DNA of 63,867 bases, the filler included, from Octopus bimaculoides (Eukaryota): the NCBI RefSeq assembly GCF_001194135.2. It is 5 parts of 5 records of this genome, joined end to end, with 100 filler letters (N's around TTAATTAATTAA, not from the genome) between each part and the next. Parts side by side here need not be neighbours in the genome. Positions count along the whole stretch, not along the records: positions 1 to 22,791 come from NC_069000.1; 4 more parts are not named here. One strand, 5' to 3'. Within the stretch, counting starts at the first letter, position 1; each line of letters opens with the position of its first letter. Of the stretch, positions 1-63,867 are shown piece after piece. The translations under genes and the position numbers were made by a program. Below the pieces are notes generated by a model. It saw only the letters and a list, made by a program, of their open reading frames with translations. It searched no databases and was not told the origin of the DNA.

Positions 1-70
1 CAGTTTTAGTAGAAAGTGGGTTATACATCTTTAGATTGTATACCTGACTTTCTACTATATAATTAAAGAA

Positions 71-373
71 TATAACGGAACGCTGAACTCCAGACTAAAC
101 AACTTAAACAACACTTTATTTAGGTGGTAAATATATAAACATCTTTAGTTCTTGTTGTTACAGCTTCTGTGTGTATGAGCATAGTTGTTGGGACGTTGTT
201 CTGTAGTTGTGAGCGAGCTGTCGAGTGTAAGTCCGAAAGATGTAGAGAGACAGCTTAAACACACGTCCATGCTCAATCGCTGGCCAGCGAGAAAGAGAAT
301 GAATTGAGCGGGAAACGCTTGCTTGTTTAATTCTACGCATGCGTAAGACTACGCATGCGCAGGCGTTACTACA
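71..373 (-). mobile_element. Possible solo LTR (about 300 bp)
   Basis: On the minus strand it begins TGTAGTAAC and ends GTTATA (a degenerate GTTACA), with AATAAA about 45 nt before the 3' end (plus TTTATT 115-120). It is CpG-richer than its flanks. No TSD found. Confidence 0.4.
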
Positions 374-419
374 CAGTTCTATACCCCATCCTTCTCCATC
401 TCCCCAGGCTCACCACCTT

Positions 420-980
420 GCATACATACATGCCAAGTGCAAAAGAACTCTTCTTTGCTTCATTCCAACAAGGACTGCAATCTTGACAATGTTACTTCTA
501 TTACCCTCAAATATTGCACCTTAGAGCTAGCCCCTATACATACTAGGCTCTTCAATCTCTTCCAATCTACAGAGATACACTCTGATCTTTGGAAACATGC
601 CACAGTGTATTCTGTTCCCAAGCCAAGTACCCCCTCTGATCCTGTAAACTACTGTTCTTTTGCATTCAATTCTAGTATCTCAAAGATAATGGTGACAGTC
701 TTTACCAATAATGTTTTCCAACACTTTAATCTCTTTCTCCCTTTAATAACCACCTTCCTCATCCATTAAGTCAGATCCATTGGTTATCTACTCTTCTATG
801 TCACCTGCCAGTGGGCTGTCACCTTAGAGAAATCTAATGAAGGCAATGTTGTTGATTTCACCAAAATCAAAGCTTTCTATCATGTCTAGAATGTGAATTT
901 CTTATCAAAACTGCCTGCCTTCAGGTTCCATCTGTCACTCATTTTTTTTTATTGGTAGTTTCCTATCAGATAGTGCTATC
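420..980 (+). mobile_element. Degenerate L2/Crack-group LINE reverse transcriptase fragment
   Basis: Translation LAPIHTRLFNL...WKHATVYSVPKPSTPSDPVNY...SSISKIM, then RSIGYLLFYVT...KAFYHV*NVNFLSKLPAF...SFLSDSAI. This resembles RT domains 1-4 (YRPISL and DISKAFDRVWH motifs). Confidence 0.75.
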
Positions 981-2170
981 ATAGCATATGTTGATAGAGC
1001 TCTTTCTGTCCTACACTATTAACTGTGATGTGCGGGGGGAGTGTGGGGTTGGGATGGTATGGGTGAGGTGGGTGCAGGTTGGGGTTTTCATTCATTCTGA
1101 CTTTCTTTCTCTTCCTCTCTTTTCTTCCTTCTGCCACCTTCCACAGTTCTTTTTCATTCAACTTTATTGCCTCTTCCACTTTCTCCGGTTCCTTCCTACC
1201 TTCCTCCTGGCTTTTCTTATTCTGTGAAGGGCAGTCCGCTCTAATGTGGCCCTTTTGGCCACATTTGAAACATCGAGGGATTCTGCCCTCCCCCCCATAC
1301 TCTTAACACCATATCTCCTATAGTTACTGTTTCTAGTATTTTTTCGAGATTTTCTTTTGTGCTTTGTATGCTTATTTCTAATGTTTGGCCTTTCCATTTT
1401 AATGTTTCCGTTTTTGTGGCTTGGAGGACAGCTATTTCTTCTTCATTCCTCAGAAGTACGGCTGCTGCAACCCAAGCCACATCAATTTCAGGTGGGATTC
1501 CCTCCATCCTAATCTTGGAAGTCCTTCTTCCAAGATACGTGGGTAGGAGGACCACCCTTTCTATCCTTAGTGGGGTTACTGAGTGTTCTTCAGCTATCCC
1601 TGCTGTTTTGAAATGCACCTCTATGGTTCTGTATCAGCTTCCTCTGACAGGATATGTTATATCTTGCCAGATTGACCTTAAAACCTTTTCAATTGTTTCT
1701 GCCGACATGCTTTCAATTCTCCTCTCTTCCATCAAATACACCTTGTATATGAGTGTTCTTTTCTCCATATAGTTCAATACATCTTGGGGTGGTAACAACT
1801 TTACGTTACCACTTGTATACCATTTTTTCTTGTAGTTTTTTTAAATTTGTCAAATCCACTTCTTTTTTCCTGAATTCTGTTGCTTCTGCAAAACTTTTTT
1901 TCCTTAAACTTTCATCCATCTTTTGTACTGCTTGCACGAGCTACTCTTGCAAAGAAGACAATTCAGACCCGCTAAGGTCTGAATAAAACATACTCTTCAC
2001 CGTTGACATGGCTAACTCTCCTCACACGTGGAGAGAAAGCACAAACAGAAAAAGCACTGCAAAGCAGAACAAAAACAATCAACAATTCCTCAAAAACACG
2101 ATATGAACACTATAGCAAATGAATACTGCTGGCAGCACTGTGCAAGCAGCCAATAAGAGCTCGCCACAGC
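979..2170 (-). mobile_element. 5' end of a LINE (Tx1/L1-like): 5' UTR plus frameshifted ORF1 with a CCHC zinc knuckle
   Basis: ATG at 2009 (MSTVKSMFYSDLSG...). ORF1-like segment IEVHFKTAGIAEE...LLPTYLGRRTSKIRMEGIPPEI. After a frameshift in a G-run comes EGRIPRCFKCGQKGHIRADC (CX2CX4HX4C, about 1232-1290), then a basic/Pro-rich tail. Confidence 0.7.
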
Positions 2171-2179
2171 TGAAAAAGT

Positions 2180-2430
2180 AGAGTATTGATTTTTTACAGC
2201 TGGGTGTCATGATTTTTCGCTGGCTCAAGCCAAATCCTAGGTGAATTGAGAGTAGTCTATTTATGTTGGGGACGCAGAATTTCGAGGAAAAAATTTTAAG
2301 AAAAGTACCCTAAATCAAAGAGAGCACACATGTCAAATTTGGTGAAATTCGGTCGTAAATTATAGGAGTAGAATTTGTTCATGCAACACACAGACAGATC
2401 ACTTGCCTTTTAATATATAAGATAGATTAG
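2180..2430. mobile_element. Helitron/Helentron-like non-autonomous fragment
   Basis: CAAATTTGGTGAAATTCGG...ATAGGAG...ACACAGACAGATCACTTGCCTTTTAATATATAAGAT resembles the microsatellite-bearing end of HINE/Lep1-like elements (recalled consensus). Confidence 0.4.
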
Positions 2431-2549
2431 AGGATATATTAACCTTTTAAAGGGATGATTACATCCAAGAAAACATTGGTTCTACACCTAAAATAAAATT
2501 ATTAACTTTCAACTCTCAATTTTCTTTTCCTCTATTAATTGAATACAGA

Positions 2550-2930
2550 TTCTTTTATTTGTTTCAGTCATTTGACTACAGCCATGCTGGAGCACCATCT
2601 TCTGTCGAACAAATCAACCCCAGGACTTGTTCTTTGTAAGGCTAATTCTATCGGTCTCTTTCTAATTCTATTGGTCTCTTTTGCTGACATGCTAAGTTAC
2701 AGGAACATAAACACAACAACACCGGTAGTCAAGTGATGGTGGGGGAACAAACACAAAGACACACACATTAATATATATATATGCGATGGGCTTTTTTCAG
2801 TTTCCATCTAGGTTTGGTCGGCCCAAGGCTATAGTAGAGCTCATTTGCCCAAGGTGCCATGCAGTGGAACTGAACCCGAAACCATGTGGTTGGGAAGCAA
2901 GCCTCTTATCACACAGCCACTCCTGCACCT
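2550..2930 (-). mobile_element. tRNA-derived SINE, family A
   Basis: Reverse complement of the 4624 copy: A-box-like TGGCTGTGTG, B-box-like GGTTCAGTTCC, internal (TA)/(TG) array, tail TGACTGAAACAA. Confidence 0.85.
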
Positions 2931-2941
2931 ATATGTTTGTA

Positions 2942-4208
2942 TGTCAGGTTGAATAAAAAAGTAAGCAACGTTTTGAAACATGAAATTCACAATATATTTC
3001 AACACTGCGGAAATTTTATTCATCAAAGTAAGTACCATTACAATCAACACATTTTTGTCAACAAGCTGCAAGTTTGTTTATTCTGGTAACATAAAAATCT
3101 GGAGTTCTGGAGCTGATGAACTCTTTGAATGCACTTTCAGCATCAGTTTGATTTTTGAACTCCTTCTCTCGCAGGAAACCATCAAGGTGCTTGTAAAAGT
3201 GGTAGTCGGTAGGAGAAAGGTCTGGGGAATAAACTGGGTGGGGAAGAACTTCGTAGCCAAGTTCCCTCAACTTCTGGAGCATCATTAGTGAAACATATGG
3301 TCAAGCATTGTCATGAAGAATGATTGGTTCTCTTCTGTTGACCAGTCTGGGATGGAGAAGTAGCAGTTTTTCATTCATTTTGGCAATTTCATGGCAATAT
3401 GTTTCTGCAGTAATGGTTTTTCCGGGTTTTAAGATGTTATAGTGGATGAGTCCAGCAGCACACCACCAAACAGTCACCATAACCTTCTTTTTGAAGAGCT
3501 CTGGTCTAGGGAAGGTTTTTGGTGCTTCATTTTGGTTCAACCACTGCAAAGAACATTTTTATTATTGTACAGAGTCCAATATACAATGCAAGTTACAATA
3601 CAGTTAAGAAATGGATCCGTCTGGTTACGGAGAAGAAGCAATGTACAAGTTTCATATCTGCGCATTTTCTGATTTTCATTCAAATCATGTGGTACTCATT
3701 TGTCAAGCAGTTTTGATTTTCTGATCTTATGCAAATGGTTGCTGGCAGTTTTCTGACTAACTTGAAGTTCTTTTGCCAGTTCTTGAGTGGTTTCACGTGG
3801 ATCTTTCTCAATGATGGTCTTTAATTGACCATCATCAATGACAGATTGGTGTCAACTATGCTCATGATTTTCAAGGCTCAGGTCTCCACTGTGAAATCGT
3901 TTAAACCATTTTCAAGCTGACCACTCAGTGGTCATTTCCTCACCAAACACTTCATTGATATCGCGAGCAGTTTCAGCTGCTTTATGTCCTTTTTTGCAGT
4001 TGAATAGCAAAATTGCTTGAATATCGCACTTTGATAGTTTCCATTTCAAATGATTGTAACATCGGTGAAAAAAATATCAATGTTAATTTATCTATCCCTG
4101 TATTATCAGACAATTGCAAAAAAACGTTGAAAAAAATTCAAAACTGCAAAAATCTGGTACAAATTCTTCATGGTTCAAGATGTTGCTTACTTTTTACTCA
4201 ACCTGGTA
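2942..4208 (-). mobile_element. Full-length degenerate mariner, Hsmar1/SETMAR-like (cecropia-type), transposase pseudogene 4044-3016
   Basis: TIRs (TGT)CAGGTTGAATAAAAAAGTAAGCAAC at the left and TGTTGCTTACTTTTTACTCAACCTGGTA at the right, flanked by TA at 2940-41 and 4209-10. Translation includes KKVMVTVWW, ILHDNA, HPVYSPDLSPTDYHFYKHLDGFL, and WQKCVDCNGTYFDE*. Multiple stops and frameshifts. Confidence 0.95.
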
Positions 4209-4623
4209 TATAAGGCTATGCTGGTACTATGTTAAAAGCACCCAGGTACTGATGCCACGTTAAAAGCACCCAGTATGCTCTGTGGTGTGGTTGCTGTGAC
4301 GAAGATACTCATCTATTTCTATAAAATGCTGAGAAGCTGTCTTTTGGCTTAGAAAAAAGGAGAGTTTTGGTACACTAACAACCACCTGATATCTTTTTCG
4401 TTACTTTGTCCATTCTGACATGTATTGATGTTTTTCAATGTTTTTCTCCCCATAAACACATTTAATGGAATGGTGATGCACCCAATGGTAGTCCATTACT
4501 GAGATTTAAGCAAAAACTTGAACTGTCCGTATTTTCAACTCTGATTTAAAAATAATTGCAAAAGATTTATAGAGTAGGAATGTTAAAATTAATTTTTTCA
4601 CTTAATTGTGTGTAGAGTGTGTT

Positions 4624-5037
4624 AGGCATAGAAGTGGCTGTGTGGTAAGTAGCTTGCTTACGAACCATATGGTTCTGGGTTCAGTCCCACTGCGTGGCAC
4701 CTTGGGCAAGTGTCTTCTACTATAGCCTCGGGCCGACCAAAGCCTTGTGAGTGGATTTGGTAGACGGAAACTGAAAGAAGCCCGTATGTATATGTGTATA
4801 TATATATGTGTGTATGTGTGTGTATTATGTTTGTGTCTGTGTTTGTCCCCCCCAACATTGCTTGACAACCGATGCTGGTGTGTTTACGTCCACGTAACTT
4901 AGCGGTTCGGCAAAAGGTCCGATAGAATAAGTACTAGGCTTATAAAAAATAAGTCCTGGGGTCGACTTGCTCAACTAAAGGCGGTGCTCCAGCATGGCCA
5001 CAGTCAAATGACTGAAACAAGTAAAAGAGTAAAGAGT
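4624..5037 (+). mobile_element. tRNA-derived SINE, family A, full length
   Basis: Head AGGCATAGAAGTGGCTGTGTGGTAAG...GGTTCAGTCCC, internal (TA)n/(TG)n, tail CAAATGACTGAAACAAGTAAAAGAGTAAAGAG. Similar copies recur across the window. Confidence 0.9.
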
Positions 5038-5399
5038 AGAACACAAATTCGCAAAACTTTTCTGAAAATTTTAAAAAATGAAAAAGTTATCAGGGGTTAT
5101 AAGGTGTGTTTAAACCAGAATTCCGCCTTGATTTTTTTAGACTTTATCTGAGTTCCCGTAAGAGTGAAATTATAGACTGTATCCTGGAATTAGTAGTCAC
5201 GCTTTACAGTTTCCAACGCGTGGGATGTCTGTCTAAAATAAGGCAACAGGTATACGTTTATGAGAGGGGGAGGGAGATAGAGAGGTGGGTTGTTGTTTGG
5301 CATGAGTAGGTTTATAGATAAAACTATTCCCCTGTCACTTACACATACACACACAATAAAAATGTTCTTGACTGTACAAAGTGCAAACAACATTAAAAA

Positions 5400-5592
5400 A
5401 AAAAAAAATTGTGAAATAGGCGAGTGACCTCCCCTTCTCATTACTCTCCAGTACAAACACCAGCAGCGACAGTAAAATCCGTAATTCGCCTCTGATCTCA
5501 TATTTTTCACTTGCCGGAGTTCTGTGATCTTTTCAGCACAATTTCTTATCTTATCTACCTTCTAACATGACAACTAGCTGTCGTAGGTGAGA
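5400..5592 (+). promoter_or_regulatory. Candidate first exon/promoter of an unidentified transcript
   Basis: Unique, relatively CpG-rich stretch ending ATGACAACTAGCTGTCGTAG|GTGAGA (donor at 5587), followed by T-rich intron-like sequence. No downstream coding exon identified. Confidence 0.25.
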
Positions 5593-6904
5593 AATTTCAT
5601 TGATCTACCTCATCGTTTGTTTTGTTTGCCTTTTATCAGTTTATAGCGTACCGCATTGTACGACGATGGTTGTTACAAGATAAAACAATGAGATTTTTTT
5701 TTTTACTTGTTTCTTGGTATTTGTAATTATTTTTATTTGTTTTATTTATTTTTGTCAACTTTGCTTGTTAGTTCCGATGGTAGAAACTGCGTGGGAAGAC
5801 AATGAATGTTTGACATCTTTGTGTATGTATATACGACGTTCCAAGATTTTGTTTAACTCGAACGTTCACAGATAGATTATGTGGATATTATAAAAATATA
5901 CCCTATAAATGAAAACACCACTAGGCATGCCATTTCTGCTGATCTGTTCTGTTAAATGAACTATAGATAATGCTTACCCAGAAAAGAAAGGAAAATTCCG
6001 CGTATATATTCTATGCATAAATGCAAGCATTATATATATATATGGATAAAAGAAGTAACATTTGTGTCAGTATCTTTGAGGACTGTCAAAACATCTGTCG
6101 GTGGTAACGCTTCTACATGTGCGTTTAATTCATTGGATAGAATTTGTTCGTCTCCATTGAGATAATAGAATCAGACCGAATTTGTTCAATTGCATTAACG
6201 CACGCACACATAGAAAATCAGCTGTCATCGTAAATAATTCATTTAAATTGCGCTGTAAATCAATTGGTTGGACCGATTATCATTCTTCATCTGTCAGACT
6301 AATTACATAAACCAGCGTATCATTAGTACTAGAAGCTAAAATTACAAGAGTGTACAAAATGAATCCCTCTCTTCAGTACGATTAGATCCCTGATTTCTGG
6401 TTATTGTATGAAGTTTGTAAATGTATTTGTTATTAGATGTGTGTATACTGTTCAATTCTAGACAACAGAAATAGAATGGAATTGCTCCATTAATGGCTAC
6501 TTGTTACTGTAGGAACAATTTTCTTTGGAAGCGCTTGTTGCTTATCTATTATGCATACATTTAGATATTGCCTCGTAACTTATTCCTTGTAAATCATTAA
6601 TCAACTCGCAAAATATTAATTCAACCGCCGCTGTCAACGAAACATGCCAAAACTATACTTAAAAACTAGAATGCAAACCTTGGACAAGTTTCTTTGTATC
6701 CTCAAGCATAGTTGTAATGTACTGTAATATATAATATGTGTATGTGCGCGCGTGCGTATATACACAGGTACACGCGCGTATGTTTGGATGTATTTATATA
6801 AGTATATATGCAAGTGTGTGTGTGTGTGCAGTGTATGTATATATGCATGTGTACATAGCAAGGTACTTTGCATAGGAACTGAACCCTGGACTACTTCCTT
6901 ATGA

Positions 6905-7219
6905 TGCGCACAAGTATGGGTGTGTAGTAAAGAAACTTGCTTCTTAATCATGAGGTTTTGATTCAGTCATGCCAAACAAGTGTGTTCTTATAGCTCAGGA
7001 CCAACTGGAGCCTTGTGAGTGTATTTGATTGACAGAAACTGAAAGAAGCCTGCAATATACAGGCATGGTTGTGTGGTAAGAAGAAGTTTGCTTCCCAACC
7101 ATATGGTTCCTGGTTCAGACCCACTGCATGGTACCTTGGGCAAGTGTTTTCTACTATAGCCATAGGCCAACCAAAGCCTTGTGAGTGGATTTGCAAGACG
7201 GAAACTGAAAGAAGCCTGC

Positions 7220-7252
<33 letters not shown>

Positions 7253-7360
7253 TTGTCTTTGTGTCTGTTTGTTCGCCACCACTACTTGACAACTGGTGTT
7301 GGTGTGTTTATGTTCCCATAACCTTGCAGTTTGTCAAAAGAGAATGATAGAATAAGTACA
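6905..7360 (+). mobile_element. Two nested/tandem family A SINE copies
   Basis: An older degenerate head and body at about 6905-7055 is followed by a second head (AGGCATGGTTGTGTGGTAAG...GGTTCAGACCC) at about 7060 and its body. Confidence 0.75.
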
Positions 7361-7379
7361 TATAAGGTTGGAAAAAATT

Positions 7380-8330
7380 ATTTCCTATTTCAAGACGGGA
7401 AAGAAACAAATGCTTCTTTGATCTTAACTGATATTTTTAATGAAGATAATATTTGCCCTCATTATTGATGAGATAATCTCATCTATTTGGCAAATCTCTT
7501 GGGCATAAAATTCTTCAGGTTTCAAAGCAAAGAAACACTCAGTATCCTTTATAATCTCTTCACAATTACTGTTTTCCCTCAAAATAATGTTGTAATGATC
7601 TGAAAATATGATTGTCAGATGGAGCAAGTTCAGGAGAGTAAAGGATGGTGAAACAAAACTTCTATACTTAGTGTCATAATGTTTTTCTGAGTGACTTTGA
7701 CTATATGTGGTCTTGTATTATCATGTAAGAGCAACACTCTTTTATGACTAACCAAATTTTTGTGTGCTGACAATACTTTGCATTAACTGATTGATTTTGG
7801 TTTAACGCTTTACAATAAATTACACCCTTCATATATCAACAAACACAGTATAATTTTTTTCTTGTGTAGTCTTGGTTTAAGGATCTATACTCCTTTTTCA
7901 CTGGATGCTAACCATTGTTGTTTTCATTGAAAATGATTATAGAGAACCCACTTTTCATCATTTGTGATGTTTCTACCCAGGACAGGTTTGGTAGCAAATC
8001 TACTCCTCAATAATGAGCAGGGGTTTGTCCTTCAATTAAGCTGAGAAGCAGTCAGATGATGAGGGACTGACAAAGTTTAAACATTTTTCCTAATTCATGA
8101 AGCTGTTTTATGATCAAAGTGTGTTTTGGATTTTCCTCAACTTTGGTTTTCAGAAGCTCAATATTGATAGAACTTGGTTGTCCAGATCAAGAAGAATCTG
8201 CAAGAGAAATATTTCCCAAGTAAAACTGGTCAACCCATTAATGGCATACCTGGACACTGAAAAGCGTCACTTCCATAGACAGAATGACTATTTCTTACCA
8301 TTACCACTGCTGGAGAGCCCCTTATGAATT
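7380..8330 (-). mobile_element. Highly degenerate mariner transposase remnant
   Basis: Minus translation LYSPELAPSDNHIFRSLQHYFEGK (about 7580-7650) and CFFALKPEEFYAQEI match the mariner YSPDLAPSD motif and C-terminus. Confidence 0.8.
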
Positions 8331-8736
8331 CATACAGCATAGCGTCTGATATAGGTCTGACCTAAACTCATTTTAAGAGGGTGAATTTAATTACTATGGT
8401 ATCAAGAAATCTGCAAAGAAAGAAAGAAAAATAACATTAGAATGTAAAAATTATACTTATTTTATAACAAGTATTGAAAAAGTATCCTCAAAATGACCAT
8501 GTGAATATGTGACAGGACTTAGATATGTACATCCCCTTGTTTTAATATTACATTACAGTTTTAAACAAACATTGTTCATTTCTAATCTGTGAAAAGCATG
8601 TCTGTTCATGGAGAAATATTACCTTACTTGGAAACAGGTGACAATTGGTGACAGGAGGGTATCTGACCATAGAAAATCTTCCTCAAGGAATTCTGTTGGA
8701 CCCATGCAAGCATACAACAATGTCAAGGATGATATA

Positions 8737-8863
8737 CAGGGTGTCCACAAGGTCTGGGTACATGGAGTAAATAAAATCATAACATAAACAATTGAATATA
8801 AGAAATAATAATTTGTTAAAGTATGTGTTAATCCCCATGTACCCAGACTTTGTGGACACCCTG
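8737..8863. mobile_element. 127-bp Tc1/mariner MITE
   Basis: 29-bp TIR CAGGGTGTCCACAAGGTCTGGGTACATGG with one mismatch to the other end; TA at 8735-36 and 8864-65; AT-rich core. Confidence 0.9.
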
Positions 8864-9899
8864 TATATATATACACACACACGCACATGTGTGCACACAC
8901 AGTAAGCACTAAGCGCTCATGGATAATATGTATTCTCAAATGTTGGATGTGTAATGTTTGTGTGCACCATCATTCATACCTTTGTCTTTCATACCCCAAT
9001 TACTTGTGTTTCTCACTCTGTAAAGAAGTTGGCAAGCAAGCAGTGACATGAGGGTTTGAGTTCCCTTTAGTTGAGGACATTGCTTCTTCTCTATAATACT
9101 GGTGTCATAAAAGATACACCCATTACATTCTGTAAAGTGGTTGGTGTTAATAAGGACATCTTCCCACAGAAACCAAATCAAAAATGAAATACATAAGATG
9201 CAGTCCTTTAACCTGTCTAAATGACCTGTACCCCTGAGTCTGACAATGGCAAATTGTTCAGCCTACACCAGTAAAATGATGATGATAAATATGTACACAC
9301 ACATATATATAATTATGAAAAGAAAACACTGATGACAAATCAGATGGAAGTTCTGTGGTTGGCATATATATTTCAGTGTTTTGAAATTAAGGAACAAATA
9401 AATCCATTGTTCCTTTCAATCCATTGATATAGTGTCATTTACTATTTTTTTTTTATCTACACCACCTCATTCATGGATGTTGACTCCAGTGAGTCAACAT
9501 CTTTGTTGCTCCCCAATTTGAGAGGAAATTTCTTTCATTGGAGTTTTCATGGCTACAGTTTTGGACCAACTGCACAGTTGGCTGGCCCATATGCAAGATG
9601 TTTTTATGAGATACCACTCATGTGGATGGACGTTGGCATGGTGGACTTGTCTGTCCTTTGACAGGTCTTTTTTTTTTTAGTCCTGCTGTGTGTCCACAAC
9701 ATCCTCTTCATCTTGCAAGTCAAGTGGGGGGAGGCAGTTTAATTGCCAGCCACTTGACCATGGAACAGGTAGTATTGTTATGTAGTTCCAGTAGCTAGAT
9801 TTTCCTGGCCTGACCTTGAAAGGCTGATAAGTAATAATGGCTGGCAGAACCAGTAGTGCACTGGATGAAATGCTTTGTGGTTTTTCTTGTGGCCTTTTT

Positions 9900-11230
9900 A
9901 TTTTCTGAGATCAATTTTATCCTTCTCTCATGTTTGAAAGTAAAGTACCAGTCAAGCACTGGGATTGATTGTATCAACTTACTCTCTCCCCTCAAAATTT
10001 CTAGCCTAGCTAGCAGAAATGTTAGCATATCAATCAAAATGCTTAGCAGCATTTCTTTTACTTTCTGAGTTCAAATTCTGCTAAGGTCAAGTTTGCCTGT
10101 CATTCTTTTGGGGTTCATCATCATCATACATCTGTTTTCCATGCTGGGTCAATATAATCAACTTGTCCCCTCCCCTAAAAATTGTTGGCCTTGTACTAAA
10201 ATTAGAAAGAATTCATCATCATCATCATTGTTTAACATCTGTTTTCCATGTTGGCATGGGTTGGACAGTTTGACAGGAATTGGCCAGTTGGGGAACTGTC
10301 CAGACTTCAGTTGTCTGTTTTGGCATGATTTCTATGGTTAGATGCTCTTCCTAATGCCAACCATTTTACACTGTGCTGAGTGTTTTTTATGTGCCACTGG
10401 TACACATGTTTACACACAAATGCATTTCACCTGGTGCCAGCACAAGTGCATTTTACACGGCACCAGTACATAAAATTAGAAGGAATTATTATTATTACTC
10501 ATTAACATTTTGTAAAAAATGCTCAGTGGCATTTGATCTAGTTCTTCACATTCTAAATTCGAATCTTGCTGAGGTCAACTCTGCTTTTCACTCTTTCAGG
10601 GTCAATAAAATAAATACCAGTCAAGTACTGAAGTTAATGTAATCAACTTTCCTCTCCCATCAAAATTGTTGGCTTTATGCCAAAATTCAAAAGAATTATT
10701 ATATTCAAGGTGGTGTGTTAGCAGAATCATTAGCACACTAGGCAAAATTCTTAGCAGCATTTCTTCTGTCTTTGTGTTCTGCCAAGGTCAACTTTGCCTT
10801 TCATTCTTTTGGATTGATAAAAATAAGTATAAGTTGAGCTCTTGGGGCAGNNNNNNNNNNCATCATCATCATCATTGTTTAACATCTGTTTTCCATGTTG
10901 GCATGGGTTGGACAGTTTGACAGGAATTGGCCAGTTGGGGAACTGTCCAGACTTCAGTTGTCTGTTTTGGCATGATTTCTATGGTTAGATGCTCTTCCTA
11001 ATGCCAACCATTTTACACTGTGCTGAGTGTTTTTTATGTGCCACTGGTACACATGTTTACACANNNNNNNNNNNNNNNNNNNNNNNNNNNAAAAATAAGT
11101 ATAAGTTGAGCTCTTGGGGCAGGAGTCAATGTAATCAACTAGCCCTCTTCTCCAAATTTTCAAGTCTTGTGCCTATAGTATTACACAAACAAGGCTGGTG
11201 GATTGGCAGAATTGGTAAAGCACTATATTA
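9900..11230 (+). mobile_element. Cluster of family B SINE pieces and minus-strand RTE-tail fragments
   Basis: Repeated GCAGAAT..TTAGCA...AAATGCTTAGCAGCATTTC...TTCTGAGTTCAAATTC...GAGGTCAACTTTGCCT modules, interleaved with (CAT)n-GTTTAAC RTE tail sequence. Confidence 0.7.
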
Positions 11231-11270
11231 AATTTATTGTGGCATAATGTTAATTTCCTTTATCTTGTTA

Positions 11271-11422
11271 TTACTTGTTTCAGTCATTAGACTGTGGGCA
11301 TGCTGGAGCACCACTTTGAAGAGTTTTTAGTTGAACAGATCAACCCCAGTATTTATTTTTCTATCGGTCTCTCTTATAGAAACCAACACACACATATATA
11401 TGTGTGTGTGTGTGTGTGTGTG

Positions 11423-11467
<45 letters not shown>

Positions 11468-11623
11468 ACAAGCAGGCAGGCAGACTGACTGACTGGGCTT
11501 TTACCAATTTCTGTCTACCAAATCCACTTTGATCAGCCGAAGGTTATAGTAGAAGATAGTGGGGCTGAACCCAGAACTAAGTGGTTGAGAAGCAAGCTTC
11601 CTACACACAGCCATGCCCGCACC
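11271..11623 (-). mobile_element. tRNA-derived SINE, family A
   Basis: TTGTTTCAGTCA...GCTGGAGCACC tail and CTGAACCC...ACACAGCCATGCCCGCACCT head in reverse; internal (TG)n(TA)n. Confidence 0.8.
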
Positions 11624-13199
11624 TAATTGAAATCCTGCCAGTACCAATTTTGCTTATCACCCATCAGATGTTGGGTTGGTTTGCTCCTACTTTTACAAGA
11701 ATCTTTGGGCTTATATATTTTAGGAACCATTATTAGAAATAATCTTCAAAAGTGAATATAACAGAGTGCATGTATGTTCATTGTTACAGTGACTGTACCA
11801 TGATGTCAGAATATTTCCATTTAAAATGAAATTGGAATTGCATCTTAAAAAAACATTTTGTTGGGTCTTAGTTTATTGATCTATATGAAACAATTATAAG
11901 ATCCCTTCGGTCCTGTGTTGCTAGTGCTGGTGCCACAGTAAAATGCACCCAGGGCTTATAGTATACTGCTATAGAAACCTACCTGGAATGATATGTATCT
12001 GCACCAATCTATAAGAACAGCTGATCACAATAAGGAAGGACTTGGATCATGATGACTTCTCCAATATATGCCAGGATGGAAATCATCATTATTTTAACAT
12101 CTACCATCATTATTTTAACATTTGGATGGCTCAGATAATATTCATCAAGGCAGATTTTCTATGGTTGAATGCCCTTCCTTTGCCAATCCTGAACGAAGCC
12201 TGCTGCTTGTATGTATATGTGTATGTTTACATTTGCACTCAATGAAAGGTACAGATCCTTCATTTGAAAAATGGCTAAGCGTTAATGACTGGGAGGTATC
12301 TAGTTGTAAAACAATACAATACCTTAATATATTCATGTAACCTATACTAGAATGGGAAAATGGATGTAAACCAAATATGTGTGTGTATGTATGTACATAT
12401 GTATATATTTCTATAGATATATATGTATGTATATGTGTGTGTATATGTACATCTGTCTATGTGTGTATGTATATTTATATATATGCATGTGTGTGTATAT
12501 ATATATATATATATATGATTATAATTGTTTTAACATCCGGTTTTCCATGCTCTCATGAGTTGGGCAGAATTCATTGAGGCAGATTTTTGATGGCCAGATG
12601 ACCTTCCTGTCTCCAGGTTTTCAAGTAAGGTAATATTTCCCCCTAGCTGGATATGTTTTCATAGAAGGTTGGAAATGAAGGATACCACTTTTACGATGAC
12701 AATGCTCAATTACAACTGTCAAGGCAACACCACGCACACACACACACACACATTTATAAAACACAAACACATATAATGGGGTTCTTTCAGTTTCCATCTG
12801 CCAAATTCTCTCACAAGGCTTTGGTCAACCTGGAGCTATAGTAGAAGACACTTGTCCAAGGCGCAGTCAATGAAATCAAACCCAACACTACTTTTAAGCC
12901 TGGGACTCATTCTTTCAGGCTTTTTGCTGAATTGCTAAGTTGCAGAGGTGTAAATAAACCAACACCTGTTGTCAAATACAGAGAGAAAAACACAGACATA
13001 CATACACATATTCACACGCAAACACACACACACACACATCACCCCCATTCTTTTACTAACACTTTTTAGTGTGCCTTTGCTATGAGTCAACAAAATTTAA
13101 TATACTACAAAAGCTGTTGCTAACTGACTGATCACCATTAAAAGAAAACATTTCCACCACTAATACTACCAAATGATTTGCATACAATGAAAATAGAAA

Positions 13200-15380
13200 A
13201 TATTTTTGAAAATTAAATATGAATCCATCAAGGCTCAGTCCTCAGTCATTTTCTATTCATCACAGGCCATCACAGAGGCAGTTAAAATTGGTTGCCCGTG
13301 GGAATTCATATACATTTATTATTTAGTTCTCATAGCTGAAACTGTAATGGAATTAGAGGGGAAATTCCAAGCATGTAAGCTAAACCTAGAATCAAGAGGC
13401 CTCAGTGTAAACTTAACAAAGTTGTAAACTTAACTCAGTGTAAACTTAATAAAGTTTTAGTAAGTTGGAAAGAAGATAGGACATTGATATAATCAGGGAA
13501 GTAGCCTTGCTTGATATGCAGAGGTGTAGGTGTAGGTATAAACTTTATATGCAGTGCCCAATATAACTTACAGACACAAGACACGTGGAATCACAGACAG
13601 ATTAACAGGAGTAAGCTTTATATAACAGATGCACTGGTGTAGTACATACTGTGAGCACATCAGAAACAAATTCTTAAATGTCCAGATGGCTTACTAGAAG
13701 TACTCAGTAGCTTTTGTTACCTAGAGACATAATTAGCAGGGCAAATAGTTGCACTGAAAGTATAGTAGCCAGAGTAAGAACAGGTTGGGAAAAGTCCAGG
13801 AAGCTACCACCACAGATGGCAACAAAGGTCTTTTCCCTCAGAGTGAAGGGCAGATTGTATGGCACTTGTGTTAGAACTGTGATGCTACTAAGTAACAAGA
13901 CATGGTCTTGAACACAGAAGATTTGCAAAGATTAAAAAGAAATGAAGCTGGCATGCACCTAGATAAGATGCAGTTTGGCCTTGTGCCTGGAAGAGATACC
14001 ATGAATGCAATCTTTCTAGCGCTTGTTAACTTGGAGAAGACATTTGGTAGAGTACCAAATTCAGTAGTTTGGTTGTTATTGAGGAAACTAGATGTAGATG
14101 AATGGTTTGTGAGGGTTGTAGAAGCTATGTACACTGATCCAATTAGTAAAGTGAGAGTCAATAACGGTTTTGGTGATGAGTTTTGTGTGAAGGTAGGTGT
14201 CCATCAAGGCTCCGTCCTCTCCTATTCATAGTCTTACAGCCCACCAAAGTGGAGTTTAAGACTGATTGTCCATGGAAATTCTTATATATGCTGATGATCT
14301 AGTTCTTGTAGCTGACTTCAAAGTGAAGATGATGTTTCAGGTATGGAAGCTAAACCTGGAATTGAGAGGCTTCAAGGTAAACTTAGCAAGGATGAAGGTT
14401 TTACTAAGTTGATAAAAAAGACAACCCTATTATTTTCAGAGAAATGGTCTTAATATACAGTGAAGGAATAAGTATAAGCTATGTAAGTTATGGACATTTG
14501 AGGTGTAGTGGAATCACAAGCATACTAACAAAGTAAGTAAACTCTGCACATGACAGATACACTGATGAATACATACTTAGAGCATATCAGAAATAAATTT
14601 TCTTAAATTCCCAGATGCTTTACTAGAAGTAATTGATAAGTTTTGTTACCCAGGAGACATAATTAGCAGAAAAGGTGGTTGAGCTGAAAATATAGCAACC
14701 AGAGTAAGTTCAGGTTAGAAAATGTTCAGTGAGCTGCTACCACTGCAGGCTTTTGCTCTTACAGTGAAGGATAGATTGTTAAGACACTTGCGTTAGAACT
14801 GTGATGCTGCATTGCATTAAGACATGGGCTTTGGTTGCAAGGACCAGAAAGAAATGAAGTTAGTGTGCTCTGATAGATGTGCAATATAAGGCGGCGAGCT
14901 GGCAGAAACGTTAGCACGCCGGGCGAAATGCTTAGCGGTATTTCGTCTGTTGCTACATTCTGAGTTCAAATTCCACCGAGATCGACTTTGCCTTTGATCC
15001 TTTCGGGTTGATTAAATAAGTACCAGTTATGCACTGGGGTTGAGATAATCAACTTAATCTGTGTGTAGCCCCTTGTGGGCAGTAAGAAAATAAGATGTGC
15101 AATATAAGTGCATGAAAGACTAAAAGTAAATGTGTTGAAAGAAAAATTGAGCTAAAAAGGACTCAGATGTAGTGTGCAAGAAAGATGACTGTACTGGTAT
15201 GGACATGTGATGCATGTGGATGAGGACAGCTGTATAATGAAGTGCCAATCAAGGATAGAGGTTATGGAAACCCATCAAGACATGGGATGAAATATTGAAG
15301 GCTGATCTCAGGACCTTGAACTTTATGGAGTAGATGACAAAGGACTGGGATAAATGGTACCTGAAAAGACCTGCTCATCT
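13200..15380 (+). mobile_element. Two head-to-tail RTE-clade LINE RT fragments
   Basis: Copy 1 (about 13200-13945) includes FSLRVKGRLYGTCVRTVML and RNEA. Copy 2 (about 13950-15380) restarts at LDKMQFGLVPGRDT, then VGVHQGSVLS, YADDL at 14287-14301, and the C-terminal WYGHV-like region. Confidence 0.85.
14891..15092 (+). mobile_element. tRNA-derived SINE, family B, with 16-bp TSD
   Basis: Starts GCGGCGAGCTGGCAGAAACGTTAGC. AGATGTGCAATATAAG flanks it exactly at 14875-14890 and 15093-15108. Confidence 0.92.
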
Positions 15381-15578
15381 TGGTGAAACAGTTTCTGGAA
15401 ACAATATTTGTGTGTGTGTATATATATATATTTACACACTGTTATAAACCCAAACTGGAATATCTAAGTTTAAAAGGTTTTAATCAACTAAAAATACAGC
15501 AATCTACAATACAAACAAAGATTGCTAAACTGTAAGCAAAACTAAACTTCAACGCAATAACAGTTTTATGCAGCGATT

Positions 15579-15653
15579 ACTCATTCTACTGTGTACAATC
15601 CTCGTGGAAATGCTCAATGTGAAAGATATAATGGAGTAATATGGAATTCCATT
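15579..15653 (+). pseudogene. Integrase core fragment, opposite strand to gag
   Basis: THSTVYNPRGNAQCERYNGVIWNSI matches the rve segment carrying the catalytic E of DD35E. Confidence 0.85.
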
Positions 15654-15672
15654 TGGAATAATACGCAATTAG

Positions 15673-16117
15673 ACCAACAATTTGACTCAAGTTGAAGATG
15701 ACGTTAATCCCAAGATAAATGCGTCATGAACAGCTTCATTTTTGTGAGTCTCAGCAGCCATTGCTCTGTACCCGCAATCTTTAGTTAGTCATTTCAATTT
15801 CTGTAAATAGTCATCAACAGATAGATTTGGTTCTTGTTTGCATGTCATCAAAAGGTGTCTCGCAAAAATAATGTTCAAGGGTTTCATGTACAGTCTCTCC
15901 AGAGTTTCAATTGCTTCTGCTTAATTCTCACATTCACTTCTTTATCTATGTGCGCTATTAAACACCTAAGCTTGCTTTCATCAGTGATAGGCGGTTCAGC
16001 AGGAAGTGATTCTACAAAATTTATAAAAGTTCTGAAGCAATATTTCCATTCTTTTGAAGCTTGACTCGAACTTGGATCAGCGGTGAATAAATTTGGTTTT
16101 ATAAATTTGCTGTCCAT
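15673..16117 (-). pseudogene. gag: Retrotransposon gag (N-terminal part, frameshifted)
   Basis: MDSKFIKPNLFTADPSSSQASKEWKYCFRTFINFVESL...KLRCLIAHID, a frameshift, then EAIETLERLYMKPLNIIFARHLLMTCKQEPNLSVDDYLQKLK*LTKDCGYRAMAAETHKNEAVHDAFILGLTSS. This follows the Gypsy gag pattern. Confidence 0.85.
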
Positions 16118-16849
16118 TCTCTTTCTCTAGCTATTTTTAGTTGATTAAATTGTTATAAACCCAAACTAGAATATCTAAGTTTAAAAGGTTTTAATCAACT
16201 AAAAATACAGCAATCTACAATACAAACAAAGATTGCGAAATTGTAAGAAAAACCAAAGTTCAACACAATGACAGTTTTATGCAGCGAGTTGCTACAGTCT
16301 CGACTAACTAAAAACCAACACTGAACATGTGCTGCAAACAGAACAGAACTCCACACAGCTGCACTGCAGGCAAATAGCAGCAATCGAGACAATCAAAATC
16401 ACGTGATCAAAACTAAAATCACAGCACACACACACACATATATACATATATATATTTACACACACACACACACACACACATATATGTATTTACACACACA
16501 CACACATATGTATTTACACACACACACATATATACATATATATATATATATTTATTTGCACACACACACACACATGTATATATATGTATTTACACACATA
16601 CATATATATACATAACACCCACAAACAACTGGGCTCCTTATCCAATATCTTCCTCAAACCATCCCCAAGACCAATTATTTCTGCTTAAATGCTGCTGTAA
16701 TTATATTTGAGCAGAACTGCATATTTTATCGTCTTTTTCTCTGATACCAGTTATCTTTCTCACTACCTGGAACAATTTCACTTGATATCCATCCTTTATA
16801 ATACAGTCCCTCTCCTCTCACATTTTGCATTGGTTATTCTTCTGTGCCA

Positions 16850-17150
16850 CCTAATTATCTCAGCTTCTCCACCATTATACATCTCTGACATTGCTCCACC
16901 TGATTTCATTTGTTTAAGTCCCTGCAAAATTCCTTGAATGAAAAATCATGTATCAATTTTGATGCAGTAAAGAACCACCCAGATAACTTCTTTTCCTCCA
17001 AAGTAGCCTAGTTCTATGTGGATGGAATTTTGAAGCAACCAAATACATGGACTAAAATCATTAATAAAAATGGAGGGTATTTGATGAATAAAAAATAGAT
17101 GTATTTTATTTTCATTCTTCAAAAACAACTCAAAACTTTCTGAATGACTA
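16850..17150 (+). mobile_element. Mariner transposase 3' fragment
   Basis: Frameshift-interrupted translation DIAPPDF..LFKSLQNSLNEK...FDAVKNHPDNFFSSK...FYVDGILK...WTKIINKNGGY resembles the mariner C-terminus. Confidence 0.7.
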
Positions 17151-17749
17151 TATATATNNNNNNNNNNNNNNNNNNNNNNNNNNNNNNNNNNNNNNNNNNN
17201 NNNNNNNNNNNNNNNNNNNNNNNNNNNNNNNNNNNNNNNNATATATATGTGTGTGTGTGTGTGTATGTCCACTCAGCTGTAAATGGGTAACTCTGTGATG
17301 GATTGGTGTTCTGTTCAGGAGAAATGTTGCCTGTCCACCTAGCCAACTGTTGGCATTATTAGAAAGCTTCAACAACACAAGTGTATTATGACTAGTAGTG
17401 TATGAAAACATCTGATAGTCTGGTTAATATACTGACATATGTATCTATAATGCCCCCAACCTCCACCTCATATATCCCTGTGTCAAGCTCTTCTATGTCG
17501 CTATTCATTCAGCTACTGTAATTATAAGAGAACTGCACATATTTCATACACTTTTGTGCTATCACTTCTCCTTTTGTCACCCATCCTTCATTCTCAATAA
17601 TATCTTTACCACTTTATTTTCCACTGAACACACTTTTCCTTTGAGCTGCAGCTTATGACTGTCATATCCCCCATCATAATATGACAAAAAAAGGCTTTTT
17701 TCTTTTTTTTAAGAATGCAACAGATATAGCTAAAAGGAGTGGTCAGTCC

Positions 17750-18920
17750 ACCTCATGATGCCAGTGGATAATATGGAAAAGGTATTGCCCTGGAGGATGG
17801 CAAGGCAGACACACTGGAACAGCCACTCTGACTCAGGGACCTTGCACTTGTGGATAGCCATTTCAATCTTGATAGCAGGGATGAATGCTGGAGGTCTCCA
17901 TTGGCACAGACTTGATCACAAATCTGTCAGAGAGCAGCTGATACTTTGACATTCTCCCTTCTCGTGTTGACAATCAGTGAAGCCTGAGCTGGCAGGTGAC
18001 AGCACCAGGTTTCCATGCGAGAAGGTGTCACAGCATGTGACATCCCAGATGACGGGGCCTACCATTGCCGAAGAAGGAAATTGTCATGCTGCCTGACCTT
18101 TTACTGTGCCCAGGAGCTGGCTTGAGCTGGGAAGGGAAGCTTGTAGTGTCTAACCCATGCTTTATGATCTCCTTGAGAGTAGCATGATATGGAAGGTGAC
18201 CAGCACTATAATGGTATGAAAATGGGTGGAGACTGCAAAAGTCTACAATGGATCCACAGCAGAGGCTTACAGATTTGGAGGTCAAGCATTAAGAAACACT
18301 GATGTGCAAACAGTTGCTATCCAGCTGAGTGCTAGTCAAAAGTGATAGCACTGTATTGAGCTTGTACTGCTGTGGGGCTAGGAGGCTCAGTGGAAACGGA
18401 CAGTGCATCAGGCCATCCAAGATAATGCTACTCTGAATGGCATCCCATTTATTTAGGGGTGGGGACCAGATGTCCAAAAGGGGAAGCGGGGTGGAGACTG
18501 AACTGGCTCTATGTCTTGTAGGCTATCTTGTGCTCCCTGATTACAGTAGGTTCAGTTGTGTTGCAGAGAACCCTGTAGATGAGACATAGCAAGCAGTTAC
18601 TGATGAGAGAAATGCCTGCAGGAACAGTGAGACCGAAGGCCAAGGCTGCCATATCTGACAGGTAAGGTGGCCTGTTGCCATCAAACCAGATATTGTATAT
18701 CTCCTCAGTGGTCCATTGGATACAGGCATTGAAACCTGTGAAGAGTGATGCATAGCAGTAGCAAGGGGCTTTGTGGAATGTATGTAGAAGCTTTGGCATG
18801 ACAACATAGTTCCTGAACAGGAAAAATGCCAGATGGATGTTGATCAGGTTCAATCTGTTTGTCAGAATCATTAACACCTTTTCATTCATATCTGCTGTCG
18901 TTCTCAACACTTTCACATAT
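17750..18920 (-). mobile_element. CRE-like (RLE-endonuclease) non-LTR retrotransposon 3' fragment
   Basis: RLNLINIHLAFFLFRNYVVMPKLLHTFHKAP (RT C-terminus), CCGSIVDFCSLHPFSYHYSAGHLPYHATLKEIIKHGL (zinc-finger-like segment before RLE), and terminal WLFQCVCLAILQGNTFSIL (AIAVQRGNA-like end of CRE-type ORFs). Confidence 0.7.
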
Positions 18921-19499
18921 CTGCCACTGACGTCCACCATTCTTTGTTACTATATCCATCTTTACATACTTCTGGCCTCCATATCTTACTGTGTATCTCC
19001 CACCCACCCTTTTTTTTTCACATCATCTTCCTATTTCTCATTTATCTATGGTTCTATTATACTACTGTCTTCCATGTCACTTATCACCCCATCATTCCTG
19101 ACCTATTCCTATATCCTTCACCTTCACCCCCAAGCTGGTATTCACCATCAGCCAGGCCTTCAACCATGTTCACTATTCACTGCATTCACATCTATCTCCA
19201 TCTCTAACCATCTGTTACTCACCTTATCACACTCTTACAAACTCAACTATTTGCTCTTCCTGATCCTTTGTCCTTGTTCTCTCTTACATTCATCTTCTTG
19301 TGCTTTGAAAGTACACCCTAACCTTATCACCACCATCTTTATCGCTTCTCTCAGTCACCCTTATATCATGTAATATTTCCATATATCTCCTCTACAGCAA
19401 AATACCTGTTTATGTATTGTACTTCAGCATCTGGCATAAACTACCTCTCTCTCTACAACACTCTCACTCAACTGAGGTGGGAGGGGCGCTTTTTCATTT

Positions 19500-20100
19500 T
19501 CTTTGTCTTGAGAAATAAGATTTGACAAGGTATTAATTAGCTTAATACTTTAATGGAGAAAAAATAAGAGTCTTAACATTTCAGACATTAGTCCTTGATC
19601 AGAGGAAAGATAGAAGCATAGAGGAGATGAGAAAGAAAAACAGCGAAAAAAAAAAGGCAAAAGGTTAGAAACTTGGGAATGCTATTCTGTGGTAAAGAGG
19701 CAGGTGTATATATGCAAGTGATTAGTGTATCCATTTCTGGAAGCAGGTGTATGAGAGGAGTGGTGTGTGTGTGTGTGTTTAAATGTGGTATATGTTAGTG
19801 TGTGGAAGTATAGAGCATAGATTTATGAGGGTGTTGGGTGTTTGTTTATGTGCGTGTGTGTATTTGTTAAATGGATAGTGAGAAAGTGTGTATGTGAGGA
19901 TGTGAGAGTGGGTGCAAATGAGATGGAGAATAGATATTGGTGAAGTAAATGAGATGACAGAAGCAATATGGAGGCTGTAAGAATCTGATAGAAATGTGTA
20001 CCTCTGTGTTAGAAAATTACATCAGAGGGTGAAATGTTTTAACAAAGAGGAAAAATTTAAACTAAAATGAGAAAAAAGAGAGAAAATGTGTGAAATCAAT
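19500..20100 (-). mobile_element. Possible Penelope-like 3' region with decayed hammerhead motif
   Basis: Pyrimidine-rich on the minus strand, containing CTGATCA-A-GGAC-TAAT-GTCT-GAAAT-GTT-AAGAC at 19602-19570. Confidence 0.35.
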
Positions 20101-20129
20101 GAAGAGAGGAAATGCCAAAGAAATTTATA

Positions 20130-21620
20130 TTCCATATAGCATCACCTTGAGTTCATTTACTCATGCTTGTATGGATTGGATGGGTCTTCTCCAACACAGC
20201 ACGTTACCACTTGTTGCATTCCTTTGTCATCTCCTGAGATTAACTTTACTACTTTTACCCTTGTCTTCCATGATCTCACATAGAGCTCCTGGGTATTTTT
20301 TGCCCATCTGTCTTCCATATGCATTACATGTCTGTACAACATAATCACCTCTTTCCCACATTACATCCGATTCCTCTTATGCCAAGTTTTTCTTCAGTTT
20401 TTCATCTGTGCCTCATCACTTGTGCACACCAACATTACATATCAAATGGAGTATGCTTGCTTCATTTCTGTCCCACTTTCCCACCTCTGCATTCACTACA
20501 CACATGTTACTATCATGCAGCATTGCAGTTCATACACAAACATACACCCTTCACTCATAGAATGAATCTGTTTTGTGAACAGAGGAAATAGCTTGCTGAA
20601 CTTTTTCCACCCCATTCTTATTCTGGCCATTACACCTTCTGAAACCCTTCCCCACCTACTACTAATTAGGTCACATAGGTAACAGAAGCTGTCATCTACT
20701 TGTATAAAGCATTACAAGGTATTTATTTTACAACTAGCTTGACTGCTAACTTCTCTGTATCTTCTTTTTACTCACTTTTACTCTCTTGCCTTTAATTTCA
20801 CTACATTTCTTGTGTATGAAATTTCTACCTACTCTTTTTCTGTATACTGAGCAGTATATACTTTTTCGGTGATATCAGAGAACTGTCTTCTTTCTTACTA
20901 AAACTATAGTCTTTGTAAAGTTTGCTCTGAGACCTTTTCATTGCAGATTTTGTTTCCACAGAATTTCGTCTCCAAACCCTCCACAGTCTTTGTGATGAGG
21001 ACTAATCATCAGCATATAGAAGTTCCCACTGGCAGTCTTAAACTTCTGTTATGGCTTAGAGAACTATAATAAATAGGTAATGGAACTGAACCTTAAGGGA
21101 CAACTATTTGTGTACTAAATTCCTCATTGAAATTATTGCCCTTTCTCTCTCTTCACTAACTGCATTTTGGTACATGGCTTGCACCACTCTCATAAGCCAT
21201 TCATCCATTCCTAGATTTCTTAGTGACAGCTAGACTACATATCATAGTACCCTGTCAAAAGCTTTCTCCAGATTAACAAATGCTTGGCAGAGAAGCTTAC
21301 TCTTAGTTAAAAATTTATCTTAGAGCATCAACTGTGCCCCTACCTTACACAACTCCAAACTGCATTTTATCTATGTGGATTCTCTTCGCATCAGTTATGC
21401 TAAGACTTTCTGTTACTCTCATAGCTTGGTCCATTAGCTTCATACCGCTACAGTTGCTTCTTTGTAGAGCTTTTTTTTTTTTTTCCCCTGTAACAGCTGA
21501 TTATACTGCTATTCCAGTCATTGAGTATAACACCTCCCTATATTTCTAGGTCAGCTGTGCTGGTGGCCATTTTGCCAGATATTTTCAAGTATCTTAAATT
21601 ATCCCTGATGAACCTTTTTT
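20130..21620 (-). mobile_element. Degenerate RTE LINE RT region
   Basis: Minus translation contains IDKMQFGV, RNEASILHLICNVGVH and GIRGIGCNV, as in the other RTE copies, with many stops. Confidence 0.75.
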
Positions 21621-21644
21621 TCCACATCTTAACATTTTTGATGG

Positions 21645-21797
21645 CCTGAGTGGTTGGCGTTAGGAAGGGCATCCAGCTGTAGAAACTCTGCCAAATTTAG
21701 ATTGGAGCCTGGTGTTGCCATCCGGTTTCACCAGTCCTCAGTCAAGTCGTCCAACCCATGCTAGCATGGAAAGCGGACGTTAAAAGATGATGATGAT
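21645..21797 (+). mobile_element. 5'-truncated RTE 3' end with (GAT)n tail
   Basis: Nearly identical to 60922-61083 (GAGTGGTTGGCGTTAGGAAGGGCATCCAG...CATGGAAAGCGGACGTTAAA.GATGATGAT). Confidence 0.9.
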
Positions 21798-21821
21798 TTT
21801 GAGCATATAATTGCCTACTTC

Positions 21822-22100
21822 AGGTGTGACGGTGTGGTAAAAAGTTTGATTCTCAACTACATGGTTCCAGGTTCAGTCCCACTGCTTAGCATCTTGGAGA
21901 AGTATTTTCTGCTATAGTTCAGGCTGACCAAAGCCTTGTGAGCAAATTTGGTAAGCAGAAACTGAAAGAAGTCTGTCATGTGTGTGTGTGTGTGTCCTCC
22001 ACCACTGATTGACAACCAATGCTGGTGTGTTTATGTGCCCATAACTTAGTGGTTTGGCAAAGAGAGACTGATAGAATAAGTACTGGTGTCGCTTCACTCA
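21822..22100 (+). mobile_element. Family A SINE, degenerate
   Basis: GGTTCCAGGTTCAGTCCCACTG head, GAAACTGAAAGAAG body and (TG)n. Confidence 0.75.
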
Positions 22101-22203
22101 ACTAAAATTCTTTAAGGTGGTGCAGTTTAATGATTGAAACAATTAAAGAAATAAAAAAATATATATATATGTATGTATATGTATATATATATGTATGTAT
22201 ATG

Positions 22204-22238
<35 letters not shown>

Positions 22239-22674
22239 CAGTTATACATTCATTACTTCTAATTTTAATGCCATATCGCCTAAAGAAGTGAACACGTGAA
22301 CTAAAAATCCACCTAATGTCCATGGATATTACAGATTGTACTGTAATCATCCCAGGAATACAGGCTATGGTTGTAAGAAACATGTGATTTGTGGAAACAT
22401 GCACAGCAATACATTAAGATCCCATTATTATTATATTTATCCTACATTATATTGACGCATTTTGGTACAACCCCATAAAATTGCTGTTGCAAGTTGTTCA
22501 TTAGGCTGTAGACAACATAATGAAATAGGAGCTTTTATATACTTACTCAAAAACGTTTCTCTTAAATGAACTTAAAGGAGATGTGTGTGTGTGTGTGTGT
22601 GTATAAAATTTATATAGACAGCCATGTGCAATGTGTTACCAAAAAGGAAAACTATAATTGTCACTAAATATGAC

Positions 22675-22791
22675 AGGTGTGGCTGTGTGAAGCTTGCTTC
22701 CCAACCACAAGGTTCTAGATTCAGTCCCACTGCATAGCCTTGTGAGTGGATTTGGTAGACGGAAACTGAAAGAAGCCAGTTGTATATATAT
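22675..22791 (+). mobile_element. Family A SINE head, truncated by a gap
   Basis: AGGTGTGGCTGTGTGAAGCTTGCTTCCCAACCAC...GATTCAGTCCCACTGC...GGAAACTGAAAGAAGCC. Confidence 0.75.
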
Positions 22792-22891
22792 NNNNNNNNN
22801 NNNNNNNNNNNNNNNNNNNNNNNNNNNNNNNNNNNTTAATTAATTAANNNNNNNNNNNNNNNNNNNNNNNNNNNNNNNNNNNNNNNNNNNN
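22792..22891. other. Artificial 100-bp scaffold spacer N44-TTAATTAATTAA-N44
   Basis: Exact 44+12+44 layout; the 12-mer gives a stop in all six frames. Confidence 0.95.
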
Positions 22892-23124
22892 TATATATAT
22901 ATATATATATATGTATGTGTACGTGTATGTTTGTGTGTGCATTTTCTCTTGCTGTGTGCGCGTATATGATTTGAAAGGAATGTGACTGTATTTCTAGCAG
23001 GTCGGGTAACCATACAGAAATCCATTTATTGATTTCTTAAATAAGAGTTTTATCATATGCTCGTCTCTTATAAATTGATCTACCAAAACCATCTTTCAAC
23101 AAACCGACTAACAGAGACAGATAT

Positions 23125-23216
23125 ATGGATGGATGGATGGATGGATGGATGGAGGGAGGGAGGGATGGAGGGATGAAGGGATGGATGGAGGGAGGGAGGG
23201 AGAGAGGGATGGATGT
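23125..23216 (+). repeat. (GGAT)n/(GGAG)n compound tetranucleotide repeat
   Basis: Directly visible. Confidence 0.9.
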
Positions 23217-23799
23217 AGATGCTTTTTTCTCTACTATACTACCAACTATATAAAGAGCACGCAAACAAGTTGAGAATTAGATAAATGTAATTTCTGTAGT
23301 CAAAACTGTCTTCCAAAACTTCTATTTTCAAAAGAATTTCTGGAAGACAAAAATTTCTTTTTCAAAGAGAAAATAAGAATAAAAATGAAATAAGATAAAA
23401 CGCACAGACGCGCCCGCACGCACACGCATACACACAAACACACACAAACACGCCCACAAGCTCGTACGCGCGCGCAACCGATTTGGAAATTGTTTGAAAT
23501 TGATGATGATGAAAATGGTGATGATGATGATGATCATAAAGATGGTGGTAGTAATGATGATGATGATGATGGTGGTAGAAGTGGTGATGACAACGATGAC
23601 AATGAAAATATGGAGAGATACTTGCACACATACACACAGAATAATAATACTGTAGGATTTTCCAATATCCAATTGTGTGCAGTTTCCAAACAAGGTTAAG
23701 AGTAATCGATATACATCTATAACATCCATAATATTATTGATAATTCATAATTGAATGATTTTTTTTGTACAATAACGTTTTCTCCGAGTTACATATTAA

Positions 23800-23854
<55 letters not shown>

Positions 23855-24362
23855 CATGTATAGAAATATCTATATAAATATTATATACATACATGTATAT
23901 ACATATATAAATATATATATATTCATATATATATAAATATGTATATANNNNNNNNNNNNNNNNNNNNNNNNNNNNNNNNNNNNNNNNNNNNNNNNNNNNN
24001 NNNNNNNNNNNNNNNNNNNNNNNNNNNNNNNNNNNNNNNNNNNNNNNNNNNNNNNNNNNNNNNNNNNNNNNNNNNNNNNNNNNNNNNNNNNNNNNNNNNN
24101 NNNNNNNNNNNNNNNNNNNNNNNNNNNNNNNNNNNNNNNNNNNNNNNNNNNNNNNNNNNNNNNNNNNNNNNNNNNNNNNNNNNNNNNNNNNNNNNNNNNN
24201 NNNNNNNNNNNNNNNNNNNNNNNNNNNNNNNNNNNNNNNNNNNNNNNNNNNNNNNNNNNNNNNNNNNNNNNNNNNNNNNNNNNNNNNNNNNNNNNNNNNN
24301 NNNNNNNNNNNNNNNNNNNNNNNNNNNNNNNNNNNNNNNNNNNNNNNNNNNNNNNNNNNNNN

Positions 24363-24439
<77 letters not shown>

Positions 24440-27399
24440 TAGGTACACACACTCAAGTGAGTGGACATGTGAAAAAAGTGGCATTCCACACATTTCAAGG
24501 GCGACGTGAATCGGTTGTAGTTACTATGGCCAGCAGGTATTATATACTCTGCCCTTGTGTATGGGTCATCAGAGGTACGCCATGTTTATGAACTTCGAGG
24601 ATCGGGGTGCAGATGTCCCGGATATACCATTCTAGGCCTAGCTCAGATCTGTCCTGGAACTGACCTTCGTCGTAGTTCTTGAAATTAAGCCATGAAACTA
24701 GTAGCACCGGGTTGGAAGCCCAGCTGCAATACATGTAATGATAAAATGATTTTCTACCTTGAGCTGGGAATCAGTTGACAACCGAAGAAGCAATAACATC
24801 AAACTCCTGTACCCACTGTATCAAGAACCATTTTCTCAAGTGTAGGATTGTTTCAATAAACTATAAGTACCACATAATTTTTCCAAGAAGCAAACAGCAG
24901 CAAAAAATGTTTAAATCCTCAAACATTTGCTGATATGTTTCTTGTAGTTCAGTTTTTTTTTATGTCTGAACTATTTTATTATTTGCCTCAAACATCATAA
25001 ATAGAACGCATCATTGACAACACAAGTAGATTCCCCGAAGACATGTTGCTCAATTCTTTGTAATATTTCTGTAATGGAATGGTTTTTCAATGCAAATGAC
25101 AGGCTGGCATATATAATCAACTACTTTGCCTTCTTATGTTCTCCGAGAAGCAGAACACCAATTACTACAACGAGCGTGGTGGTGGTGGTGGTGGTTATAG
25201 TGGTAATGATGAGGAGGATGATGATGAGGAGGATGGCAACAATAAAACCGGTAATCGTGATGATTAAAATGAGCAAAAATGACAAAAAAATAATGCATAA
25301 AAAATTACATTAATACAACTGCAAAGAAAAAAAAATAGATTAAAAACGTTAAAATAAAATGAATAATTTAATATATAACAATAAAATAAATTGTTGCTTT
25401 CATGTTTACATATGTAAGACACAGCAGAAGAACAATTAGCTGCTTACAAGAAAACCAACCATAAAGATTCAGTGCTGTAATTTCTTCGTGACAAATGTGC
25501 AATGATATGGATAGAATACATGAAAAGACAAGATACTTCATTAATTACAAGACTAGAATGGCAAATGACGCTTACAGTTGTAGTTTAAAAAGTGAATATC
25601 ATATGAAGATTTATTGATGAAAGAAAACCGAATTCTCAAAGTATCGATGTGCTGACGGCGATATGAACTCACTGCGCAGTGGTAAGTCCACTGTTTTATA
25701 TTTATGAAATTTTTGCTAGCATTTAAGCTACTCCGAGACATTTCCATGCCCAAAATGATTCAAGAAAGATGAAAATACATTCTACTTATTTGTTATAGTA
25801 TCTTTTGGCGTAGGAATATGGTTGATGGGGGTGGAACCCATTCCTCGCTCCTCGTTGCTTTTCATACCGACCACTTCAAAATTTCTAAAAGTTCTGTGTA
25901 ATTTCATTTTTGTTAATTTCATTCATTTAGTCCCGAGACCCTTTGTTTGTCCTGTACTGTTCCCTCTGTGTTTAACTCTATTTAGTTTGGGAAAATAAAT
26001 TTGTTATAGTAACTATCTTGGACAATAAGATTGAATTTGTGATATTTCAGTTACTTTTACTATAATTAGTGCCTCGAGATAAAATAGTGGTGCTGGTGCA
26101 CTACCATATCACAGCTAAGTGGTTCGCTCTTGGAACATTTCACTTTTCACAAAAACAATCCCATCTTTTATACATTCACTTCAGCTTGACACACACAATC
26201 ATGTGAAATTCACTTTCTGTCGATTAAAAATAACGCATAGAGACTGATTAGGATACCAAATGGTAGTAAAATATTGACGGAAAATGAAGATATGCAGCAA
26301 TTCAAAGTATATAACCTGTTTGTGGTCCATTGGCTTTGAAATGTTATTTGGAAAGACATACTAAATACATTTGAGATGAGATCAGATTCATTTCTTGCCC
26401 AAAAAATTATTCAGAATGTAAAATTAGTTTTTACCATCCCTTGCCGATTCGATGTTTAGTTCCGAATCTGTGGTCAAAAGCATTCCACCCAAGACTCTCC
26501 TGACCATTTGTAGCAGATTATATCTTTCAATCTATCCTTCTGTAAGACAGTAAGATGAGATTTAGCTGCTATTTTTAGTAGACCATCTGAATTATTTTCA
26601 AAGTTCAAATACTCATTTCCTGAGTACAACTGTAATGAGAATGAGTTTTTTTTCTGTTTATTTCTATTCTTACATGGCTCGAAATGAAGATCGGTGTCCA
26701 TGACTTTTTAGAGGTACCCATAACTCTTTACTGATTAGCTGGAGGTAGGAGGCATTTTATCCTCAGATTGGAAACTTGACCCTAATGTTTGGAACAGAAG
26801 AAAGCCTATTAAATGCAACAAAGAGACAGAAGTTAGTGTTAAACAGCGTAACTCTACTCAGCAGATAAGATGACTACTACATGGCGTAGTATTGTCATTG
26901 AAGTTCGTTACTGTTGAATTAAGGATTGAAAGATATATTATTCGTCTTTCATACTTTGATATCTAACAATGTACTCCAATTGAACAATTTCTTTTCAAGC
27001 TCTCTTTATTCAATGGCTCCTCAATGTATGCTTCATAGAATATTCTACACAAATAACATTAGTGTCGGGCATTCAGTACCTATAATATCCAAACTTTCAT
27101 TATCCGTGTATTGACAGCAACACAATTGGCATTGAAAACCGCTGATCGTGAGGATGTCTTCACTAGAACACAATGGCTGCCTTTCTAAGCTCAGCAGATA
27201 ACATAGTTTAGCACGTTCCCTCACTTAAAGCTACAAGGCTAAGATAATTGTCAGCCCTATACATGTAGTCTTACTGTTAGCGGGTCACTTTAGTAATCTC
27301 CTTACCTATATTACTTGTCATTTTACTTCAGTCCGATTTTAGTTGTATTTTCCTTCAAAACAACCAATCTTCTTGCTTATCTTTTATTTATTCATTTTA

Positions 27400-27705
27400 T
27401 TATTGTTATTATTGAGTGAGTGAGTAAGTGAGAGAGCAGTGCACGCCATCAAAGTGACACTAGGGTAAAATATACGACGTTCAGTATACCCATCATGATT
27501 ACCCGTCTGATAAGAGTACACCATACACATGCATCACAACAATACGAGGGGTGTTTGAAAAGTTTTGAGCCTTGGAGTCTTGTACCTTCATCAGAAGTCT
27601 TGTACCATGTTTTGCTTTTTGAGACTCAACACTTTTCAGACACGCCTCGTATGTGTGCAACGTGGTGATCCCATATCAAGATTAACAGCGCATGACCGTC
27701 CCGGA
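27400..27705 (-). mobile_element. Retroposon 3' end with (AAT)n tail, interrupted by a MITE
   Basis: TTATTATT tail followed by GAGAGCAGTGCACGCCATCAAAGTGACAC...CATGCATCACAAC[MITE]TGTGTGC...CATATCAAGAT..ACAGCGCATGACC. Confidence 0.6.
27545..27649. mobile_element. 105-bp mariner (irritans-type) MITE
   Basis: CGAGGGGTGTTTGAAAAGTTTTGAG pairs with CTCAACACTTTTCAGACACGCCTCG at the other end; TA at 27543-44 and 27650-51. Confidence 0.88.
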
Positions 27706-27754
27706 ATACTGCTGTCACTAAACAAACGATGATATTGACTCTAATGTTTCATAT

Positions 27755-27972
27755 TCTTTTGTACTCTAGGTACAAGGCCCAAAATTTTGGGGGAAGTGGG
27801 GGCCAGTCGATTAGATCGACCCCAGTGCGTAACTGATACTTAATTTATCGACCACGATAGGATGAAAGGCAAAGTCGACCTCGGCGGAATTTCAACTCAG
27901 AACGTAAAGACAGACGAAATACCGCTAAGCATTTCGCTCGCCGTGTTAACGTTTCTGCCAGCTCGCCGCCTT
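27755..27972 (-). mobile_element. Family B SINE
   Basis: Reverse complement of the 14891 family: head GGCGGCGAGCTGGCAGAAACGTTAAC, tail GCCTTGTACCTAGAGTACAAAAGAAT. Confidence 0.9.
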
Positions 27973-28587
27973 TACAATATTTGATATTGCTGAAACTATG
28001 GTCATCATTAAAGAGTCGAATTTTTAAATTCCTTTCTTATTACACTTTTCTTCATTCGATTCTTCATGATGAGAAAGAAAGTAATTTTTAGCCGAAGTTT
28101 CAGCCTAGATGTCTTCGAGGCTTCTTGAGATGCCGAAAGTAAATGCTTAGTGTTTAAATTATAGTTTTATTAGAAGATACTAATATACATACACGTACAT
28201 ACACGCACAAATGCACTCACAAAAAGAATCAGGCTTATTATTAGATTCAACCCCGTAATTATGGAAAATAGCCTGGAAATAACTTGTAATTGGTATATTA
28301 TTAACTTCAGAATTATCACAGCAAATTTGTATTATTTCAGATGAACTGACGGAATAATTTACAGAGAAATGTGTGTTTGTGAAATAGCTGAGTGAACGAG
28401 TGTTTTTGATCAGTTCAACATATCATCGTATCCCTTATGTTTCACTATGTTTACCAAGCGTTTAAAATTTAACTGTTATTACCAAACTGCATTAATCTAA
28501 TTTCCTTGATTAACCAATTGAAAGCTTTGACTGAACAACCAATCAAGAACCTAATGATGATAACCTGCTAAACGAGTCTTTATTTTT

Positions 28588-28900
28588 ATTATTACCTCCG
28601 CCTTAGAGAAGGCGGAAGTATTGCTTACAGTCGTGTTTGTTTGTTTGTTTGTCCGTGGACAAGATATCTCAAGAACCGCTGGATGGATTCGGGTGAAACT
28701 TTCAAGGATGTCTGGCCTCGTGACTGGTACGAACTGATTAGATTTTGGGATCGATTCGGTACCGGATAAGAATTCTGAATTATTTTTCCTGTTTTTTTCT
28801 TGATTTTTGAGAGCAGTCGGATTCATGAAGTGGAGGAATGAAAATAGACGTGAGATATGCAGGGATATTGTATCTGTAGATCCATTATTTAGGCAGAATG
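28588..28900 (+). mobile_element. Helentron-associated (HINE/DINE-like) non-autonomous element
   Basis: Starts in a T-rich site with hairpin TACCTCCGCCT-tagaga-AGGCGGAAGTA (10/11 paired), then a (GTTT)n microsatellite and GGATGGATTCGGGTGAAACTTTCA. Confidence 0.65.
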
Positions 28901-30182
28901 GTATACATATAAGATTCCAATACCTTGTGAGTAAGTTCCAATAGTATTTAAAATTGGTCATTCCAAGTATAGAGTTTGTACATAGTGTTATTGAATCGAG
29001 GGCTTATTTTATTTAAAGTGACTTAAAAGTTGGGTAAAAACATGAACATCGAATAAGAACAATCCAACATATCACGAAGAATTTAATAATGAGTTTGGTT
29101 CGAAATAATGAGTTAAGAAATGGTATAAAAAAATCACAAGGCAGTTTCTTAGATAAAATTTCATATTTGGTGTCTGTTAGAAGTGTCAGCCTTGGCTTAA
29201 AAGCTATCCTACGTATTGTTTCAGGACTTTGTGAAGATCCATTTGTATTACTGACGTAAATGTTACTGAAAAACTATAGTTGGTAGTGTTATCGTTGATG
29301 TTGTTTCTTGCTCTCATTAACCTAATCAGAAGCGCCTAAAAAATTAACTCGAATATGGTAGAACTAGAAGCGAAATAAAATCTCTCTCAAGCTGTACTAC
29401 CGCATATTATAGAAAGGAAAGACGTTCATTGTATAAATTAATCTTAGACCACCCCGTTGTCTGCAAAACCCCTGGAGACCACGAGTTTGGTTGAAACCTT
29501 GTTGAGCAGATTTTTCAAAACATGAGGTCTGTAACAAGATTAAAATAAAAGGAAACATTGGTTAAACAAATTGGAGTGGCAGTCACTGTTCTAAATAACC
29601 TATGACGATAACTGGATGGCCATAACTAAAACGGTTTTGGTTATGGGCGTGTTCCACCAGGGTTGGTTTCGGAATTTTTTGGTTCCAGTAATTTGTAATG
29701 AGAAAAAAAAAAACATCTCGCTGAACGAAGATAGTTTTGTGTAAGGAAAATTACTTTCGACACCGTTACTTGCAGCGATCAACTTTTAAATCCCATTGTT
29801 GGTTGCATTCTTATGCATCGGTTGTGAAATGCATAAGAATGCAACAGAATAACAGTACTTTTGTCACCTTTAAAAGAGGGAAGCAGATAAATCTGTTCGT
29901 GTACATCTGTGTATTACTTTATGTGAGTGGTCATTTACTTACAAAAAGTTGTTATTTCATAAAAAAAATCTAACTAATAGCCAGTTACTCAACTATGTAC
30001 TGGGGGCATACATTTACAATTATCGTTCTTTACTAGTTCAGAAAAGATTATTAGTGAGGATGTCCAAACATTTAGAATAGCTGATAGTTAACGTGTTTTA
30101 GTTATATAACTATACAATTCAAACAATTCTTTTTACTGTAGAAGTAACACCATATGACAAAAGTAACAAATGTTCAGCGAAG

Positions 30183-30250
30183 GTGACGACGATGATGATG
30201 ACGATGATGACGATGATGTTGACAACGACGACAACAACAACAATGATGAC
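30183..30250 (+). repeat. (GAT/GAC/AAC)n trinucleotide low-complexity tract
   Basis: Directly visible. Confidence 0.85.
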
Positions 30251-31614
30251 AACATAAGAGAAGGCAGAAGCGGGGAGAATCAACACTACAACTTTATTTT
30301 AGATAAACTTTTTCGATTCTAAGCAAAAGTCAAATCAGTTTACATCTAAAAGAAAAAAGAAAAAAGAACAGGTCTTAAAAACTGCTATCATACAACAATG
30401 GAACAAATGCAATGGAATATAAGAAAAAGAATTATAACAACGACAGAAAAGAAAGAAGAAATTGTAAGAGGAAAGATGATATTTCTCTTGCAGCATGAAA
30501 GAATAAAAGAATAAGAATGAACAGATGTGTGTTTGTGAAATAGGGAATATATTTGTTGTTGGAGAATTCTGCATTTTTTTTTTTTTTATGCTCTTTTATA
30601 AAGTGAAGTGGTGGAGAGGGCGATTTTGCTAACCAAAACTTCACAGAAAAATTAGAGTTAGACAATCAGCTNNNNNNNNNNNNNNNNNNNNNNNNNNNNN
30701 NNNNNNNNNNNNNNNNNNNNNNNNNNNNNNNNNNNNNNNNNNNNNNNNNNNNNNNNNNNNNNNNNNNNNNNNNNNNNNNNNNNNNNNNNNNNNNNNNNNN
30801 NNNNNNNNNNNNNNNNNNNNNNNNNNNNNNNNNNNNNNNNNNNNNNNNNNNNNNNNNNNNNNNNNNNNNNNNNNNNNNNNNNNNNNNNNNNNNNNNNNNN
30901 NNNNNNNNNNNNNNNNNNNNNNNNNNNNNNNNNNNNNNNNNNNNNNNNNNNNNNNNNNNNNNNNNNNNNNNNNGAGTGCAAACAAAATAATAGTCGAAAT
31001 AAAAGGTTGAGTTTATTACTGTCAGTTACAAGGCACATGCCTTCTCTTCGTTGTTCACACTTTATTGTGTGACTTCACAAAAGACTAGAATCGTGAATCA
31101 TTCCTAAATAACTCGGCTGTTTACTCACATTTATGACATCTATGAATTTGATGAATTCAAATACTGACAAATATTAAATGTACACACAGAGAAGTGCAAC
31201 TTGCTGCAATAACAGTTCAACAGCGCAACTGCAATACTTAAATATTAAACTCCAAAACCTATCAGACAAAATACCAATTGACTATGCTAATGATTGACAG
31301 CTTGCAATATGGACCACTGAGGTGTTCTTTCTTAGACTCTGACCATTTTCTAAAAATATTTTATGGCTAATGTATTTGTCAAAGCATTGATCAGTGGATG
31401 GCTTTTAGATATTTATTGTATCACTATCAGGTTGTCCGGAAAGTTCTTAGAATTTTTAAGCGCAGTAAACGATAAGAAGTTTTAAACATATTCTCATCAT
31501 GTTTAAATTTTGAACTCACTATGTATATATTTTGCAAACCATCTTTGAACATCTGATTCACCTACGGCATCTTCATCCTAAACTCTGCAAAGGATTTTCC
31601 ACGCTTCCGCAGCA

Positions 31615-31820
31615 TAAAAGTATTCCCTCACTATATCGCGATTCACCTATCGCGGTTCACCTATCCCGATTCACCTATCGCGGTTAATTATTTTAAGCTT
31701 ACGTCGATTCCTCTGTAGTGTTGTTATGCATTTATAATAAAATAAATATATACAAATCATAAATATAATAAAAAATATAATACAGTACTGTACTGTTTCT
31801 ACTTCGCGGATTTTCACCTA
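31615..31820. mobile_element. Tigger/pogo-like MITE fragment with 14-bp tandem unit
   Basis: AGTATTCCCTCACTATATCGCG start, units G(A/G)TTCACCTATC(G/C)C at 31640-31681, and a further TTCGCGGATTTTCACCTA at about 31803. Confidence 0.45.
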
Positions 31821-32503
31821 GAGTAGAATTAAAAGTCCAGTTTACAAACACATGGTTCAGAGTTTCCATCCTTACTCAAAAGAGTCCTAGCACAGCCTCA
31901 CGGCAAATCTTAAACCTTACAAGTTAAAAAGGTGGGTGGGGGGGGGACAACATTTATATAGCAGCCTTTTAAATTGACTATTTTCGACGGTAAACTTGGT
32001 TGCATGCTTGTTCCAACAAGAACTGACAGGTAAATGACATTAGCAGAATTCAATCTATCTGTGGCGTACATTCAAACCAAGACTAGAGTCTGAAAATAAA
32101 TTTGACATCTACTTTATACTGGCTTCATTCAACCATTGAATGAAAGTTTCTCTCTAATTTTACTCAACACCAATCTCAGAGGCCCTACAAATACACGACA
32201 GGCGTTGTGCTAAGACTAAACTTTAACAAAACATTTTAATTTATCATTAGTGGCAAAAGTTCAACAATCAATGATATGATAATTTTGTAGCTGAAGCTAA
32301 AATTAAAACTAACACATCGAAATTTCTTTTATGTATTATTTCAATCCCGTTGTAAATTTATAGACTGCGAAAAATGTCATTAGAGAATTTATACATAATT
32401 TGCTTATATTCCTGTCAGCAGTATGTTAAATAATATGTATAATACATTTTGTTAGTTGACAATACATTTTTTTAATTTCGTGTACATTAACATTAATTAT
32501 GAA

Positions 32504-32609
<106 letters not shown>

Positions 32610-33877
32610 AATAATAAGAAAAGTAATGAAGGACAGTGATGTCATTTCAAATTCAAACTGAACCAGAACTCTTGGACTTGAATGAATTTCGAAGTGGCTA
32701 TTTGTAGTGCTGGAAGGATGAATGATAAAGCATGTAGATGTAGGAGCATCAACCACTTTGATACTTTCTGCACCCAAGAGAAGAAAACTATACAGCAGCA
32801 AACCCCACCACTACAACGTCAAAAGCATTTACAGTAACAGCAGTAGTAAAGCAGTAGAAGAATCCAGCAACACCAGTATAACCAATCAAAGAGCTGAAGG
32901 ACCCCCCCACCTCATACATCAGTTACCAGAAACAAAAGTAACTTAGGCACATATTTTCCTCTGCTCCTTATTCACCTTGTCTGTCTACATACTCACGAAT
33001 CTTTTACAAATATTTCGAATTAGGAAAAGAAAAGCGACAGCCACGTAAGCCTGAAATCGAGAATGTTTGAAAATGAAGAACAATTATCTGCACCCACCGA
33101 GGCAATAAGAAAATCTCAGAAAAATAAATAAATAAATGAAGACAAGCAACAAACTCAACCACTGCAAAATCAAAAAAGAAATACCACAAAAGCAACAAAG
33201 TGAAGAATCAGAAGCTTTCCACCAAACATAAAACAGAAAGAAAAGTAAACAGTAAAACCAATAAATCTATTAACACAACAAACACAAAAATCACCGCATA
33301 AAAAAAAGAAAAAGTATAAAAAAAAAACATCAATGCCAAGAATAACTACTCTTTCATCTTCCAAATGCCACTCACAAGGTTACGGTAGAAGACAGCACAT
33401 ACACAAGGTGTCGTGCAATGGAATTAAACCTAAAATCACCAGATAGCAAAGCAAACTTCTCCACCAGATGTTTAAATAGTTTCCTATTTCATATAGTGAA
33501 AGGATGCAGTTCTACAAGGAAACAATTGAGTAAATTTGTGAATATAAATTCCAGCTTCACATATACACACACGTTTACTGGAAACAACGACTCAGAAAAA
33601 TCCCTGCACGCACGTCAACATGGAAATTTTGTAAAACTAATTGTTCCTTGTGTAAATTGAAATCATTTGAATTTGTTTGGTAACGAATGTTTTCTATTTA
33701 CTAAACCCAGCAACTAATTTGCTTTAGTCAGAATATATCAATATTTTCGAAACATGAATATATTTTTGAAGTTATAACATTTTCTATGAAAACACACTAG
33801 AATTTACGTTAGATCTTCAAAAACATAATTACTAGTATGGTTTTAATTTAATGTTCTTTATACATACATATATATAC

Positions 33878-33911
<34 letters not shown>

Positions 33912-33943
33912 AATGCGTTGATCTCTTAGAGAGATTTTAGAAC

Positions 33944-33978
<35 letters not shown>

Positions 33979-35399
33979 ATACATGTATACAAAATTTCTG
34001 TTCTTTAAGCTAACAACTTGGCTTAGAAATAACTGAATGCTAAATGAATATAATTGTTTATTAAAAATCTATTCTGAATGATTCAAAATCAGTTCAAAAC
34101 ACAAAATTCTCGTGTGTACATCTAACTCAATACATTCTCGATTGTAAACATAATTAAATATCCAAAACCTGAAGTGTTTATCAGTCGTAAAGTTTATTGA
34201 GAACGGTTATAAAAGAAGAGATCAATTGGTGTATATAAAACTAACGAAGAAGAAAAATATGAACTTCTTATATTTGATGTCATTAATATGGTGTAAATGT
34301 TTCAGAAATCTCAGTACCACTGCAGTTATTTCAAAAGAACCAACTACATTAAAGATACAATGTTGAAGTACACGAACTGCGTAATATATCGACACTGAAA
34401 GCTATGCTTTATTGAGGAGTCATATTAAAATTTAAACACACCCGGCGTTGTCTCCCATATATCTCCAAATATGATCTAACATTGTCTTTTCTTCAGGGCA
34501 TATTTATATTTAATTAGTTTGTTGATGTTCTCGGTATAAAACGTGCTAACACTAACAACATTATGACGGAGGTATTCCTTTTAGAAACAGGTGTATATTT
34601 CTATGCCAACCCGTATACTTTATCACAGTTACCACTACTACAAGAACGGTGAAATCTATTTTTCAATGAAGTCGTAATAAGACCAAACATGTCACGAATT
34701 ATCTCCCGTGCTTGGTGAAGTAATATCATATTGATTATTGAGTAATGCTGTTTTTCGTCTTTTATTTTACCTTTGCTACACAATTATTTCCAGTGGGTTT
34801 TTTTTTAATTTTATATTCTCTAATATTAAAAGATTATCTGTTAGGTTGGCTACAATTGTTTAAGTCAATATATCGATTGAGAAAAAATATATATATAAAT
34901 CACAAAAAGAAAATTTTAAACATAGGAAGAGACCCAGAAATGTGAAATGTTTCTTTCTTAGGGAAAGAAAACTTAAAGGCCATGATTGCTTATTCAGATC
35001 AATTTCCAATGAAAATCATATACTTGCAATCGGGAATTAAAGTATTTCGATAACAGCAAGAATTACTGCTTCAAGAATTTTCTTTTTTAAACTCAAAAGT
35101 GTTGATATATTTTAGTAGGGATGTTAGTAATAGTCAAAAACAATTTAGTATTACCTCTCAGCACTAGATGTATAAGCATTTATAGGTCGGTTACAACAAC
35201 TGTAGATTATTGCTTCTTTAAAATATTTTGGCTTCATTAGAAGAATATGCTGTAAAAAAATCATTGCAACCCTGATTTGAAATCTTAACTCAAGAAAAGG
35301 TGCAAAAGTTCAGTCACCTAAGTCTACTAGGCTTTCAACAGGTACCTTCCATTTCATAGTTTGGTAACTCAAGATAACAGGGAATACTTGTTCCAATGA

Positions 35400-35900
35400 T
35401 CTGAAACCATCCAAATTTGCAAAGAGCCATCACACTCGTGCTGATAAGTAACACGGTACACTAAAGAATTCTCTGAAATCATGATATCACAAAATAGATC
35501 ACGATGAATTTGAAATTGCACATCTGAAGAAACCATTCATCTTTAAATTTGGTATATTCACTCCTCAAGGTATCAATAACAAGCTAAATTCCCTTTATTC
35601 TGCTCTTTCAAAACACACACATATACAACTAGACCCTCCTGTTTACACATAGGCATGCACACACTGACAAGCGCACACACCACACACACCGATTCCGCTG
35701 TTACTATTCTTGTTGTGTATGTTTGACATTTCAGTCAACCATTTACATATTTTCTTCTCTACTTTGAAACTCTGTTCAGCCAAACTACCTTTCTATTTCC
35801 AGCCTCCTTTATTACCGTAACTCTCTGGTAATAGTTCAGTTCTCTTCCGCAGTAAAGGGTCTGAGCTCGAAACATCAAAACTGTCCTCTGTTACGGACAT
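35400..35900 (+). mobile_element. Penelope-like remnant (GIY-YIG C-terminus and 3' region)
   Basis: FIFKFGIFTPQGINNKLN (35536-35589) resembles the LIFKLGTLxPxGIN end of Penelope GIY-YIG. A hammerhead-like GCTCGAAACATCAAAA lies about 280 bp downstream. Confidence 0.5.
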
Positions 35901-37497
35901 ACATTTATTTTAACTAGCACAGTTGCTCCCAGATTATTACTGATGATGCGTACCACACCGGTTTCCTCCTCTTCTGTATTTTCTAAGATCACCGTGCGCC
36001 TGAGAACACTATAGATTTGTTTCTAGAAAGTTCTACTTCTGAACTGGGCTTTTTATAGAAAACAGCAGTCCCCCATACATGCAAGTCTCATATCTCAATG
36101 CCACCAACGTTGTCCAAAGATAGACAATGATTTGATACAGCTTTGTATAATATTGATGCAAGCATTGCTGTAAAAACGCCAAGAGCGTGAATAGATATCA
36201 CAAGGCCCCCTGTTCGATGTTCTAACATTTCTACCAGTCCATGACTCTGGAGTGTTACTTTACTTATCGACAACGAAATATTGAAAACCCAACTCGACCT
36301 CAGAGGATTTTGAACTCAGAGTGTTGAAAGCCGAAGTAAATACTTCCAGGCATTCTATCCGATGCTTTAACCATTCTTTTATTTCACCGTCTAATAAATG
36401 ATTGTGGAGCCTGTTAGATTTGTACAAAATCTTCAAGTAGATTCCTTTCTGTTATGTCTCAAGCTACTGTTATATCTAGCACCTTCGGATGATCTCTACT
36501 CAACCGCTACACGACGGCTACTCAACAGTCACTGAACACTCTACCACGGTCGGTCAGACTACCTCTATTTATATATCTTAGGCGATCCTACTTCTTCGCT
36601 TGGGGGCGTCGACACAACACTTTCTGAGGTAAATTGCTCAAATGTTGGTGAGTGTAAAATATTTCTATTTCTCCGTGTAACACCACTATAAGCTCATCTT
36701 AAAAAATACTGATGAGTTTCATTAACACACCCACATATAAAAGAACACTAAATGAAAACATCTATCTATATAGTTACATAGAGAAACTGAAGCAGGCAAC
36801 TGTGTCTTGATTTTTCTTTTTACATTACTTCAAATCATTTACTATTCAGATCAGGTGGCAGCTACTCAGAGAATTTCGCCTGAGTAAAACTTGTGTGTTT
36901 CCTAGGAAATGAGTAGTGATATGGTCTATTCTCTAAAGTTAAACACTAACTTAAGGAATACTCAAATAGACTGATTTAAAGAATATTTTACATTACATCT
37001 TCGTACACTAACTTTGGTTCCTCAGAAGAGAAACACTGAAAGATGAGCAGAAGTGGTGAGGATTGATCTCGAGATGCTACTTTCAGAACAGAGAGGATAA
37101 ATAATCCCAATATCATGGTGAAATGAACCTACTCAAGCTGCAACGAACAGGAAAAGGATGATGATGACGACCTTAATATTTTAAACTTGAAACATGTCGC
37201 ATCCACTTCGAAGGTAACTGAAAGTTTATTGAGGAAGTTTGAGCTGCTGTATTGAGTGCATCGAGTGACTATATCAAAATGTCGATGCCCATCTAATCAC
37301 TGTTACTATTGTTTAGTTCTGTGCTCAAATGGACAATTAAAGTAAAAGTATACAACAAAAATCAATAAATGAAATTCAGCTGCACACAAGATAGGTTTAT
37401 GTTGAATAATAGCTGCAATTAAGAACGAAATGAAACATTTAAGTATTTAAATATTTATTGCATCCATTTCCCTTACAGCATCTTGGATACAGAAAGT

Positions 37498-37560
37498 AAT
37501 AATAATAATAATAACAATAGTAATAGTAATAATAACAACAACAACAACAACAACAACAAC

Positions 37561-37623
<63 letters not shown>
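37498..37623 (+). repeat. (AAT)n/(AAC)n microsatellite
   Basis: Directly visible; source of the poly-Tyr/Cys ORF. Confidence 0.95.
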
Positions 37624-38844
37624 TTGAAACCATTATTATAATCGTTATTGTTGATATAGTTGTTTATACTGAGCTGTGGAAAGACGCTTTCTAAATGTTC
37701 TGAAGATTTTGGATTATGACTTGGTTATTGTTGAACGTGGTAATATTCCAAGATCTATTCCTTTCCTATTCAGAATATTTTACAAAGGAACTTTGTGTGC
37801 TGGCCCAGAAATACATTTTCCAAATCAACTAATGTTTAAACGTGCGTTTCTTTAGGCGTATCTATTATTATTCTTTTTTCTGATTTGCTCACAAACACAT
37901 AGCAACGAACAGGACAATACTTTAAAATAGTGTGGCTAGAAATCGGCTAAGATTCGAACCATAGTTCCCAGTATTTCCCTAGTCTAGAATCACGACCTAA
38001 TATATTTTCATAAAAGGAAAAGAGTTCTCGTAAAAAGATTGAATACCCACATCAATATGATTTCACCAATCAGCACCGGCTGACATATGGTTGAGATTAC
38101 AACTTCAGAGCAAGTAATTTTTCTCACACAATGGGTTCTAGAACATTCTAGCTATCTAAAGCATGCTTACTCAATTAATATTTGTAAATCTTACAACGAG
38201 AGATATTCAGCAACAGTACTTTGGAGTAAAGATTGTTTGCCAACATAACATGGCAGTCCTGGTTTAGGACGAATGTTGCTGTAATTTAGCCCCAGGAGAC
38301 ATCGTCTCCAGCTGGATATACGACACGATCTGTGTCCTTATATTTTCGAACAAGGGAATCTAGCATCTCCACTCAGCACAAAACAATATCTCAAAACAAT
38401 AACCTGGAAATCGCGATACACAGATACTTGGTTCTTTCCCCCAAGACTATATATATATATATATATATATATACTGCCTATAACTATTGTCTCACTTTGG
38501 GTTTTTGCTAATGTCTAGGAATGTGGATGCAGCAATCTTCAATCTTCAATCCAGATAATTGATGTAGTTGCATGAATCTTATGTATACTCTTTTTACAGT
38601 TCTCTCATAAAATATTATGTTATGCTGATTCTGTTTGTAGAATACGTTAATGGTGCATATGTACGTGAAATATTCAGCCATTTCCACAGTGATTCAATGA
38701 ATAAAAGTAAGAAGGTAGTTTATTTGGTCAAAGAAGTGAATACTAATAATTGAATGCGATGGAGAACCATTTACACTAAGTTACATACACATAGAGAAAG
38801 ACAAAGATGGAGAGAGAAGGCGGTCAGTCGATAGATATCAGTGT

Positions 38845-40600
38845 CAGTGGCGTGCGGTGAATTCCGGGGCTGGGCATGCAATGAATTCCCCCCCCCCCCN
38901 NNNNNNNNNNNNNNNNNNNNNNNNNNNNNNNNNNNNNNNNNNNNNNNNNNNNNNNNNNNNNNNNNNNNNNNNNNNNNNNNNNNNNNNNNNNNNNNNNNNN
39001 NNNNNNNNNNNNNNNNNNNNNNNNNNNNNNNNNNNNNNNNNNNNNNNNNNNNNNNNNNNNNNNNNNNNNNNNNNNNNNNNNNNNNNNNNNNNNNNNNNNN
39101 NNNNNNNNNNNNNNNNNNNNNNNNNNNNNNNNNNNNNNNNNNNNNNNNNNNNNNNNNNNNNNNNNNNNNNNNNNNNNNNNNNNNNNNNNNNNNNNNNNNN
39201 NNNNNNNNNNNNNNNNNNNNNNNNNNNNNNNNNNNNNNNNNNNNNNNNNNNNNNNNNNNNNNNNNNNNNNNNNNNNNNNNNNNNNNNNNNNNNNNNNNNN
39301 NNNNNNNNNNNNNNNNNNNNNNNNNNNNNNNNNNNNNNNNNNNNNNNNNNNNNNNNNNNNNNNNNNNNNNNNNNNNNNNNNNNNNNNNNNNNNNNNNNNN
39401 NNNNNNNNNNNNNNNNNNNNNNNNNNNNNNNNNNNNNNNNNNNNNNNNNNNNNNNNNNNNNNNNNNNNNNNNNNNNNNNNNNNNNNNNNNNNNNNNNNNN
39501 NNNNNNNNNNNNNNNNNNNNNNNNNNNNNNNNNNNNNNNNNNNNNNNNNNNNNNNNNNNNNNNNNNNNNNNNNNNNNNNNNNNNNNNNNNNNNNNNNNNN
39601 NNNNNNNNNNNNNNNNNNNNNNNNNNNNNNNNNNNNNNNNNNNNNNNNNNNNNNNNNNNNNNNNNNNNNNNNNNNNNNNNNNNNNNNNNNNNNNNNNNNN
39701 NNNNNNNNNNNNNNNNNNNNNNNNNNNNNNNNNNNNNNNNNNNNNNNNNNNNNNNNNNNNNNNNNNNNNNNNNNNNNNNNNNNNNNNNNNNNNNNNNNNN
39801 NNNNNNNNNNNNNNNNNNNNNNNNNNNNNNNNNNNNNNNNNNNNNNNNNNNNNNNNNNNNNNNNNNNNNNNNNNNNNNNNNNNNNNNNNCAATACTGATG
39901 TAAGAAGGTCGAACCTTACGTTATAACAAACACTAACCAAAACCTGCAATATATGCCCTTTAATATTTTAAGTTTTTTTTTAATGTTCTAAAATGTTATT
40001 TACCTCATTTATAAATTAATTCAATTCTTCGATCTTTCTGGGCAAATATATCTATCATATTTTCATAGAAATCTTCTCTTTTCATCAAATGCTGTAATAA
40101 ATCTTTTTCAATTGACATTAGTGCTAACCCAGACAGTCTTCTTTCTCCTGATGCATTTCTTTGGTATGTTTTGATTCTACTTAATGCAGAAAAGGATCGC
40201 TCTACAGAAGCAGTGGTAGACGGAATTGTCAAAATCAACTTGCACAGATTGAAGAGTTCTGGCATAGCTTCAACAAGATCACGAATATTTTAAGATCTAT
40301 CAAAGAAAGATTTTATATGCCTTTTCGAACGCTCGTGCTTTAGCATAGCCATATGTAAATTATTTAAATCATCATAGCTTTTATCATTCTAAACATTCTT
40401 TTCTAAGCAAAAAAGTAAACAAGGCCAACAGAATAATTTATTAAGTGTAGCAATTCCAGTTAACCATTTTTTCTTTTCATACAAATTAACCTGAAATTGT
40501 CTCGTGAATTAGGTAAATTCGGTGTTGGCCTCCCTCCGTTTATAATTAATTGTTTTCCATCGTAGTCTCTTTTCGAAAAATTATTTCTCAAAATATCGTT
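38845..40600 (-). mobile_element. Internally deleted hAT transposon (ZMYM1-like transposase remnants)
   Basis: hAT-like terminus CAGTGGCGTGCGGTGA at 38845. The C-terminal dimerisation domain (LILTIPSTTASVERSFSALSRIKTYQRN...RLSGLALMSIEKD, 40005-40265) is joined directly to the N-terminal segment WLTGIATLNKLFCWPCLLF...DDLNNLHMAMLKHERSKRH. Confidence 0.8.
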
Positions 40601-41299
40601 TATAATACTCATTTCGAAAAAGGCTACTTTTATATAAGAATACAGGTGTAAGCGTAAAGAATACAGGTGTAAGCGTAAGAGTAAATTGCATCTGAGTCAA
40701 TTTCAACAAAACGAAAAAATAACGTTAGTAAAATTAATTAAAGAGATTAATTAGCTACTTCTGAAATAAGAAATATAATATAGATAATATCTTTTTTTCA
40801 GAACACTCCAAAAATATTATAGTGCAAACAGGTTTTGGATAAAAAAAAATTCAAACTTACCGCCAGGTTATTCCGACATTTCATCTGGCTAACTCAGGAA
40901 TTATGGGATTGCTCTTGTTTGGGTCAGAAAGTGGAACGAGGCTAGCAACAATTGTACACAAACAAAGAGGGAGAGGGGAGGGGGTGTCAGGTGGTCTTCT
41001 CAAAGCAGACGAACGAGTCGTGAGAGAGGGGGAAGGGGAGGCAGAATATTTCGAAAACACCTGGATGGAGTTTCTTTGAAAAAAAAAAAAATTTTATCGA
41101 ATTTTCCGATGATATGGATTAAAAAATCACAGAACATGCAGCGCATATCTTCACTATAAAAGAGGGAAGTTGGTGTAGATATAAAAAAAAGTTTCAAAAT
41201 GTTTCCAGTTTTCTACTGAATTATTCAACACACAAATATATTCATTGATTTCAAAATGGGAACAAAACCAATCGGAAATTCCACAATGCAAAAACAACA

Positions 41300-42000
41300 A
41301 CGAGGGAAAGAATATAGCACTACTGCAATCCCTACCACTTGCACCTCCAAAATTATCATCATCGGTTTAAATTATCATCGTCAGTGTGACTGCGACTACA
41401 AGTAACATCGGAGAATTGTAGCTCCACAAAGCTACCGTACCATTTTGACAACCATCAGGTTCGTCACCAACACTGCAAGCAAACGATCTATGATACCCAA
41501 CCAAAAGCACGTCGCTGATATAAACACTGCCACGTCAACCACTACCAGCATTATACCAAATAAAGTACCCCCATCACCACGTCCATAGCCACAACTGCTA
41601 ATATTGCTAATACCAGTTCTACAATCACTGACAAAAACAACCGTCACCGCAGCCATCAACATCAATATTGCAACCACGTAAATCAAATCTATTGTGAGAA
41701 TTTTATAATCAGGACCATGACCACCATCACCACCACCAACACCACCATAAACAACACAGTTATAACTAGCCAAACTTTCGGCTTCACAAAAACCACCATC
41801 AACACCATCAACACCATCATCATCATCATCATTATCATCGACTAACGAAACTGTTGAGAGCAACACCTTTACTACGAATTTGACAGCACCACTCAAAGCA
41901 ACAACCTTCATCACAACCACATACACTCCACCATCAACACCAACACCAACACCACTACAAGCACCACCACCACCACCACAACAACAACAACAACAATCTA
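41300..42000 (+). repeat. Degenerate (CAN)n/(ACC)n low-complexity tract
   Basis: C/A-rich trinucleotide-derived sequence with (CAT)n, (CAC)n and (CAA)n runs. Confidence 0.7.
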
Positions 42001-42239
42001 GCTAGCAGAAACATCCACATCTATCAAGCTTACCACGCCACTCTAGTGTAAATAAAATAACTTTGTAATTTTCTTTTCCTATCCATTGCAAATAATAAGA
42101 GCAACGATAATAATTCTAAATGAAATAACTTTATCGAGTCTCAAAAGATTCAATTATCTTTAAGAAAACATCATGAGGAATATGATCTTTTGTGAGGCTC
42201 TGCTATTACTCAGCAATAATTTGATTTCAAACAAACAAG

Positions 42240-43369
<1,130 letters not shown>

Positions 43370-43469
43370 NNNNNNNNNNNNNNNNNNNNNNNNNNNNNNN
43401 NNNNNNNNNNNNNTTAATTAATTAANNNNNNNNNNNNNNNNNNNNNNNNNNNNNNNNNNNNNNNNNNNN
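43370..43469. other. Artificial spacer N44-TTAATTAATTAA-N44
   Basis: Exact 44+12+44 layout. Confidence 0.95.
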
Positions 43470-43470
43470 A

Positions 43471-43531
<61 letters not shown>

Positions 43532-43898
43532 ACATGTACTCAGATGCATGTGCATGTGCGATAAGCATCGATAGATTAATAACACAATTTCTTAAATTAC
43601 ATAGAATTTAAAAAAAATATTCGAACCTATTCACTAGAGAACCATTCAGTCCAGTACAGTGACAGAGATATACATGATCCAATAACGTTAACATGGCACC
43701 TACCGCAAAATTTCCGGGATTGTTCTGATTCAATGATCAACTGTTACTTACTCTTCAATGAGTCGCAACACGCATTGAAATAAACGATTTCCCTTTAAAG
43801 ATAAGCACTGTTCCTTTATCCTCGTTGACACTTATCACGACATTTAAATCACGTTATGTTTAGGACATATCCAGTTGCGTAGCAAATTTTGAAATAAT

Positions 43899-44323
43899 CC
43901 TTTCTACTCTAGGCACAAGGTGTGGAATCTTTGTGGAAAATTACAGCGACCGCAGTGCTTAATCGATATTTATATTTCATCGTTCCCGAAAAGATGAAAG
44001 GCTAAGTCGACCTCAGCGGCATTTGAGCACAGAATTTAAAGGTGGGAGAAATGCCATTAAGTATTTTGCCCGGTGCGGTAATGATTTTGCCAGTCCGGCG
44101 CCTTAGATTTTGAAATAATCCTTTCTACTTTAGGCACAAGGCCTGAAATTTGAAAGGAAGCGACCCTAGTGCTTGACTAACACTTATTTCATCGATCCCG
44201 AAAGAACGAAAGGCAAAAGTCAACCTCAGTGGCATTTGAACTCAGAATGGAAAGCCAGAAGAGATGTTGCTAAGCATTTTGTCCAGCGCAGTAACTATTC
44301 TGTCAGTCTCTCCCCACCATCTT
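43899..44323 (-). mobile_element. Two tandem family B SINEs (43899-44104 and 44120-44323)
   Basis: Both have the CCTTTCTACT.TAGGCACAAGG tail and GAAAGGC.AAGTC.ACCTCAG body. They are separated and flanked by A(A/G)ATTTTGAAATAAT. Confidence 0.85.
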
Positions 44324-45319
44324 AAATTTTGAAATAATTAGATATACATTACTCTCACACCCATCGCAAACTTTCGTACACTTTTATTACACGCAATCTC
44401 CAACATTTTGACCACCATCTGCAGTTACTGAATTGTTTGGCCGAATACAAGAGTTCAAATAGGAATTTTTTTTTAAATGTCATATCTAAATTAAGCAAAT
44501 ACATTAGCACCAAATTCTCCGTTGAAAATGAATAAAATTAGCCGAACCATTACTGCCAACCAAGCTTGTCCAAAAATATTCCCAAAGTCAGCAAAAATCC
44601 ATTATTGCCAAATCTTTCAACATTTAACGAAGCCCACCCTGACATTTCAATAAGATGATTAGAATCTTTGTTTGAAATAGAATATCACTAAAAGGTCAAA
44701 ACCTCTGAAATAAATTTACTTACCCGTGCATAAGACTTGTAGAAATACTTCTTCTATGTGAACGCACATATGCGAATACGAACACATTCACGCTTTGTAG
44801 TTAGATGCCTTTCAATGTAATTGCAATTTGCATTGATATTAAAATCATTCTGACCAAAGCAAAACTGCTTCAAATAAATATAACACTGACGGACAGAAAG
44901 CTGAGATCAATTTAAATACTTTTATTTTTAGACATTGAGTTATTAAACTCACACAAACACACGTATATTTATACATACATGTGTATGTATGTATGTATGT
45001 ATGTATGTATGTATGTATATGTATATGTATACATGTAAGCATGTATATGTATCTGTATTCATAATGCATACTCACACATAACTTAATGAGCTGTGGATAA
45101 TTTGAATAACACCCATATATAATTAATCCACAGCAGGTACACAGTCAACCATACATCTTAAAAATCACCTAAATGTACATATCACAATTATATTAGAAAG
45201 CTTTAAGTTGATACAATCATTTTTCATAGCACATAGTATTAATTGATATTAGAATATACTCTAGCTCAGATAACAGAATGACATTTGATTACGTTACTTC
45301 TTAACTAGAATAGGCGAAT

Positions 45320-45430
45320 TGGATGACGTCATAGCTGACGACTGAAGGCGTATCTGCATATCGTATCATATAATTAATTAATCAAACGCTGCAGGAATAG
45401 AATCACGTGTTACCGCGCATACGAGCGCTT
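45320..45430. promoter_or_regulatory. Candidate cis-regulatory cluster (full CRE, half CRE, TAAT repeats, E-box)
   Basis: ATGACGTCAT at 45323-32, TGACG at 45336-40, TAATTAATTAAT at 45371-82 and CACGTG at 45404-09, in unique, locally CpG-rich DNA. Confidence 0.35.
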
Positions 45431-46290
45431 CTGTGCACACCTACACACGTCTACACATATATACAAATATATTATCCAATCTTTGGCCAAGCACATTATT
45501 TTAAATACCTGTAAAAGAAAGTAATTTGCATTGTAATACAATGCGCGGGCAAAGCGGAAACAAACTCTAAAAAGAAACGGAGAGAAGTCTCAATCTTGAA
45601 TAGATGTATATAAACTGCTGAAAAATGTTTGTCTTGCTATTTTTTTTCTGTGTGTGTGTTTTAAAGTGTTCTTTACAAATGGTTTTAAATCGAGAGGAAG
45701 AGTTTAAGCATGTTACTAACACGATTTTTCTTATATCTATTTTACATGCTTTGCTCATTGTTACCTCACGATCTGCTCGAAGCCATTATGGATCTCTGTT
45801 ATAATGGAAATGGATATGATTAACATTGGCTTGTTATCAGAAGCAACATCTGCTATAAATGTTAGCTTTGTATATGGGCAAAGCACGGTTTCATGCTTTA
45901 AAAGCTTGCTTTCTAATCATGTAGCTTCGGGTTCGATTCTGCTCTATAGTCAACTTGGTAATTGCCTTTTATCATAACCTTGGGTCGACTCAAGCCTTGT
46001 GAGTAAAATTAGGAGGTCGGAAACGTTAAATAGTTTGTATATCTTGGTAGCAGACATAATCCGTTACCCAATAAATTATTAGAAGCATCCTGATCAGCTC
46101 TTCGACATGAGAACAACCCATAAGTTGTCGTTTTAACCGTCTTGTCCTCCAGCAATCGCAGTAGCCACATGAAAAGATTATGGTCGCTTTGACTATTATA
46201 TAAAAGTTTGCGGAATTTCCATTATATTCAGTATCGTCTCTAGAAAATGGGCAAAGTAATTTTGATTTCAGGAAAATATATTTTTGACAT

Positions 46291-46322
<32 letters not shown>

Positions 46323-46619
46323 GCATATATATATATATATATNNNNNNNNNNNNNNNNNNNNNNNNNNNNNNNNNNNNNNNNNNNNNNNNNNNNNNNNNN
46401 NNNNNNNNNNNNNNNNNNNNNNNNNNNNNNNNNNNNNNNNNNNNNNNNNNNNNNNNNNNNNNNNNNNNNNNNNNNNNNNNNNNNNNNNNNNNNNNNNNNN
46501 NNNNNNTATATATATGCACATACAAATGTGTGCGTGCGCGCGTGCGTTGGTATATGCAAAGCATCTATTTGGTATTTTGCTGTTCTGTTAAGTTAAAACA
46601 TCATTTGATGAAAGTGGCT

Positions 46620-47117
46620 GCAGGTTGGCAGCAAGGACTGGATAGACTTGTGTTGCATTAGAGTTATTTAGTTTTGTTTTTGTATGTAGTCACTACTTTG
46701 AGTTCTGTACCCCTCAGTCACTAATAGGGCTTTTCTCTGCATACTTCCACTCTATTTAACACTGTCTTCAAGTATGAAGTAGGGGCTTTTATTGCCATCG
46801 TTTTATCATGGCATACTGTATGTAGTCTCATCGTTAGCGTTATATTATTTGTTTTACGAATTATTGTAGACTCTCATTTTTATTTGTTGGCATCCTTGAA
46901 GGGAGAAGACAGTTTTTCGTTTTGTCCATGTCTTTTATCTACTTTTATTAATTTTCCTGATTTTACAATAGACATTTTTACAATCTAATGGTGAATATTT
47001 TCTATATATATATATATATATAAAGAGAAAGAGAGAAAGAGAGAGAGAGAGAGGGAGAGATAAAATACATATATACACACGCATATGTATATATGTATGT
47101 ATGTATGTATGTATGTG

Positions 47118-47193
<76 letters not shown>

Positions 47194-47840
47194 CACACAC
47201 ATATACATGTATAATTTCTCTTTGCTAAGTTTTGGGGGATGTTATCTAAATGTAGTAATTATGTTCCTTGTTTTCCTGTCCAGTGTTGCTAATTTGTTTA
47301 GTATGCAGTCGTGAATTTTGTAACTCTAAGTAATGATTGGAACAGCTATAGTATTGATGCCAATTACTTTAATATTTGCATTCAGCTTTCTTTAAGTATA
47401 AATCTAAATCGTCTATAATATCCCTTCCTAATCTTTTCTTTCGTTTGTATGTGTTGTACAGTCTAGCTCATTGATTCCTAAGTATTTATATGTCTGTGTT
47501 CGATCAAATTTTCTTGTCTCATTTTCTCTATCTTGTATGATATTCGTGTTGTTAATTAATTTTCTTCTCTTCAAGCTCGCTTTGGCGCATTTTCTAAGCC
47601 GAATTTTATATTGATTTCTTCAGTAAATCCGTGTAATGTCTGCAGTAAAGTTTCAAGTTATTTATTATTTCCAGCATACAACTGCAGATCATCCATACAC
47701 AAAAGATGATTGATTGTTCCTTTTTTTCGTAGCATTTGCAGCTACATCCAGTTCTATTTAACAAAGGTGGGTAACGGTATCAATTCCAAACTGAAAAGAA
47801 GGGGAAAGTGATTGCCCCCTTGAAATATTTTTCTCTAAAG
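46620..47840 (-). mobile_element. R4/Dong-like non-LTR retrotransposon RT fragment, split by a microsatellite
   Basis: Minus translation TINHLLCMDDLQLYAGNNK (YMDD-like, 47671-47699), [42 protein letters not shown], then RWQ*KPL beyond the (TA)n at 47000-47210. Confidence 0.75.
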
Positions 47841-47964
47841 AAAGGAAAGCAGCTTAGTTTTTATAATTTCCACTTTCAACTCTAACTTCGAAACTCTTTG
47901 CTATTTTCGCATGACATGATTTATTGTCGCTATTGTTGTTGCTTCCCTGGGTAAGTATGTTGAA

Positions 47965-48250
47965 GGCGCGTGGCTCAGTGGTTAGGGCATTCGGCTCACG
48001 ATCGTAAGGTTGTGAGTTCAATCCCCGGCGATGCGTTGAGTCCCTGAACAAGACACTTTATTTCACGTTGCTTCAGTCCACTCAGCTGAGTAGTACCTAT
48101 AATTCAAAGGGCCAGCCTTGTTACACTCTGTGTCACACTGAATCTCCCTGAGAACTAAGTTAAGGGTATACGTATCTGTGGAGTGCTCAGCCGCTTGCAC
48201 GTTAATTTCACGAGCAAGCTGTTCCGTTAACCGTCACCGACGGAGTGCTC
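47965..48250 (+). mobile_element. tRNA-derived SINE, family C
   Basis: Clear A box TGGCTCAGTGG and B box GAGTTCAATCC, followed by a CORE-like CCCTGAACAAGACACTTTATTTCAC...CAGTCCACTCAGCTG domain. Confidence 0.85.
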
Positions 48251-48479
48251 CTCTCCCTCTCTATGTTGAATTCACAGTATGTATGTATTCCGGTTTATCA
48301 CGTTCTGAATTCCAATCCCACCGAAGTCAATTGTCATTCACCCCTTCGGAGTCGATATAGTAAGTATTAATCAAGCATTAGGGGCGATGGTATCGAATAA
48401 TACCTACTCCTCCTTAAAATTGCTGGCTTTGTGCCTAAATAAGAATTCCTTATTTACTTCAGACCAATAGACGTGTATG

Positions 48480-50010
48480 CGGCAACAGGGTCCGGTCGAC
48501 TAGATTTCTTTAGGATCCCAGAGTGTTCCTTAGTAAAGTCCCACTCCCTATCGCTAATGGGAGATAGGAACGGTATCTTAAATGTACTCTTGAACTGAAG
48601 GGAATGTGAAAGTCTCACAAACCTTTTCAGATGTTTTCAACTGGATGACAAGTAGACTAGATTATCTAAATGTACCAATATGGACGTGGACAAATCACAT
48701 CGAGTCATCCAGATAATGTCTAGATAGAGCGTTTTGTAGGCCAGTAGATAGAGACAGCATAAAATCGTACAATTTAAAATTGTCAGCTACTCAGGCTACA
48801 ATTTTATTATCTGTACGATCGATCTACATAGACTTCGTAAACAAGGAGCCGGTCACTGGAAGTTGAACGCGTCGCACTCGGCATGCCAAGCTTACAGAAA
48901 CAGGATTAGTGAATTAGTGTAATAGGCGTTGACTAGGCTACTTGTCAACCACAAGTGGTGGATCGCCTTGAAAGAGTGATAAGAGTGGTTCGATAAAGAT
49001 GTAGGGACAGGGAAAACTAGAATAATGGGAGAATAGTGGGGGATCGAAAATTAGAAGAGGCAGTTAGAAAAGGCATCGTGACTGACGTGTTTGCGGCGAG
49101 ACTGGCTCTTGACCAGTTCTTCAACCCGAATCATGAAGGCTGTGTTGTCAAAGCTAAGGCACGTGCTCTAAGACACGAGAGAACGAAAGCTGCTCGATTT
49201 GTCCAAGTGAGAGAAACGCAAACTTAACGTGGCAAGAAAGCCACAATTCGATCTTTGGTGGACTATGATGGGTCCATGTTTCACGATGCCAAGTAGATGT
49301 GTGCAGATTTTCAGCAGCAGTTTCATTTTGATATGAACGAATGTGTCTTCAGCTAGTTACCTCAAAACTGGAGTTTTACTAAATTTTGCAGGAAGAATAT
49401 TTTTTCCTTTCTGATTTATTTTACAAACAAGGGTCTTCAGAATATATGGCTGTGTGCATTCAGGATAGACAAACATGCTTTGACGCAGATGTACATTTTC
49501 ATTTCACGTGTCTTTAAATTTATTTGAATACGGCGAGTGTTTCTCATCACCGTAAAGTAACAATGAACATAACCACGCAGTGTAAAGCTATAGCGCATCT
49601 CGACTGAAAGGGGACGCCATAAGGGCGGTGTACGCAATTGACATCGACATAATGATGTGAGATATCTTAGAAATCGAGATGATCAACACCACATGGAAGG
49701 AAAACTAAGGAGTGACAGGGGGTACTCATAAACCAGAGCATGTCGGTGGGCCTTCTAACTTAATAACCTGAAAAGATCAGTCCACATCAACCAATGTAAG
49801 CGGGTCGAAATACCGACTGATTTATTCAAGTGCCTGGTGCCTGGTTCGAACCAAACTTCCGGGTAGGTAGGAAGTGGAGATGTTTAAGGTAACCAGTCTC
49901 ACCCAGAAATTCTCCAAGAGAAAGCTTTCTCTGAAAAACCGGACAAAGATGGCAAACACACACATTGTCTCCGTTATAAATTACTGTCTGATCATTTAGG
50001 TTTGCTTAAG
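48480..50010 (+). mobile_element. Tx1/L1-like LINE ORF2 fragments
   Basis: WTWTNHIESSR (endonuclease end), GAGHWKLNAS (48845-74), HEGCVVKAKARALRHE, YAID (degenerate YADD, 49631), and RKLSLKNRTKMANTHIVSVINY. Confidence 0.75.
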
Positions 50011-50689
50011 TTTTCCGCCGATTAGATAGAAGTATTTGCTCTTCTGCTTCTTGTGAAGGAGACACGTTCCACTGGTCAGAAGTTACATCTATTTATGAAT
50101 CGCATTTGAGACACTCTGTGGTGTGAAGTGGTGGTCACATGTATTAGTACATATATTGTCTTTCATATGTTCTTACAAGTATGCCCTGCCTTTATACTTT
50201 TATTAAACTGATAGATTTATAGGAAATTTTGTTTTGCAGGTGAATAAGTATTATGTAACTGACATCAGTATTTATTTTATTGGGATATAAAATTTAAAAA
50301 AAAAAAAAAAAAAAAAAATCAACAGAACAACAAAACGAAGTGATATCTATCAACAGGAAGCTTAAACCTGGCCAGCAAACTAATTGAAGAAACATTGTAA
50401 AGATAAATAGTCAAATTTAATCTATAAAAGCTTGAATGTTATAGCATGTCACATACGTTTGTTCACGATAACGTACAGCGATAAAGGACTTTTAATATTG
50501 AATGAAATTGGTTAAGAGATTTATACTTTGAAGAGATAAGACGCCAAGCAAAATGTTGTATGTAAATACGCAATATAAATGAAGAATTGATAAATGAGCA
50601 GAGTAACGATTTCTTTATAAAATAAGGACGATACAAATACAGCAACACTAAATCTTCCTACTTTATGCAGCAGGCCAGTAACTTATGGG

Positions 50690-50955
50690 GGGAGGGCGAA
50701 CGTCGATTACACCCGAACGGACGAAAGGCAGAAGTTGATTTCGGCAGGATTTGAGCTTAACGTAAAGAGCCGAAAGAAATGCTGTAAAGAATTTTGTCCG
50801 ACACAATAACCATTTTGCCAGCTCATCACCTTAATAAAAACAATAATAATAGTTCTTTCTGAAATTTCTTGGTGGGGCTAGTCCGTTACATCGGCTCAAC
50901 TGGTACTTAATTTATCTACTCGGAAAGAACGAAAGGCAAAGTCAACCTCAGTTGT
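50690..50955 (-). mobile_element. Two partial family B SINE copies
   Basis: GACGAAAGGCAGAAGTTGATTTCGGCAGGATTTGAG...TTTTGCCAGCTCATCACCTT, and a second AACTGGTACTTAATTTATC...GAAAGGCAAAGTCAACCTCAG. Confidence 0.7.
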
Positions 50956-51689
50956 ACAATATTCGGTGGGATTGAGGGAGGAGTAGAGCTGATCATATTG
51001 ACCCCCGTACTTATTCTTTTCGGGAAGCAACAGCAATAGCGACAACAATGATAGTTTTTCTGTCGTCCTTCTACCAACACCTCGAGGGTGAGGGTAATGT
51101 CAGCCCGTGCTTTTTGCAGCTTTATTAGCATGGCCGTTCGGGTCAGACATATATCCTTCTGTAGTACATCCATCCTATATAGTTCTGTGCCATTCACAGC
51201 CGTTGCTGTGAATGTATTGCTGTTGTTGACGTCGTCATTAACAATGAAAATGTTGCCGTTTAAGGTGTCGAGGCTACTGTTGTTTTTGTTTTTTACCTCT
51301 ATCATAATGTTTGCTGTTGTAGTGGTGATGGTGGTGGTGGCGGAGTAGGTAGTGGCAATGCTCGTAGACTTATTTGCTGCTGTTGATTGATGTCCTTTTC
51401 CTTCTTTCAGTCATCTGGGCAGAAGACCCTCATGGACAACTGAACCTTCTGTCCAGAACAACAAGCCTGATTAATCTCCATTGCACGCCCTCAACAAGGA
51501 ACAGCTTCAGGATAGCGCTAAGGTCATCTATTAACAAACTTATGTTATTCTAAAAGTGGCCAACATTTACAAGAGGAGTTTGATCGGCTCCACCATATAA
51601 TATAGTTTGTCATATACTACATATATTATCACATTCTTTTTCCTACAACTTTCCGCTACCTTCAACAACTCCCTGTACAACGCATTTGA

Positions 51690-52340
51690 TATTGCTCTTT
51701 ATTTCTCCTGACATTCTGCATTCAAGCATAATTCACATGCAAGTTTGATACCTCACGGACTCTGTCAACAGAGACCTTGGAAATATCTTTCAACGGAGGC
51801 CATGACAATTTCGTCTCTTTCAACAGCAAAATGACACAATCATTATGTTACACTACCAAGAACACAATATTGCACATCACTTTAAACATGAACAACACGC
51901 AACTAGAATCCTCAAAGTCACAACAAATACAAATTCTAGGTGTCCCTATCTCTAAGGTTCTTTGCAGGTGAGCACATAACCTGAACAAGCTAAAAGTTCA
52001 TCTCAAAGGCTGTGCTTCCTCCTCAGAGCAGGAAAATAATTCATACCTACAAGAAACTAACGGTCTGCAAAGCCCAGGTGAGATCTCCCAATGGAGTACT
52101 GCTACACACAGAAACATTCTCAACTACATAAAAAGACGTTAGACGGATTGCCGAGTCGTTGCTAATCAACCTACTCCAATTTCTGGCCCACAGATATGTT
52201 GTCCCTCCGCTTTTCTTTTTCTACCATTACCACAATGTTCCCACTCCTTGGACTTACTTAGTCTTGTGCCACCTCCAACCAAGTCCTCCTGATGCACTCG
52301 TCTTTCTTCTTCTCGTCATCTAGATTGTTTCTATTCTAGC
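51690..52340 (+). mobile_element. L2/Crack-group LINE RT C-terminal fragment
   Basis: Frameshifted translation resembling NRDLGNIF..GHDNFVSFNSKMTQ, QILGVPIS, QRLCFLLRAGK, KAQVRSPMEYC and LSLVPPP. Confidence 0.65.
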
Positions 52341-52706
52341 CCTAATACTAACTACTACATTAAATCGTTCCTCCCCAGAACTTTTGTCATTCAAAAGTCG
52401 TCTCTTGCCATCGCCTTACAACTCAAGAGGGCTAGTAAACACGTCATCTCACTTGTCGGAGAAGGCTAGTGACACAGACCACCACCTACCAGAAAATGAA
52501 CAGTCCAGACAATCTCTGTGGCATTTGAACGTTGACAATTGAATTTATCGTATTTACTGGCGTAATGGACATCTTTTTTAATTTTTAAAATGTATCAAAC
52601 AATTGCTCTGCTTCTAATGCGGCCGATATACGGATGGGAGACTGAGTGTTGTAAGTTAAGGGGCTGGGTAAGAGTAATTCCGTAGGCACGATAATTGTCA
52701 CTAATA

Positions 52707-53976
52707 CGAGGGGCGTCCATTAAAGATTTCTCCTGATCCACTTCCGATTATTGCAGGAAAAGGAACTTGTATAGGTATAATTATGCATGTCTGTAGATGT
52801 CACATTGTAAATTGCAGCCTTCCACTAGTATTCGTTTATCTTTTACGGCTGCTGGAGTGATTAAAGTGTTATAATGAAGGCAACTGAATGCAAATCAGTG
52901 ATCAGGTTCTTATACTTGAAATGTCGTTCACCAAAAGTTTGTGGGGACGATGCACCATCATATGACTTAGTCCAGCACTAGCATAGCCAGTTCAAATGTG
53001 GTCGGACATCGGTGGAAATTGCTCCTATTTCTGGACGACCACATTCCGCCATTAATGACGACATCCTCCATAAAGTAGAAACTGCTATTTTGGAGGATCG
53101 CTGCATAACTATTCGGCAACTAGCCCAAGAAGTGTAGATAAGTGTATGGTCCGTAGAAAAAAATCATTCACGATCATTTGCATAGGTGGAAGTTGTCTGC
53201 ACAATGGATTCCCCCGATGCTCACACCTTTTCAGAAGCAGGAACGAGTCAATTGTTCTCAGGCACTTTTGGCAATGTGCCAAGTAAACGAGGAATACATT
53301 TTCGATTGACTTATCACACAGGATAAAACATGGGTCCATCAGTATGACCGTGAGACTAAAGTCTAGTCGAAGCAATGGAAGCATGATAACTCACCACTTC
53401 CAAAGAAGGTTCGTGTCCAACACTCAGTAGGCAAGGTGATGCTCACAGTCTTTTGAGACCAGCGCAGAGTAGTGGTGATGGATTTTCTGGCAAAGAGTAC
53501 CACAGTTAACGGAGCATATTATGCTTCTCTGCTGCGGAAATTGCGGCACACCATCAAAGCAAAAGTGTGGTATGCTGGCAAAAGGAGCCTGCCTCCTCCA
53601 AGACAACGCCCCAGATCACAATGCGCATATTTTCCAGATAAAAGTACACTCCTGCAGCGATGAAATCCTTCCTCGCCCCTTACTCTTCCGACCTCACACC
53701 ATCTGACTTCCACTTCCTTCCAACCATGAAATCTTTTTTGAAGGGGAAGCACTTTTCGGTTGATGATGAATTTATTTCCGAGGTAAATAAAGTCTTGGAT
53801 ATAGACGCAACCTACTGACTTCTACAGATGAGGTCTTCACAGCTGCATAAAGCGATGGGAGAAGTGTGTCACCATTGGTGGTGGCTATATAGAGAAGGAC
53901 TAATAACTAGGCCATGTTTCGCTTAGCCCAATTCTTGGGAAGTGTGTCAGGGGAAATCTTTAATGAACGCCTCCCG
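52707..53976 (+). mobile_element. Full-length degenerate mariner, irritans-type; transposase pseudogene 52874-53903
   Basis: TIRs CGAGGGGCGTCCATTAAAGATTTCTCCTGA and TCAGGGGAAATCTTTAATGAACGCCTCCCG, with TA at 52705-06. Translation includes MKATECKSVIRFLYLK, SAQWIP, LITQDKTWVHQYDRETK, GKVMLTVF, LLQDNAPDH, DLTPSDFHF, and KRWEKCVTIGGGYIEKD*. Confidence 0.93.
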
Positions 53977-54551
53977 AAACACAATTATGAAAGCAAGCCA
54001 AAATATCGTAACGGTATGTTGGCGGTTATGTAGGGATGTCACATCATCTTGTTATACCTCCTTCTCCAGCAAAGATAACCCATACCTGATATGTATCTTA
54101 CATTATTTGATGACTATATTTCGTTGAAGAAACATTTTAAAATTAGTTAAATGAAAAATCTCGGAGGTGAAAGGAATATTAAACCGCCTATCAGTTACTT
54201 GCAATGAGTGGACGATAACAAAACCAAAGCGGTGGTGTATCGCCCTGGTGAATCGCAGTAACACAACATCATAGCCAAAAATATCAGTTATACATCCTGT
54301 AAGACAATTATCTCTACTAAAATATAAACAACTATACAGCTGATCTGAAAGAAAATAAAATTGAAATATAATACTCGAATAACGTAATCCATATAAGATA
54401 ACTTAACGATCTCATGCGATATTCCAGTCTGCCGTCAGAGCATTGCCTTTACTTGCGATGACTCATACACTCACTCCACAAATCCACTTTAAAACATCTT
54501 TCAATGAATCTATGATGAAACCTACTAAACTTCTTTTTCCCCACAACATAC

Positions 54552-54648
54552 GTTTGTAAAATAAGGTGCGTCATATGTGAGGGTGTGTCTTCTGCATCGG
54601 CAAACATGGTAAATAGTGTAAAGTAATTAACAAGTCGCTCAACTTTAT
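54552..54648 (-). other. Candidate 97-nt internal exon of an unidentified transcript
   Basis: Acceptor T14-ATGACAG| at 54649 and donor |GTATGT at 54551. Only one frame is open (DKVERLVNYFTLFTMFADAEDTPSHMTHLILQT); no homology recognised. Confidence 0.35.
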
Positions 54649-55117
54649 CTGTCATAAAAAAAAAAAAAAAACCTTAGCATTTATTTATTTATAAAATCGG
54701 ATCATAGCCATACATTTCTGGTGGTGATTGGAGAGATTATAATCAATTATATTGATTTCTGTCATTGGTACGAACGACGTATCTGATAAGGATAGTATTG
54801 TCGATTATTTCGATCTCAGTTTTGCATAGGTACACTCCACACATTTTTGTATGTAGGGGAATGGTAGTTACTTTATTTTGTCCACCCGCAGAAGAATAAA
54901 AACTACGGGTGACTTGTGAGGTATATGAACCCAAAACCTTGAAACCACGTGATTTACCATTGCGCAGCACCTTATGTAAGAAGTAAGTTATTCTGCTGTA
55001 GCTTTGGGCTAATCAATGACTACTGAATAAAGTTGGTTGACAGAAACTGCGCAGAACCCTGCTTTATATTATACTAGCAGAAATACCCGGCGTTGCCCGT
55101 TTTAGGGATTCACACAG

Positions 55118-55136
55118 ACAGACAGACAGACAGACA

Positions 55137-55230
<94 letters not shown>
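55118..55230 (+). repeat. (CAGA)n-(CA)n microsatellite after a Helitron-like start
   Basis: Repeat directly visible. ACTAGCAGAAATACCCGGCGTTGCCCG at 55073-99 resembles Lep1/HINE-like 5' ends. Confidence 0.8.
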
Positions 55231-55231
<1 letters not shown>

Positions 55232-56840
55232 TCCCAATACATGTAGGATTCCTCACCATACAGGTGACAGGCACAGCTGTAAGATGCATTACGGATCTAT
55301 AGCAATTGGAAGGACATGACCCAATTGAAATAACAGCGTGTGACGTTTGGAGTAAAGGGAAATGAAAGTGTCGCCTCTGGAGTTTGCAAATGACCACTAT
55401 ACCGATAGGTAACTGTGCGGACAGAATTTACATTCGATAAATGTCTTAGAACAACCAGTCTCTCATCTGGAAAGACCTTGAAATCAATGTTATCAACTGG
55501 GGACTGTGTGTGTCGCAGTGATAATAAAAAGACTCAAAGGAGGTCTGCAACGAAATAATTTTACTCAACACTTTGCAAGTGAATCAGTGGAGGCAAAGAT
55601 GCGTCTCATTTACTTGACAATTTATGCACCACATTGCAGAAATCACAATGTAAGTATATCTGAAAGGGTAGTCTTACATTGTTGTACTGTTGAATTACAA
55701 ATAATGCTCATCTGTTATGTTCGGGTTAAAATTTCATCAACATCAAAAATATATGAATTTTCATGGGAGTTATGGCCGTTATGTATAGAATATAATTTCC
55801 AAATTTCAAAAAGATCCATTCAGTTCTTTTGACGTAGTTTTGGATAANNNNNNNNNNNNNNNNNNNNNNNNNNNNNNNNNNNNNNNNNNNNNNNNNNNNN
55901 NNNNNNNNNNNNNNNNNNNNNNNNNNNNNNNNNNNNNNNNNNNNNNNNNNNNNNNNNNNNNNNNNNNNNNNNNNNNNNNNNNNNNNNNNNNNNNNNNNNN
56001 NNNNNNNNNNNNNNNNNNNNNNNNNNNNNNNNNNNNNNNNNNNNNNNNNNNNNNNNNNNNNNNNNNNNNNNNNNNNNNNNNNNNNNNNNNNNNNNNNNNN
56101 NNNNNNNNNNNNNNNNNNNNNNNNNNNNNNNNNNNNNNNNNNNNNNNNNNNNNNNNNNNNNNNNNNNNNNNNNNNNNNNNNNNNNNNNNNNNNNNNNNNN
56201 NNNNNNNNNNNNNNNNNNNNNNNNNNNNNNNNNNNNNNNNNNNNNNNNNNNNNNNNNNNNNNNNNNNNNNNNNNNNNNNNNNNNNNNNNNNNNNNNNNNN
56301 NNNNNNNNNNNNNNNNNNNNNNNNNNNNNNNNNNNNNNNNNNNNNNNNNNNNNNNNNNNNNNNNNNNNNNNNNNNNNNNNNNNNNNNNNNNNNNNNNNNN
56401 NNNNNNNNNNNNNNNNNNNNNNNNNNNNNNNNNNNNNNNNNNNNNNNNNNNNNNNNNNNNNNNNNNNNNNNNNNNNNNNNNNNNNNNNNNNNNNNNNNNN
56501 NNNNNNNNNNNNNNNNNNNNNNNNNNNNNNNNNNNNNNNNNNNNNNNNNNNNNNNNNNNNNNNNNNNNNNNNNNNNNNNNNNNNNNNNNNNNNNNNNNNN
56601 NNNNNNNNNNNNNNNNNNNNNNNNNNNNNNNNNNNNNNNNNNNNNNNNNNNNNNNNNNNNNNNNNNNNNNNNNNNNNNNNNNNNNNNNNNNNNNNNNNNN
56701 NNNNNNNNNNNNNNNNNNNNNNNNNNNNNNNNNNNNNNNNNNNNNNNNNNNNNNNNNNNNNNNNNNNNNNNNNNNNNNNNNNNNNNNNNNNNNNNNNNNN
56801 NNNATATATATATATATACGAAATGGTACATACATACATA

Positions 56841-57630
56841 TGAGGTGCATTCCAAATGTTTTCTGGTTTTTAGGAGAGGACGTTATGACTGTCCTAGATT
56901 ATTGTAATTATAGAATATCATTACAATACATCTGACCAGCGAACTTTTGTTGCAGATTAAAGAAAACAACGGTAGCAACACCTTGGAAACAATCTACTAA
57001 ACACTACTTGTCACAGCTGATAGTTTTCAGAATACAGTCGGGACATACGTAAGCATTCCGTGCAATAAAGTTTTGTATTAAGCTGGACAAAAAGGCTACA
57101 GAAACTCAAGAAATACTACAATCTGCTTGTGGGTTAACGTTTTCACTGGCATAAGAGGCTGCCCAAGGACGGCAGAGAGAAGACGATCGATAATAGGCGT
57201 GGGAGGGAAAAGGATGTTAGAATATCAAAGCTGTTTGAGAAAATACCCAATTTTCTGGATGAAACCGTCGAGTGCCTATAAAGACAATAAGCAATAAGTT
57301 TGGAGATGATGAAACAACTGTAGACTGAATTATTATGAAGATCTGAACATACGCAGAATTCGTGCAAAGTTTGTTCTCAAGGTGATCAGTGCCGAGCATC
57401 CTGGTCATCAACTACTTAACAGAGATGGGCATCAAAACTGTTCTCATCCTCTCTGCAGTCAAAACCTTGCTCCCCGTGACTTTTGGTTGCTCCGCCAAGC
57501 TGAAGGAGAAACTCGGGGAGAGCGGTTTTGAAGATGAAGAAAGCTATGACAAAGGTCCTGAACACCTTCATTTTGGAGGAGTTTCATGGAGTCTCGGCGA
57601 AGTGACTGGAACGCTCAACAAGTGTATTGA
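56841..57630 (+). mobile_element. Internally deleted irritans-type mariner
   Basis: TA then TGAGGTGCATTCC terminus. The N-terminal region, ending EDLNIRRIRAKFVLKVISAE, joins directly to ILVINYLTEMGIKTV.H...NLAPRDFW...LKEKL, so the catalytic centre is missing. Confidence 0.75.
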
Positions 57631-57721
57631 AGTCAGATGATCCTAGCTCGAAGGAGATTAGAGTTGTGTACTTCCTTGATTTAATTTTTTTTCTCCGTGT
57701 TTTTTCTCCTTGTCTCCGTAT

Positions 57722-57758
57722 TCTTTCTGTTGAAGAGCGTAGCTCGAAACGTCAAAGA
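57722..57758 (+). ncRNA. Minimal type I hammerhead ribozyme-like motif (Penelope-associated type), core variant CUGUUGA
   Basis: Stem I TCTTT/AAAGA, core CTGTTGA-A, stem II GAGC-gta-GCTC, GAAA, palindromic stem III ACGT, cleavage triplet GTC at 57751-53. Confidence 0.6.
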
Positions 57759-57863
57759 CTTTCCGTATTCCCGAGCGTCATACTAATATATACTTTTGTT
57801 ATTTACACCACCTGTCCTCGTCTGTTGTTATTTTTTGTATATTCTCCCATATATATATATATA

Positions 57864-57963
57864 NNNNNNNNNNNNNNNNNNNNNNNNNNNNNNNNNNNNN
57901 NNNNNNNTTAATTAATTAANNNNNNNNNNNNNNNNNNNNNNNNNNNNNNNNNNNNNNNNNNNN
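57864..57963. other. Artificial spacer N44-TTAATTAATTAA-N44
   Basis: Exact 44+12+44 layout. Confidence 0.95.
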
Positions 57964-58268
57964 TTTAAGCATAACTTATAGGATTAAATTATGCAAAGTA
58001 AGTCTCTCTCTCTTCAAGATGAGAGAAATTTGATGGCAATTATTTATTGTAAGCCAAACTGATATTTTACAGGCTTATAATGACCATAGAGAGTGAAAAT
58101 ACCTATTTAGTTCAAGGACACGTACTGTCTCTCTAACAAAACGTACAATAATACTCGATATCATTTTGCAAGGACATGAGAACATGGTTTTTTTTGTTGT
58201 CCATGTCAATCTTCATTAAGATTTCAACTGTGAGGTGGAAAACACTGATGTAGTATGAGTAGGAGTTG

Positions 58269-58320
<52 letters not shown>

Positions 58321-59029
58321 NNNNNNNNNNNNNNNNNNNNNNNNNNNNNNNNNNNNNNNNNNNNNNNNNNNNNNNNNNNNNNNNNNNNNNNNNNNNNNNN
58401 NNNNNNNNNNNNNNNNNNNNNNNNNNNNNNNNNNNNNNNNNNNNNNNNNNNNNNNNNNNNNNNNNNNNNNNNNNNNNNNNNNNNNNNNNNNNNNNNNNNN
58501 NNNNNNNNNNNNNNNNNNNNNNNNNNNNNNNNNNNNNNNNNNNNNNNNNNNNNNNNNNNNNNNNNNNNNNNNNNNNNNNNNNNNNNNNNNNNNNNNNNNN
58601 NNNNNNNNNNNNNNNNNNNNNNNNNNNNNNNNNNNNNNNNNNNNNNNNNNNNNNNNNNNNNNNNNNNNNNNNNNNNNNNNNNNNNNNNNNNNNNNNNNNN
58701 NNNNNNNNNNNNNNNNNNNNNNNNNNNNNNNNNNNNNNNNNNNNNNNNNNNNNNNNNNNNNNNNNNNNNNNNNNNNNNNNNNNNNNNNNNNNNNNNNNNN
58801 NNNNNNNNNNNNNNNNNNNNNNNNNNNNNNNNNNNNNNNNNNNNNNNNNNNNNNNNNNNNNNNNNNNNNNNNNNNNNNNNNNNNNNNNNNNNNNNNNNNN
58901 NNNNNNNNNNNNNNNNNNNNNNNNNNNNNNNNNNNNNNNNNNNNNNNNNNNNNNNNNNNNNNNNNNNNNNNNNNNNNNNNNNNNNNNNNNNNNNNNNNNN
59001 NNNNNNNNNNNNNNNNNNNNNNNNNNNNN

Positions 59030-59091
<62 letters not shown>

Positions 59092-59340
59092 TTCATTTAC
59101 ATGTCTCAGGTCACAGAGAGTCTCCTCTACATTTATAGTGCATGAAGCACTTCATTGTTGTGTTTGTGCTACATTGAAAAGCCAGTACCCCACATTTCCT
59201 CTGCATGCTGAAGGAGACAACTTCTCTGGTGCTAATTGCCATCAAAACTGAGCCCAGTCCATAGAGTAAATTTGTCAGTTTAGTGTAGCTGTAGTTAATT
59301 TTAATTATGTCTTGTAAAGGACTTGCATGTATGTGTGTGC

Positions 59341-59389
<49 letters not shown>

Positions 59390-59394
59390 CTGTA

Positions 59395-61083
59395 AACAAA
59401 CAGGAAACAACTTCTGTCTCATTCCAGGGAGAAAGACTAGAGGTAGTTGACAGCTTCCGCTATCTGGGTGACCAAGTTAATATTGGGGGTGGGTGTGCTG
59501 AAAGTGTAGCTGCTAGATTAAGAATAGCTTGGGCAAAGTTCAGAGAGCTCTTACCTCTACTGGAGACAAAGGGACTCTCACTCAGAGTAAAAGGCAGGCT
59601 GTATGACGCATGTGTACGAACAGACATGCAACATGGCAGTGAAACATGGGCTGTGACTGCTGAGGACATGCGTAAGCTCGCAAGGAATGAAGCCAGTATG
59701 CTCCGATGGATGTGTAATGTCAGTGTGCATACCCGACAGAGTGTAAGTATCTTGAGAGAAAAGCTAAACATAAGAAGCATCAATTGTGGTGTGCAAGAGA
59801 GGCGATTGCGCTGGTATGGACATGTGGTGAGAATGGACGAGGATAGTTGCGTGAAANNNNNNNNNNNNNNNNNNNNNNNNNNNNNNNNNNNNNNNNNNNN
59901 NNNNNNNNNNNNNNNNNNNNNNNNNNNNNNNNNNNNNNNNNNNNNNNNNNNNNNNNNNNNNNNNNNNNNNNNNNNNNNNNNNNNNNNNNNNNNNNNNNNN
60001 NNNNNNNNNNNNNNNNNNNNNNNNNNNNNNNNNNNNNNNNNNNNNNNNNNNNNNNNNNNNNNNNNNNNNNNNNNNNNNNNNNNNNNNNNNNNNNNNNNNN
60101 NNNNNNNNNNNNNNNNNNNNNNNNNNNNNNNNNNNNNNNNNNNNNNNNNNNNNNNNNNNNNNNNNNNNNNNNNNNNNNNNNNNNNNNNNNNNNNNNNNNN
60201 NNNNNNNNNNNNNNNNNNNNNNNNNNNNNNNNNNNNNNNNNNNNNNNNNNNNNNNNNNNNNNNNNNNNNNNNNNNNNNNNNNNNNNNNNNNNNNNNNNNN
60301 NNNNNNNNNNNNNNNNNNNNNNNNNNNNNNNNNNNNNNNNNNNNNNNNNNNNNNNNNNNNNNNNNNNNNNNNNNNNNNNNNNNNNNNNNNNNNNNNNNNN
60401 NNNNNNNNNNNNNNNNNNNNNNNNNNNNNNNNNNNNNNNNNNNNNNNNNNNATTGGACACTAAATTCCGCTTGCGAAGACTTGTTGAGGCAAGTGAAATC
60501 GAACTAAATTCGTCGACTGGCACCCATGCCAACGTCGTCTCATTCATTGGACACAAAACTCAGCTTGCAAAGACTTATTGGGGCAAGCGAATAGCAAAGT
60601 TGGGATAGCACCTGCCCCCAGCGTCGCCTTTCTGGCACTTGTGCCCGTGACTTGTGTAAGGATTTTCGAGCGAGATCGTTGCCAGTGCCCCTGGACTGGC
60701 TCTTGTCCAGGTGGCACATAAAATACTCCATTTTGAGCGTGGCCATTGCCAGTATCGCCTGACTGGCCTTCGTAGGATTTTCTAGCGAGATCGTTGTCAG
60801 TGCCCCTGGACTGGCTCTTGTGTGGGTGGAACATGAAATACACCATTTCGAGCGTGGCCGTTGCCAGTACCGCCTGACTGGCGTTCGTGCGGGTGACACG
60901 TAAAAGCACCCACTACACTCTCTGAGTGGTTGGCGTTAGGAAGGGCATCCAGTTGTAGAAACTCTACCAAATCAGATTGGAGGCTGGTGTTGCCATCCGG
61001 TTTCACCAGTCCTCAGTCAAATCGTCCAACCCATGCTAGCATGGAAAGCTGACGTTAAACGATGATGATGATGATGATGATGA
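59395..61083 (+). mobile_element. RTE-clade LINE 3' portion: RT C-terminus, gap, repeat-rich 3' UTR and (GAT)n tail
   Basis: Stop-free LEVVDSFRYLGDQV...AWAKFRELLPLL...GRLYDACVRT..HGSETWAVT..RNEASMLRWMC...RRLRWYGHVVRMDEDSCVK at 59395-59856; tail GACGTTAAACGATGATGAT... ends at 61083. Confidence 0.92.
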
Positions 61084-61472
61084 GGGCTAATATATTAACG
61101 AAGATGATATACAATCAACTAACATTAGCCTGTAAACATTCAATTACATTTATTTATTAAATGATTGTAAAGATAGGTGTGAGCGTTACAAATTAATAAG
61201 TGAAATAAGTCAATAACTCATAAACAGATATATATATATATATACATATACATACACATATACATATACATATATTACTATTTTAATATTTATTACTTTG
61301 TACTCTTTTGATTTTTATCATAGGTCTTTTTAGTGTATTTACTTATCAAATTTTTCGATATGTGATTGTGGATTTTCATGGATGAATTAAATAATTGTGC
61401 TTTTTTTCTCTAAATTATATATTTATATATTTATATATTGTGAAATTTAATTTAATTTTGATAAATTAAATT

Positions 61473-61572
61473 NNNNNNNNNNNNNNNNNNNNNNNNNNNN
61501 NNNNNNNNNNNNNNNNTTAATTAATTAANNNNNNNNNNNNNNNNNNNNNNNNNNNNNNNNNNNNNNNNNNNN
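61473..61572. other. Artificial spacer N44-TTAATTAATTAA-N44
   Basis: Exact 44+12+44 layout. Confidence 0.95.
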
Positions 61573-61590
61573 TATATATGTATATATATA

Positions 61591-61621
<31 letters not shown>

Positions 61622-61629
61622 TCATGTAT

Positions 61630-61660
<31 letters not shown>

Positions 61661-62027
61661 TACACACACACACATATATATATATAAGAATCAAATCTAG
61701 GCAAATCAAGTTCACATATTCATTTATATTTCTTCAGCCCCAGATCCAACTTGCATGAATTTCTCCAAAAGTATTACTCTATATATTATATCTATATATT
61801 TTTGATGTGTTTGATGTATTGAATATACTTTTGGAGAAATTTGTGCATGCTGGGTCTAGGACTTAAGAAATATCAATGAATATGTGAACTTGATTTGCCT
61901 AAATTTGTTTCTTACTTCTACATTATTCTAACGCCAATGGTTTGAATATCTTGAGCACTTCAAAGTGAAGTTTATGCATTGGAGAAAATCTTTTTCCTTA
62001 TAATCATATATATATATAAGACAAATA

Positions 62028-62824
62028 GTGCCACAGGGTACTGCCTTGAGACCACTGCTTTTCATAATGGCCCTCTCAAATATGCTCTCAGCTGCACGGA
62101 TAGCCACCCTTGCTAGCTACGCAGGAGATACGAAAGTCTCGCAGAAAATACAGATCCCTAGTGATGTTGCACACATTTAGCAGGAGTTGGACTCAATTTA
62201 CAGATGGGCTGAGGACAATAATATGTAGTTGAATGCTGAAAAATTACAAGCCCTGCGCTACCAGCGTCCAAAACTGAATATAAAACTTACAAGGTACACG
62301 GGTCCACAGGGGATCTCAATCCCAGAGCCTAAATCAGTGAGGAACCTGGGTATCGACATGAGTGTTGATACCTCTTTTCAAATGCACGTTATCAGGATGG
62401 CGAAAAAGAGCAGACGACAGGCTGGATGGATCCTGAGAGCATTCAGAACCAGAGAGAAGGAAACCATGATAGACCTCTGGAGGATATTCGTCCTCAGCCA
62501 CCTGGACTATTGCTCCCAGCTATGGTCACCCAACAGTGTAAAATTAACGGCAGACCTTGAAGCAATCCAGCAAAGCTTCACAAAGAAGATCGTCTCATTG
62601 CAACAACTCAGCTATTGGGAAAGGCTGAAAGAGCTAAGAGTTTACTCCTTGGAGCAAAGGCAGGAGAGATATGCAGTAATATACATCTGGAAGATCCTGG
62701 AAGGAATTGTGCCAAATTTTGGCATTGAAAGCTACACCAATACCAGAAAGACTCAACTCTGCATAGTGCCAAAGATCGCAGTAATGCCATCGCACTTCAG
62801 GACCAGTTACTGCAACAGCCTGAG
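62028..62824 (+). mobile_element. CR1/L2-group LINE RT C-terminal half, well preserved
   Basis: One frame: VPQGTALRPLLFIM...SYAGDTK (YADD-derived)...WAEDNNM*LNAEK...VRNLGIDMS...SHLDYCSQLWSP...LEAIQQSFTK...YWERLKELRVYSLEQRQERY. Two in-frame stops; truncated by a gap. Confidence 0.9.
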
Positions 62825-63703
62825 NNNNNNNNNNNNNNNNNNNNNNNNNNNNNNNNNNNNNNNNNNNNNNNNNNNNNNNNNNNNNNNNNNNNNNNNNNNN
62901 NNNNNNNNNNNNNNNNNNNNNNNNNNNNNNNNNNNNNNNNNNNNNNNNNNNNNNNNNNNNNNNNNNNNNNNNNNNNNNNNNNNNNNNNNNNNNNNNNNNN
63001 NNNNNNNNNNNNNNNNNNNNNNNNNNNNNNNNNNNNNNNNNNNNNNNNNNNNNNNNNNNNNNNNNNNNNNNNNNNNNNNNNNNNNNNNNNNNNNNNNNNN
63101 NNNNNNNNNNNNNNNNNNNNNNNNNNNNNNNNNNNNNNNNNNNNNNNNNNNNNNNNNNNNNNNNNNNNNNNNNNNNNNNNNNNNNNNNNNNNNNNNNNNN
63201 NNNNNNNNNNNNNNNNNNNNNNNNNNNNNNNNNNNNNNNNNNNNNNNNNNNNNNNNNNNNNNNNNNNNNNNNNNNNNNNNNNNNNNNNNNNNNNNNNNNN
63301 NNNNNNNNNNNNNNNNNNNNNNNNNNNNNNNNNNNNNNNNNNNNNNNNNNNNNNNNNNNNNNNNNNNNNNNNNNNNNNNNNNNNNNNNNNNNNNNNNNNN
63401 NNNNNNNNNNNNNNNNNNNNNNNNNNNNNNNNNNNNNNNNNNNNNNNNNNNNNNNNNNNNNNNNNNNNNNNNNNNNNNNNNNNNNNNNNNNNNNNNNNNN
63501 NNNNNNNNNNNNNNNNNNNNNNNNNNNNNNNNNNNNNNNNNNNNNNNNNNNNNNNNNNNNNNNNNNNNNNNNNNNNNNNNNNNNNNNNNNNNNNNNNNNN
63601 NNNNNNNNNNNNNNNNNNNNNNNNNNNNNNNNNNNNNNNNNNNNNNNNNNNNNNNNNNNNGACCATCAATTACATTGACATTACAGAAGAGGATGTATTG
63701 AAG

Positions 63704-63775
63704 GCGGTGAGCTGGCAGAAACGCTAGGACGCTGGGCAAAATGCTTAGCAGTATTTCGTCTGCCTTTACGTTCCA
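63704..63775 (+). mobile_element. Family B SINE head fragment
   Basis: GGCGGTGAGCTGGCAGAAACGCTAGGACGCTGGGCAAAATGCTTAGCAGTATTTCGTCTGCC. Confidence 0.8.
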
Positions 63776-63867
63776 AGTAACTAGACATGACAGAGTTGGT
63801 CAATATCCACACTGGTGAATATGTCAGCATTATAAAATCAAAGCTGCTGACAAATCGTATAAGCACC

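What the first reader, a model, noticed from the sequence alone, without database searches (positions are those of the whole stretch)
16132..16207. Gypsy-type LTR element whose primer-binding-site position pairs with its own LTR (candidate self-priming retrotransposon)
Seen in sequence: on the element (minus) strand, the 18 nt starting one base after the 5' LTR (TTTAATCAACTAAAAATA, plus 16149-16132) are the perfect reverse complement of LTR nt 16207-16190, with 40 nt between the arms. No TGG-type tRNA primer-binding site is present, and the gag ATG follows 15 nt later. The LTR arm is also conserved in the second LTR copy (15479-15496). Established knowledge: fission yeast Tf1 primes reverse transcription without tRNA by pairing its transcript's 5' end to this position. 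Inference: this lineage may self-prime using a longer (18 bp) duplex and a very short R-U5 of about 57 nt.
Basis: partly seen in the sequence, partly recalled or inferred. Interest (0 to 1): 0.8.

Follow-up and report, generated by a model that had tools for sequence, protein, structure and literature searches.

The report
Octopus retrotransposon that primes itself
A dead, gutted copy of an octopus gypsy-type jumping gene has a stretch that pairs with its own terminal repeat exactly where such elements normally bind a tRNA primer; relatives across molluscs keep this pairing through matched mutations, so the lineage probably starts DNA copying with its own RNA, a trick so far documented mainly for yeast Tf1 and its kin.

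Summary
On the minus strand, the 18 nt at 16149-16132, one base after the 5' LTR, are the perfect reverse complement of LTR nt 16207-16190, with 40 nt between them. The same arm sits in the 3' LTR remnant. There is no TGG-type tRNA site.

I collected relatives through the gag protein. They come from cephalopod assemblies, the sea slug Elysia, invertebrate-associated metagenomes and one contaminated bacterial MAG. About ten diverged families keep a 12-18 nt LTR/PBS duplex, always starting one base after the LTR's terminal CA. Eleven of 18 pairs show double (compensatory) changes. Pairing is 80%, against 67% in shuffles and 27-46% in slid controls.

Every arm ends in AATAAA or ATTAAA, a poly(A) signal, and is followed directly by a hairpin.

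Relatives have gag(CCHC)-PR-RT-RH-IN, a polypurine tract and TG..CA LTRs. Their best solved match is Ty3, and none shows a chromodomain. So the lineage works like Tf1/sushi self-primers but is probably not one of them.

The window copy is a roughly 985-nt dead remnant. The transcription start, the RNase H cut and the R-U5 length remain inferred.

Verdict: a new variant of a known mechanism, of moderate interest.

The parts
16151..16423 (-). 5' LTR, 273 nt, TGT...ACA
   Evidence: Sequence read. The start was fixed by alignment with the O. vulgaris LTR. Its 3' half is repeated at 15440-15576 with 94% identity (D9).
16190..16207 (-). LTR arm TATTTTTAGTTGATTAAA, the proposed self-primer. Its last six bases, ATTAAA (16195-16190), are a poly(A)-signal hexamer.
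   Evidence: Searches show 18/18 complementarity to 16149-16132. Every relative has an arm ending in AATAAA or ATTAAA.
16156..16183 (-). Hairpin inside the LTR, close behind the arm (analogous to a U5-IR stem-loop)
   Evidence: Predicted folds. All 10 representative families fold with a hairpin between the arm and the PBS, although the hairpin sequences differ.
16150..16150 (-). Single spacer A between the LTR's terminal CA and the primer-binding site
   Evidence: Found in 19 of the 21 leaders tabulated, and also in L033 and L034. The exceptions are L009, which is rearranged, and L002.
16132..16149 (-). Primer-binding site TTTAATCAACTAAAAATA, complementary to the LTR arm
   Evidence: Covariation with the arm across relatives is shown.
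15691..16117 (-). gag remnant: ATG at 16117, stop after 77 codons, one frameshift and two further stops
   Evidence: It is 59-66% identical to the gag proteins P0001-P0007 and 83% identical to O. vulgaris P0014. There is a weak Retrotrans_gag match.
15649..15684 (-). Remnant of the region joining RT to RNase H (QIVGLIAYYSKW), fused to gag by an internal deletion
   Evidence: frame 1. Compare the P0014 C-terminus SRIVGLFAYYSKW and the L006 sequence VIGVFACYAKW.
15440..15577 (-). 3' LTR remnant, 5'-truncated. It carries a second copy of the arm at 15479-15496.
   Evidence: (D9).

Best explanation
The locus is a dead copy, about 985 nt long, of a chromodomain-less Ty3/gypsy LTR retrotransposon family of molluscs. 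It is internally deleted and frameshifted. The lineage very probably starts minus-strand DNA synthesis by self-priming rather than with a tRNA.

Proposed mechanism (inferred):
1. The element's RNA begins in the LTR at or just upstream of the arm.
2. The arm (a 12-18 nt stretch ending in A[A/U]UAAA) folds back over a short hairpin and about 9 unpaired nt. It pairs with the sequence that begins one base after the LTR.
3. The element's RNase H cuts at the 3' end of the arm, as in Tf1.
4. The freed 3'-OH is extended across the spacer and U5-R, giving a strong-stop DNA of about 40 nt.
5. This DNA transfers to the very short R at the RNA's 3' end.
6. Plus-strand synthesis later copies the primer back into the PBS. 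That step, together with selection, keeps arm and PBS matched.

Because the arm contains the poly(A) signal, the same duplex would also hide the 5' copy of that signal. The 3' copy has no partner downstream and would stay usable.

Shown here: the anatomy, the complementarity, its fixed position, its conservation with compensatory changes, the absence of a tRNA-type site, and the canonical PPT, LTR ends and gene order in relatives.

Inferred: the transcription start, the cut, the primer length, and the sizes of R and U5.
For: 1. The duplex is perfect (18/18) and lies at the canonical PBS position.

2. The arrangement recurs in about ten diverged families.
- Cephalopod-type: L001/L003, L006, L007/L008, L010.
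- Gastropod: L005 (Elysia) and L034.
- Metagenome families B (L011-L027) and C (L016-L022, L031).
- L033, a contaminant contig in a bacterial MAG.
Each has 13-16 of 16 complementary bases, with 0-20 of 5000 shuffles doing as well.

3. The alignment was anchored on the end of the poly(A)-type hexamer and on the LTR end, not on the pairing (A3).
- 79.9% of cells are paired, against 67.2 +/- 1.5 in shuffles (0/500).
- The covariation score is 0.340 against 0.115 (0/500).
- 11 of 18 pairs have changes on both sides; PBS position 7 shows G-C, C-G, A-U and U-A.
- Sliding the partner by 1-3 columns drops pairing to 27-46% (per-position table).

4. The duplex always begins exactly one base after the LTR's terminal CA. 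A primer site requires that; a mere leader hairpin does not.

5. No TGG-type PBS exists in the 20-45 nt leader of any copy.

6. All ten representatives fold into the same two-helix shape, with z from -3.0 to -6.2.

7. L006 has a PPT (GGGGGAAGAT) next to a 98%-identical 3' LTR, TG..CA ends, and gag(CCHC)-PR-RT-RH-IN.

8. Tf1-type self-priming with an LTR/PBS duplex is an established mechanism (PMC10085805, PMC4600332).
Against: - No transcript 5' end, cDNA intermediate or RNase H cut site is available.
- Sequence alone cannot decide whether the 5' LTR arm is in the RNA at all.
- Covariation would equally arise from any selected RNA stem, for example masking of the poly(A) signal.
- The sequences are related, so the shuffle statistics overstate independence.
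- Some copies break the duplex. L002, the nearest relative, has lost the arm. L004 has 3 mismatches. L009 is rearranged. L028-30 have 2 mismatches. All four are visibly decayed or chimeric.
- L006 is a young copy (LTRs 98% identical) yet carries a C.A mismatch in the core.
- The implied R (about 30-40 nt) and strong-stop DNA (about 40 nt) are unusually short.
- The three-duplex 'pretzel' structure of Tf1 is not reproduced.
- The window copy itself cannot be functional.
Confidence: 0.7

Rival explanations
1. The arm/PBS duplex is only a regulatory or structural leader stem. It might mask the 5' poly(A) signal, as the HIV-1 poly(A) hairpin does, or serve packaging, dimerisation or control of gag translation. 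Priming would be done by something else.
For: Every arm ends in AATAAA or ATTAAA, and the first six PBS bases are its complement. A complement exists only downstream of the 5' LTR, which is exactly what differential poly(A)-site use needs. Covariation supports a stem, not specifically a primer.
Against: No alternative primer site exists in the 20-45 nt between the LTR and the gag ATG. The stem's 3' strand starts invariably one base after the LTR's CA, which masking would not need. The two functions are compatible, so this reading is more likely an added role than a replacement.
Confidence: 0.13
2. Self-priming occurs, but the primer comes from the arm copy in the 3' LTR, near the RNA's 3' end, acting in cis by circularisation or in trans. 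Transcription would then start downstream of the poly(A) signal in the 5' LTR.
For: In many LTR elements the poly(A) signal lies in U3, so that it is transcribed only at the 3' end. The arm is present in both LTRs. The transcription start is unknown.
Against: Similarity between distant families starts at or just upstream of the arm (conserved YAGAT motif 4-16 nt upstream). R-U5 usually evolves more slowly than U3, so this suggests the arm is transcribed from the 5' LTR. TCAGTT, which resembles an initiator, overlaps the arm in several families. The compact local fold favours action in cis at the 5' end.
Confidence: 0.1
3. The site binds a cellular primer, such as a tRNA fragment or mitochondrial tRNA, and the LTR match is incidental.
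For: Half-tRNA priming exists in copia-type elements (PMC6317226). Host tRNA sets could not be scanned here.
Against: The site begins TTT, not TGG. Its sequence differs between families at 9 of the first 12 positions, and the LTR arm changes in step. Other mollusc gypsy elements such as Steamer carry ordinary TGG sites, so ordinary tRNA sites are easy to recognise when present.
Confidence: 0.04
4. The inverted repeat is a chance match in AT-rich, low-complexity sequence.
For: The region is AT-rich and is flanked by microsatellites.
Against: Three perfect 18-mers were found against 0.14 expected. The repeat recurs at the same position in about ten families, with compensatory changes.
Confidence: 0.01

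Closest known systems
Tf1/Tf2 of Schizosaccharomyces pombe and the Tf1/sushi group of chromoviruses (Tj1, Tosmo, Maggy, Skippy, Cft-1, Boty, Tcn1, sushi-ichi)
   Same: There is no tRNA site. A stretch of the 5' LTR is complementary to the sequence just downstream of the LTR. A stem-loop lies between primer and PBS. Both are Ty3/gypsy elements with the PR-RT-RH-IN order (for the literature; here).
   Different: - The duplex is 12-18 nt here, against 11 nt in Tf1.
- The fold has two helices rather than the three-duplex 'pretzel'.
- The primer contains the poly(A) signal.
- No chromodomain was found in the integrase of relatives.
- The hosts are molluscs, and pol relatives occur in many invertebrate phyla.
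- The primer may not be the extreme 5' end of the RNA.
- Membership in the group was not shown and is probably false.
Predicted self-primers in plants: the Tcn1 clade (gypsy) and the TAR, Houba and Osr-1 elements (copia)
   Same: Self-priming is inferred from LTR/PBS complementarity alone, in lineages outside fission yeast (PMC6317226).
   Different: They belong to other superfamilies or clades and have plant hosts. Here the inference is backed by cross-family compensatory changes.
Steamer and Steamer-like elements (Mag lineage), the best-studied mollusc gypsy elements
   Same: Compact mollusc Ty3/gypsy elements of about 4.8-5 kb with short LTRs (L006 is about 4.8 kb).
   Different: Steamer has a conventional 12-nt TGG... 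site for a Leu tRNA directly after the LTR. The family described here has none.
HIV-1 poly(A) hairpin in R
   Same: The poly(A) hexamer in the 5' copy of the repeat is sequestered in a stem.
   Different: In HIV the stem is local and lies within R, and the primer is tRNA-Lys3. Here the partner strand is the PBS itself.
GalEa (copia) 'conserved hairpin site' and the bivalve TRIM inner-domain repeats
   Same: Animal LTR elements without a clear tRNA site, carrying a conserved short inverted repeat that has been proposed to act in priming (PMC6934838).
   Different: In those elements both arms lie in the internal region, and no link to a known model has been established. Here one arm is in the LTR and the other is exactly at the PBS position.

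Membership tests
Ty3/gypsy LTR retrotransposons (Metaviridae) | Pol domain order PR-RT-RNase H-IN | tested here: met
   Met in relatives L003, L006 and L032. The window copy keeps only gag and a 12-codon remnant of the RT tail.
Ty3/gypsy LTR retrotransposons (Metaviridae) | RT most similar to Ty3-type RT | tested here: met
   The best solved matches of the L032 polyprotein are Ty3 Gag-Pol (7q5b, 1e-59) and Ty3 RT (4ol8, 5e-52), far ahead of retroviral RTs.
Ty3/gypsy LTR retrotransposons (Metaviridae) | LTRs with TG..CA ends, a polypurine tract before the 3' LTR, and gag with a CCHC knuckle | tested here: met
   The window LTR is TGT..ACA. L006 has the PPT GGGGGAAGAT. CCHC knuckles are present in L006 and L032. 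No clean target-site duplication is seen in the window, because the insertion lies inside a microsatellite.
Self-priming LTR retrotransposons (mechanistic class defined by Tf1) | No tRNA-type PBS; the sequence next to the 5' LTR is complementary to a stretch of that LTR | tested here: met
Self-priming LTR retrotransposons (mechanistic class defined by Tf1) | Complementarity maintained in evolution through compensatory changes | tested here: met
   11 of 18 pairs have double changes, and 0 of 500 shuffles reach the observed pairing or covariation.
Self-priming LTR retrotransposons (mechanistic class defined by Tf1) | [quoted passage not shown] | not testable with these tools
   No transcript or cDNA data are available. 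There are only motif hints: TCAGTT overlapping the arm, and YAGAT upstream of it.
Tf1/sushi group of chromoviruses | [quoted passage not shown] | tested here: not met
   There is no Pfam chromodomain in the integrase C-terminal ORFs of L006 and L032, nor in any of the 120 listed integrase relatives.
Tf1/sushi group of chromoviruses | Three-duplex 'pretzel' leader structure | tested here: not met
   All ten representatives fold as a closing arm/PBS stem plus one hairpin made of LTR sequence only. No conserved duplex between PBS-flanking and LTR sequence was seen. The pairing around the gag ATG is not conserved.
Tf1/sushi group of chromoviruses | RT-IN phylogeny places the element inside the group | not tested
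   No reference sequences (Tf1, sushi-ichi, Mag, CsRn1 and others) were available. Named relatives carry only automatic '17.6/opus/297/pro-Pol' labels. That fits a non-chromovirus position only loosely.
CsRn1 clade | Unusual CHCC gag motif (from my own knowledge) | tested here: not met
   The gag of L006 and of the Clonorchis relative L032 has ordinary CX2CX4HX4C knuckles.
Steamer/Mag-type mollusc gypsy elements | TGG... tRNA primer-binding site directly after the LTR | tested here: not met
   One search gives the Steamer site. No such site exists in any leader collected here.

The most novel reading that the evidence does not exclude
A widespread, chromodomain-less Ty3/gypsy clade of invertebrates has evolved tRNA-independent self-priming independently of Tf1/sushi, or has retained it from an ancestor. 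In this clade the primer is also the polyadenylation signal. One duplex would then both start reverse transcription and silence the 5' poly(A) site, which lets R-U5 shrink to about 55-60 nt.
Probability: 0.35. Interest if true: 0.7.

Novelty: new variant of a known kind. Interest (0 to 1): 0.55.

Why it matters
Self-priming is treated in the literature as the hallmark of one chromovirus sublineage, Tf1/sushi, plus a few plant predictions. Finding the same logic in a mollusc gypsy lineage without a chromodomain has several consequences.
- The trick is either older or more easily evolved than thought.
- It supplies a second, differently built RNA structure for studying how an RT/RNase H recognises and cuts an RNA duplex.
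- It explains why LTR-finding pipelines that demand a tRNA site will miss or misclassify these elements in cephalopod and other mollusc genomes.
- It suggests a link between poly(A)-site choice and priming.
- Elements that need no tRNA also escape host defences that target tRNA primer sites, such as 3'-tRNA fragments.

Tried and rejected
- tRNA and known-RNA explanations. ARAGORN found no tRNA in the window. Rfam gave only sub-threshold miRNA-hairpin matches of 19-24 bits against cut-offs of about 90. Both rejected.
- The bacterial promoter/terminator scan is irrelevant to a eukaryotic element.
- The free MAFFT alignment of the leaders (A2) misplaced the arms of Elysia and family C. I replaced it with an ungapped alignment anchored on the poly(A) hexamer and the LTR end (A3).
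- An extra pairing between the sequence upstream of the arm and the gag start codon region is not conserved in other families. Dropped.
- O. vulgaris locus L002: no partner for its PBS and no 3' LTR within reach. It is a decayed copy and uninformative.
- Clonorchis locus L032: it has an intact pol, but its 5' end is degraded and it has no LTRs. I therefore could not test whether pol relatives outside molluscs share the arrangement.
- gag profile against solved structures: nothing meaningful.
- Viral-contig scan: nothing.
- Literature searches for self-priming in invertebrate or mollusc gypsy elements returned no report. The library lacks most subscription papers, for example Butler et al. 2001.
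- A proper RT tree against reference clades could not be built, because no reference sequences were obtainable.

Full report
**1. What is in the window**

Read on the minus strand, the element starts with a 273-nt LTR (16423-16151, TGTGATTTT...TTTATAACA). The order after it is:
- one A (16150);
- TTTAATCAACTAAAAATA (16149-16132);
- 14 nt;
- a gag start codon (16117).

The gag frame stops after 77 codons, resumes in another frame, and carries two more stops. At about 15691 it is fused by an internal deletion to a 12-codon remnant of the region joining RT to RNase H (QIVGLIAYYSKW, 15684-15649). The element then runs into a 5'-truncated 3' LTR (15577-15440), which is 94% identical to the 5' LTR (D9).

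The whole thing is about 985 nt long and sits inside (TG)n/(TA)n microsatellite DNA, without a clean target duplication. It is a fossil, not a working element.

**2.

The 18-mer and its complement occur exactly three times in the window:
- the site after the LTR (16132-16149, minus strand);
- the arm in the 5' LTR (16190-16207);
- the arm in the 3' LTR remnant (15479-15496).

With up to three mismatches allowed, 0.14 matches are expected. The arms are 18/18 complementary and 40 nt apart. The RNA folds with that duplex as closing stem: -31.1 kcal/mol, z = -5.6.

Between the LTR and the ATG there is no TGG. ARAGORN finds no tRNA in the window. Rfam offers only generic hairpin matches far below threshold.

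**3. Relatives**

The conceptual gag protein (X at the frameshift and at one stop) finds 19 proteins. They include Octopus vulgaris (83% over the part present) and Elysia marginata (48%). The window is therefore from an octopod-like mollusc.

I fetched DNA around these genes. I also scanned metagenome and prokaryote-genome contigs with a gag profile. This gave 30 further loci with the 5' leader:
- cephalopod-type families: L001/L003/L004/L009, L006, L007/L008, L010;
- two gastropod-type families: L005 (Elysia) and L034;
- family B (L011-L027) and family C (L016-L022, L031), from invertebrate-associated metagenomes;
- L033, a eukaryotic contig filed inside a bacterial MAG.

**4. The pairing is conserved and covaries**

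In every reasonably preserved copy the LTR ends in ..ACA (..TCA in L034), then comes one A, then TTTA[A/T]T... The following 12-18 nt are complementary to an LTR stretch 35-67 nt upstream.

| Locus | LTR arm | PBS |
|---|---|---|
| window | AGTTGATTAAA | TTTAATCAACT |
| L001 | AGTTGAATAAA | TTTATTCAACT |
| L010 | AGTTTATTAAA | TTTAATAAACT |
| family B | CAGTTCATTAAA | TTTAATGAACTG |
| family C | TTTGGTGATTAAA | TTTAATCACCAAA |
| L033 | ATTGTTGATTAAA | TTTAATCAACAAT |
| L007 | AATTAAGTCAAACAAA | TTTATTTGACTTAATT |
| L034 | GTTAAAGCTCAATAAA | TTTATTAAGCTTTAAC |
| Elysia (L005) | TTAAAAGCTGATAAAA | TTTAATCAGCTTTTAA |

For each representative, 13-16 of the first 16 PBS bases find a partner. At most 20 of 5000 shuffles of the upstream sequence do as well.

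MAFFT misaligned some arms. I therefore built an ungapped alignment anchored on two landmarks that do not depend on pairing: the end of the A[A/T]TAAA hexamer and the LTR end (A3). On it:
- 79.9% of cells form pairs, against 67.2 +/- 1.5% in shuffles (0/500);
- the covariation score is 0.340 against 0.115 (0/500);
- 11 of 18 pairs show changes on both sides; the pair at PBS position 7 occurs as G-C, C-G, A-U and U-A;
- sliding the partner by 1-3 columns lowers pairing to 27-46%.

PBS positions 1-12 are paired in nearly all sequences. Positions 13-18 are paired only in some families. The window's 18 bp is the upper end of the range.

The sequences are related, so the shuffle figures are not probabilities. 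The number of distinct pair types across families is nevertheless hard to explain without a constraint, or a copying mechanism, that links the two strands.

**5. Exceptions**

- L002, the closest relative (O. vulgaris), has a rearranged arm region, and its PBS (TTTAAGCGACTATATATA) has no partner.
- L004 has three mismatches.
- L009 has a rearranged LTR end with an extra arm-like insert.
- L028-30 combine a family-B arm with an L001-type PBS, giving two mismatches.
- All four are visibly degraded or chimeric.
- L006 is young (LTRs 98% identical) but has one C.A mismatch in the core.

**6. Further anatomy**

(a) Every arm ends in AATAAA or ATTAAA (GATAAA in Elysia, CAAACAAA in L007). These are the canonical poly(A) hexamers, so the first six PBS bases are the complement of a poly(A) signal.

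(b) In all ten representatives folded, the arm/PBS stem closes a structure in which a second hairpin begins at or within a few bases of the arm's end. About 9 unpaired nt (typically CUACAACAA) precede the PBS; in a few families this stretch is longer or holds small extra stems. Fold z-scores run from -3.0 to -6.2. The hairpin sequences differ between families (GCUAAUG..CAUUAGU, GCCU..AGGC, GCCAGACAUAC..GUGUUUGGU and others), but the position is kept. This recalls the U5-IR stem-loop that Tf1 needs (literature).

(c) A YAGAT(G) motif lies 4-16 nt upstream of the arm in most families. TCAGTT, which resembles a metazoan initiator, overlaps the arm's 5' part in L003, L009, L010 and family B. These are candidate start sites only.

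(d) Similarity between the window and L001 begins right at the arm. That fits the usual picture of a fast-evolving U3 and a conserved R-U5.

**7. What kind of element**

- L003, L006 and the Clonorchis relative L032 show gag with CX2CX4HX4C knuckles, then protease, RT, RNase H and integrase in gypsy order.
- L006 has the PPT GGGGGAAGAT next to its 3' LTR, TG..CA LTR ends, and a total length of about 4.8 kb.
- The best solved match of the L032 polyprotein is Ty3 (1e-59), well ahead of retroviral RTs.
- Pol relatives at 40-55% identity occur in cnidarians, flatworms, nematodes, spiders, insects, crustaceans and molluscs.
- No chromodomain is detected in the integrase C-termini of L006 or L032, nor in any of the 120 listed integrase relatives.

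I could not build a reference phylogeny. The lineage is a chromodomain-less metazoan Ty3/gypsy clade. The gag knuckle argues against CsRn1, and the PBS argues against Steamer/Mag, which has a TGG... Leu-tRNA site.

**8. How it most likely works**

The established precedent is Tf1. The first 11 nt of its mRNA pair with the PBS, the element's RNase H cuts the RNA duplex, and the freed 3' end primes minus-strand synthesis. Relatives across the Tf1/sushi chromoviruses share this, and it has been predicted for plant Tcn1 and copia TAR elements.

The mollusc family has the same logic at the sequence level, so I propose the same mechanism. The arm is in R. It folds back and pairs with the PBS, and it is cut after ...A[A/U]UAAA. 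It is then extended through the spacer A and about 40 nt of U5-R. That short strong-stop DNA transfers to a short R at the 3' end.

Later copying of the primer by the plus strand rewrites the PBS. By itself this would make arm and PBS evolve in concert, and it may explain mixed states such as L006.

Because the arm carries the poly(A) signal, the duplex would also hide the 5' copy of the signal. The 3' copy has no PBS behind it and stays exposed. This dual role is my inference, by analogy with the HIV-1 poly(A) hairpin (own knowledge).

All steps after the anatomy are inferred. The transcription start, the cut and the R/U5 boundary are untested.

**9. Rivals**

- *A purely regulatory stem.* It fits the covariation. 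It does not explain why the 3' strand always starts one base after the LTR's CA, or what else would prime.
- *A primer from the 3' LTR copy of the arm.* This cannot be excluded without mapping the transcription start.
- *A cellular tRNA or tRNA fragment.* This is contradicted by the TTT start and by family-specific sequences that track the LTR.
- *Chance.* This is excluded by recurrence.

**10. Novelty**

The open literature I could search ties self-priming to Tf1/sushi chromoviruses and to plant predictions. I found no report for invertebrate or chromodomain-less gypsy elements. Key subscription papers were not searchable, so prior description elsewhere (including Repbase notes) cannot be ruled out.

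I rate it a new variant of a known kind. It has the same principle, in a different lineage, with a different leader architecture, a longer duplex, and a primer that doubles as a poly(A) signal.

The specific locus in the window is a dead copy. The interest lies in the lineage.

Noticed in passing
window 3058-3549 (-): Remnant of a mariner-type DNA transposase. The ORF at 3301-3549 matches Pfam Transposase_1 at 1.7e-23. The adjacent ORF at 3058-3285 has the mariner-like motif ...YSPDLSPTDYHFYKHL..., but no Pfam hit.
   Followed up: partly
window 4634-4914, 7068-7338, 21826-22061, 22690-22780; inverted copies at 2813-2931 and 12763-12864: A repeat family that looks like a SINE, about 280 nt long, with 70-96% identity between copies. 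Its 5' part looks tRNA-like (GGTTC.AGTCCC), but ARAGORN calls no tRNA.
   Followed up: no
window 10214-10416 and 10861-11063: Two 203-nt stretches that are 100% identical, 647 nt apart and next to runs of N. This is probably an assembly or scaffolding duplication rather than biology.
   Followed up: no
window 13671-13909 and 14600-14831; ORF 13902-14231 (+): Diverged direct repeats (72-80% identity), about 930 nt apart. One overlaps an ORF with motifs resembling a non-LTR reverse transcriptase. Pfam found nothing at E <= 0.01.
   Followed up: partly
window 15400-15439 and 16424-16615: The element is embedded in (TG)n/(TA)n microsatellite DNA on both sides, and no clean target-site duplication can be read.
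   Followed up: partly
all relatives; window 16190-16195 (-): The 3' end of every LTR arm is a poly(A)-signal hexamer (AATAAA or ATTAAA). The primer-binding site therefore begins with its complement, and pairing would mask only the 5' copy of the signal.
   Followed up: partly
L009 6940-6990: The LTR end is rearranged. An extra arm-like segment (GCAGTTGAATAATGC) sits between the hairpin and the PBS, possibly a scar of aberrant priming or strand transfer.
   Followed up: no
L028 1120-1200 (the same sequence is in L029 and L030): Chimeric leader: the LTR arm is of family-B type (CAGTTCATTAAA), but the PBS is of L001 type (TTTATTCAACTG). This gives two mismatches and suggests recombination between families.
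   Followed up: no
L033 (JAAESD010000556.1, 'MAG: bacterium isolate Ust_3'): A contig of this eukaryotic retrotransposon family, with a perfect 13-nt arm/PBS duplex, is filed in a bacterial metagenome-assembled genome. This is host-DNA contamination of the bin.
   Followed up: partly
L002 6440-6760 (Octopus vulgaris OX597823.1): This is the closest relative of the window copy. Its LTR is highly similar, but the arm region is replaced by a partly duplicated segment, its PBS differs at several positions, and no 3' LTR lies within 9 kb.
   Followed up: partly
L001 11513-14708; L008 1-1432; L004 4292-4669: Genes resembling hAT-family transposases (DUF4371, Dimer_Tnp_hAT) lie next to several cephalopod copies. 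These are probably just repeat-rich neighbourhoods.
   Followed up: no
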